A stretch of DNA of 64,000 nucleotides. Origin: Octopus vulgaris. Its lineage: Eukaryota. The position numbers were made by a program, and so were the translations under genes. Shown here in pieces: positions 1-64,000 of the stretch (position 1 is its first letter; every line of letters starts with the position of its first letter). The notes under the pieces were generated by a model. It did not search any database. It was not told where the DNA came from and saw only the letters and a list, made by a program, of their open reading frames with translations. Location of the stretch: positions 11,966,001-12,030,000 of the forward strand of contig OX597833.1 in assembly GCA_951406725.2 (NCBI GenBank), in the 5' to 3' direction.

Positions 1-177
1 TCCATATTCATTGTATTTGAATCTGATGGTGTTCCACAGGAAAACAATACATGGTTACACGCATTATCATATCGTAGTAACCCATTGTTTTGATTGCAAA
101 TAATGGAAAGCATACTAGACGCCTTCAATACACGCACACACCACAAATACACACATACACAAAATATATTCATACAC

Positions 178-248
<71 letters not shown>

Positions 249-249
249 A

Positions 250-433
250 TAGAAGGAGCTTCTACAGGACTAGAACTGTTTCATTCAAAAGAAATCATCA
301 GGGCTTCCTGATGATTTCTTTTGAATGAAGCAGTTCTAGTCCTGTAGAATCTCCTTCTAAAAATAAATTAATTTACTCTGCTATGTATTGAGTACCTTAT
401 TTACTGTGGTTAACCCCGACTCAACCCGGGACC

Positions 434-437
<4 letters not shown>
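250..437. mobile_element. Palindromic Penelope-like terminal remnant between (TA)n tracts
   Basis: Inverted arms 250-302/307-359; contains a hammerhead-like fold; flanked on both sides by (TA)n. Confidence 0.65.
301..354 (+). ncRNA. Type I hammerhead ribozyme-like motif (C3:G8), slightly decayed
   Basis: GGGCTTC CTGATGA TTTC-TTTT-GAAT GAAG CAG-TTCTAGTC-CTG TA GAATCTC; the mirrored arm retains GAAA and GAAGCTC, which would restore a 7-bp stem I. Confidence 0.65.
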
Positions 438-481
<44 letters not shown>

Positions 482-564
482 TATATTTGTATCACGTATG
501 TGTTTGTGTATGTGAATATATAGATACCATATATATACATACGTATGTGTGCATGTATACACAC

Positions 565-611
<47 letters not shown>

Positions 612-652
612 CACGGATACAGCATAGTGTATATATATTAAGATACATCCAA

Positions 653-684
<32 letters not shown>

Positions 685-791
685 AACATTTATTTTATTA
701 TATGTTCAGTAAGTAATATATGCATACATACATACATACATAATGGCAAACATATACACAAAGGCATGTATATATTATAATGTATATATTG

Positions 792-834
<43 letters not shown>

Positions 835-939
835 AGGTTAAACGCATGCGCTCACACACACGTGGGTGTATGTGCGTATATATGAATGTACGTGTGTGTA
901 TGTTTATGTATACATCTACCAGTATATATATATCCATAC

Positions 940-1009
<70 letters not shown>

Positions 1010-1013
<4 letters not shown>

Positions 1014-1809
1014 AAAGGGCTTAGTAAAATAAATTACTTTGCCGCATACTGAACTCATTAGAAATAGCAGCTAAAAAACTTTTTTAAAAACCATTTCTAA
1101 TACTTAAAGAAAATCTCTCTCATATAGTGTTATTTTACTAAGCCCTTTTATATATTGTAATAATTTGAATTCGCCTTAAATGGTCCCTTTGCATACTGAA
1201 CACTTGGTGAAATTGATTAATAATTAATTAATTTTACCCTCAATTGTTGAAATTATAATTAATCTCCCTCTAATTAATGCTTCGGATTTTACCGAAATAA
1301 GCAGAGTGTTTGCTGATTTTAACCCACGCTGGTGGAAAGGGGAGAACAGAAATTCTTCGCTTGCATGTTTGAGTTTGTTGGCACTGTTAGTTACGAGCAG
1401 ATCTTCGAAAGCGATGAGAAGCCGAAAGAGTATGCTCTCACTTTCAGTGTTTTCAAATCCAAACCAAGGAGTTTCTGAGCTGATGATAGAAGAGTCGTGT
1501 TGACTAATCTTGAAACGTACGTTCTCAAATAACCTTTGCATTTGATTTTTTGATGTCTTTACCCCCAAACTTTCGTGAGTTGAGTTGAACAAACACTATA
1601 TGAGAGAGATTTTCTTTAAGTATTAGAAATGGTTTTTAAAAAAGTTTTTTAGCTGCTATTTCTAATGAGTTCAGTATGCGGCAAAGTAATTTATTTTACT
1701 AAGCCCTTTTATATATTGTAATAATTTGAATTCGCCTAAATGGTCCCTTTGCATACTGAACACTTGGTGAAATTGATTAATAATTAATTAATTTTACCCT
1801 CAATTGTTG

Positions 1810-1812
<3 letters not shown>
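1010..1812. mobile_element. Probable PLE-type remnant with direct and inverted terminal repeats
   Basis: ~1013-1130 is inverted at ~1594-1712; ~1131-1252 is directly repeated at ~1692-1812; bounded by (TA)n tracts. Confidence 0.5.
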
Positions 1813-1857
<45 letters not shown>

Positions 1858-2196
1858 AAAAGCAATAAAGATTCAAGTCAATTTTAATGAATTTACTTGA
1901 ATATGGTACCTAACTTAGATGCACCAAAAAACTATACGGTTTTAACAATACAGTAATGTGGGGTGATTATAAGCGAGAAAGAAGCAACAAGAATGGATAA
2001 GGTTTTTAGTACAATCGTTTCATACAAAGACAGGCTTTATTAAAAGTTGCAAAAATTGCAGCATATAAACGTGTCCCGTACTCATCAGCTAAAATACATG
2101 TGAGTTCTCTAGACATCTTAGTGGTTGAGGCTATACTCATGAAGTAATGTAGATAATTAAGTAACATAAACAGATTTCCGAAGTTCATTAAAGTTC

Positions 2197-2342
2197 TCTA
2201 AAGATGATGTACAGTCTTATCACAGATTTTTAAAAAAGTTTTAATAGCATCACAGAGAAGGTGACTTAATTAAGTCACCTTCTCTGTGATGCTATTAAAA
2301 CTTTTTTAAAAATCTGTGATAAGACTGTACATCATCTTTAGA
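2197..2342. repeat. Perfect 146-bp palindrome without spacer
   Basis: Centre ggtgacttaa|ttaagtcacc at 2269/2270; arms match to the satellite start. Confidence 0.9.
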
Positions 2343-4806
2343 TCCATGAGCGTAAGTCCTTCGGCGCAATCCTGCGTAGATCCATGAGCGTAACTTCTTA
2401 GGCGCAATCCTGCGTAGATCCATGAGCGTAAGTCCTTAGGCGCAATCCTGCGTAGATCCATGAGCGTAAGTCCTTAGGCGCAATCCTGCGTAGATCCATG
2501 AGCGTAAGTCCTTAGGCGCAATCCTGCGTAGATCCATGAGCGTAAGTCCTTAGGCGCAATCCTGCGTAGATCCATGAGCGTAGTCCTTAGGCGCAATCCT
2601 GCGTCGATCCATGAGCATAAGTCCTTAGGCGCAATCCTGCGTAGATCCATGAGCGTAAGTCCTAAGGCGCAATCCTGCGTAGATCCATGAGCGTAAGTCC
2701 TTAGGCGCAATCCTGCGTAGATCCATGAGCGTAAGTCCTTAGGCGCAATCCTGCGTAGATCCATGAGCGTAGTCCTTAGGCGCAATCCTGCGTCGATCCA
2801 TGAGCATAAGTCCTTAGGCGCAATCCTGCGTAGATCCATGAGCGTAAGTCCTTAGGTGCAATCCTGCGTAGATCCATGAGCGTAGTCCTTAGGCGCAATC
2901 CTGCGTCGATCCATGAGCATAAGTCCTTAGGCGCAATCCTGCGTAGATCCATGAGCGTAAGTCCTTAGGCGCAATCCTGCGTAGATCCATAAGCGTAAGT
3001 CCTTCGGCAAAATCCTGCGTAGATCCATGAGCGTAAGTCCTTAGGTGCAATCCTGCGTAGATCCATGAGCGTAAGTCCTTCGGCGAAATCCTGCGTAGAT
3101 CCATGAGCGTAAGTCCTAAGGCGCAATCCTGCGTAGATCCATAAGCGTAAGTCCTTCGGTGCAATCCTGCGTAGATCCATGAGCGTAAGTCCTTAGGCGC
3201 AATCCTGCGTAGATCCATAAGCGTAAGTCCTTCGGCGCAATCCTGCGTAGATCCATGAGCATAAGTCCTTAGGCGCAATCCTGCGTAGATCCATGACCGT
3301 AAGTCCTTCGGCGCAATCCTGCGTAGATCCATGAGCGTAAGTCCTTAGGCGCAATCCTGCGTAGATCCATGAGCGTAAGTCTTTAGGCGAAATCCTGCAT
3401 AGATCCATGAGCATAAGTCCTTAGGCGCAATCCTGCGTAGATCCACGAGCGTAAGTCCTTAGGCGCAATCCTGCGTAGATCCATGAGCGTAAGTCCTTAG
3501 GCGCAATGCTGCGTAGATCCATGAGCGTAAGTCTTTAGGCGCAATCCTGCGTAGATCCATGAGCGTAAGTCCTTAGGCGCAATCCTGCGTAGATCCATGA
3601 ACGTAAGTACTTAGGTGCAATCCTGTGTAGATCCATGAGCGGAAATCCTAAGACGCAATCCTGCGTAGATCCATGAGCGTAAGTCCTTAGGCGCAATCCT
3701 GCGTAGATCCATGAGCGTAAGTCCTTAGGTGCAATCCTGCGTAGATCCATGAGCGTAAGTCCTTAGGCGCAATCATGCGTAGATCCATTAGCGCAAGTCC
3801 TTAGACGCAATCCTGCGATGTCCATGAGCGTAATTCCTTAGGCGCAATCCTGCGTAGATCCATGAGCGTAAGTCCTTAGGCGCAATCCTGCGTAGATCCA
3901 TGAGCGTAAGTCCTTAGGCGCAATCCTGCGTAGATCCATGAGCGTAAGTCCTTAGGCGCAATCCTGCGTAGATCCATGAGCATAAGTCCTTAGGCGCAAT
4001 CCTGCGTAGATCCATGAGCGTAAGTCCTTCGGCGAAATCCTGCGTAGATCCATGAGCGTAAGTCCTTAGGCGCAATCCTGCGTAGATCCATGAGCATAAG
4101 TCCTTAGGCGCAATCCTGCGTAGATCCATGAGCGTAAGTCCTTCGGCGCAATCCTGCGTCGATCCATGAGCGTAAGTCCTTAGGCGCAATCCTGCGTAGA
4201 TCCATGAGCGTAAGTCCTTAGGTGCAATCCTGCGTAGATCCATGAGCGTAAGTCCTTCGGCGCAATCCTGCGTAGATACATGAGCATTAGTCCTTAGGTG
4301 CAATCCTGCGTAGATCCATGAGCGTAAGTCCTTAGGCGCAATCCTGCGTCGATCCATGAGCGTAAGTCCTTAGGTGCAATCCTGCGTAGATCCATGAGCA
4401 TAAGTCCTTAGGCGCAATCCTGCGTAGATCCATGAGCGTAAGTCCTTAGGCGCAATCCTGCGTAGATCCATGAGCGTAAGTCCTTAGGCGCAATCCTGCG
4501 TAGATCCATGAGCGTAAGTCCTTAGGCGCAATCCTGCGTAGATCCATGAGCGTAAGTCCTTAGGCGCAATCCTGCGTAGATCCATGAGCGTAAGTCCTTA
4601 GGCGCAATCCTGCGTAGATCCACGAGCGTAAGTCCTTAGGCGCAATCCTGCGTAGATCCATGAGCGTAAGTCCTTAGGCGCAATCCTGCGTAGATCCATG
4701 AGCGTAAGTCCTTAGGCGCAATCCTGCGTCGATCCATGAGCGTAAGTCTTTAGGCGCAATCCTGCGTAGATCCACGAGCGAAAGTCCTTAGGTGCAATTC
4801 TAAGGG
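2339..4806. repeat. 38-bp tandem satellite, ~65 copies
   Basis: Unit tagatccatgagcgtaagtccttaggcgcaatcctgcg repeated head-to-tail with few variants. Confidence 0.97.
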
Positions 4807-5511
4807 CTTATCGGAATGATATCATCCTCCCACGAATTCTTTGACCGCTCTTGTCATTTGAAGTCCAAATATCCACAGTGGAATGCTTTGAGGGGAGAGC
4901 CAGTGGGTTCCTGTTGAAGTGGTCGGAATGGTTGAGTCTTCTTTGATGCCCGAATAACATCACCCTGTTTGGTAAGACCAATAATTTGAAGGTCCCTATC
5001 AGTAGCTTGAGAGAAGAATTTGTCGTCACATGTACTTGGGATATGTGGCAAAACCGAGACACCTGCAACCTTAATGCCTCTAAGGCTGGTGTTGAGGTTA
5101 GAACAGGACGAAAGTTGTCAGCATTGGAGGCTCTCAAGGTTACAGAGTCACGGGTGAGACTCAGTGGGCATCGTACCCTGTGGAAGTGCTGGCCTGGAAG
5201 CACTACAACGTCCCGTTATGACAAGGTTCAAGGAAAGGACAAGAGGCTACTGATCTGGAATGAGGTACGAGCTTCGATTCAGAAGGAAGGAGCCAGTTAG
5301 TTAGTATGTTGAGATGAGGCGTTAGGGAGTATCGCTATGATGGCACCAAGCAGTAAAATACAGTTTCGTGTCCTGACCTTTGGGGATTTGATCAACTCTT
5401 GTCGGTGACCTGAGTGAGGGTATCTGATATTGAAAGACCCGAAACTTAATTACTCAAGAATCATTACTAATGTCGAGTCCAGATGCAGCACCCGGATGAT
5501 GTAGAGAAAAA

Positions 5512-5612
<101 letters not shown>

Positions 5613-6003
5613 TAGAAGTAAATATATGGCACAACGAAGTACCGATATTTACTGGAAAATAGCGAACGTAATAAATACGACGCTAATGTATAGCTTCACC
5701 GCGTATGTACTAGCAAATATGCGTGTGTGTAACAAACTTGAAAAAATGAAAGATGAAATGCCTAGAAAGGGATAATGTGGTTCCGGTTTCAGGTTTTTCA
5801 AGATATGTCTGCACACATATATTGGAAAGCAATACTCTCGTATTGCATTACTATTTTTATTGAAACTTCTTCACTGTTCTCGTTCTGTCGGCGTTTTCGC
5901 GTTTCAGTCGAGTGTATTGGCATTGATGTGGCAACAATGAAATGTTGTCGAGGTATATGTTGGCTGATGAAGATAAATCAAGTATATGTGTGCAGACATA
6001 TCT

Positions 6004-6189
6004 TGTATGTGTGTGTGTTTGTATGTATGTAGGTGTGTGTATTGTGTATGTACGTGTGTGTACTGTGTATGTATGTACGCATGTATATATATATATATAT
6101 ATATATATACATGCGTACATACATATACAGTACACACACGTACATACACAATACACACACCTACATACATACAAACACACACACATACA
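6004..6189. repeat. Fold-back palindrome centred on a (TA)n tract
   Basis: Irregular GT/AT sequence left of the tract is reproduced as a near-exact reverse complement on the right. Confidence 0.8.
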
Positions 6190-6255
6190 CAACACATACG
6201 TACACAGATATACATATACACATACATATATACACAAATGTGTACATACCTACAT

Positions 6256-6470
6256 AAGAGAGGGTCCTGAAAAGTTCCTGGCTTTAAGGGTATCGCGGAA
6301 GTCCTGGCTGGGGGCCCGACATCTGAGATTTTTAGAGGGCTTAGAAAAACTGAAGGACCACCGTCATTAAGTGTGTGAATCTGAGAGGGGAATTTCTTGA
6401 ATAAAGTCATAATTAAGTGATCCCCCCGTATTTTCTATTATCGAAAGCCAGAAACTGTTGTGCACCCCGC
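6256..6470. mobile_element. Short mariner-like non-autonomous element (MITE)
   Basis: Imperfect TIRs gagggtcctgaaaagttcctggcttt / aaagccagaaactgttgtgcacccc. Confidence 0.5.
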
Positions 6471-6517
6471 CGTAGATGCATAATTACATCCACCAATATA
6501 CATATATTAACAAACTC

Positions 6518-6700
6518 GCAGGAGTGGCTGTGTGGTAACTAGCTTGCTAACCAGCCACATGGTTCCGGGTTCAGTCCCACTGCGTGGCACCTTGGGCAAG
6601 TGTCTTCTACTATAGCCTCGGGCCGACCAAAGCCTTGTGAGTGGATTTGGTAGACGGAAACTGAAAGAAGCCCGTCATATATATGTGTGTATATATATAA
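6518..6700 (+). mobile_element. SINE family A, 5' half
   Basis: tRNA-like head (A box tggctgtgtggt, B box ggttcagtcc) and core gcaccttgggcaagtgtctt. Confidence 0.85.
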
Positions 6701-6878
6701 AGTTAATCCAAACAAGAAAGCACAAAAAAACACAACAACGCGAGGACGTGGAACAAATATAGTATTATTGGACGCTCAGGAAAGAAGGAAAGAGGGAGGG
6801 CTTAACGTCTCGAGCGGAGCTCTTCGTCGGAAACATAGGAGAAGGAAATATCCAGAGAAGGGAAGTTAGGGGAAAAAA
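6700..6878 (-). mobile_element. PLE-like terminal remnant with U4C hammerhead-like motif (6800-6834)
   Basis: Homologous to 29045-29246 and 59729-59938; minus strand GTTT CCGACGA A GAGC-TCC-GCTC GAGA CG TT AAGC. Confidence 0.6.
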
Positions 6879-6882
6879 TATG

Positions 6883-7433
<551 letters not shown>

Positions 7434-7591
7434 AACTCACAAACACGTACACATAGACGGTAAATTTCTCGACTACCCCACGGTCAACTACCTAACGTTT
7501 GAGTCTTCACTGGTAAATTAAACCAGCTCTAGGTTAATTAGCAAAACCACACACGATCATGCGCAATTAATTTATTTTATTGTTTTTTCCC

Positions 7592-7771
7592 TCATATGTT
7601 TGTTTCCATTAATTTCCAGTTACTTTCGTGAATATTTAACCTAGATGACGTACATGTGAAGCTTCTACATATATTCTGAAAAACGTACACGATTGAGTGT
7701 TTCGTATCAGATACTCTTTTCACATTGGCAATCATCACCAAATAACGGTGAGTCTTCCTGCGATACCGACT
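7592..7771 (-). CDS. Candidate terminal exon of unknown host gene (SRYRRKTHRY...METNI*)
   Basis: Acceptor tatttcaaAG, 59 open codons plus TGA, AATAAA ~10-20 nt downstream; phase 0 matches the upstream candidate exon. Confidence 0.4.
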   Translation of the reverse strand, partial: SRYRRKTHRYLVMIANVKRVSDTKHSIVYVFQNICRSFTCTSSRLNIHESNWKLMETNI

Positions 7772-7795
7772 CTTTGAAATAAGCAACCATATACA

Positions 7796-8203
7796 TAGGC
7801 GCAGCAGTGGCTGTGTGGTAAGTAGCTTGCTAACTAATCTCATGGTTCCGGGTTCAGTCCCACTGCGCGGCATCTTGGGTAAGTGTCTTCTGCTATAGCT
7901 CCGGGCCGACCAATGCCTTGTGAGTGGATTTGGTAGACGGAAACTGAAAGAAGTGATATATGTGTTGTATATATATATATGTGTGTGTATGTGTGTGTGT
8001 TTGTGTGTGTGTGTGTTTGTCCCCCTAGCATTGCTTGACAACCGATGCTGGTGTGTTTACGTCCCCGTCACTTAGCGGTTCGGCAAAAGAGACCGATAGA
8101 ATAAGTACTGGGCTTACAAAGAAAAAGTCCCGGGGTCGATTTGCTCGACTAAAGGCGGTGCTCCAGCATGGCCGCAGTCAAATGACTGAAACAAGTAAAA
8201 GAG
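7796..8203 (+). mobile_element. SINE family A, full length
   Basis: Same head/core/tail as 6999-7433. Confidence 0.92.
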
Positions 8204-8479
8204 TATACAAACTCACCCTCACACCCATACACACATCAACCCAGACGTGCGCGCGCGCGCGCGCGGGAAGGTTCCACATCGTGTGTCGAAGCCGACACAC
8301 AAGTTTCTGCCAGTCTTTACCTTGAAAGAATAAAAGAATTAAATACTCAGATGTATTGAATATCAATGTAGGTAATATTTGGCTGCATTGTTTATAAAAC
8401 GCATGCGCACACAGACACACATACATATACGCATGCATCCAAATACATACATACATACATGATGGCTGCCCCCCCCCCC

Positions 8480-8765
8480 GTTATCGAGTATGGCCATTGC
8501 ACGAAGCTTAACTGTTATTGGTGTTGTGATCGAACGTGACTTTTTAGCCCAGCTAAAGATCCTCAATGTCTTGTACAAAATTGGCAACTAAGACCTTTAC
8601 CGGTAATAGCCGGCTGTAGTTGGAACTGGGCTTCATGTACCTTTGCATGTTGTTTAAGTCCTCCTGCCGAATTACACACACTCTCTTCCACATGCCCGAC
8701 AGATATGATTAGTATGGTGTGTAACACCACCACCAGTGGCCAGGTTGTCACTCATCTGTCTCGCT
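8480..8765 (-). mobile_element. Probable LINE ORF2 3' relic with C2H2-like finger
   Basis: Frameshifted HICRACGREC..SAGGLKQHAKVH, of the type found at RTE-like ORF2 ends. Confidence 0.4.
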
Positions 8766-9011
8766 TTATGACTACATACATACATACTTACATACACACA
8801 TACATACATACATACATACATACATACATACATACATACATACATACATACATACACACACACATACACACATACACACATACATACATACATACATACA
8901 TACATACATACATACATACATACATACACGCATACTCTATCTAGATTACAAGTTCAGCTTTATACCGTTAATTATTGGGGCACTGGGATATGTAACACAC
9001 TCCCTAAATAC

Positions 9012-9065
9012 CAATCTTGAGAAAGTAGGCTGCTCAAAAGTATATTCGAAGACTACAGATCCAAT
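9012..9065 (-). CDS. Candidate internal exon (IGSVVFEYTFEQPTFSRL)
   Basis: ccattgatAG...ttg|GTattt, 54 nt, phase 0/0, open frame. Confidence 0.4.
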
Positions 9066-9265
9066 CTATCAATGGAACTGTAATAATCTGTAAAACTTTC
9101 CAGAAGTTTATCATTTAAGTATATATGCACAAGAATACATACATAAAGCAAAACGTACAAATCTGTACATATACATACATTCATACATACATACATACAT
9201 ACATACATACATACATACATACATAATACATACATACATACACACATACATACAAACAAAAATAC

Positions 9266-9345
9266 CTTGTTCTTGATATTGAAGTTCCAGTAAAGGAACC
9301 TTGGATCTCGGTTAGAATCCGACGCTTTCTCTATTGGCAAGAAAT
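9266..9345 (-). CDS. Candidate internal exon (xFLPIEKASDSNRDPRFLYWNFNIKNK)
   Basis: ttttacttcaAG...aag|GTattt, 80 nt, phase 1/0; complex-sequence island inside (TACA)n. Confidence 0.45.
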
Positions 9346-9368
9346 CTTGAAGTAAAACCGAACAATGA

Positions 9369-10277
9369 CATACATACATACATACATACATACATACATA
9401 CATACATACATACATACATGCATACGTACATACATACACACATACATACATACATACGCACATACATACATACATAAATACATACATACATACATACGCA
9501 CATACATACATACATACGCACATACATACATACATACACACGTACATACATACATATATACATACATACGCACATACATACATATATACACACATACATA
9601 CATACGCACATACATACATACATTCATACATACATACATACATACGCACATACATTAATACATACATACATACATACATGCATACGCACATACATACATA
9701 CATACATACATACGCACATACATTAATACATTCATACATACATACATACATACGCACATACATTCATACATACATACATACATACGCACATACATTAATA
9801 CATACATACATACATACGCACATACATACATACATACATATATACACACATACATACATACGCACATACATTAATACATTCATACATACATACATACATA
9901 CATACATACATACATACATACATACATACATACATACTACGCACATACATTAATACATACATACATACATACGCACATACATACATACATACATATATAC
10001 ACACATACATACATACGCACATACATTAATACATTCATACATACATACATACATACGCACATACATTAATACATACATACATACATACATACGCACATAC
10101 ATTAATACATACATACATACGCACATACATACATACATACATATATACACACATACATACATACGCACATACATTAATACATTCATACATACATACATAC
10201 ATACGCACATACATTAATACATACATACATACATACATACGCACATACATTAATACATACATACATACATACATACA
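9369..10277. repeat. Compound (TACA)n microsatellite with recurring cgca/ttaa/ttca interruptions
   Basis: Direct inspection; further (TACA)n at 8774-8930 and 9170-9255. Confidence 0.95.
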
Positions 10278-10302
10278 TTTGCAAATATCATAATATACAT
10301 AC

Positions 10303-10385
10303 ATATATGCAGGTATGTAAGTCGATAAAATATCTGTGGCTCTGTATCGGCCTTGTTATTCAAACTTTCACATATGCTACGCGCA
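10303..10385 (-). CDS. Candidate internal exon (ARSICESLNNKADTEPQIFYRLTYLHI)
   Basis: ttttgatttaacAG...|GTatgt, 83 nt, phase 2/1, compatible with the next candidate exon. Confidence 0.4.
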
Positions 10386-10601
10386 CTGTTAAATCAAAAC
10401 AATAAACTTCTTTGTTTGTATATTGTACACTGTGGGAGACTATAAAGTCAGTGGCCTGGAGGTATTTATGTTTGAAGTGAAGGTAACCGTGTTATCCTTT
10501 GCAACGTGATTCTATTGTGGTCTTATTATGCATCACGTGTGCTGTGTCCAGTAACCATGTATGCCCATTATAATGCCTTTATTATACAGGGCGTTTGTTA
10601 A

Positions 10602-11010
10602 TCTTCTTCTATATATATAAAACTGTAGTTGTGTGAGTGTCTGTCCCCTTCGATTTAGATTCCTAACTACTCCCACATTTTGCGGTGCAGTGTAACCAAA
10701 AGCGGGTATCTTATAGTCGTGATTCATATCGAGCCCTTCTGGGTATTAGCGCGCGTCTACGATGAGTCTACGATTTAAAAAGAAAAAAAACCCATCATTT
10801 TTTCCCATTTTTAATGCATTTTTTGCTATTATATAAGGGAAGTAACTCTCTAAAAATGTATTATTAAATCTCAGAACGTAAAAAAAGCTACAGTAACACC
10901 CCCCCTTTGTGGTTAGCCATATTGAGATGGTTATTATACTTTACATCTCTAAAAATGCTTATATAGTTATTTCCCTTACAAACCCGAGCAACGCCGGGGG
11001 ATACTGCTAG
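10602..11010 (+). mobile_element. Non-autonomous Helitron
   Basis: 5' TC, subterminal GC-rich hairpin cccgagcaacgccggg, 3' CTAG, inserted between A and T, no TSD. Confidence 0.85.
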
Positions 11011-11123
11011 TTACATTATATAATTAGCTCAGTTTCATTAACATATGCAGTATTAGCAATCTGAATTCAACTCATTCATTTCACTTGGAAGGTGATGTTA
11101 TTAAAGTTTTACTACATATCTAA

Positions 11124-11518
11124 CTAGCAGTATCGCCCGGCGTTGCTCGGGTTTGTAAGGGAAATAACTATATAAGCATTTTTAGAGAGTTATAGCCAAA
11201 AAATAGCAAAAATGCATTAAAAATGGAAAAAAAATTATGGTAAATGTTTTTTTAAATCGTTGACTCATCGTAGACATTTTTAGAGAGTTACTTCCCTTAT
11301 TTAATAGCAAAAAAAATGCATTAAAATGGAAAAATATGATGGTAATTTTTTTTTAATCGTAGACTCATCGTAGACGCGCGCTAATACCCAGAAGGGCTCG
11401 ATATGAATCACGACTATAAGATACCCGGTTTTGGTTAAACTGCACCGCAAAATGTGGGAGTAGTTAGGAATCTAAATCGTAGGAGACAGACACACAACCT
11501 TACTTTTATATATAAAGA
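11124..11518 (-). mobile_element. Non-autonomous Helitron
   Basis: Same family; TC...hairpin...CTAG on the minus strand. Confidence 0.85.
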
Positions 11519-11854
11519 CTAGCAGTATCGCCCGGCGTTGCTCGGGTTTGTAAGGGAAATAACTATATAAGCATTTTTAGAGAGTTACTTCCCTTATAGA
11601 TGCCAATTCGGGCTTTCTTAGCCATTTCTGTTTTGGTGTCTTCAAGCCATGAAGTCGTTGATCTAAAAGAACGCTGGTCTCGTTGACAACGCTTTACGAC
11701 GTTGATTTCCTTACTCTCCCTTCCCCACAGCTTCACGAGGGAGGGAAGATACACGACTATAAGATACCCGAATTTGATTAAACTGCACCGCAAAATGTGG
11801 GAATCTAAATCGTAGGAGACAGACAGCACACAACCTCACTTTTATATATAAAGA
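11519..11854 (-). mobile_element. Non-autonomous Helitron joined head-to-tail to the previous copy
   Basis: Same termini, different internal segment; exact CTAG|TC junction at 11519/11518. Confidence 0.85.
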
Positions 11855-11964
11855 TATTATTGCTACTTAGTGTTCGGTGATAACTTATGCGCACTTAAAA
11901 TGTATTTAATACAGGAAATAACTTGTTTGCAAAGGGTTAGGGTTCCAGTACGTGTTCCTTAGGT

Positions 11965-12008
<44 letters not shown>

Positions 12009-12029
12009 CGTTTGTATATTACTCTTTCT

Positions 12030-12441
12030 CTATTACTCTTTTACTTGTTTCAGTCATTTGACTGCGGCCATGCTGGAGCACCGCTTTTAGTCGAGCAAAT
12101 CGACCACCAGGACTTGTTCTTCGTAAGCCTAGTACTTATTCTATCGGTCACTTTTGCCGAACCGCTAAATTACGGGGACGTAAACACACCAGCATCGGTT
12201 GTCAAGCGATGTTGGGGGGACAAACACACAAACACACGCAAACAGATACACAGACACACACATATATACATATACATATATACGACAGGCTTCTTTCAGT
12301 TTCCGTCTACTAAATCCACTCACAAGGCAATGGTCGATCCGAGGCTATAGTAGAAGATACTTGCCCAAAGTGCCACGCAGTGGGACTGAACCCGGAACCA
12401 TGTGGTTGGTAAACAAGCTACTTACCACACAGCCACTCCTA
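12030..12441 (-). mobile_element. SINE family A
   Basis: Reverse complement of the family A consensus. Confidence 0.9.
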
Positions 12442-12443
12442 TG

Positions 12444-12524
<81 letters not shown>

Positions 12525-12770
12525 GTGTGTGTGTGTATGTGTGTGTATACAAATAGATTTGTGACTTTTCGGTGGTACAGAAGTATTTTTTTACTTCTAT
12601 CATTAGCGATATAGGTACGCATGTTGTACCTTTGTGTATATATGTACACATCTAATATTGTATGTATATATTTTATTATTTTATATGTATATATATTCTT
12701 ATAAATATACATATATATATACACATATATATGTACATATTCATATATATGTACATATATATATATACAT

Positions 12771-12814
<44 letters not shown>

Positions 12815-12835
12815 GTATATGTATATATGCGTATA

Positions 12836-12892
<57 letters not shown>

Positions 12893-12904
12893 TCTTATAA
12901 ATAT

Positions 12905-12935
<31 letters not shown>

Positions 12936-13194
12936 CGCATATACATGTACATATTCATATATATGTACATATATATATATATATATATATATACATACAC
13001 CCCCACACACACATATATATATATATATATATTTATGTATATGTATATATGCGTATATATATTTCGTTTTGGGATTTGGTTTACAAGATTCTTTAAGGCA
13101 CAAAAAGAAAATGACTCTCACCAGACACAACAGAATATATATAAATAAATATATATATATGATGTATGTATGTATGTGTGTGTGTGTGTGTGTG

Positions 13195-13570
13195 TTATCG
13201 TTAAGCTAACATGGAAGTCCAGGAAAATAGGATGAATGCTGCTGTTGATTAGCTCCAAGAGGCCATCGCCTCTAGCTAGCTATGTGACACACAAACCTGT
13301 GTCCATTACAACCTTCGAACAGGGGAGGTCAGTAGCGACACCTACTGGATTCAGCTACTCCACATTGATAAGGGGCAATCACCTCGAGACTAGTCTGTAA
13401 ATTTGTAAGGCCAGCAAGGGGAAGCTGATGACCTCCCCTGTTCGAAGGTTGTAATGGAAACAGGTTTGTGTGTCACATAGTTAGGTAGAGGCAATGGCCT
13501 CTTGGAGCTAATCAACGGGCAGCATTCGTCCTATTTTCCTGGATGGCCTTGTTAGCTTGGTGATAGCTAT
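13195..13570. mobile_element. Inverted-repeat PLE-like remnant
   Basis: Arms ~13219-13331 and ~13428-13541; spacer holds a hammerhead-like fold. Confidence 0.6.
13362..13398 (+). ncRNA. Minimal hammerhead-like motif, U3:A8 variant
   Basis: ACA TTGATAA GGGG-CAATCA-CCTC GAGA CTAG TC TGT; palindromic loop III CTAG; GAAA altered to GAGA. Confidence 0.55.
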
Positions 13571-13708
13571 TAATATCCAGTACTACTGCCGTAGTCTCTT
13601 TAGAGAGATATAGAAATATTAATGTTTATATGTACATGTATATATACGCATATAAGTATACATTTATAAATGTCTATATATGCATATAAATATACATACA
13701 CACACACA

Positions 13709-13766
<58 letters not shown>

Positions 13767-13834
13767 TATATGAATGCATATATATATATGCATGTATATA
13801 TATGCATATAAATATTTTCATATATAATGATAGG

Positions 13835-14085
13835 GTTTTTGTAAGGATGTGGGCAGTACTTGTTACCACAATCTTTCGGATTTCTCCGAGACATGATTCT
13901 CCTGGGACATTATCCAGATTTTTTTACATCACTTTCTTATGATACCTAGGGCACCTACAATAACAGGAACAGTTCTCGCTTTAAGAAGCTACGCTTTTTG
14001 TCTTTCAATTTCCAGGTTCTTATATTTACTTAATTTGCCAAATTCCTTACTGATATATTTTTATCAATGAGAACGCTTACATCGG
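13835..14085 (-). mobile_element. R4/Dong-like non-LTR retrotransposon relic (restriction-like endonuclease C-terminus)
   Basis: Translates KLSKYKNLEIE...VPVIVGALG...[14 protein letters not shown]. Confidence 0.7.
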
Positions 14086-14829
14086 TGCTTCTTTGGAAGC
14101 GCACCTCTCCATGAAAATGACGCCTAATTTCTAAAAAATATTAAAATGGGAAATATATCCAAATTTAATGAAGCATGCTAAAAATTAGGAGGATTCATCA
14201 ATTTTTAAATATTTTATGCTAAAAAATAAAATACGGATATCAATATCATTATAAAATAATCCTTATCTTATTTTATTCTATATCTTTATTTACATTTCTT
14301 TTATACTTTTTATATCATTCTGTAAAAGATATTTTATAAATTTTTATATTTTTTACTATTACATTTTTATGCATTTATTTACCTTTTTATACATTTAAGT
14401 AGCTTTTGTGTCTTATGACTGGTTTGGCAGTTTATAATTTATTTTCATAAAACTTACTGTATAATATAATATTATATTTTTACATTTGTAATTACACATT
14501 ATATTTTATAAATTCTTATATTCTATATTTGATATTTTTATACATTTATATATCCTTTTATATATTTTCATAGTGTTTATAATTTATAAAAAATTTTTGA
14601 CAATTTATAAGTTTTTTTTATATAGTTCACTGGATATGTGAATGCTTATTTTATTATACTTTTTATACTTTATTATACTTATTTTATTATACTTTTTAAT
14701 CATGCAGTATATTCATTAAGTGTTTATATACCCGAATGTACCCGAACGTTACCGCATATATTGGATACCGTTTCTTACGATATCTTATATTTATCCATCC
14801 GTAATGAAGCGAAAGTTTCTTATATTAGT

Positions 14830-15309
14830 ACGTTTATATATATTTGTTGTGCAAGATTTTCTATGTGAAGTCGTGTGTTGAGACAGATATTGTTATATTT
14901 CGGAATGGTCATTTTGCCAGTTTAGCCAATAAAAACACACGTACTATATATTTGGTGTTATTTATTTTTTACATTAATCTTAATCTTATTTCGGCCAGAG
15001 TTCTTTCGTCACACTCCTGTGACCGCATCAGTGGTCCTTTGTTTTCTTCTTTCTTATTTGTGTCTCTCCTTACTAACCGTCAGCCATTTTGTATTTCTGA
15101 CGGTTAGTAAGGAGAGACACAAATAAGAAAGAAGAAAACAAAGGACCACTGATGCGGTCACAGGAGTGTGACGAAAGAACTCTGGCCGAAATAAGATTAA
15201 GATTAATGTAAAAAATAAATAACACCGAAGCAAAATAACACCAAATATATAGTGCGTATGTTTTTATTGGCTAAACTGGCAAAATGACCATTCCGAAATA
15301 TAACAATAT
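14830..15309. mobile_element. Palindromic PLE-like remnant
   Basis: Arms ~14887-15083 and ~15097-15309; same family at 52714-52930. Confidence 0.7.
15146..15185 (+). ncRNA. Hammerhead-like motif with A9C core (mirror on minus at 14995-15034)
   Basis: CCA CTGATGC G GTCAC-AGGAGT-GTGAC GAAA GAAC TC TGG. Confidence 0.6.
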
Positions 15310-15978
15310 TTCTTATATTAGTTTAACGTATACTATAAGTTTCAATTCATACGATAAATTAATTCCGTTATACATTCATTATAGAATATCTTTACCATGA
15401 TTTTCTTTATACTGTGTTTAAGAAATGTCTTAATATTTTTTCTTAGATATTAAAGTATCCTATTATTACGTTTTTGATTTAATTTCTAACCTTTTTCTAT
15501 ATACTTGTTTAAATTTTCTCGCTTTAACATTACAAATTTGCTAAGTTATAATATACAACCTCTCTTATTCCCTGATTCTAAATTCCACCCCTAAATTTTA
15601 TATTACTTATCCCTTTGGTTTTTCATTATATTCCCCTTTAATATGATAAATAAATTAATAAAATGTCGGCAATTTTCCCGACACGGGTATACTTGTTTTG
15701 AACATATTCTTCCACTACTGTGATGTGTGGTAAAGAGAGTGTATATGTTTGTGAATTCAGAAGTAGTGGAAATATATTGGTTTCAGATTTTGGCACAAGG
15801 CCGCCAATTACGAGAGAGGTAGTAAGTCGATTACACCTACCCCAGTGTTCAACTGGTGCCTATTTTATCAAACACCAGAAAGATAACAGACAAATTCGAC
15901 AGCAGCGGAACATGAACTCAGAAAGCAAAGAAGGGCCAAGTGTTGTTAAACATTTCGGCATGCATGCTAACGATTCTT

Positions 15979-16576
15979 ATTTCTTATTGCCCACAAGGAG
16001 CTAAACACAGAGGGGACAAACAAGGACAGACAAAGGGATTAAGTCGATTATATCGACCCCAGTGCGTAACTGGTACTTAATTTATCGACCCCGAAAGGAT
16101 GAAAGGCAAAGTTGGCCTCGGCGGAATTTGAACTCAGAACGTAACAGTAGATGAGATACCTATTTCTTTACTACCCACAAGGGGCTAAATACAGAGGGGA
16201 CAAACAAGGACAGACAAACGGATTAAGTCGATTATATCGACCCCAGTGCGTAACTGGTACTTAATTTATCGGCCCCGAAAGAATAAAAGGCAAAGTTGGC
16301 CTCGGCGGAATTTGAACTCAGAACGTAACAGTAGATGAGAAATCTATTTCTTTACTACCCACAAGAGGCTAAATACAGAGGGGACAAACAAGGACAGACA
16401 AACGGATTAAGTCGATTATATCGACCCCAGTGCGTAACTGGTACTTAATTTATCGACCCCAAAAGGATGAAAGGCAAAGTTGGCCTCGGCGGAATTTGAA
16501 CTCAGAACGTAACGGCAGACGAAATACGGCTACGCATTTCCCCCGGCGTGCTAACGCTTCTGCCAGCTCTCCGCCC
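15979..16576 (-). mobile_element. SINE family B: one head plus three tandem ~183-bp body units
   Basis: Units begin near 15979, 16161, 16345; B box gagttcaaattcc in each; older diverged copy at ~15780-15975. Confidence 0.88.
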
Positions 16577-17680
16577 CACATGTAGAAAGATTAAAAGTAC
16601 TTGTGTTTGATACTTCTAATATATTTCTGAATCAAAGATCACTGGTTATTTCAGATTTACCAAAACAAGGGTGTTTAAATTTGTTTGTTTGTTTCTTTCT
16701 TTCTTTTTATGAATATGTGCATACACACATATATTAAGTGCTTATATATACATATATACTCAAATTCACTATTGTTTGTTGACTATAGGACTGATCATAA
16801 ATTGTGGGGAAAATAAACACAGTTCCACTTAGTAAATAATACATCTTAATAAAAGGATGAGGTCAACTGGTTTTCATTCGCATCAAACCGGTCTAAGCTT
16901 CTAATAAATACTTGTTTTTGAAGAAAAGGGAAACGGGAGCGGCTGCCTTCGTGGGCGTTTGGCGTTGTAAACAACAGAAAATAAAAAACTCGGTTAGTGG
17001 CTATTTTTTTATTTCTTGATTCCCTGTAGTTTAAGGATTTTTTTTGTATTATTCCAGCATGTGAATCAATTTCTTTAAAAAATTTCACATGGTTGTTTTG
17101 ACATGCATTTGAGTTCGCGTTCTCATGAGTTCACGTTCTGACTATGGCAGAAGTTATTTTTTTGAAATTAGAGAATTTTGGGAATGAAATATGATTAATC
17201 TGAAATAAACTGAAATAAACGGCGGTGCCCCAGAATGGCCACAGCTTGTGAGCTGAAACTAGATAAAAAATAAATAAATAAATAAATAAATAAATAAAAA
17301 ACTATCCTCTTTATAAATGTAGATTATACTCTTCATAAATGTTATTCAGAGAGATTATAATTAATTGGAGATTTCATTCCTGACATTAATGTGTAATAAT
17401 TCTACCGAAAGATAATTAGAAAATTAAAAGTTCACACGCGTAAAAAATTAAAATACTACCAAAACACAGTTTAAAACATAATCATATTATGAATATTCCT
17501 AAGATTGAATTGAACTCGAAAAGCTAAAACTGAAGTAAAATTTTTAAAAAAATTTTAATTGATTCGTTAGATTTGTGGTTTAAATGTATATTTGCAAAAA
17601 CTTAAAAAGACGAGCGAAAATAGTTAGAGTGGGATAAGAAAATAATATCAAGAGAAATATTAAATACAACGTTCACTTTT

Positions 17681-18015
17681 CTATCGTTGGGCTCCCACCC
17701 GGTTCTCGAAGTCAAGGCCATTTCCCCAAGCATATCGATCCATAATCGCCATCTTCAGACCGTGGATAGAATCCGATGCTGTCCCCTCCTTCAGGTTGTC
17801 GATACATGTTAAACGAGGTCCCTCACGTTTGTCGGTAACGTGCCGTGTTTTCCAGAGCACAAGTTTTGATGCTTCGTCTTCCTGGTGCTGCACACAATGA
17901 CTTAATACGCGCAAACGTCGTTCTTTAAGCTTGTTTTTCACTTTTGAAAGGCTTCCATAGAGACGCTCATTGGTCTTGTGCCACCGCCATTCAGGGCTAT
18001 TCGTAGTATTCGAAT
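17681..18015 (-). mobile_element. RTE-like LINE 3' relic
   Basis: KLKERRLRVLSHC...SKLVLWK...GPRLTCIDNLKE...MDRYAW. Confidence 0.7.
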
Positions 18016-18019
18016 ATAT

Positions 18020-18249
18020 CTCTTTTACTCTTTTACTCTTTTACACTTTTACTTGGTTCAGTCATGTGACTGTGGCCATGCTGGAGCACCGCCTTTAGTC
18101 GAGCAAATCGACCCCAGGACTTATTCTTTGTAAGCCTAGTATTTATTTTATCGGTCTCTTTTCTGACGAACCGCTAAGTTACCGGGACGTAAACACACCA
18201 GCATCGGTTGTCAAGCGATGTTGGGGGGACAAACACAGACACACAAATA

Positions 18250-18293
<44 letters not shown>

Positions 18294-18502
18294 CGCCATG
18301 TTGATTCGCTAGATTCTGCACGCATTTTTTTTCTCTCCTTGTTTCTTTCCGTGTTTCTTTTCTGTGTATCTTTCTGTTGAAGAGCGTAGGCTCGAAACGT
18401 AAAAGACTTGTTTTATTTATATTCCTGAGCGCCATACTAATACAATTGTTTGTTTGTATTACACCTGCCTTCGTCTTTTGTTTATTTTCATAAAGCTTCC
18501 CG

Positions 18503-18567
<65 letters not shown>

Positions 18568-18730
18568 TACAACGGGCTTCTTTCAGCTTCCGTCTACCAA
18601 ATCTACTCACAAGGCTTTGGTCGACCCGAGGCTATAGTAGAAGACACTTGCCCAAGGTTCCACGCAGTGGGACTGAACCCGGAACCATGTGGTTCGTAAG
18701 CAAGCTACTTACCACACAGCCACTCCTACG
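18020..18730 (-). mobile_element. SINE family A with a PLE-like remnant (18290-18503) inside its (TA)n tract
   Basis: SINE halves flank the insert; insert bounded by TA runs. Confidence 0.85.
18369..18406 (+). ncRNA. Minimal hammerhead-like motif with A6U core
   Basis: TCTTT CTGTTGA A GAGC-GTAG-GCTC GAAA CG TA AAAGA. Confidence 0.55.
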
Positions 18731-19091
18731 CAAAAAATTAGAAAAACCTACCTTTTATCAATTCAAAATGAACAATTAAATTACACCATCTAGAATTGTT
18801 ACTCTACAATTTATATACGTTATTATTATTATTATTATTATTATTTTGCAATTTACTTAATCTTTGACATTTTATTGTTATTTTAATGCTAATATTTCTA
18901 TTATATGTAATTTTGTAGATGGTGTAATTTAATTGTTCATTTTGAATTGATAAAAGGTGGGTTTTTTTCTAATTTTTTTATATATATATTATATCGTGTG
19001 AAATTTGATTTAGTATTTCTAAATTGAATTCTTTTCCTTGTAAGTTTTGGATTTTATTCCCTCAAATATTAATAATTTATAAATATATATA

Positions 19092-20718
19092 CAGTTGCGG
19101 ACAAAATGTTCAGAACGGCATTGTTTTCGTCAGAAAAGTAAGTATAAATTTTTATCAAAGTAGTTTTATATTCTATAATTTTTACAGACAATAAATACAA
19201 TATTAATTGTTATTGTCTGAGATTTTGGTGTAATTTGAGAGGATAATACAAAAGTTATGGATGATTTAGTGATTTACTGCAAAACCCATGGCGGCTAAAA
19301 TGATCAGAAGGGTTGAAAAAATAACAAAATAATCAAAAATGACAGAGAATACTGGAATTATTTAATATTCAATGTGAAGCCCTTTAGCTTCAATCACACT
19401 TTGACATCTTCGACTGCATGAGGAAATTAAATTTTCAATTTCTTGCTGGGTGATCTTATTCCATTCTTTCTGAAGGGCATTCCATAATTGCTCAGTTGTT
19501 TTAGGATTTCTGGCTTTCGAACGTTCTCCTAGAATATTCCATACATTTTCAATAGCATTGAGATCTGGGCTTTGAGCAGGCCAATCCATAACAATAACCT
19601 TTTCAGCCTTAAGGAAGTTCATGACCACTTTAGCCTTGTGACATGGGGTATTGTCCTGCATGAATATGGGTGGTCGCTTAGTTGAATTTCTCATCACAGG
19701 CAAGACATGATCTTTTACAAGTTGTTTATAAACTCCTGCATTTACCTTTCCATGTAATCGTACCAAAGGGCCCTCACCATCTCCAGATATCATCCCCCAA
19801 ACCATGACACTTCCTCCACCGAATTTAACACTAGTCTTAAGGCATTTAGGCGACAATTTTTCACCTACTTTTCTACGAACGTACCTTTTCCCATCTGAGC
19901 CAAATAACGTAAACTTAGATTCATCACTGAGATGCACCGTTTGCCATTTTTCTTGAGACCACAACACATGTTTGGTTGCAAAGGTAAGACGACACTTTTT
20001 ATTTTTGGAGCTGATCAGTGGCTTCACTGCAGGTGCTCTTGCTTGTAGGTCATGTTCAACTAAACGACGAGACACAGTTTTTCGAGATAGTTTTCTTCAA
20101 TACAATGCTCATTTTCCGAGAAACAGCAGCAGCAGTTTTAAATCTGTCCTTTTTAACCAACTTTACCATAGCACGATCTTCTCTCTTGGTCGTTTTTCTT
20201 GGCCTACCTGTAGACTTTCTTGCTTCGCACGAACCACAATCATCGTAGACCTTAAGAATACCGTGTACAACACTTTTTGACTTGTTAACAATCTTTGCAA
20301 TAGATCCAATACTTAAATTATCCTTCCTTCGAAGCTTAATAATCTGCTGACGAATTGGTAACGGAGTAAGTGGCATTATATTAACAAAGTACACTGCAAA
20401 TATTCTTACTAATGTTTAGTAAACGAACCGTCACGTAAACAAATTCAAAACATTAGAGTTCGCCGGTAAAATATACTAAAACACGGAGTAAAAGCAACCG
20501 TTCTGATCATTTTGGCCGCCATGGGTTTTGCAGTAAATCACTAAATCATCCATAACTTTTGTATTATCCGCTCAAATTACACCAAAATCTCAGGCAATAA
20601 CAAATAATATCGTATTTATTGTCTGTGAAAATTATAGAATATAAAACAACTTTGCTAAAAAATTATATCTACTTTTCTGACGAAAACAATGCCGTTCTGA
20701 ACATTTTGGCCGCCACTG
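19092..20718 (-). mobile_element. Tc1-family DNA transposon, IR/DR type, near full length
   Basis: TA|CAGT...ACTG|TA; ~225-bp TIRs, each with outer and inner direct repeats. Confidence 0.95.
19362..20376 (-). pseudogene. Tc1 DD34E transposase with one frameshift
   Basis: HTH N-terminus with GRPRK (20376-~20080), then SDES, QDNTPCH, 34 aa, SPDLNAIEN; single frame change near 20080-20100. Confidence 0.92.
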
Positions 20719-21020
20719 TATATATATATTGTGTTACATGCAAAATTAAGAGGAATGACCACTAAAGTGGACACCCTAGATGCTAAACATAGACGTCAAA
20801 TCACCATTACCACGAAGAATGTGTTCTCAAGAAAAAAAATCTCAGCAGAGTAAGGATTAATAATTTGTTTTTGTTGCATTAGTTTTATTTAGTTGCATAC
20901 TCTGAGTTTCACTAAGACAAACGGACTTTCTGTACAAACCATGCTTCTTACAAAGTGTGAATGATGCAAGGACAGTTGCAGCTGTGCTTGTATTTTTATC
21001 TATCTTATACAAAAATATCA

Positions 21021-21545
21021 CACGGGATTCAAGCCTCTTCTCCTTATCTCCTCAAAGACGTACAGCATCTCGAAAGAGTCCAGAAACTGGCTACCCGCAT
21101 GGTTCTTGGTCTCAAGCATTTGTCTTATGAAGAAAGGCTGAAGACGCTCGACCTTTATTCTCTAGGAAAACGACGACGCCGTGGTGATCTCATTCTTGCT
21201 CACAACATCATAAGCGGAAAGTGTAACCTCTCGAAAGAGCTGTTCTTCACTCCTCCTCCAGAGCGTCGGCTGCGGGGGTCACTCCGAAAAGCTCTATCTG
21301 CGACGATTTCATCTCAATCGAAGGAGAGGGGCTTTCTCCGTCCGGGTTGCGGATCCGTGGAATAAACTGCCGGACGAGATAGTGAAGATGCCGACGACCG
21401 CTTGGTTCAAGGTCTCTTTTGACCAGAAATGGCCTGAATACTTTACATGAACACCACCCTGTATATAACTCCATGTCCCCCGACATGGCCTTGCTTTTTG
21501 CTTTTTGAGCCAAAAAATTAACTAACTAACTAACTAACTAACTAA
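21021..21545 (+). mobile_element. CR1-clade LINE 3' fragment
   Basis: SPYLLKDVQHLERVQKLATRMV...YEERLKTLDLYSL...RRGDLI; (taac)n tail. Confidence 0.88.
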
Positions 21546-22153
21546 ATCTTGTACGGTGACAATACGGTCACCAAAGTGATGAAATACTTAAAATATCAGT
21601 GATGACTGACAAATTCTTGAATTTACTTCTTTTATGCACTCTTCTACGAGATAACTAGGCACTATTGCTATCTTGAGAAAAAATCTATAAGGAATCATTA
21701 TAGAATAAATAAATAAAGTGCTCGGTTATAACTCAACTATTGCATAAGTATGTTTCAAGTCCCTTTTGTGCTAGACTTTTAGTTAAAGTTACGTTATACG
21801 GACATAAACAACACAGAAATTTGACACTTTGACACGCAATACAGAACAATACATACATAATAAAATTACAAAAAAAAGGCCAAATATCATACTTTTACAT
21901 TTAAGTATTATTTAGTTGAAAAGAATTCTCATATGTACAGCTATCATAAAATTTTATTCCCAGATAAATGTCAGTATTATTTCACGTAGAATGTAAAAAA
22001 AATATATAAAATTTCACATATATTTAAAAAAAATCTCATTGCTGGTTTCTATGTATATAAAATTATGTGGGAATGTACGTGTTTCCGGGTAAGTGTGTTT
22101 ATGCTTCATATTAGTATGCATAAGCGGGTGCATCCAATTAATTTCAAGGCATT

Positions 22154-22193
<40 letters not shown>

Positions 22194-22551
22194 TTGTGTC
22201 TGCGTGTGTGTGTGTAAGTCTGCGTGTGTACGCGCACGTAAATATGTGTATAAACATATTTATTTATGTATTTATATATAGGTGAGTACGTGCTTGTGAG
22301 TAATTTGCAGATATGTACGTATAGTTTCGATTCCACTTCATGGTACACCGGCAAGTGCCTTCCACAATCGCCTCGAAATAGCAATATTTTGTGAAGGAAA
22401 TTCGATATGCGGTAAAATATACATACATACATACATACATACATAATACATACGTACAAACATGTATACATACATACAAACAAATACATATACATATGTA
22501 TGTATATATTTACAAACACACACAAAACCCCGCACGCACACACATGCATAC

Positions 22552-22591
<40 letters not shown>

Positions 22592-23164
22592 ATATAAAAG
22601 ATTCTGTCTGTTTGTCCCACAAAGTGAAACTAAAACCAGACACCATTCCTCTATGATTTTCTTTCTATGTCTCATCTGTTCTCCCTCCACCTCTATATTC
22701 TCTGTCTGTCTCTCTGCTATGCTACTTCAAAGAAATTCTGTCTCTATTAGTTTCACAAAGTGAAACTAAAACTCTGCCATGCTACTTCAAAGACATTCTC
22801 TCTCTCTCTCTCTCTGTTTGTTCCGCAAAGTGAAACTAAACCCAGACACCATCTCTCTATGACTTTCTTTCTTCTCTATGTGTCTATTTTCTCTCTCTTT
22901 CTTTCTCTCTCTCTTTCTCTCTCCCCTCCTTCTGCCACTACCTTATAGAGGGGATCTTATCACTCTGTTCACTGAAATGTTGAGAGAAATTTCTAATAAG
23001 GATGAACTGACCTCGTACATAAATGATAACCTTCCCAAGCTTCTACCTGATCAAAGTATTAACAATAACACAGGAGAACTTTATTTCTTAGATGCTCCAG
23101 AAGGTACTAAAGTTCGTCAAGAAAATAAAATAGCTACTACTACTTCTGGCATTGCAACAACATT

Positions 23165-23547
23165 GGAAGCACTCCGTCGGTTACGACGACGAGGGTTCCG
23201 GTTGATCCGAATCAACGGAACAGCCTGCTCGTGAAATTAACGTGTAAGTGGCTGAGCACTCCACAGACACGTGCACCCTTAACGTAGTTCTCGGGGATAT
23301 TCAGCGTGACACAGAGAGTGACAAGGCCGGCCCCTTGAAATACAGGTACAACAGAAATAGGAAGTAAGAGTGAGAGAAAGTTGTGGTGAAAGAGTACAGC
23401 AAGGATCACCACCATCCCCTGCCGGAGCCTCGTGGAGCTTTTAGGTGTTTTCGCTCAATAAACACTCACACTGCCCGGTCTGGGAATCGAAACCGCGATC
23501 CTATGACCGCGAGTCCGCTGCCCTAACCACTGGGCCATTGCGCCTCC
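23165..23547 (-). mobile_element. SINE family C (tRNA-derived) with 11-bp TSD
   Basis: Head tggcccagtggttagg...gtttcgattccc; TSD gcaacaacatt at 23154-23164 and 23548-23558. Confidence 0.9.
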
Positions 23548-23634
23548 GCAACAACATTACTACCCGGAGGTCAGACTACCCATTCAACATTCAAGTTACC
23601 TTTAGATTTATCTAACAAACAAGATCAAGTTTGT

Positions 23635-23932
23635 TGTGTCTGGGGAGAGTCATTTTCTTTTTGTGCCTTATAATGTAACACACTCACCGGTAAAATTCCC
23701 ACTTGTTAATTTAACTATATTTTTATTTTCCTAAAGAGTCAAGACTATTGAAAAAGTTGCAAGACGCAACGAAAATTTTAGGAAAATAAAAATATGAAAT
23801 AAATGGGAATTTTACCGGTGAGTGTGTTACATTATAAGACACAAAAAGAAAATGACTCTCCCCAGACACAACAGAATATGTTTCGACACACGAACTCATA
23901 TAAAGAATCTTGCAAGCTAAATCCAAAAACGA
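23635..23932 (+). mobile_element. Inverted-repeat PLE-like insertion with 14-bp TSD
   Basis: TSD aagatcaagtttgt at 23621-23634 and 23933-23946; inverted arms; related fragment at 13062-13140. Confidence 0.75.
23745..23781 (+). ncRNA. Minimal hammerhead-like motif, U3:A8 variant
   Basis: CTA TTGAAAA A GTTGC-AAGAC-GCAAC GAAA AT TT TAG. Confidence 0.6.
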
Positions 23933-24137
23933 AAGATCAAGTTTGTAATATATCTAAAAATTCTGCAATGGGTGAACTGATACAGTTTTTTTTTCGTTGT
24001 CCCGGACAAATGTACCATGGCCTACAAAAAAGCTTTTGAAGCTATTGAAAGAACATTACGAGACTTTAGAAATTGTAATTCCATGAAAGGAAATGTGACA
24101 GTATTATTGTCAGGAAACTTCCGACAAACACTACCAG

Positions 24138-24300
24138 AGGCGCAGGAGTGGCTGTGTGGTAAGTAGCTTGCTTACCAATCACATGGTTCTGGGTTCAGTC
24201 CCACTGTGTGGCACCTTGGGCAAGTGTCTTCTACTATAGCCCCGGGCCGACCAAAGCCTTGTGAGTGGATTTGGTAGACGGAAACTGAAAGAAGCCCATC

Positions 24301-24366
<66 letters not shown>

Positions 24367-24721
24367 TACACACATGTGAGTGAGAACACTTTGAGATATT
24401 TTTGGTATCTAACATATGTCAGATACTGCGAGCGCTGCTTCTGATTGGTCAATCCATGGTGATGACCCGAGGTCACGGTGATGGCACTACTTTTGTCATT
24501 CATAAGTTACAACTAAACGTGAAGAATTTAGTTATTGGGTTAATAAAATATGGTCGTTTATTCGTGTGTAATAAATAAAATACCAAACTCATTCCCCATG
24601 GATACCGTATTTATTACAACGAGTGGCTTGTAAACGTATCTAACTCGCTTTCGCTCGTTAGATACATTTACAAGCCACTCGTTGTAATAAATACGGTATC
24701 CATGGGGAATGAGTTTGGTAT

Positions 24722-24788
<67 letters not shown>

Positions 24789-25003
24789 GTGTGTATATGT
24801 TTGTGTGTCTGTGTTTGTCCCCCCACCCCAAACATCACTTGACAACCGATGCTGGTGTGTTTACGTTCCCGTAACTTAGCGGTTCGGCTAAAGAGACCGA
24901 TAGAATAAGTACTAGGTTCACAAAGAATAAGTCCCTAAAGGCGGTGCTCCAGCATGGCCGTAGTCAAACGACTGAAACAAGTAAAAGAATAAAAGAATAA
25001 AAG
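24138..25003 (+). mobile_element. SINE family A with a nested foldback element
   Basis: Head 24138-24301, tail 24790-25003. Confidence 0.88.
24361..24722. mobile_element. Non-autonomous foldback element with ~65-bp-arm hairpin (24579-24722)
   Basis: Near-perfect inverted repeat around tcgctttcgctc; second short IR atttattacac/gtgtaataaat. Confidence 0.6.
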
Positions 25004-25865
25004 TTGTTCCACGAGGAACAAAAGTGGACGAGCTCAATGCTTCAATAAAGTCTTCTGTATTTTGGCATCATGTGAAAACACTTCAACTTTCAACAAATAT
25101 AAGATCGAGGCTTTCAAGACATCAATCAGCTGAACCTTTTGCAGAGCAGCTTTTGAAACTCGGTGAAGAGAGAGTTCCTATTGATGATGAACAGTTTCTT
25201 ACACTCAATCCAATATGTAATTCAACTGACCCCGTCGATGATTTGATGTATGAAACATTTCCTAATCTTCTTCATAACTACAACAGTACAAATTACATCG
25301 GTGACAGAGCTATCCTGGCTCCAAATAATGTTCCTCTACATACCAGTAATAATATGCAATTGAATAAACTTCTACAACCCTTCACTTGTATACTCAATTG
25401 ACAGTATTCTGATGATCAGGATTAGTGTCAGCTATCCCATCGAATTCTTTTACTCACTACAACCACCAGGTACAGTTCCTCGTTGTCTTCAGTGGTTAAA
25501 AGGGACTCCTATTATGCTATTACATATTTTATCTCAACCAGAATTATGCAATGGTGCAAGATTAATTGTGCACAAATTTCATTGACCCAAACATTCTCAA
25601 AATGTTTCTAAGTCTGGCATAATAATCTCAAGTCACTCTATTTTTATTCACAGTACTTTCGTAAGGTATGTTTTGAACAATGCCTTGGTATTTGTAGCAT
25701 TCTTTGTTTGAAACAGGAGAAATAGTGTGACCATTGATATACAAGTTTTGGGTACGTGGGATTGATTTTTCTCCGTTCAGCAATCAAATACAAGCATTTC
25801 TTTTGGCCAAATTCCATTCCTATGTCAACTGAAAACTCTTGTTATCAATTTCAGTCGTTTTATTA

Positions 25866-26089
25866 CATTACTCTTTTACTCTTTTACTTGTTTCAGTCAT
25901 TTGACTGCGGCCATGCTGGAGCACCGCCTTCAATCGAGCAACTCGACCTCGGGACTTATTCTTTTTTGTAAACCCAGTACTTATTCTATCGGTCTCTTTT
26001 GCCGAACCGCTAAGTGACGGGGACATAAACACACCAGCAGCGGTTGTCAAGCAATGCTAGGAGGACAAATACAGTCACACAAACATACA

Positions 26090-26124
<35 letters not shown>

Positions 26125-26270
26125 GACGGGCTTCTTTCAGTTTCCGTCTACCAAATCCACTCACAAGGCTTTGGTCGGCCCGAGGCTATAGTAGAAAACA
26201 CTTGCCCAAGGTGCCACGCAGTGGGACTGAACCCGGAACCATGTGGTTCGTAATCAAGCTACTTACCACA
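25866..26270 (-). mobile_element. SINE family A
   Basis: Family consensus. Confidence 0.9.
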
Positions 26271-26274
26271 AATC

Positions 26275-26880
26275 TTGAGGTCATCCACAAAACCTATGAA
26301 TTACATTAATATATCAAGCAGCCGTAGGCCCTAGTATGTAGCACTTTGACTTTTGTAGAAGAAATAATGGATTTAATACCAAAATGAGCAGAATTACAGA
26401 AAGGCTCTCATAATATTCCCTTTGTAATATTTATAACATTGAAAAGATTGTTCTGCTCTCAGTTCTAAGTGAAAGAATTGTTTCCAGGTCTTTGTAAGCA
26501 TCTCAATGGCAGCAATTAAGGCAGCAAGCTCTTTTGTCAAGCAGCCATGAATGGGGAATGGATTCAAATGTCTTCCTATAATGAAACCATATTATTGCAA
26601 GGTTCCCGCAGTATTTTTTTTTTTTTACTTCAGACAGTTCAGCTTTGTTTATCAAAAGTTGTTCGCACATCGCCACACTCCCTTATTTCCAGTGACCCGC
26701 TCATCAGTCGCTATGTTGTTGGACTCGCAATGATCTTGGAGGAGTTGGTTGAGGCAACCTGTGTATAATTTGTACTTAACGTTTAGGCAAGCAATGGGCC
26801 TTTAATTTTCTGCCAGCTCGGTGGTTTCATTGTTGGCTACAAGATTCGTCCGCGCTATAACAAATCAATTTAGTATGTCA
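26275..26880 (-). mobile_element. Degenerate R4/Dong-like reverse transcriptase relic
   Basis: ACLNVKYKLYTGCL, YRKTFESIPHSWL, INITKGIL resemble RT motifs; may extend on both sides. Confidence 0.55.
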
Positions 26881-26892
26881 ACCCGACCTTCT

Positions 26893-27667
26893 ACATCAAA
26901 ATTACAAATATTACAAAGCATCAAATACTTAAAATTAGCTGGCCCGAACGCATAAGCAATGTGGAGCTATGGCAAAGAACAAATCAAGTTTCGATTAGGG
27001 AGCAAATATTTAAGAAAAAGTGAGTGGCTGTGTGGTAAGTAGCTTGCTAACCAACCACATGGTTGCGGGTTCAGTCCCACTGCGTTGCATCTTGGGCAAG
27101 TGTCTTCTGCTATAGCCCCGGGTCGACCAATGCCTTGTGAGTGGATTTGGTAGACGGAAACTGAAAGAAGCCTGTCGTATATATGTATGTGTGTTTGTTT
27201 GTGTGTCTGTGTTTGTCCCCCTAGCATTGCTTGACAACCGATGCTGGTGTGTTTATGTACCCGTAACTTAGCGGTTCGGCAAAAGAGACCGATAGAATAA
27301 GTACTGGGCATACAAAAAGAATAAGTCCCGGGGTCGATTTGCTCGATTAAAGGCGGTGCTCCAGCATGGCCGCAGTCAAATGACTGAAACAAGTAAAAGA
27401 GTAAAAGAGTAAAAGAGAGTGGATTGGTAGCACAATTAGAAAAGACACACCAAATGTAGCGAGAAGTGCTTTACAGTGGAATCCGGATGGATGTAGAAAG
27501 AAAGGTAGGCCTAAGAACGCATGGCGGAGATCAACACAGAAGGAACTAGAGAAAGGGGGACATTCATGGCAGAGTATAAGTATGGAAGCGAAAAATTATG
27601 CGACATGGAATTCAACTATACGTGGCCTATACTCCGCGTTGGAGGGTTAAAGGCATAAAGAAAGAAG
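26893..27667 (+). mobile_element. RTE-like LINE 3' fragment with 13-bp TSD, interrupted by SINE A (27022-27416)
   Basis: ILKISWPERISNVELW...ALQWNPDGCRKKGRPKNAWRR; TSD aacccgaccttct at 26880-26892 and 27668-27680. Confidence 0.85.
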
Positions 27668-27779
27668 AACCCGACCTTCTGCAGTATTTGTGAATGTATA
27701 AGTGGTTTCTTGAAATATGTCAGCCTCTTGTACCATTTTCCAACTATTAGTGCGTATTTATATTCTTGTGATTAACATC

Positions 27780-28190
27780 TATTTCTTTACTACCCACAAG
27801 GGGCTAAACGCAGAGAGGACAAACAAGAACAGACAAAGGGATTAAGTCGATTATATCGACCCCAGTGCGTAACTGGTACTTATTTAATCGACCCCGGAAG
27901 GATGAAAGGCAAAGTCGACCTCGGCGGAATTTGAACTCAGAACGTAGCGGCAGATGAAATACCTATTTCTTTACTACCTACAAGGGGCTAAACACAGAGA
28001 GGACAAACAAGAACAGACAAAGGGATTAAGTCGATTATATCGACCTCAATGCGTAACTGGTACTTATTTAATCGACCCCGGAAGGATGAAAGGCAAAGTC
28101 GACCTCGGCGGAATTTGAACTCAGAACGTAGCGGCAGACGAAATACGGCTACGCATTTCGCCCGGTGTGCTAACTATTCTGCCAGCTCCA
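27780..28190 (-). mobile_element. SINE family B, head plus two tandem units
   Basis: ~184-bp unit repeated near 27780 and 27964. Confidence 0.88.
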
Positions 28191-28875
28191 TGGGCTCTCC
28201 AGCGACATCGTCGATAACTTCCAATATTAGAGCTTAGGATTTTTTCTTCATCTTCTTTTAGAATGGCTTGTCGCTTAAAGATAGCTTTGAAAAAGTAGAA
28301 AAGTCTTATACAAACTTGGGCTTCAGGATGTTCCTATGTTGAATATATTCCACAGTTGTCTCTGATGACTCAGCTATATTTTGGAGAAAGACGAAAATTT
28401 AGTCGTGGCGGCAGTAGTTTCTTTACATTATTTTCGATCTCTGTTCTGGCAGGTTTTGACCAGTTCTCAGTGTTTCGAGAAGATCTATTTACATCACGAG
28501 TGCAAGCCATTGTTTTCAAAAGATATTTGCTGATGGAGCTGGTTTTGCAGTAAAGGTGCTTAAATTGGGGTCAGCTTCGTCCTATTGTTTTTTTGACTGC
28601 TTCATATATCTGACAGAAGGGTATTCACACGGTTTTTTTTTATAGCATCGAAGTAAATCTTGGTTTAGATGTAGAGTCCAAATAAAGTGAGAGGAGTATT
28701 TACGCCTTCTTAGATAGCTTACTGGTGCTGTAGTGCTTTTTCGTCGGTGGTGTTCTTACTCAAGTCTGATTTGAAGCAATGATGTAATCATGATGTTCTG
28801 GTAATCTGATGAACCAGCCTTCACAGTCTGCACTGATTTGTAAATGTACAATTGTATTGTATAATGGGTAGCATA

Positions 28876-29344
<469 letters not shown>

Positions 29345-29456
29345 TTATGTGTGTGTGTGTAGGAAATAGCTCATCCTTCAAACTTACTGTATTAATCTCG
29401 CTACCGCGTTCGGAGGTTACTCTTTATTCTAATAGTAATTTTCCTTTTACTTCATA

Positions 29457-29830
29457 CTAGCAGTATCGCCCGGCGTTGCTCAGGTTTGTAAGGGAAATAA
29501 CTATAAAGTATTTTTAGAGAGTTATAGCCAAAAAATAGCAAAAAAATGGGAAAAAATGATGGTAAATTTTTTTTTAGTTAAAAAGGTGGAGTTGCGTTCC
29601 CTAGACAGTTTGTGTTTCTGATTCTCGACCCCATGTCGAATTTATTGATTTTTTTCAGAACTGGGGGAACTTTTCAAAATTTTCGCTGCGTTAGTTTTGA
29701 ATTATGACATTGGGCTATGTGTGTGTCAAGTTTCATCAGAATCGGTTGAAAGCCGTGGTCAGGGTGAGGGTACAAGCAAACAGACACACAGAAACACGCA
29801 CAGACAAACTGCCGTTTATATATAGAGAGA
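29457..29830 (-). mobile_element. Non-autonomous Helitron with shared 3' end and different 5' part
   Basis: Same hairpin plus CTAG end; 5' TCTCTCTATATATAAACGGCAG. Confidence 0.78.
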
Positions 29831-30344
29831 TTCCTATGATCAGATTTTGCTTTCCAGTGTTATTAACTAATGTTTTGTATTTATTTTTGTTTTGTGTTTT
29901 ATATCACAATGTGGAGATTGGTCGCTCAATGTGATATTTATGAACATATAGTCTTCCATATATTTTATTTTTTTTGTTTTGAACGGCTTCAGTGACCGGA
30001 CAAAAGACTTCCTGACATACCGTCTTCATGAGTTCAGTCAGTCCGTGAAGACTGAAATAGATATTTTTGTTTCTTATTTACTTTATCGGTATCTATTTTC
30101 CCAAGAGCTTGCAACGAATTTTCAAGCGGTGTCAAGGATACACATATGTTTACAAACAAGCGTACATATTCATATATATATATATAATAATAATAAGAAG
30201 AAGAAGAAGAGTAAATAATTCCTTTAATGGTTTTTAAAAAAACAACAATTATTTACTGGTAGAATTCGGTATGTAAATATAACCAATTTCTAATTGTTTC
30301 GGTATGCGGCCAAGCAACCTGTTGCCTGCCCCTTTTATTTATAT

Positions 30345-30393
<49 letters not shown>

Positions 30394-30950
30394 TATTATA
30401 AAAGGCAGATTTTATCTGCCTCCCCTTTGGGAGTTATACAAATCTACAATATAGGATTTCTTCAATTACAATTTACCTAGCAGTTTTAAGAGTACAATGC
30501 ATCGCGTCATGCCAGGTCCAGTTTTTAAAATTTTAACTCCAATTAAGCAAAATTTACAGAAAACTCACATTCTGGTGTGTGTGTCAAATGCTTTTCTTAG
30601 TCTGGTTTACACCACACTAGCAGTTTTAAGAGTACAATGCATCGCGTCATGCCAGGTCCAGTTTTTAAAAAACGCACACACACAGTGGTTTACACCACAC
30701 GCAACGCACACACAATAAAATGAAACTAATTCACTTACTGTAGTGAGTGATTCTTTCACTCTGCCTCCCACTTCCTCTTTCCACACATAGACACGCAAAT
30801 ATATAAATAAAATTGTAAGCTAACGTGCGTGTGTGTGCGCGCGTGTGTGTGTGTGAGGGTGCGTGTGTGTGTGTGTGTGTGTGCGTGTGCGTGAGTGTGT
30901 GACAGGAAACTTTTTACGACGAATATAACACCTATATCCAAGTAGCAGAA

Positions 30951-31435
30951 AGATAAGACAGTAAGGTGTGATTTGAGGGAGATTTGGCTGCTATTTCTAC
31001 CATGTCTAGCTGCCATGTAGGGGTCTCCCTCATTGGCTCATACATACATATATACATAGATAAGACAGTAAGGTGTGATTTGGGGGAAATTTGGCTGCTA
31101 TTTCTAGCAGGTCTAGCTACCATGTAGAGGTCTCACCCATTGGCTCATACATACATATATACATAGATAAGAGAGTAGGGTGTGATTTGAGGGAGATTTG
31201 GCTGCTATTTCTACCATGTCTAGCTGCCATGTAGGGGTCTCACCCATTGGCTCATACATACATATATACATAGATAAGACAGTAAGGTGTGATTTGGGGG
31301 AAATTTGGCTGCTATTTCTACCATGTCTAGCTACCATGTAGAGGTCCCCCTCATTGGCTCATATATATATACATACATAAGACAGTAAGGTGTGATTTGA
31401 GGGAGATTTGGCTGCTGTTTCTACCAGGTCTGTTA
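30951..31435. repeat. 107-bp minisatellite, ~4.5 copies, alternating A/B variants
   Basis: Units near 30951, 31058, 31165, 31272, 31375. Confidence 0.9.
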
Positions 31436-31800
31436 GGCCTTCTCATGTAAACTCAAGCTTTCTCATGCCTTGAACATAAGACCAAAGCAGAGAATGTATT
31501 CTTTTATTCTTCTGCTTTTTCCAGCCATTGGTCTGTGGCCATGCTGGGGCAATGCCTTCAAGAATTGTAGTTTAATGAATCAACTCCAGTTTTATTTTTG
31601 TAAGCATTGTACTTATTCTATCTGTTTCCTTTGTCAAACCACTAGGTGACAGGGATGTAAACAAACCAACATTCGTTGTCAAGCAGTGGTGGAGGACAAT
31701 CACAAGCACAGACACGCACACACACACACACACATACATGCATACACATATACACACATACATACATACATACATATATATATATGTGTGTATATATATA

Positions 31801-32123
31801 TTGCAGCGTGGAAGGTGTTTGTAAGCCATTTAAGAAACACACAAAAACCGTTACATTCACTTCAACATTTAAATTTAATTTGCCAAAATATTTTCGTCGC
31901 TTTGAGACCGCGACCTGTTCACTGACAAAAATATCGTGCTAACAGGTCGCGGTCTCAAAGCGACGAAAATATTTTGACAAATTAAATTTAAATGTTGAAG
32001 TGAATCTAACGGTTTTTGTGTGTTTCTTAAATGGCTTATAAACACCTTCAACGCTGCAACTGTTTTCGTTCCAGCACACGATCTCAGATCAAGTCACTTG
32101 CTATGCAAGTACATCTCTGTAAC
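31801..32123. mobile_element. Palindromic PLE-like remnant (duplicate at ~37159-37481)
   Basis: Arms ~31801-31918 and ~31941-32058; flanked by (TA)n. Confidence 0.7.
31879..31929 (-). ncRNA. Minimal hammerhead-like motif, G3:C8 variant (duplicate 37237-37287)
   Basis: TTTGTCA GTGAACA G GTCGC-GGTCTCAAA-GCGAC GAAA ATAT TT TGGCAAA. Confidence 0.7.
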
Positions 32124-32221
32124 TATATATATATTTATATATATATATATATGTATATTGGTAAAAACAGTAAGATAACAAAAGAAAGAAAGAGACCTCA
32201 ATATTATGTAAATAGAGGAAA

Positions 32222-32616
32222 TCTTTATATATAAAAGTGAGGTTGTGTGTCTGTCTCCTACGATTTAGATTCCTAACTACTCCCACATTTTGCGGTGCAG
32301 TTTAACCAAAACCGGGTATCTTATAGTCGTGATTCATATCGAGACCGTCTGGGTATTAGCGCGCGTCTAAGATGAGTCTACGATTTAAAAAAAAATTTAC
32401 CATCAATTTTTCCCATTTTTAATCCATTTTTGACATATATAAGGGAAGTAACTCTCTAAAATTTATTATTAAATCTCAGAACGTAAAAAGCTACAGTAAC
32501 ACCCCTCCCCCTTTGTGGTTAGCCATATTGACATGGCTATTATACTTTACATCTCTAAAAATGCTTATATAATTATTTCCCTTACAAACCCGAGCAACGC
32601 CGGGCGATACTGCTAG
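32222..32616 (+). mobile_element. Non-autonomous Helitron (duplicate 37580-37972)
   Basis: A|TC...hairpin...CTAG|T. Confidence 0.85.
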
Positions 32617-32650
<34 letters not shown>

Positions 32651-32692
32651 CATGTGTGTGTGTGTATCTATCTATCTATCTTTATAAATAAA

Positions 32693-32726
<34 letters not shown>

Positions 32727-32727
<1 letters not shown>

Positions 32728-33629
32728 GATGTCTGTTCAATAAGTATCAGGACTGTTGCCATAGAAACGAAGCTAAAGCACGCAGAGTGAAGTCGCTCGG
32801 CAAAGATTGACCAAAATCTCTGCTGTGCATGCGCACAAAGTTTTAGCATTCAAGCTCACTTTCGCTGTTTACAGTAGTGCTTGGAAGGAAAGGTGTGTAA
32901 GGTGTGATCGTCGAATTGACCATGAAAGAGAAAGTTGCCATAGCGATACTTGTTTAGAGGCCTATGCAAAGTTGTAGAAAGTGTATGGAGAAGAGTGTAT
33001 GAGCCGCACACAAGTGTACATACGGTTCAAACGTTTCCAAGATGGCTGAAAAAATGTCGATATTGACGGACGTTCTAGAAGACTCGCAATTAGGAGAACT
33101 GAGAAAAAAAACATCGCAGTTGTGCGTGCAGCTGTGAGGGGATACCGTCCAATCACCATCCGTGAGTTATGAAATGATGTGGAGATTAGTTACGGTTCAG
33201 TTCAGTCCATCATCACTGAAGATTTGGGTACGAGACACGTGTCTGCCAATTTTATGCCAAAACTGCTTCAGCTGACCACAGAGACACTAGGGGTTTCAGT
33301 TGCACAAGATCTCCTTGATTGTGTCGAGAACGATGAAGACGCTTTTAAATCTTTGCGTAGACCTATGAGCAGGTATCGCCAAGCTTTTGGCAAAATTTGA
33401 TGCAGATTCCCAGCTCAATTTTCTCTGACATGGCCAATGCGATGGTTACACGCTATATCCCTTCTTTCCTTCCAAGCACTGCTGTAAACAGCGGAAGTGA
33501 GCTAGAAAATTAAGACTTAGTGCGCATTTACAGTAGAGTTCAAGATAAATCAATGCCAAGCAGTTTTACTTTGCATGCTTTAGCTTCGCGACTACGACAA
33601 CAGTCCGGATACTTATTGATCAGACCTCG
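32727..33629 (+). mobile_element. Internally deleted mariner element with long TIRs
   Basis: TA|CGA...TCG|TA; ~160-bp imperfect TIRs; relic ISYGSVQSIITEDLGTRHVSANFMPKLL. Confidence 0.85.
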
Positions 33630-34334
33630 TATACACATACACCCAGACACACACATTTATTCGTTCCAGCCTTCCTGTTGTGTCCCGTCATGACCACGAT
33701 CAGCAAGCTGGAACTCATATCTATCCATCTTTCTTTAAACATACACCTAACACCTATATGTATATGTTTATATAAACATACATATATATACTTATATATA
33801 TATATATATAGTAGATATATGTTACGAAAAGAAAATATAAAATACACGTGGAAATGTAAGGGTAAAATATGAATAAAATCAACGAAAATGCACATTGCAA
33901 ATAAAAAAAGGCTATTTATGACAGGTAACGACAAATATATTCATTTAGATTGACTGAGGTAGTAATACGAGTCATAAAAGTCATTATTATGAGATGATTA
34001 TAATATGATAATAAAGTAAGAGAATAAAACGGACCATGGTTTACGCAAAGCTATTCATCGTTTGAACAATATATATATATATATATATATATAGATAGAT
34101 AGATAGATAGATATATAGATAGATAGATAGATAGATACTATATATATATGTGTGTGTGTCTGTGTTTATATATGTGTCACCATATTTATCCGACTATCGA
34201 ATTTCCCTCACAAAGCATTGTTATCCCGAGGCGATGGGGGAAGGCACTTGTCCAATGTGCCAAGAAGTGGGATTGAAACTAGTCGTACATAGCTGCAAAT
34301 TGAACTCCTTTCCTGCAGGCACGTACTCACATAC

Positions 34335-34564
34335 TCTTACTCTTTTTTACTCTTTTACTTGTTTCAGTCATTTGACTGCAGCCATGCTGGAGCACCGCCT
34401 TTAGTCGAGCAAATCGACCCCGGGACTTATTCTTTGTAAGCCCAGTACTTATTCTATCGGTCTCTTTTGCCGAACCGCTAAGTGACGGGGACGTAAACAC
34501 ACCAGCATCGCTTGTCAAGCAATGCTAGAGGGACAAACACAGACACACAAGCATATACACAAAC

Positions 34565-34643
<79 letters not shown>

Positions 34644-34806
34644 GACAGGCTTCTTTCAGTTTCCGTCTACCAAATCCACTCACAAGGCTTTGGTCGGCCC
34701 GAGGCTATAGCAGAAGACACTTGCCCGAGTTGCCACGCAGTGGGACTGAACCCAGAACCATGTGGCTGGTTAGCAAGCTACTTACCACACAGCCACTCCT
34801 GCGCCT
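34335..34806 (-). mobile_element. SINE family A (duplicate 39745-40193)
   Basis: Family consensus. Confidence 0.9.
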
Positions 34807-34835
34807 ATGTAAATAAATAAACTAATATGTTTATG

Positions 34836-34867
<32 letters not shown>

Positions 34868-35872
34868 AACACGCTGAATGAATTGAAATTCATTGGATGA
34901 ACCCACAAACAAGCATACATATGCATAGATACATGCATTTGAATATATATGGGTGTTTGTTTATTGTTCATATAATTTATATGCGTAAAAGTTAAGAATA
35001 AAAGTTCAGAATAGATGTGTGAAATTTATATATTTTTTTACACTCTTTCGTGAAATAATACTGAAATTTATTTGGGAATAAAATTTTGTGGTGTCTGTAT
35101 ATGTGAGAATTCTATTGAATAAAATTATGCTGAATAGTGACTCATTTAAACATGAAATTGTGGTATTTCGACTTTTTTGTGCACTCTTATTTTATATTGC
35201 TTTGTTTTGCAAGATGTAATGTCAGAAATAATAGTGTTTTGTTTTCATATTTTAACTTGATTTATTCATTTCATAAAGATTCCTTATAGATTTTGTCTCA
35301 AAACAATGATAGTGCCTAGTTGTCGCGTAGAAGTGTACATAAAAGAAGTACACACGATTGTGCACAAATAAAAATATCCATAACTTGTTTAGGTCTTTTT
35401 GGACAGCCATGCGTGACAATTTCATAAGGTGTTAACAAAAACTGCAACTCGTCAGGTCTTTTCCCAACCACCGAGAGAACTACCTGTAGGTTATTTTGTC
35501 ATATCATGTCTAAATATGCATTTAATAATTACGTAAGCACGATATATAACTATAAATGCTTTGATTTACTGTACATTATATATGGCATTATAAGCACTAA
35601 GTTGCACGTTATTACTTATAATATCATGTTTTTTGTACAAACTGATATATATATATATTAATAATAAAATATTAGGGAATAAATCCAAACTTTCAGGGAA
35701 AAATCAGAGTTAAGATTAAATCCAATTTTATGGTATAAATATATTATATTATATTATATTAAATTAGAGATAAAACCACTATTAGGCAGATCAAACAATG
35801 AAAAACATAAGCCAATACATAAAATTAATTAATTTATATTATTTTAAATATATATCAAAAGTATTAAAAGTT

Positions 35873-36644
35873 CCAGACACCCCGCTAAGTACTTGACAGA
35901 CACTGACTTTGCTGACGACATCGCTCTTATCAGTGATTCTCTCTCCAATGCCCAGTCTCTTTTACAATCTCTTGAACAAGCCTCAAATTGCATAGGTCTT
36001 TACCTCAATGAGGCCAAAACTGAATACATAAACAAGTGCCTGTCCAACAGTGATTGCATCATCCATACTCTCAACAGTGCGCCTTTAGATATGGTTTCTG
36101 ATTATAAATATCTTGGGTCATACATATCATCATCTGGAAAATACTTTCTAACTAGAAAGGGTATGGCCTGGTCAGCCTGTAATGACATGCATAAGATCTG
36201 GTCATCAAATCTAAGTAGAGACTTCAAACTTGAAATATTCAAAGCCACAGTCGAACCAATTCTACTATATGGCTCAGAAACCTGGACGTTATCAAAGAAG
36301 CTTGAGAGGCGGTTGGATGGAACCTACACTCGCCTCCTTATGGGAGCTCAAAATCTCTCGTGGAAGCGCCATCCAACCAAAATGCAAATATATGGGAAAT
36401 TACCACCTGTGTCATCTCTTGTGAAAGGTAGGAGAGTCCAGTTTGCTGGACATTGTTGTAGAGCTGAAAAAGAAGTAATTTCTACTCTTCTCCTCTGGAA
36501 ACCATCTACTCGCAATACCAGAGGGCGCACACTCTCCTACCCTGATGTAATCTCCAAGGATACAGGCATCCAGCAACAGGACCTCCGTAATGCTATGATG
36601 GACCGTGAAGTCTGGCGTAACATAGTAAATTCCATTGTCTCGAC
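35873..36644 (+). mobile_element. RTE-clade LINE RT 3' fragment, cut at the duplication junction
   Basis: DFADDIAL, YKYLGS, LLYGSETW, FAGHC. Confidence 0.9.
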
Positions 36645-37972
36645 AGTAAGGTGTGATTTGGGGGAAATTTGGCTGCTATTTCTACCATGTCTAGCTACCA
36701 TGTAGAGGTCCCCCTCATTGGCTCATATATATATATACATACATAAGACAGTAAGGTGTGATTTGAGGGAGATTTGGCTGCTGTTTCTACCAGGTCTGTT
36801 AGGCCTTCTCATGTAAACTCAAGCTTTCTCATGCCTTGAACATAAGAGCAAAGCAGAGAATGTATTCTTTTATTCTTCTGCTTTTTCCAGCCATTGGTCT
36901 GTGGCCATGCTGGGGCAATGCCTTCAAGAATTGTAGTTTAATGAATCAACTCCAGTTTTATTTTTGTAAGCATTGTACTTATTCTATCTGTTTCCTTTGT
37001 CAAACCACTAGGTGACATGGATGTAAACAAACCAACATTCGTTGTCAAGCAGTGGTGGACGACAATCACAAGCACAGACACGCACACACACACACACATA
37101 CATGCATACACATATACACACATACATACATACATATATATATGTGTGTATATATATATTGCAGCGTGGAAGGTGTTTGTAAGCCATTTAAGAAACACAC
37201 AAAAACCGTTACATTCACTTCAACATTTAAATTTAATTTGCCAAAATATTTTCGTCGCTTTGAGACCGCGACCTGTTCACTGACAAAAATATCGTGCTAA
37301 CAGGTCGCGGTCTCAAAGCGACGAAAATATTTTGACAAATTAAATTTAAATGTTGAAGTGAATCTAACGGTTTTTGTGTGTTTCTTAAATGGCTTATAAA
37401 CACCTTCAACGCTGCAACTGTTTTCGTTCCAGCACACGATCTCAGATCAAGTCACTTGCTATGCAAGTACATCTCTGTAACTATATATATATTTATATAT
37501 ATATATATATGTATATTGGTAAAAACAGTAAGATAACAAAAGAAAGAAAGAGACCTCAATATTATGTAAATAGAGGAAATCTTTATATATAAAAGTGAGG
37601 TTGTGTGTCTGTCTCCTACGATTTAGATTCCTAACTACTCCCACATTTTGCGGTGCAGTTTAACCAAAACCGGGTATCTTATAGTCGTGATTCATATCGA
37701 GACCGTCTGGGTATTAGCGCGCGTCTAAGATGAGTCTACGATTTAAAAAAAAAATTACATCAATTTTTCCCATTTTTAATCCATTTTTGACATATATAAG
37801 GGAAGTAACTCTCTAAAATTTATTATTAAATCTCAGAACGTAAAAAGCTACAGTAACACCCCTCCCCTTTGTGGTTAGCCATATTGACATGGCTATTATA
37901 CTTTACATCTCTAAAAATGCTTATATAATTATTTCCCTTACAAACCCGAGCAACGCCGGGCGATACTGCTAG

Positions 37973-38004
<32 letters not shown>

Positions 38005-38046
38005 CATGTGTGTGTGTGTATCTATCTATCTATCTTTATAAATAAA

Positions 38047-38098
<52 letters not shown>

Positions 38099-38110
38099 TA
38101 TATATATATA

Positions 38111-39013
38111 CGATGTCTGTTCAATAAGTATCAGGACTGTTGCCATAGAAACGAAGCTAAAGCACGCAGAGTGAAGTCGCTCGGCAAAGATTGACCAAGA
38201 TCTCTGCTGTGCATGCGCACAAAGTTTTAGCATTCAAGCTCACTTTCGCTGTTTACAGTAGTGCTTGGAAGGAAAGGTGTGTAAGGTGTGATCGTCGAAT
38301 TGACCATGAAAGAGAAAGTTGCCATAGCGATACTTGTTTAGAGGCCTATGCAAAGTTGTAGAAAGTGTATGGAGAAGAGTGTATGAGCCGCACACAAGTG
38401 TACATACGGTTCAAACGTTTCCAAGATGGCTGAAAAAATGTCGATATTGACGGACGTTCTAGAAGACTCGCAATTAGGAGAACTGAGAAAAAAAACATCG
38501 CAGTTGTGCGTGCAGCTGTGAGGGGATACCGTCCAATCACCATCCGTGAGTTATGAAATGATGTGGAGATTAGTTACGGTTCAGTTCAGTCCATCATCAC
38601 TGAAGATTTGGGTACGAGACACGTGTCTGTCAATTTTATGCCAAAACTGCTTCAGCTGACCACAGAGACACTAGGGGTTTCAGTTGCACAAGATCTCCTT
38701 GATTGTGTCGAGAACGATGAAGACGCTTTTAAATCTTTGCGTAGACCTATGAGCAGGTATCGCCAAGCTTTTGGCAAAATTTGATGCAGATTCCCAGCTC
38801 AATTTTCTCTGACATGGCCAATGCGATGGTTACACGCTATATCCCTTCTTTCCTTCCAAGCACTGCTGTAAACAGCGGAAGTGAGCTAGAAAATTAAGAC
38901 TTAGTGCGCATTTACAGTAGAGTTCAAGATAAATCAATGCCAAGCAGTTTTACTTTGCATGCTTTAGCTTCGCGACTACGACAACAGTCCGGATACTTAT
39001 TGATCAGACCTCG
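38111..39013 (+). mobile_element. Duplicate of the deleted mariner element
   Basis: Near-identical to 32727-33629. Confidence 0.85.
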
Positions 39014-39446
39014 TATACACATACACCCAGACACACACATTTATTCGTTCCAGCCTTCCTGTTGTGTCCCGTCATGACCACGATCAGCAAGCTGGAACTC
39101 ATCTATCCATCTTTCTTTAAACATACACCTAACACCTATATGTATATGTTTATATAAACATACATATATATACTTATATATATATATATATAGTAGATAT
39201 ATGTTACGAAAAGAAAATATAAAATACACGTGGAAATGTAAGGGTAAAATATGAATAAAATCAACGAAAATGCACATTGCAAATAAAAAAAGGCTATTTA
39301 TGACAGGTAACGACAAATATATTCATTTAGATTGACTGAGGTAGTAATATGAGTCATAAAAGTCATTATTATGAGATGATTATAAGATGATAATAAAGTA
39401 AGAGAACAAAATGGACCATGGTTTACGCAAAGCTATTCATCGTTTG

Positions 39447-39497
<51 letters not shown>

Positions 39498-39506
39498 TAT
39501 ATATAT

Positions 39507-39537
<31 letters not shown>

Positions 39538-39544
39538 TAGATAC

Positions 39545-39579
<35 letters not shown>

Positions 39580-39982
39580 TTATATATGTGTCACCATATT
39601 TATCCGACTATCGAATTTCCCTCACAAAGCATTGTTATCCCGAGGCGATGGGGGAAGGCACTTGTCCAATGTGCCAAGAAGTGGGATTGAAACTAGTCGT
39701 ACATAGCTGCAAATTGAACTCCTTTCCTGCAGGCACGTACTCACATACTCTTACTCTTTTTTACTCTTTTACTTGTTTCAGTCATTTGACTGCAGCCATG
39801 CTGGATGGAGCACCGCCTTTAGTCGAGCAAATCGACCCCGGGACTTATTCTTTGTAAGCCCAGTACTTATTCTATCGGTCTCTTTTGCCGAACCGCTAAG
39901 TGACGGGGACGTAAACACACTAGCATCGCTTGTCAAGCAATGCTAGAGGGACAAACACAGACACACAAGCATATACACAAAC

Positions 39983-40027
<45 letters not shown>

Positions 40028-41261
40028 TACGACAGGCTTCTTTCAGTTTCCGTCTACCAAATCCACTCACAAGGCTTTGGTCGGCCCGAGGCTATAGCAG
40101 AAGACACTTGCCCGAGTTGCCACGCAGTGGGACTGAACTCAGAACCATGTGGCTGGTTAGCAAGCTACTTACCACATAGCCACTCCTGCGCCTATGTAAA
40201 TAAATAAACTAATATGTTTATGCACACACACACACACACACACACACGCACAAACACGCTGAATGAATTGAAATTCATTGGATGAATCCACAAACAAGCA
40301 TACATATGCATAGATACATGCATTTGAATATATATGGGTGTTTGTTTATTGTTCATATAATTTATATGCGTAAAAGTTAAGAATAAAAGTTCAGAATAGA
40401 TGTGTGAAATTTATATATTTTTTTACACTCTTTCGTGAAATAATACTGAAATTTATTTGGGAATAAAATTTTGTGGTGTCTGTATATGTGAGAATTCTAT
40501 TGAATAAAATTATGCTGAATAGTGACTCATTTAAACATGAAATTGTGGTATTTCGACTTTTTTGTGCACTCTTATTATTTATTGCTTTGTTTTGCAAGAT
40601 GTAATGTCAGAAATAATAGTGTTTTGTTTCCATATTTTAACTTGATTTATTCATTTCATAAAGATTCCTTATAGATTTTGTCTCAAAACAATGATAGTGC
40701 CTAGTTGTCGCGTAGAAGTGTACATAAAAGAAGTACACACGATTGTGCACAAATAAAAATATCCATAACTTGTTTAGGTCTTTTTGGACAGCCATGCGTG
40801 ACAATTTCATAAGGTGTTAACAAAAACTGCAACTCGTCAGGTCTTTTCCCAACCACCGAGAGAACTACCTGTAGGTTATTTTCTCATATCATGTCTAAAT
40901 ATGCATTTAATAATTACGTAAGCACGATATATAACTATAAATGCTTTGATTTACTGTACATTATATATGGCATTATAAGCACTAAGTTGCACGTTATTAC
41001 TTATAATATCATGTTTTTTGTACAAACTGATATATATATATATATATTAATAATAAAATATTAGGGAATAAATCCAAACTTACAGGGAAAAATCAGATTT
41101 AGGATTAAATCAAATTTTATGGTATAAATATATTATATTATATTATATTAAATTAGAGATAAAACCACTATTAGGCAGATCAAACAATGAAAAACATAAG
41201 CCAATACATAAAATTAATTAATTTATATTATTTTAAATATATATCAAAAGTATTAAAAGTT

Positions 41262-42054
41262 CCAGACACCCAGCTGACTACTTGACAGACACTGACTTTG
41301 CTGACGACATCGCTCTTATCAGTGATTCTCTCTCCAATGCCCAGTCTCTTTTACAATCTCTTGAACAAGCCTCAAATTGTATAGGTCTTTACCTCAATGA
41401 GGCCAAAACTGAATACATAAACAAGTGCCTGTCCAACAGTGATTGCATCATCCATACTCTCAACAGTGCGCCTTTAAATATGGTTTCTGATTATAAATAT
41501 CTTGGGTCATACATATCATCTGGAAAATACTTTCTAACTAGAAAGGGTATGGCCTGGTCAGCCTGTAATGACATGCATAAGATCTGGTCATCAAATCTAA
41601 GTAGAGACTTCAAACTTGAAATATTCAAAGCCACAGTCGAACCAATTCTACTATATGGCTCAGAAACCTGGACGTTATCAAAGAAGCTTGAGAGGCGGTT
41701 GGATGGAACCTACACTCGCCTCCTTATGGGAGCTCAAAATCTCTCGTGGAAGCGCCATCCAACCAAAATGCAAATATATGGGAAATTACCACCTGTGTCA
41801 TCTCTTGTGAAAGGTAGGAGAGTCCAGTTTGCTGGACATTGTTGTAGAGCTGAAAAAGAAGTAATTTCTACTCTTCTCCTCTGGAAACCATCTACTCGCA
41901 ATACCAGAGGGCGCACACTCTCCAACCCTGATGTAATCTCCAAGGATACAGGCATCCAGCAACAGGACCTCCGTAATGCTATGATGGACCGTGAAGTCTG
42001 GCGTAACATAGTAAATTCCATTGTCTCGACCACGGTCGAACAATGATGATGATG
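41262..42054 (+). mobile_element. 5'-truncated RTE-clade LINE with (GAT)n tail and 10-bp TSD
   Basis: 254-aa open RT C-terminus; TSD attaaaagtt at 41252-41261 and 42055-42064. Confidence 0.92.
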
Positions 42055-42084
42055 ATTAAAAGTTTAATAAAAGATAAAGAGTAA

Positions 42085-42117
<33 letters not shown>

Positions 42118-42519
42118 TGTATGTATGTATGTATTTGTTTGCATGTGTGCAAGTGTATGTATGTTTGTATTTATGCATGCATATACATCTATCTATCTGT
42201 CTATATGTATATATATACGTATATATTAACGAAAAGATATGACATAGGAAAAGTTCCTGTCATAACCATAGTATTTTTCTGTTTCATCTTTTTCTCTTAT
42301 TACCGCTCTGTAATCATCTACCACTTTGTTCTAAAACATGTATATTGAGTTCTATACCAAGTCATCAGTCGCGCAATGCTTAAGCTAAATGTGTGTGTAT
42401 ACACACGCGCGCGCACGCGGGCACACATACGTATAAAATAAAAGAAGGAAAATGCTCATAGTTTAGATAGTTTTAATATATTTTTGAAATATATTTTATA
42501 AGTAAAAGTGTATTGTGTT

Positions 42520-42552
42520 TGTCGACCGGTTTCGCCATCGCTAGTCATGATA
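42520..42552 (-). ncRNA. Minimal hammerhead-like motif, A3:U8 variant
   Basis: TATC ATGACTA GC-GATG-GC GAAA CCGG TC GACA; shares upstream ggggaggtaat motif with the PLE at 52.2-52.6 kb. Confidence 0.55.
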
Positions 42553-42864
42553 TTGAAACTATAGTAAATTCGAATTTTCTCAAGAAGATTTTAGTCCGTG
42601 TTGTGTGTGGAGATGTTTGTGAATGAATGAATCAACAAGTACAACAATTTAAGGGCAGGTAATTGGTGATCGTTATTATTCGGGACAGGGGAGGTAATGA
42701 ATAAATATAGAAAACGCCAAAAGATAAATTAGTGAGATGCAATATATTCAGTAATGGGTATGTGATCACGAATTAAAATACATACTGATACCAAAGTTGG
42801 TTACGCATTCGTATTAGGCGTGTTCTGAATTTTTCGATAAATGAATTTTCTTTATTTAAGCGTT

Positions 42865-43242
42865 CTTTTTCTTTTATTCTTTTACTTGTTTCAATCATTT
42901 GACTGCGGCCATGCTGGAGCACCGCCTTCAGTCGAGCAATTGACCACAGGACTTATTCTTTGTAAACCTAGCACTTACTCTATCGGGCCACTTTGTCGAA
43001 CCGCTAAGTTACGGGACGTAAACACACCAGCATCGGTTGTCAAGCGATGTTGGGGGACAAACACACACATATATATATACGACGGGCTTCTTTCAGTTTC
43101 CGTCTACCAAATCCACTCACAAGGCTTTGGTCGACCCGAGGCTATAGTAGAAGACACTTGTCCAAGATGCCATGCAGTGGGACTGAACCCGGAACAATGT
43201 AGTTGGTAAGCAAACCACTTACCATACAACCACTCCTGCGCC
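42865..43242 (-). mobile_element. SINE family A
   Basis: Family consensus. Confidence 0.88.
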
Positions 43243-43647
43243 TTGCACTGGTAGATGGGGAAAACTGTGAAGCTTTGTTGGATATTACCTTCACATGTGT
43301 ATATGTATTCACTTAAAGGAATCTGTCTGTACTGCAGGAAACGAGTCTATTCCTTGTGTAGTGTGGCTCTCCATCTAAGCGTCAGACTTGTCTGTCGTAT
43401 ATAGTTATGACCACAACCTGAACAAGTTATAACATAAATTAGATTCTCGGAAGCACAAGTGAAGACCCAAAACGCACACACACATACACACATACATATA
43501 TACATATGACGGGATTCTTTCAGTTTCCGTCTACCAAATCCACTCACAAGGCATTGGTCAGCTCGAGGATATAGTAGAAGACATTTACCCAAGGTACCAT
43601 GCAGTGGGACTGAACCTGGAACCATGTGGTCGGTAAGCAAGCTACTT

Positions 43648-45822
43648 TATTTTCAAAAAAATTGCCATAAAGGCATGATACTGAGTAGCTTGTGGGCTGG
43701 ACAGAAACATTGATGAGATGAATGATGATATCAATGGGAGGAGACAAAAAACGCCCGTCGATTCTTTGCTTCTCTAAAACATTATTTTTTACACAAAAAA
43801 GAAACCGAGGTATTGAACCTCTTACTTCCGTTTTACAATTATTGGACTTAATAGTCCATTTACAAATTGAAACATTATTATTTTTAACAAAAAAAAAAAA
43901 CAGACCGAGGTACTGTACCTCTTACTTATTAGACTTAATAGACCATTTACAAATTAAAATATTTTTTACACAAAAAACAAAACGATATATTGAACCTCTT
44001 CCGTTTTTTCGATTTTTGTACTTTATAGTCAATTTACAAATTGAGGCGCTGAGCCTCTTTCACACTTAAACATTATAACGCTGAGGCATTTCAATCTCTT
44101 GTCAATTTTCCTCCCCAACATCGCTTGTGCCCGTATACTCCGCCATCACCCACGCCTCGTTTAAAACCAAGGCGGGCTCTGAGTCGGCATCGCCCGGCCA
44201 CAAGCGATATTCCTCTTTGAGTCCCTCCAGCCAACATATCAAGGGCAACGTTATGGTTTCCACAGCTATCTGCGGAGGCCATTCGGGTTCTCGTGTGAAA
44301 GTTAAAGGTATTCCCTTATAGTGTTTTTCCACCACCTTTCTACCTCTCCACCTCTGTAGAAGATCAATAATTTGTCATCCTCCGGGATCGAAGTAGTCAA
44401 TTCTACCGTTGGCAGCACAATTCCCGCCAACGGTGTCTCTTCCTCTGCCGGCAGCACAACCGACGAGGTTTCGGGACATTCCGGTACTATGTCACCGGCT
44501 GCCGGCAATGTCCCGTTTTTCTTCCTCTTCCTTAATTTTTATATTCTCAGCTGGGGGAGGGTGCGTCTCATCCGTGACCAGGAGATTCGCTTCCCTCCCT
44601 CATCCCTAGGATCCTTCGGTGAGCACCCATTATTGCTCACCTTCTTCCTCTTGCAGCCCTTCTTTGAGGAGTCCTCCGCCTCCTCGGCTGCCTTCGTTCC
44701 TTCTTCTACAGAAGTCTCCATCAACTGCTCCAGGTCTTTTCTTTGTTCCTGAGGACAGTTTTTCTTTATATGGCCAGGCTGCAGGTACCGATGACACCTG
44801 TGGGGGGTGGAAACCCTCATGAATCACCGGGTACCTGCACCCGGCCATCCTAAAAAAATCTGGACAAACCAGATTATCGACTGATTGGATCCACAGGGTC
44901 AAAACAGCTTTCGACCCCACTCAATCAGCTGCAGGCAGAATTTTGACATTTAAGAGCTTGGCTCTGTTGCCACCCAGACCCCGACAGATAGTGTCTTCTA
45001 TCCACTCGGGCTCTATTTCGGGTGGAAGCCCACATACCCAAGCTCTTGTCAATTTCCTCCCACCATATGTGGGGGGAAGAAGACGTTTCTTCCCTTCCAA
45101 GGGTTGGCTCGCAAAAAACTCGAGCCTCCCCAGAGGTGTCAAACTACACCGTTGCATATTTGCTACCCCTTGCAATAAACTTAACAGTTGGCAGTTATTC
45201 TGCCAACTCCTTTTCAATATCCGTCTGAGAGAACACAGTGATAGTGTCGAGGGACTTAGAATATGTCCTCAACACCACCGTTCTCTCATTAAAGTTTTCT
45301 CCCACTGCTTGAGAGTCACAATTTTTCACTCCACTACAGTGTCTTTTTATTTTGTTGCCATGCTTGCAAAAGAAAAAATAAAGAAAAATGTTCAACACAA
45401 AATCCAAAATGTTCCAAATAAAAGTCCAAGAAAAATACAAAAAAGAACAGAAAGACAGAGCAGAGAAAAAGAACGATGGAAGACAGTTCGATTCACGGCA
45501 ACACAATTCCGCCACTCAGGTAATCCACAACAATACAGGTACTCCAGTTCACCGTCGCAGCACACAAAAATTCCTCCATGAATTCATAAAATTTCCAGAT
45601 TTTGGTATCGAGACACGCCCACCAAAACAACAATTCTCACAGCTAAGGATTTCTTATTCGAGAAAAAAAAACAATATAAAATAAATTAAAATTCCCCACC
45701 GAATCCCTAAAAAGACAGATGCCTACCTTGCAGTCGCACCTTCAACGATTCTTTAATTCAAGACGGCTTCCAAGTACGTCTTGACAGTGTTCACTCTGAC
45801 AAACTCAGGCATGCATAAGCGA
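43648..45822 (-). mobile_element. ORF1-only (gag-like CCHC) non-LTR retroelement inserted in a SINE A head with 16-bp TSD
   Basis: TSD ggtaagcaagctactt at 43632-43647 and 45823-45838; frameshifted ORF ~45360-44100 with RCHRYLQPGHIKKNC knuckle; no RT or endonuclease motifs seen. Confidence 0.7.
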
Positions 45823-46459
45823 GGTAAGCAAGCTACTTATTCTACGGTCACTACTGCGCCTATGGCTACTTACCCCATTACTTATACATATATTTATACA
45901 CACGTACATAGAAACATACATACGTACGTACATGCATATATACACGCACAGAGTTTAGGAATGTTGAACTTTGTTGTATTTTGTTAACATGCTTTACGTT
46001 CACAGGTCAGCTTCTACTGGTTGTATTGCATTTTTTGGAAATCAGTGAAATAAATGATAGCTACATAATGTCACCCTTTTAAAGCCTTGTTATTATTCCA
46101 GTATTTGAAATCAATACCCAGAAGAACTTTATTTATATGAGAAATGTAAGCACTCTAAAGAATGCCATTAGTGATTTCAAATTTTGGCACCTTAAAAGAA
46201 TGCCCTTATTACAGCCCAAGATAGGACGGCGAGCTGCCAGAAATCGTTAGCATGCCGGGCAAATTGCTTAGCCTCATCTCGTCCATCTTTACGTTCCGAG
46301 TTCAAATTCTGCCGAGATTGACTTTGCTTTTCATTCTTCGGAGATGGACGAGAGAAGTAACAATAGAGCACTGGAGTTGATATAATCGACCTACCTCTCC
46401 GCCGAGCTTTCTAAACTTGTGTCAAAATTTGAGGCCATCATTACTACCCAGGATGAATA

Positions 46460-46833
46460 TCTTTATATAAAAAAGTGAGGTTGTGTGCTGTCTGTCTCCT
46501 ACGATTTAGATTCCTAACTACTCCCAAATTTTGCGGTGCAGTTTAACCAAAACCGGGTATCTTATAGTCGTGATTCATATCGAGCCCTTCTGGGTATTAG
46601 CGCGCGTCTACGATGAGTCTACGATTTAAAAAAAAATTACCATCAATTTTTCCCATTTTTAATGCATTTTTAGCATATATAAGGGAAGTAACTCTCTAAA
46701 AATTTATTATTAAACCTCAGAACGTAAAAAGCTACAGAAACCCCCCCCCCCCTTGTGGTTAGCCATATTGAGATGGCGATTATACTTTAAAAAATGCTTA
46801 TATAGTTATTTCCCTTACAAACCCGAGCAACGC
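46460..46833 (+). mobile_element. Non-autonomous Helitron, 3' truncated in the hairpin
   Basis: Same family as 32222-32616. Confidence 0.82.
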
Positions 46834-46925
46834 AAATAACAAAACTTCTGTACCTAAAGCCTAACGTCAACAGATGGTGTTGTATATGCGTTTTGGAGTG
46901 AATGCTATATACATATGTATATTAA

Positions 46926-47690
46926 AGCGGCGAGTTGACAGAAAAGTTAGCACGCCGGGTGAAATGCTTAGCGGTATTTTGTCTGCCGTTACGTTCTGAG
47001 TTCAAATTCCGCCGAGGTTGACTTTGCCTTTCATCCTTTCGGGGTCGATTAATTAAGTACCAGTTACGCACTGGCGTCGATATAATCGACTTAATCCGTT
47101 TGTCTGTCCTTGTTTGTCCTCTCTGTGTTTAGCCCCTTGTGGGTAGTAAAGAAATAGGTATTTTGTCTGTCGTTACGTTCTGAGTTCAAATTCCGCCGAG
47201 GTCGACTTTGCCTTTCATCCTTTCGGGGTCGATAAATTAAGTACCAGTTACGCACTGCGGTCGATATAATCGACTTAATCCGTTTGTCTGTCCTTGTTTG
47301 TCCTCTCTGTGTTTAGCCTCTTGTGGGTAGTAAAGAAATAGGTATTTTGTCTGTCGTTACGTTCTGAGTTCAAATTCCGCCGAGGTCGACTTTGCCTTTC
47401 ATCCTTTCGGGGTCGATAAATTAAGTACCAGTTACGCACTGCGGTCGATATAATCGACTTAATCCGTTTGTCTGTCCTTGTTTGTCCTCTCTGTGTTTAT
47501 CCCCTTGTGGGTAGTAAAGAAATAGGTATTTTGTCTGTCGTTACGTTCTGAGTTCAAATTCCGCCGAGGTCGACTTTGCCTTTCATCCTTTCGGGGTCGA
47601 TAAATTAAGTACCAGTGAAACACTGGGGTCGATATAATCGACTAACCCCCGTCCCAAAAATTTCGGGCTTTGTGCCTAGAGTAGAAAAGT
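46926..47690 (+). mobile_element. SINE family B, head plus tandem 184-bp units
   Basis: Units near 46973, 47157, 47341, 47525; last unit has a different tail; older copy at ~46226-46435. Confidence 0.88.
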
Positions 47691-48399
47691 ATATGTATAT
47701 GTACATATAGTGTGTGATATGTCATCTTTAGTTAAAATTCTGTACAAATATATCCACGCTGTTCTTTAAAACAAAAGGCAAGGCTTTACATCCTTATCTA
47801 AATTTCTACTCGTTAACATGATGAGAAAGCAATATTTTGATGTAAAGACAGAATTCGTTAAGTTTGTTCTTTGTTTCTTGTTATAAGTCAGATGGGAAGG
47901 GCAGATTGGGACATAATTATAAGGGAGAAAGATACAGGTGAACTCGAACGTGAGAAACAAACAAGTTTTTGAGAGTTTGTATTATTCTATGTGTGTGTCT
48001 AAATACGTATTTTTGTGTGTGTGCATATGTATTATGTATTCACATATATGTGTGTGTGCGTATGCATGTGTTAGTATTTGTGTGAAAATGTCTGTTTCTG
48101 TTTACGTGATCATACAATTTTTTATTTAGTGAAATTTATGGTGTGAAAATATTGACTCCAGTGTAGTTTTATGAAAAGTCACCAAAAATAACGTTTAAAC
48201 TTATTGCGATTTATCAGGCTATACAAAATCTATTTTCTTCAAGTAATTACAAAGCAATTTTATATATCAAAACACATACCACAATTGTTCTCACGTTTTT
48301 AGAAAATGTGGTACATCTTATGAATTTCTTTATGTATTCTTAGTCACCACCCAAGTAAAGTTGCTGTTATAAACTCATAACTCGAAGAACAACTTAAAT

Positions 48400-48461
48400 A
48401 CGTAGTGGTTAAGAGCGCGGGCTACTAACCCCAAGATTCTGAGTTCGATTCCAGGCAGTGA

Positions 48462-48514
<53 letters not shown>

Positions 48515-48898
48515 GCCCTGATGCAGTACCAGGCAGTGGCTCTCATGGCTTCTGATCTTAACTGATTGGAAGTGTTATCATGTACATTGTTTTGTCTTGG
48601 TATAAAAGATGGGCTATAGCAAATATTCTGTTCAATACCACAGATTTGCTTGTCAGTTGATTGACTTTAACCAGTTGAGCATGTCCCTTAATGGCTGACG
48701 ATATGAAAATTCTAACTGGGCCCCCACCTGCAAGGTCGTGTGCTGTTTATCTTGATATGAGATCACCATGTCGCGCACATACAGTTGTGATGCATGTGCC
48801 TAGTGTACCCTTATCAGACGGGTAGTCATGATGGGTATACTGGACTTCATATATTTTACCCCTGTGTCACTTTGATGGCATGCACTGCTCTCTCACTC

Positions 48899-48955
<57 letters not shown>

Positions 48956-48956
48956 C

Positions 48957-48993
<37 letters not shown>

Positions 48994-49265
48994 TAGTAAT
49001 AATAATAATAATAATACGTATTTTTGTATGTGTGCATATGTATTATGTATTCACATATATGTGATAATAATAATAATAACAGCATCGAAAAATACTTTAG
49101 GAATGAGAACCCAGGTTCGAAATTTCCCCAAGACACCTGATGAAGGCTGGAGAGTATATCAGCCTCAACGTTGTGTTAACAACAAACAAGATGAGGACAA
49201 ATATCCGTCAAATGTAAATTATGTAAATAATGTACATAAATCATCATCTCTTAAATATAGAACTG
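48400..49265 (+). mobile_element. Composite SINE-like element D: tRNA-like head, (AAT)n with ~390-bp insert, 3' part with decayed hammerhead
   Basis: Head gtagtggttaagagcgcgggc...gagttcgattcc; 3' module 49083-49265 repeated at 50048-50170 after another (AAT)n. Confidence 0.6.
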
Positions 49266-49922
49266 AAAAATATATTGTAAGTGAATATACATAACTAAAT
49301 TCTATTCCTTCATATCTTATTGGCGCTACAGATATTTCTATGTTTGTAGTGTCGTATGTAGAGAAGCTAGCAAAATGAGATTTTAAAACCAGTCAATGGA
49401 AAGTATAGCGGTACACAGAATATTTCAATTTATTTGAAAATAGCTTCAAATACCGAGAACTCCCTGAATAATTCCAGTAGTGTGAAATCTGAGTTCAGAA
49501 TTCAATTTATTTGAACAATAAACTTTAAATATCTACTCACTTCCTTATTTGTTTACTAATAGCAGTGTTTGAATTCATATATGGCTGGTTGTTTTTTTAT
49601 CATTCGATACACTGATATTGTCAATAAGAACAGTGATTAAGGTTGCATTGTGTAGTACTTCATTTGACGCTAACTCAATCAAAAAGAACTTTTGAAAATC
49701 GAAGTACTGCAAAGCTTTGGAATGCTAAATTATGGAACATACATCCCTATAATCAATATGTTCTCTCAATCAACATTTCTTCTGTTCAATATAGCATTTA
49801 ATTTCAGTACACCGTTCATGAGCATAAAAGTAAAAAAAGTAAAATTCTACTACATTTGCGAATAATATTATTCATACTAAGATACCTAGTATGAACACAG
49901 GAAAATTTGTTCTTTTGCATAC

Positions 49923-50023
<101 letters not shown>

Positions 50024-50186
50024 TAATAACAACAGCAACAACAACAACATCGAAAAATACCCAGGTTCGAAATTTCCCCAAGACACCTGATGAAGGCTGG
50101 AGAGTATATCAGCCTAAGTGTTGTGTTAACAACAAACAAGATGAAGTCAAATATCCATCAAATGTAAATTAACAAACAAGATGAAG

Positions 50187-50487
50187 ACCAATGCCTTGTG
50201 AGTGGATTTGGTAGATGGAAACTGAAAGAAGCCTGTCGTATATATGTATATATATATAAGTGTGTGTGTATATGTTTGTGTGTCTGTGTTTGTCCCCCTA
50301 GCATTGCTTGACAACCGATGCTGGTGTGTTTACGTCCCCGTCACTTAGCGGTTCGGCAAAACAGACCGATAGAATAAGTACTGGGCTTACAAAGAATAAG
50401 TCCCGGGGTCGATTTGCTCGACTAAAGGCGGTGCTCCAGCATGGCCGCAGTCAAATGACTGAAACAAGTAAAAGAGTAAAAGAGTAA
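50187..50487 (+). mobile_element. SINE family A, 5' truncated
   Basis: Core plus tail. Confidence 0.88.
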
Positions 50488-51536
50488 GACAAATATCCAT
50501 CAAATGTAAATTATGTGAATAATGTAAATATAATTTTCTTTAAAATTTATACTGATAAACAACTGACTTGCTATTATTTTTACAATGGAATTGGTTTGAT
50601 CCTTAAAGATGATATGATATAAAATATGTCTACTAATTATTATTAATTTACACTTATTCAGAACAATCAATGTGTATTTAGCGTTATTTGCCATTTCAAG
50701 AGAAACGTTTAATTAATAAATTTAGAAATCATATTACGATATGAGAACGTAGGTATAAACTATAGGATATATATTTCCCTATTGTAAATTAAATATAATA
50801 TCACTATTATCTTTTATATAATTCATTGTGTTTGTGATTCTGCTGTATTTAAGGTATCATTACAATAGCTCACCATGTAAAAATATTCTAGATATACCAT
50901 TTACCAATGTTACAAATTTTTCTTAAGTATGGGCCTGATTGTTAAATTCTCAATGTAATGAAGTTTTTAATTGGGCTTAATAGTATTTGAATACTAAAAA
51001 ATTCTGCTTGTTCAAGCATAGAGTGCCAATATGGATAGCATTTGCTTAACATATGAATTTTAAGTGATGTCACGAATCATCTTCTGCTTCCTTTCTTTAT
51101 AGCACTGTTTTTAAAAATATGTTGGACCTGCTCAACCGCAAGTCTATCGACATTTTGGTGTTGATTTTGACCCCATAAACCGACTTGTGTTCCTTCAAAA
51201 TGGAGCTGTCAGTCTCCACTCTGGAGGCGTTCAACACCATGACCTCGGAGAAAAACTTTCTATTTGCACGGTGTCTGTGACCAAAGGGTGTCTTTACCCT
51301 TTTCGCTAGCTTTCTTACAAAGGGGTCTAAGGCTCTTAGCTTAGAGTTTTTTGGGGCAACCAGATCAAGCCATCTCAAGTGTAACTGCCCGAAATGGTTA
51401 TGACTTCAGAGAATTGACTGACAAAAGAAAGCCAAGAATGACCCGTCTTTTTTTGCCTGTCCTTCTAATTGTTTCTCTGTCTTTGTATCGTCTATCTGTC
51501 CATACGTTTTAATGCCATCTATTGCATTTTTGTTCC

Positions 51537-51578
<42 letters not shown>

Positions 51579-51760
51579 AAAATTAGCACGAAGCGCAAGG
51601 ATGCATAAAAGCATCAATCTGCTAGAAATAAGAGCTAAAGTCTTACTATAAACCACTGTAAAGCACCAAGATAACAAACCAAACAACAGTAGGCGAGGAA
51701 ACAGAAAGAATTGATATATTCAAAAGAACACCTATGAAAGAAAATGCTATTTTGGATAAG

Positions 51761-51813
51761 TACATATCCGAGTTTCGGCTTTTGGAAATAATTCTTGGAG
51801 CCTCTTCAGTGTA
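51761..51813 (-). ncRNA. Type I hammerhead-like motif (C3:G8)
   Basis: TACA CTGAAGA GGCT-18nt-AGCC GAAA CTCGGA TA TGTA, ~190 nt from a (TA)n tract. Confidence 0.68.
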
Positions 51814-52196
51814 ATCCACCTATTAAAAATTTGTGTCCGTCCATTAGCGTACTGGTCTTCCTATGCATCAAAAACACAGTACATGGTGCAAAAATATCTA
51901 CGAAGAAAAACTTTCAAACACCAAGGTTTGAAATAAGATTTTAGTACTGCTAATATCCTCTGTGGGTAAAATTAAAGTAAATGATATGAACAGCAGTAAC
52001 ATTAGTGGTTCGCAGTGCTAATTTTGTTTATTTTATAGCTATTTAATGCTATTTTGCCTCCGAACCAACTTATGCTACTGCCCGTTCATATAATCTACTT
52101 TAAATTTTATCCACAGACGATATTAACAATAGTAATATTTTATTTCAAACCCTGGCGTTTGAATGTTTTGTTCGTATATATATATATATATATATA

Positions 52197-52590
52197 AGAT
52201 AGTAAAAAGTGAAAAAACTACAGAAGGCTTGTTTTAAAAGGTTAAAAAATATATAATTGAGTCATTATGTCTGAAGAATGTTATAAATTTTTTTCATACA
52301 ATGACATAGTTTTTGAAGAAATGACCGGTTTCGCGTTCAGCTTTTCAAATTTCTTACATCGTTATGTTTACGTTGAGAAGTGTGAAGTTGAGTTCCAGAT
52401 AAGGGGAGGTAATAAGTGATTTCTTCCGGTGTAAGGGAGATAATCGCTTAATATTTCTTGCCTTTTTTTGAGTGAGTTTCTCTGTATAAGAATATTGGAA
52501 TGGTTAAGTTTGGGCTTGTATTTTTCAATGAAGAATGTTTCCTTGTTTAGTCTAATTTGTGTTGGTGTTCCGATAGCACATTGGTAAAAT
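52197..52590 (-). mobile_element. Penelope-like element 3' end: GIY-YIG C-terminus, hammerhead, (TA)n
   Basis: Minus strand FYQCAIGTPTQIRLNKETFFIEKYKPKLN (R..E.FI...P.LN motif). Confidence 0.8.
52316..52355 (-). ncRNA. Minimal hammerhead motif, U3:A8 variant
   Basis: AAGAAAT TTGAAAA GC-TGAAC-GC GAAA CCGG TC ATTTCTT; perfect 7-bp stem I, palindromic loop III, GUC site. Confidence 0.75.
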
Positions 52591-52927
52591 ATATATATAT
52601 GTATGTATGTATAATTAGACTAAATGTTTACACGTTAGGTCACTGGAAAGGAAAATTTTAATTAATTTCCATTTCCCTTTGATATGATTATATATGTGGA
52701 TATATATATATATATTGTTATATTTCGGAATGGTCATTTTGCCAGTTTAGCCAATAAAAACACACGCACTATATATTTGGTGTTACTTTGCTTCAGTGTT
52801 ATTTATTTTTAACATTAATCTTAATCTTATTTCGGCTAAACTGGCAAAATGACCATTCGGAAATATAACAATATCTGTTTCAACACACGACTTCACATAA
52901 AAAGTCTTGCACAACAAATATTTAAAC

Positions 52928-53005
<78 letters not shown>

Positions 53006-53026
53006 GTATATGTATATATGTATATA

Positions 53027-53088
<62 letters not shown>

Positions 53089-53716
53089 CATACATGCAAC
53101 AATATATATATATATATATACATATGTATATGTGTATGTATGTATATATGATACGAGATGCGTCTGCCACTATTCCAAGTAGTCCTAGACTCTTGCTAGC
53201 TGTGACCTAACACCTCCGTCGATTTTTTCTTCACCTCTTCCAAATCTGCAAATTTCGTTGTAGCAACCTTCATCACCAGTGATGACCTTCGAAAAATGGT
53301 CCAGATCATCTTCCAATTGTTCTTTCAGTTCACGACACGCATTCAACACACACACACACATATATGTATACCATTTTTACCCCTCTGCAAAAAGATCTCA
53401 AATTTTATTTGATTTGCTTTTCGCAGGAAGGAAAGTTTCTTATCGAAGATACGTCTCGCCTTCACTTTCGAAACGTAGATAGATGAAACCATGGCGACTG
53501 AAGAAGGGGTTTTTCCTTGCGTTATTTGTCCTGTACTCTATTTTTTTGTTGTTTAAGAAAAATGTCCAGTTCCTTGGGTTTGTGTCTATGTTTTCGTTTC
53601 TCATTGTGGTCGACGTTTTTTTTGGTGTCCTGTACTCATATATGCGTGTATATATACATGTAGAGGTAGGTACGTACATATATGTATATATATATATGCA
53701 TATGTTTTATTTATTA

Positions 53717-53785
<69 letters not shown>

Positions 53786-53956
53786 GTGTATATTTAAAGG
53801 GCTAAAAAACAACTAGGTGGTCAGCCGCATGCTAGAAGTAGATCACCTACGATCAAACTACAAAGAAAAGAATGTTCTCTAAAGGAAAATTTAGCGGACA
53901 CCAGAACAATATGCGGGCAAGACAGATGAAAATTATATAAAAAAACAAGAATTAAA

Positions 53957-54029
53957 CGCAGACCGGCGATTTCACCTATTAACTAATGAATCGCTTACGT
54001 AATCCCTCGTCCGTAGGCTCGTCAGTGCG
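53957..54029 (-). ncRNA. Type I hammerhead with canonical core and 35-nt loop II
   Basis: CGCA CTGACGA GCCTA-35nt-TAGGT GAAA TC-GCC-GG TC TGCG. Confidence 0.75.
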
Positions 54030-54199
54030 ATCGTTCCACAGGTAATATAATTTGTAAAACTAATCACCAGTTTTCCGTATAAAAACAGACACGTGCTTAG
54101 TTTCACCGATTACATTGGGGTTAATTTCAAATGTCTGAGTTCTGGCGCGCTAAAATTCCGGAAACAAAACCTGCAGTAAATAATTTACTGCAGTTTATA

Positions 54200-54292
<93 letters not shown>

Positions 54293-54343
54293 TTATTTGT
54301 ATATATATATGTGTATATATGTGTATGTATATATATATATGTA

Positions 54344-54474
<131 letters not shown>

Positions 54475-54820
54475 ACGTATGTATGTATGTATGTATGTCT
54501 GTACGCATGTATGCATGTATATGAAGGCGCGTGGCCTTGTAGTCAGGCATGTTGTACACATGATCGTGAGATAGTGATTTTGATTGTCAGACCGATTTCA
54601 CGTTGTGTTCTTGAGCAAAACACTTCTTTTCACGTTGCTTTAGTGCACTCAGTTTCAAAGGGCCAATACTGCAATACACCAGTCGACCGATAAGGAAGAA
54701 TGTCGGCTTGCTCGCTTTATCAGCAAGGCGGCACCATTCAAAGTTAAAATGATGTGAAACGCAGTCTGGCCAGCGTTGTATACCAACATCCTATAGTCTG
54801 CTTGATGTTCATGATCACGC

Positions 54821-54896
<76 letters not shown>

Positions 54897-55069
54897 AAAT
54901 ATTAGGGAATAAATCCAAATTTACAGGAAAAAATCAGATTTAGGATTAAATCCAATTTTATAGTAAAATATTATATAATATTAATTCGAGACAAAACCAC
55001 TATTTTGCAAAACAAACAAGGAAAGACTTAATCAATACATAAAAATTTTAATATAAAGTAAATAAACCG

Positions 55070-55113
55070 CCACTACAATTGTTTCATGTCTTCAAATGAC
55101 ATTCGTCAGGTGG
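55070..55113 (-). ncRNA. Canonical minimal type I hammerhead ribozyme
   Basis: CCAC CTGACGA ATGTC-ATTTGAA-GACAT GAAA C-AATT-G TA GTGG. Confidence 0.85.
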
Positions 55114-55132
55114 ATTTCCGATCTTCGGAAAT

Positions 55133-55176
55133 CCACCTGACGAATGTCATTTGAAGACATGAAACGATTGTAGTGG
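55133..55176 (+). ncRNA. Canonical minimal type I hammerhead ribozyme
   Basis: CCAC CTGACGA ATGTC-ATTTGAA-GACAT GAAA C-GATT-G TA GTGG; predicted cut after A55172. Confidence 0.85.
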
Positions 55177-55949
55177 CGGTTTATTTATTTTATATTAAAA
55201 TTTTTATGCATTGATTAAGTCTTTCCTTGTTTGTTTTGCAAAATAGTGGTTTTGTCTCGAATTATATATATATATATATATATATATAGTCATGCATATA
55301 TATTTGTATGTACGTATATATATTTATATAATCATGCATATATATATATATTCATATACACACATATATATGTGTGTGTGTGTCTATGTGTATGTGTGTA
55401 TGCGTGTGTGCGTGTGTATGGGTGTGTGCGTATGTGTGTAAGCGTGTGTGTGCATGTGTGTGTGCGTGTGTGCGTGTGTATGGGTGTGTGCGTATGTGTG
55501 TAAGCGTGTGTGTGCATGTGTGTGTGTATGTGTGTGTACGCGTGTGTGTGTGTGAGTGTGTATTCAACATGATGTCTTGGTGGTAACCCGTGTTGAATTT
55601 ATGCTATTGAAAATCGCGAAGAAAATCGGAAACAGGTCGGAGTAATCTGAAATCGTAGCGATTTTATACCTCAAAATTTTCAGTATATCACATAGAAGTA
55701 TACTTTCGTTACGTAGCATGGTTTAAAAGAGTTTCTAAGACCCACAGGTTCTAAGAAGAATCTGAATCTACAAATATAAACTGCACAACAGCAGCTTCTT
55801 AGAGTAACACTCCAACGAACCTATATATTTTTTAAAATTGGTGCAAAACTTCTTAGATAAGTTTACCTTCTCAAGTAAACTCTCATCTAATATCTCGACG
55901 AGATCTTTGTTTACATATCTGTTATACACTCTTAAACTCGGGGAACTAT

Positions 55950-56205
55950 ACAAATCTGGATAGCTTTCACTATAGACAGAAACTGACTATATATGTTTTC
56001 AGGTGTAGTAAATGCTTATCGACCTTTTATCCCCGGGAATTTCCTACTTTTATATAGGTGAGACCTCGACAAACGTCAAACAGAGACTGGAAAACCGTTT
56101 AAATTAGTTTAAGGATAGAATTAAGAGTCACTGTACAAGTTTGAGCAAGTTCGTCTGGTTACTTTAGGATAAAATCGCTAGCTTGTATAGCAGGAGGGAA
56201 TAGAG
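55950..56205 (+). pseudogene. Penelope-like GIY-YIG endonuclease relic (resumes ~57770-57860 after the mariner)
   Basis: IYVFRCSKC...FYIGETSTNVKQRL...TSLSKFVWLL; LLNSRLEQAARCSH beyond the mariner. Confidence 0.72.
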
Positions 56206-56209
56206 TCTA

Positions 56210-57767
56210 TGAGGTATAGTCAAAAAGTATCCAACCTTTGGCCAAAAAACAAATAATGTAAAAAAAAAACTCACCATTTGATTTATTCTCCTTCAAAATA
56301 TTCGCCTCGGGAGTCTACACACTTCTGCCAGCCTTCCTGCCACTGCTAGAAACATTTCTGGGAATCACTTTTTGGGATGGTGTAGAACTGTGCCGTCGAA
56401 TTTTGCGTAATGTCCTCTTTTGACTCGAATCGTTTCCGTTTGAGTGTCTTTTAAGCTTTGAGAATACCCAAAAGTCACATGGAGACAAGTCTGAGGAGTA
56501 GGGAGCTGGACAAACAAGTTGTGTGTTTTGCTTGACGAGTAATGCTTGGACGACGTGGGCGGAATGAGCGGGTGCGGTGTCACGGTGGAGTTGCTAGTTC
56601 TTTGCTCTCCACACAGGTCGGGTCGTTTTTGCTGCACAACTTCACAAAGGTGACGAAGAACTCCCAGGTAGTAGTATTTGTTAATTGTTTGACATCTGTA
56701 GGTCATCAGGTCATCATCAGTTTAACATTGCTGCGCACCTGTCTTGCTTTCTTTGGTCTTGGCGAGACTGGATGCTTCCATTAGGATTATTGCAATTTTG
56801 TTTCAGGGTCATAGCCGTACACCCATGTTTCATTGCCAGTGAGAAAAGTGTTCATGAAGTTTTGATCTTGGTTAGCACACTCCAGCATGTCCTGGGAGAT
56901 TTCCTTTCTGTTTTCTTTCTGCTGGGCAGGCAGCAACTTTGGTACGAATCTGGCCGATATCCTCCTCATGCACAAATCTTCTGTTATAATTGATTGAACG
57001 GACGCATGGTTGGTTCCAACTTCGGCAACAATCTCTTCAATAGTCATACGGCAATCTTCATAGACTATTCCTCGAACTTTTGCAATCATTTTATCGTTTC
57101 TGTTAGTCGATGGTTTGCCACAACGTGGATCGCTGTCCACTGAGGAGCAGCCATCTTTGAACTGGCTGTACTTATTTCTTTACTACCCACAAGGGGCTAA
57201 ACACAGAGAGGACAAACAAGGACAGACAAACGGATTAAGTCGATTACATCGACCCCAGTGCGTAACTGGTACTTAATTTATCGATCCCGAAAGGATGAAA
57301 GGCAAAGTTGACCTCGGCAGAATTTGAACTCAGAACGTAATGGCAGACAAAATATGGCTACGCATTTCGCCCGGTGTGCTAACGTTTCTGCCAGCTCGCT
57401 GCCATCTTTGAACCGGCTGTACCGCCCCTTTATTTGTGCTTTTCCTATAGCATTATCTCGAAAGGCCTTCTGAATCTTCTCTGTAGTCTGGGCGTGCGCA
57501 TCACCAAGTCTTTGGCAGAATTTGATATAGTATCTTTGCTCAATGCGCTCTGTCATCTTGACTCAAAAAAGAAAAATCGCACAGCACACTGCATCTGCAC
57601 TCAATGCGTCACTGCAGGCGAATGGTGCAACCTACATATGCTAAAGTTTTCGTGCATGCTAAGGAATGACGCGGCCACTCATATAATATCCATGCGGATT
57701 TTGCTCACGCATTATTATTTTGTGCTCCCGCCAAAATCAATGTCGGGTACTTTTTAACTATACCACG
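56210..57767 (-). mobile_element. Degenerate mariner transposon
   Basis: Imperfect ~30-bp TIRs; EQRYYIKFC, ISARFVPKLL, TGNETWVYGYDPETK, PYSSDLSPCDFW. Confidence 0.88.
57172..57400 (-). mobile_element. SINE family B inside the mariner with ~20-bp TSD
   Basis: gccatctttgaac(t/c)ggctgtac at 57150-57171 and 57401-57422. Confidence 0.9.
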
Positions 57768-58249
57768 TCATAGCCATAGTAGAAATTTACCAGATTTTCA
57801 TTCGAACACCAATTGCTTAACAGTAGACTGGAACAGGCTGCGAGGTGTTCGCACCTGCATGGGAAAACACTTAAATACTTCTATGCAGGTACTGGACAGG
57901 AAAATTCGCTACAAATGGGAGGTGCCTGAATTTAAAGGGTAAATGTTGAGACAATATCTGTATCAACTTTCAACTGGTTTGATAATATCACCAGCTTAAA
58001 ATATCTTTTATGAATCTTAGCAAGACATATAGGACACATTAACTTCCATGTCATTTAAAACTCAGTTAACAAGTGCACCTTTCATATGGACATCTTAAGT
58101 ATACATGACAGAATTCTTTCAGTTAATTAAATTTAAAATAAATTTATTTTTATACAATTTCTTCTAATACAAATATGAAACTCCCATAAAGATAAAACGA
58201 TGAAAGAGAAATCAGGCCAGTTGAAAATATAAGAAAAATCCCTTATATA

Positions 58250-58888
58250 TAAAAACAAAGCCGATTACAAGTTTGCAAAAGTATTTCCGTCGAGACACTG
58301 CAGACCCCAGGAGGGTAAGCGAAATATACAATAAACAATTCGAAAGTATTTTCATTTTTCCACTGGGAAATATGCAAATTACCAACGTCGTTGAGTTTTT
58401 CAGCATCGCAGACACACATTGGGAAGAGATAACCATTTATTATATCGATATTAAAGATGAGGATATAATATCGGCCGTTGACGAGATGAACTCAAACTCG
58501 ACAGCAGTACGCCTAGGGGGTTTCCAATTATTCTTTTAAAGACATGAGAGAAAGATCTTGCAAAATCACAACGAATACTTTTCCAGAGCTTCTCCGTAAG
58601 TCGCAACTTCCTAAAATGCTAAAAGAAGGTGTCATATGCCCTATCCACAAAGGAGGAAGCAGAGAAATGCTAATAATTGCAGGTTTATCTTTCTATGTCC
58701 TCATATAGGCGCAGGAGTGGCTATATAGGCGTAGGAGTGGCTGTGTGGTAAGTAGCTTGCTAACCAACCACATGTTCCGGGTTCAGTCCCACTGCGTGGC
58801 ATCTTGGGCAAGTGTCTTCTCCTATAGCCCCGGGCCGACCAATGCCTTGTGAGTGGATTTGGTAGACGGAAACTGAAAGAAGCCTGTC

Positions 58889-58920
<32 letters not shown>

Positions 58921-59500
58921 ATGTTTGTGTGTCTCTGTTTGTCCCCGTAGCATTGCTTGACAACCGATGCTGGTGTGTTTATGTCCCCGCCACTTATCGG
59001 TTCGGCAAAAGAGACCGATAGAATAAGTACTGGGCTTACAAAGAATAAGTCCCGGGTTCGAGTTGCTCGATTAAAGGTGGTGCTCCAGCATGGCCGCAGT
59101 CAAATGACTGAAACAAGTAAAAGAGTAAAAAGAGTAAAGAGTAATAGCTCAACTCTTCAAATGTGGATGTGATACATTGCGTCTTTGCCAAAATCTTCGA
59201 AAAAGTTGACCATTGGATGGTACTGCATGATCTTGATACTGTTAGTAAATTATGGGAAACGGTTGCATGCCTTTATAAGAAACAGCTGTCAAGCAGTAGC
59301 AACCAATGGTGCTATCACTGGAAAGAAATCGATACTAAGCAGAGTCCGTCAGCAAACTGTACTGGGACAGCTACTGTTTATGATGGCTCTTCTAGGCATG
59401 CTTTCAGTGATATAGTTATACAGTCATCTACACTCACCAGCTTGTCTGATGATGCAAAACTTGTCGCAAGTAATTATGGATCCTGAAGATATCTCACTTC
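58250..59500 (+). mobile_element. Highly decayed CR1/L2-like RT relic interrupted by SINE A (58706-59143)
   Basis: ICPIHKGGSR, FAKIFEKVDH, VRQQTVLGQLLF, SDDAKL. Confidence 0.65.
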
Positions 59501-59728
59501 TGTCTAATTCATTGCTTCACCTGAACCGATTCCAGAGCCAGAAAGTGGAAATGAGCCTAAAATACACAAACGTTAGCGCTAATGTCGGTGCCCTACCATG
59601 GGAACAGTTTTAGTTTGAAATTGATAAGAGAATAGTAGAATTACACACATACACACACACATATACACACACATACACAAATATACATACAAACATACAT
59701 ATATATGTGTGTGTGTGTATGTGTACAT

Positions 59729-59932
59729 ATGTGACCGCGTGAGTACCGTTGGCGATTTTTTTCCCTCTGTCTTCCCTTCTCTGGATCTTTCCTTCTCCTA
59801 TGTTTCCGACGAAGAGCTCCGCTCGAAACGTAAAACCCTCCTTCTTCCCGTCCTTCCTGAGCGTCCAGTAATACTATATTTGTTCCACGTCCTCGCGTCG
59901 TTGTGTTTTTTTTTGTGCTTTCATGTTTGGAT

Positions 59933-59938
<6 letters not shown>
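59729..59938 (+). mobile_element. PLE-like remnant with U4C hammerhead-like motif (59802-59836)
   Basis: GTTT CCGACGA A GAGC-TCC-GCTC GAAA CG TA AAAC; ends at (TA)n. Confidence 0.65.
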
Positions 59939-59999
<61 letters not shown>

Positions 60000-60119
60000 G
60001 TGCACGCGAGCATACACTTGCACACGACCAAAGAAAGAAGCTCTCCAGTCGAAGAAGGTAAAATAGAAAGGAGGAACCAATCCAAAGAGGCAGTACTGGA
60101 GGGTTTCAAGTACCAACAA

Positions 60120-60465
60120 TTGAAAGATACCATCCATGATAATAACTGCAAAAAACTGTTGGGTTACTGCGCGGATCGTCTATAACAGATGTATTCATTC
60201 CCAGGATTCCCCTTAATCCCTCGGGAACAGACACATACCTTTCGATTTCAGAAGACTGCAATTCCCGCTCCGGCCCAGCTTTGCCATGTCTGTCAACAAG
60301 TCCCAGGGTCAGACTCTTTCTCTAGCCGGACTTCTCTTGGAAGAGCCTTGATTTTCCCATGGCTAGCTGTAAGTTGCATGCTCTAGAGTTGGCAGTAGAG
60401 ACAGACTGTTCGTATTAACACGTTGGGGGAAGACAAGAAACATTGTCTACAACGAAGTGCTACGT
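60120..60465 (+). pseudogene. Helitron helicase C-terminal relic
   Basis: PRIPLIP...FRRLQFPLRPSFAMSVNKSQGQTL...FSHG...VACSRV. Confidence 0.85.
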
Positions 60466-61175
60466 AATTGCCAAGGCTGAAGTGGGTACGCTATTGCCAT
60501 GCATGCATATAACAGGATACGCTCAGATACTTTTACTATTTGAGCGAACTCCGTTTCAAGCGGAAGCATCAGAAAAGGGCGCCTGCCTCTTGACATTCTG
60601 TGGGTTTATGGAAGGCGTTCGTGTGGTGTCCCTACGATGGCAAAGAGGTGGCGATTCGTTGCAGTTGCACGATAATAATGCGAAGAAACAATGTTGTCAA
60701 CCAGCTGCTACAAACGGACCAGCGGAAAGGCAGGTTAGGTATCGCATATTTGAGGACATTTCTGCTGCCTTTCTATAATGTCGATTACCCCAAGTATGTT
60801 TATTCATAACATTAAAGTGACCAATTCAACGGAAAGGATACCAATTGACAAAACGCATGGCGGCTACGCTTTGCATGAACCTCTTGAGGGCAACATTCCA
60901 ACTGTTGACCATTAACCTCCTTCAACTGGGAGCAAACTATCGCTCACATGGTCCTCCGCCCTTAAGAAACGCTGAAATTGTTCAACTCGTTCTCTATGGC
61001 TTCATTCGCAAGTGTATGGTTCTAATCTGCGCTGGGCTGAGGACTAAGGTGTTGCAATCTGAAGAGCATTGCGTGAACGCTGTAGCCGAGGTAGGGCTCA
61101 AAAAATTTCCTCAAGTGCAAGGCCTCATCTTTCTTCAGTTGAAACGTAATTTATTAAGTCCCGTGCAACGCCGAG

Positions 61176-61239
<64 letters not shown>

Positions 61240-61384
61240 ATAGTAATGCAATACGAAAGTATCGCTTTCCAGTAAAAGATAGCCCGTAAGGGTAAAATTA
61301 TACATATAAAAGTAAATAAATGGTACAATTTTCCAGTAAATATCGGTACTTCGTTGTACCATTTATTTACTTATATATATATAT

Positions 61385-62440
61385 TCTTGTTTTAGCTCAG
61401 AGCTGCGGCCATGCTGGTGCACCGCCGTTTTGTGCTACACTGTTATTACGAAGAACCTCCTCTAATTTGTGGCACTTGGTGAAGAATGGAGTTTGATACA
61501 GCTACTCTCATTTGCACCTCTTACCGTGAGGTAGGTTTATCTGGGACTCTCGACAGGAAGATGTCCAGCTTTGATTTAAAGACCGCTACATCTACTTTGT
61601 GCAACTTCCTCAGACTCTCTGGGAGAATATTAAAAAGCTGTGGGTCCTTGAAACCCAGGCTGTTGCAGAAGCTGGTCCTGAAGCGTGATGGTATTGGCGG
61701 CGAGCTGGCAGAAACGTTAGCATGCCGGGTGAAATGCTTAGCGGTATTTCGTCTGCGTTACGTTGTGAGTTCAAATTCCGCCGAGGTCGTCTTTGCCTTT
61801 CATCCTTTCGGGGTCGATAAATTAAGTACCAGTTATGCACTGGGGTCGATGTAATCGACTTAATACCTATGTCTGTCCTTGTTTGTCCCCTCTGTGTTTA
61901 GCCCCTTGTGGGTAATAAAGAAATAGGTATTGGTGGGGTCTTTGGCACTATGCAGTGTCGTCCCGTTCTAGCATTGGTGTAGCTTACAATGCCAAAATTT
62001 GGCACAATTCCTTCCAGGATCTTCCAGACATATATTACTGCATACCTCTCCCGTCTTCTCTCCAGGGAGTAGAGTCTTAGCTCTTTCAAACTTTCCCAGT
62101 AGCTGAGCTGTTGTAAAGGGACGATCTTCTTTGTGAATCTTCTCTGGATTGCTTCAAGGTCCGCTGTTAATTTTACACTGGTGGGTGACCATAGCTGTGA
62201 GCAGTAATCCAGGCGGCTGAGGACGAATGTCCGCCAGAGGACCATCATGGTTTCCTTATCTCTGGTTCTAAATGTTCTTAGGATCCATCCAGCCAGTCGT
62301 CTGCATTTTGTCGCCATCCTGGTAATGTGCACTTGGAAAGAGGCATCATCACTTATGTCGATACCCAGGTCCCTCACAGACTTAGGCTCTGGGATTGAAA
62401 TTCCCTGTGGACCGGTGTATCCTGTAAGTTTAATATTCAG
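61385..62440 (-). mobile_element. CR1-clade LINE 3' fragment with nested SINE B (61696-61927)
   Basis: RDLGI...RLDYCSQLWSP...LYSLERRRERY; 3' tail ggcggtgcaccagcatggccgcag. Confidence 0.88.
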
Positions 62441-63135
62441 TTAATATATATATAGCCACTTCACACAGTTTTTTCTCTCCTTGTTTTTTCTGTGTCCTTT
62501 TCTGTAGAAGCATATACGTTTTATTTATTATTTTGCACATTACTTAATCATCGTTATATGTTTTATCTTGTATTTAATCTTTCTATAATATGTAATTTTC
62601 TAGATGGTATAATTTAATTTTTCCTTATTGAATTGATAAAAGGTGTTTTTTTTCTAATTTATATATATATGTATGTATATATATATATGTATGCATGCAT
62701 GTATGTATATGTATGCATGTATGTATATGTATATATGTGTGTGTTGGGATCTTTTTATGCATCTTTCTGCAGACTTATTTCAAATTCTACTATAGACTAC
62801 TTGAGTGTAACCCTTAATCATCGCCGGCTCTTAACACCACAAACTGGCATTCTGTACGTATTTTGCACTTAGTGTGTCCCTTGCAAGTATTCGGGCTTGT
62901 TTGAAAACGTTTTCTTCCTCCTTCAACAGCATCTTCAGAGATCCAGGGAATGTGTAGTCAGTACAGTCTTACTCCATGACTAAAAGATAAACTAATAAAC
63001 GCATCCGCGAAGACGTGACTGTGTGATAACTAATATTACTTTTCAAATCAGGCCAAATGCAATCCCACTGCTTTGGTACCTTCGGCAAGTATCTTTTACT
63101 AAAGTCTCAAGCCGACTTTACCTTTCACGTGTTGC

Positions 63136-63225
<90 letters not shown>

Positions 63226-63285
63226 TTATCTATCTATCATATATTTATTAGTCTCTCTACCTACCAACCTATCTATTTTTCTATC

Positions 63286-63419
<134 letters not shown>

Positions 63420-63422
63420 TTT

Positions 63423-63464
<42 letters not shown>

Positions 63465-63465
<1 letters not shown>

Positions 63466-64000
63466 CGATTCCAACTGTCTGACAGGTACCGACTCGACCA
63501 CCCAAATGCACCAACGTGGACATGGAGCAACCGCAGTGGGTCGTCGAGATCGTATCTAGATAGGATACTGTGTAGGACAGTAGACAGGGATAACTTAGGA
63601 TGTCCACAATTCCACACAGTCAGCTACACGGATCACAAATTCGTGACGTGTACGCTAGACTTAGATAAGGCACATAGACAGGGTCCTGGTTACTGGAAAC
63701 TGAACGCATCTTTCCCATCCAGACAGGTTTTCAGAGACAGAATCAACACGTTAGTAAAAAGGGCTTTAACGGGAGCCATTGTCCACAACAAATGGTGGTT
63801 CGCCCTCAAGAGAGCAGTAAAAGCGGAAGCAATTAGATATAGCAAGGCACTAGCCGTAGATAGAAATAGAGTGGAGGGTGAGTTAGTTAAGAAGTTAGAA
63901 GAGGCAATAAGAAGCGGCATCACATCCGACGTTTTAGCGGCGAGGTTGACCCTTGACCAACACTTCAACGCCAAACACGAAGGGTGTGCTGTCAGGGCTA
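63465..64000 (+). mobile_element. Tx1/L1-clade LINE ORF2 (APE endonuclease C-terminal part), open to the window end
   Basis: TWTWSN..SRSYLDRIL...SYTDHKFV...GPGYWKLN in one frame; starts in a (TATC)n tract. Confidence 0.85.

Follow-up and report, generated by a model that had tools for sequence, protein, structure and literature searches.

Positions 3 and 8 of the hammerhead core form a base pair, as the laboratory swap G3:C8 has proven. The closest described natural systems are the minimal hammerheads of Penelope-like elements (PLEs), which, in the sections of Cervera and de la Pena (2014; PMC4209133) considered here, have a type I layout, a bulge before stem II, a G10.1-C11.1 pair, a tiny palindromic stem III and a stem I of 4-5 bp. 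These hammerheads lie in both pseudo-LTRs (pLTRs) of their elements, occur as thousands of solo copies and as opposite-strand pairs, and are weak even when canonical; the 3-8 pairs given in the same sections, including that of a Schistosoma variant, are C3-G8 and U3-A8. Natural covariation of the 3-8 pair was reported by Perreault et al. (2011; PMC3088659), with U3-A8 the only natural combination named in the part of that work covered here. Cleavage by a PLE hammerhead is protein-assisted, and an engineered C3G/G8C double mutant partly restores it (Frangieh et al., 2024; PMC11167929). In the element of that study, PAc of Anolis, which belongs to the Penelope/Poseidon group, the hammerhead adjoins the ORF start, targets are AT-rich, priming occurs on both strands, and two internal reverse transcription (RT) start sites define the tail; insertion uses uncleaved RNA, cleavage not being needed for it (PMC11167929). 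Elements of the Neptune/Nematis type, as presented in the consulted parts of PMC8557442, encode an RT followed by a CX2-5CxxC linker and a GIY-YIG domain with CCHH, and show (TA)n targets, an inverted upstream copy and a one-sided tail.

In the window, i.e., the whole stretch of 64,000 nucleotides of Octopus vulgaris DNA analysed here, the literal core CUGANGA is absent from the motif under study, whose core is GUGAACA; Watson-Crick complementarity between positions 3 and 8 is present as G3:C8 (Table 1). The bulge, the G10.1-C11.1 pair and the short palindromic stem III are all present and match the PLE minimal hammerhead as described in the sections of PMC4209133 considered, from which the octopus family differs in its G3:C8 pair and in a stem I of 7 bp rather than 4-5 bp. 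The sequence-only reading had proposed a minus-strand hammerhead with an exact C3:G8 to G3:C8 inversion, an extra G before stem II, a 7-bp stem I whose perfect counterpart lies in the other arm, a 5-bp stem II, an intact GAAA, an ATAT loop III and a UUU site, and rereading of the sequence located every one of these elements where it had been placed. Stems I and II formed when the isolated strand was folded (-13.9 kcal/mol, z -2.23), whereas with 13 extra upstream bases the centre of the palindrome competed with stem I. A descriptor for G3:C8 minimal hammerheads matched the window twice, at the locus and at its duplicate, and matched none of 300 block shuffles. A search of the window against Rfam returned nothing at gathering score, and a PDB sequence search returned weak unrelated matches only.

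Table 1. Features of the locus and related motifs; positions are those of the window unless locus names are given.
Feature	Position	Strand	Basis or remark
Type I minimal hammerhead motif, G3:C8 core	31879..31929	-	sequence, fold, descriptor
Stem I 5' strand TTTGTCA	31929-31923	-	sequence
Core GTGAACA = G3-U4-G5-A6-A7-C8-A9	31916..31922	-	G3=31922, C8=31917
Extra (bulged) G before stem II	31915	-	sequence
Stem II GTCGC/GCGAC, 5 bp, begins G10.1-C11.1	31914-31910 / 31900-31896	-	9-nt loop
GAAA	31895-31892	-	sequence
ATAT, palindromic stem/loop III (A-ATAT-U)	31891-31888	-	sequence
U16.1 and U17	31887-31886	-	numbering by analogy with PMC4209133 (sections considered)
Predicted cut site	between 31886 and 31885	-	predicted by analogy
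Stem I 3' strand TGGCAAA, one G-U pair	31885-31879	-	sequence
Perfect TGACAAA of the other arm	31975-31981	+	sequence
Short arm, pLTR copy with hammerhead and ORF start codon (31829-31827)	31801..31940	-	matches L261 5' pLTR/ORF start
Long arm, inverted pLTR copy, 5'-truncated inside the core	31941..32122	+	sequence, inverted-repeat comparison
One-sided tail of ~60 nt, ORF 5' sequence	about 32060-32122	+	continues into ORF in L261, L262, L263
Second hammerhead copy	37237..37287	-	in local ~5.36-kb tandem duplication, insertion 37159-37480
Carrier, non-autonomous, Helitron-like, 2.2 kb, contains the palindrome	30391..32616	+	5' TC, 3' hairpin + CTAG, between A and T
Seven loci with GTGACCA/GTGATCA core	L415, L426, L428, L430, L434, L436, L444		decayed motifs

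The element that contains the motif proved to be a Penelope insertion. In the near-full-length copy L261, the motif occurs at 3736 and at 7997, delimiting a unit of 4,261 bp with an ORF in between, so that a hammerhead lies in both pLTRs, as in the elements of PMC4209133 (sections considered). An inverted truncated copy lies upstream of this unit, L262 is arranged similarly, and longer family copies run upstream into the 3' UTR and ORF. Inspection of the family protein (P0001) identified RT motifs, the linker CX3CxxC and a CCHH-bearing GIY-YIG domain. Pfam gave no match for this protein itself, and its homologues, which carry RT labels, gave only sub-threshold matches to RVT_1 and GIY-YIG; among named proteins the closest homologue, at 57% identity, comes from Octopus vulgaris, and part of it matches the genome at 100%, which makes this species or a near relative the probable host. 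Translation showed interrupted ORFs in L261, L262 and L263. The motif thus sits in the pseudo-LTR of a 4.26-kb Penelope-like element encoding RT and GIY-YIG. Two other family copies lie at open frames, one beside the start of a frame that we take to resemble a dCMP deaminase (L055) and one at a frame that is presumably of C2H2 zinc-finger type (L057).

Domain architecture would assign the element to the Neptune/Nematis type without separating Neptune from Nematis, since its CX3CxxC linker fits CX2-5CxxC; (TA)n targets, an inverted upstream copy and a one-sided tail are shared with such elements as described in the consulted parts of PMC8557442, and the Octopus rows examined in the supplement of that work (2 of 4 occurrences) are Naiads. 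The octopus family resembles PAc (PMC11167929) in that the hammerhead adjoins the ORF start, targets are AT-rich and two 3' end points define a tail, and departs from that Penelope/Poseidon element in its CX3CxxC linker, an ORF that begins 57 nt after the predicted cut site and a tail of ~60 nt.

The arms of the palindrome are 119 nt long and 97% complementary (31801-31919 / 31941-32059). On the plus strand, the arm begins within the core, so that G3-U4-G5 are missing; it is therefore not a second ribozyme, and the palindrome holds one complete motif. Counted from the cut site, family arms stop either at about +86 to +92 or at about +147 to +149, and the short arm at the locus ends at the first of these points. 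Insertions lie mostly in TA- or AT-rich DNA and are often head-to-head pairs of one long and one short arm. The two end points and the head-to-head pairs fit the RT start sites and both-strand priming of the Anolis element (PMC11167929), and the palindrome is an ordinary inverted-pair Penelope insertion with a one-sided tail. The sequence-only reading stands for the motif and its core inversion, but it had missed the type of insertion, namely an inverted Penelope pair captured by a Helitron-like element. We also considered a non-LTR retrozyme, which, according to the part of bioRxiv 10.64898/2026.07.22.740005 covered here, needs head-to-tail tandem hammerhead units, and rejected it for a head-to-head pair with one complete motif. 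Three further long self-inverted stretches, with arms 80-95% identical, occur in the window at 13203-13558, 14887-15309 and 54968-55281 and are possibly other head-to-head insertions.

Non-autonomous Helitrons have a 5' TC and a 3' hairpin plus CTRR and insert between A and T without duplication. The DNA surrounding the palindrome has such ends and is probably a Helitron-type transposon; the likeness is the carrier's only and not the ribozyme's. This context is shared by all 30 closest loci but by only 1 of 30 loci selected by their core, and among the 30 closest, the hairpin with CTAG is present in 23 and the exact TC-end motif in 8. The palindrome was probably captured and multiplied as DNA by the Helitron-like carrier. 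Because the carrier spread them, the identity among the closest copies reflects DNA amplification and not RNA selection; we accordingly discarded the identity of the 40 closest copies as a sign of selection, as these copies had been chosen for identity and 30 of 30 loci examined lie in the same carrier. The 3' 400 bp of the carrier (32222-32616) has its own TC start and also occurs separately at 10608-11022 and 46452-46833, which indicates that the carrier is a composite of Helitron-like units. A tandem duplication spanning 31278-42030, with units 97-98% identical, doubles the palindrome and places the duplicate hammerhead 5,358 bp from the first.

Other repeats and frames were seen in the window. 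It contains a 107-bp minisatellite (30951-31485) whose copy number differs between loci, and a 38-bp tandem array of about 2.4 kb occupies 2339-4798 of the window. Plus-strand frames of 285 and 269 aa at 35848-36705 and 41237-42046 appear to us to be the terminal part of a reverse transcriptase of the non-LTR (RTE-type) class, and a plus-strand frame of 138 aa at 24985-25401 presumably represents a fragment of a Helitron PIF1-type helicase.

RNA reading through the insertion folds into one long hairpin (-209 kcal/mol). Because this hairpin would sequester the motif and the second arm is without G3-U4-G5, the copy at the locus is probably inert, a likely passenger in the Helitron-like element, and cleavage activity of this copy in place is quite improbable.

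Having placed the motif in its element, we asked whether the G3:C8 core is a property of the family. In the genome searched (2.8 Gb), a loose G3:C8 pattern had 8,240 matches, compared with 4 for a reversed control, and a pattern blind to the core had 5,544. The sequence-only reading had proposed to check whether GTGAACA is the consensus of the genomic copies. Read by eye, 85 of the first 100 of the 5,544 core-blind matches carry GTGAACA; far from being missing in other copies, G3 and C8 occur together in 91 of these 100, and C3 in none. The same consensus was obtained with 86 arms that were picked by their 3' end and were long enough to span the core, with carrier-borne copies counted once: GTGAACA is present in 72/86, G3 in 83/86, C8 in 81/86 and both of these bases in about 80/86, with C3 in none, while U4, G5, A6, A9, G12-A13-A14, A15.1-U16.1 and H17 are kept in 81-86 of the 86. 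In four contig sets from four organism labels, no variant at positions 3 and 8 reached a frequency of 5% or more. The family also retains the remaining five core positions, GAAA, G10.1-C11.1, the bulge before stem II and a palindromic stem III. Stem I of the family consensus is perfect, the position of the G-U pair at the locus holding A in 77/86 arms and G in 9/86. Loop II varies, with a minor allele of at least 10% in 4 of 8 columns, partly through a 1-nt indel, and subfamilies differ in it. Columns with a frequent minor allele number 0/17 in the core and 4/49 in the downstream UTR (86 arms), and core conservation is weak evidence of constraint because the downstream UTR is nearly as constant. 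One family member, L065 (G000:C18:35457846), has C3:G8 in one arm and G3:C8 in the inverted partner arm, probably a chance double change, for which the rough expectation is about 0.5 among 5,544. The G3:C8 motif is genuine: a known ribozyme in a natural variant that characterises the whole family and lies where such hammerheads are expected in a genome.

We looked for the origin of the swap among related motifs. C3:G8 motifs with near-identical TGTCA/TGACA and GTCRC stems occur at L031, L064, L066-L068, L235 and L245, with a homologous ORF fragment upstream of the one at L235. Of 39 matches to a sister element (57% protein identity), 38 have C3:G8 and all have A9C. Because these same-stem relatives and the sister element keep C3:G8, sequence comparison makes it likely that G3:C8 is derived from C3:G8. 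The sister family (protein P0002; L275-L304, e.g., L281 near 2570, G000:C18:50376736-50380035) has several open frames of 1,311-1,312 aa and 2,354 exact matches to its 3' motif, and its older relatives carry A9, not C9. At least three canonical C3:G8 minimal-hammerhead families are present in the genome (L231-L260), some of them in head-to-head pairs. When other G3:C8 families were sought, 253 matches were obtained, compared with 107 for the control. At seven of 30 such loci (Table 1), a GTGACCA or GTGATCA core occurs with a similar stem II, and the motif is followed by unrelated sequence; pairing in stem I is 6/6 in two, 5/6 in two and 3-4/6 in three. These decayed motifs are suggestive of older G3:C8 lineages.

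The 5' ends of insertions bear on the RNA that was copied. Our junction sample, from one contig, comprised 121 arms of the G3:C8 family and 84 of canonical families. Among the 121, 83 keep the core, 54 start at -66 to -50 from the cut and 6 reach further upstream. Family junctions showed no excess at the cut site (5/36 within 5 nt, p=0.39), and the 2 junctions located exactly there both have another possible explanation. The fixed 5' end is preceded by a branch-point-like CTAAC, a pyrimidine run and YAG (754 exact matches, including L261:3695-3725), a stretch that may serve as a 3' splice site, as an initiator or in both roles. The AG before ATGCAG is kept in 35/57 junctions, and no constant upstream exon was seen at the 5' junctions. 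In 16/31 junctions, a G replaces the C or T of the element (p=2.6e-6 relative to local G content, 0.0016 relative to 25%); these 31 remained of the 35 after removal of 4 junctions that continue upstream, and one of the 31 also continues upstream. Copying of the cap is known for other RTs. Together, the retained AG, the lack of a constant exon and the frequent non-templated G lead us to prefer a capped start over splicing, which we rejected as the cause of the fixed 5' end, so that an intron there is the less preferred reading. Most insertions were probably copied from uncleaved, capped RNA.

Our preferred explanation, to which we give about two chances in three, is that the family carries a PLE pLTR hammerhead with a G3:C8 core that cleaves weakly, aided by dimer formation or protein, and that the copy at this locus is an inert passenger in a Helitron-like element. 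Transcription would begin some 58 nt before the cut site. The protein of the element would nick AT-rich DNA and initiate reverse transcription at two internal sites a short way into the ORF, copying RNA that is uncleaved and probably capped as far as its 5' end; two such cDNAs would then join head to head, and one such pair would have landed in a Helitron-like element and subsequently multiplied as DNA. The swap would be a compensatory change kept in the source lineage, which is likely because the 3-8 pair needs pairing more than identity, and it probably lowers the rate. The family probably retains weak cleavage activity, a reading favoured by the reciprocal change at exactly the paired positions, the otherwise intact core and the partial rescue by the engineered double mutant. 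As for a dimer, the sequence allows a 6-bp AAUAUU stem III duplex, and co-folding of two copies gave another lowest-energy form.

The motif may instead be a catalytically dead relic, its fold kept for a promoter, protein binding or 5' UTR structure or simply by drift, and G3:C8 fixed without selection for cleavage. Insertions from uncleaved RNA, a cut site without junction signal and a core no more conserved within the family than the neighbouring UTR all speak for such a relic, as does the finding that another PLE inserts in vitro without needing cleavage (PMC11167929). The sister family, moreover, thrives with an uncompensated A9C in every match, which indicates that core changes may be tolerated here without function. 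However, two transversions at exactly the paired positions of an otherwise intact core are hard to obtain by drift, and the same core is found in the more divergent relatives L271 and L274, and possibly in older families, although cores have decayed in L263, L267, L269 and L272; we therefore regard loss of catalysis throughout the family as unlikely. Less likely again, in our view, is that the swap was selected as an attenuation, a slower ribozyme leaving more full-length capped 5' RNA for reverse transcription. Such selection would explain the very high number of solo pLTR copies, and the family's 8,240 matches compare with 1,821 (control 290) obtained when a similar pattern was applied to C3:G8 motifs in canonical order. 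Copy number has many causes, however, and the family count is partly Helitron-borne. The junctions near the cut site also point weakly in this direction, with an excess in the sister family (5/16, p=0.028) and none in the G3:C8 family, but the two families do not differ significantly (Fisher p=0.25 in range, 0.74 with all arms), and the sister is no clean control because of its A9C.

We also considered the palindrome as a MITE or fold-back DNA element with an accidental hammerhead match. Inverted arms of 97% identity and the lack of an Rfam match would suit such an element, but the arms are unequal, junctions differ between insertions and many copies have a single arm. The sequence is, furthermore, the pLTR and ORF start of an RT-encoding element, and the descriptor did not occur in the 300 shuffles. 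The full elements L261 and L262 refute this reading, which we consider very improbable.

The sequence-only reading had called natural G3:C8 hammerheads uncommon. In the part of the literature whose text was searched here, no natural G3:C8 was found, and engineered cases only. Those cases are in PMC11167929 and, in the part of PMC3884650 considered, a single 'data not shown' remark; the sections of PMC6155905 and PMC2920678 covered contain no passage on natural G3:C8. The octopus family shares 3-8 covariation with the natural core variants of PMC3088659 but has G3:C8 in place of the U3-A8 named in the sections consulted, and what is a laboratory mutant in PAc (PMC11167929) is here the natural consensus. 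The chemistry is already known, Penelope-like elements usually have this arrangement, and the locus copy itself probably does nothing.

The fixation of G3:C8 in thousands of retrotransposon copies constitutes a natural confirmation of the 3-8 pair, and the family is a blind spot of the usual hammerhead search patterns. We consider doubtful the tentative proposition that a successful lineage of animal retrotransposons fixed an active natural G3:C8 hammerhead as a means of tuning the rate. If it were true, standard CUGANGA searches would be blind to such ribozymes, and the animal ribozyme census would miss thousands in each genome. Taken with the A9C sister family, the proposition would also suggest that the Penelope elements of this genome repeatedly weaken their ribozyme, keeping capped full-length RNA. 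With G3:C8, A9C and canonical versions in related elements, this one genome offers a test of what Penelope hammerheads do.
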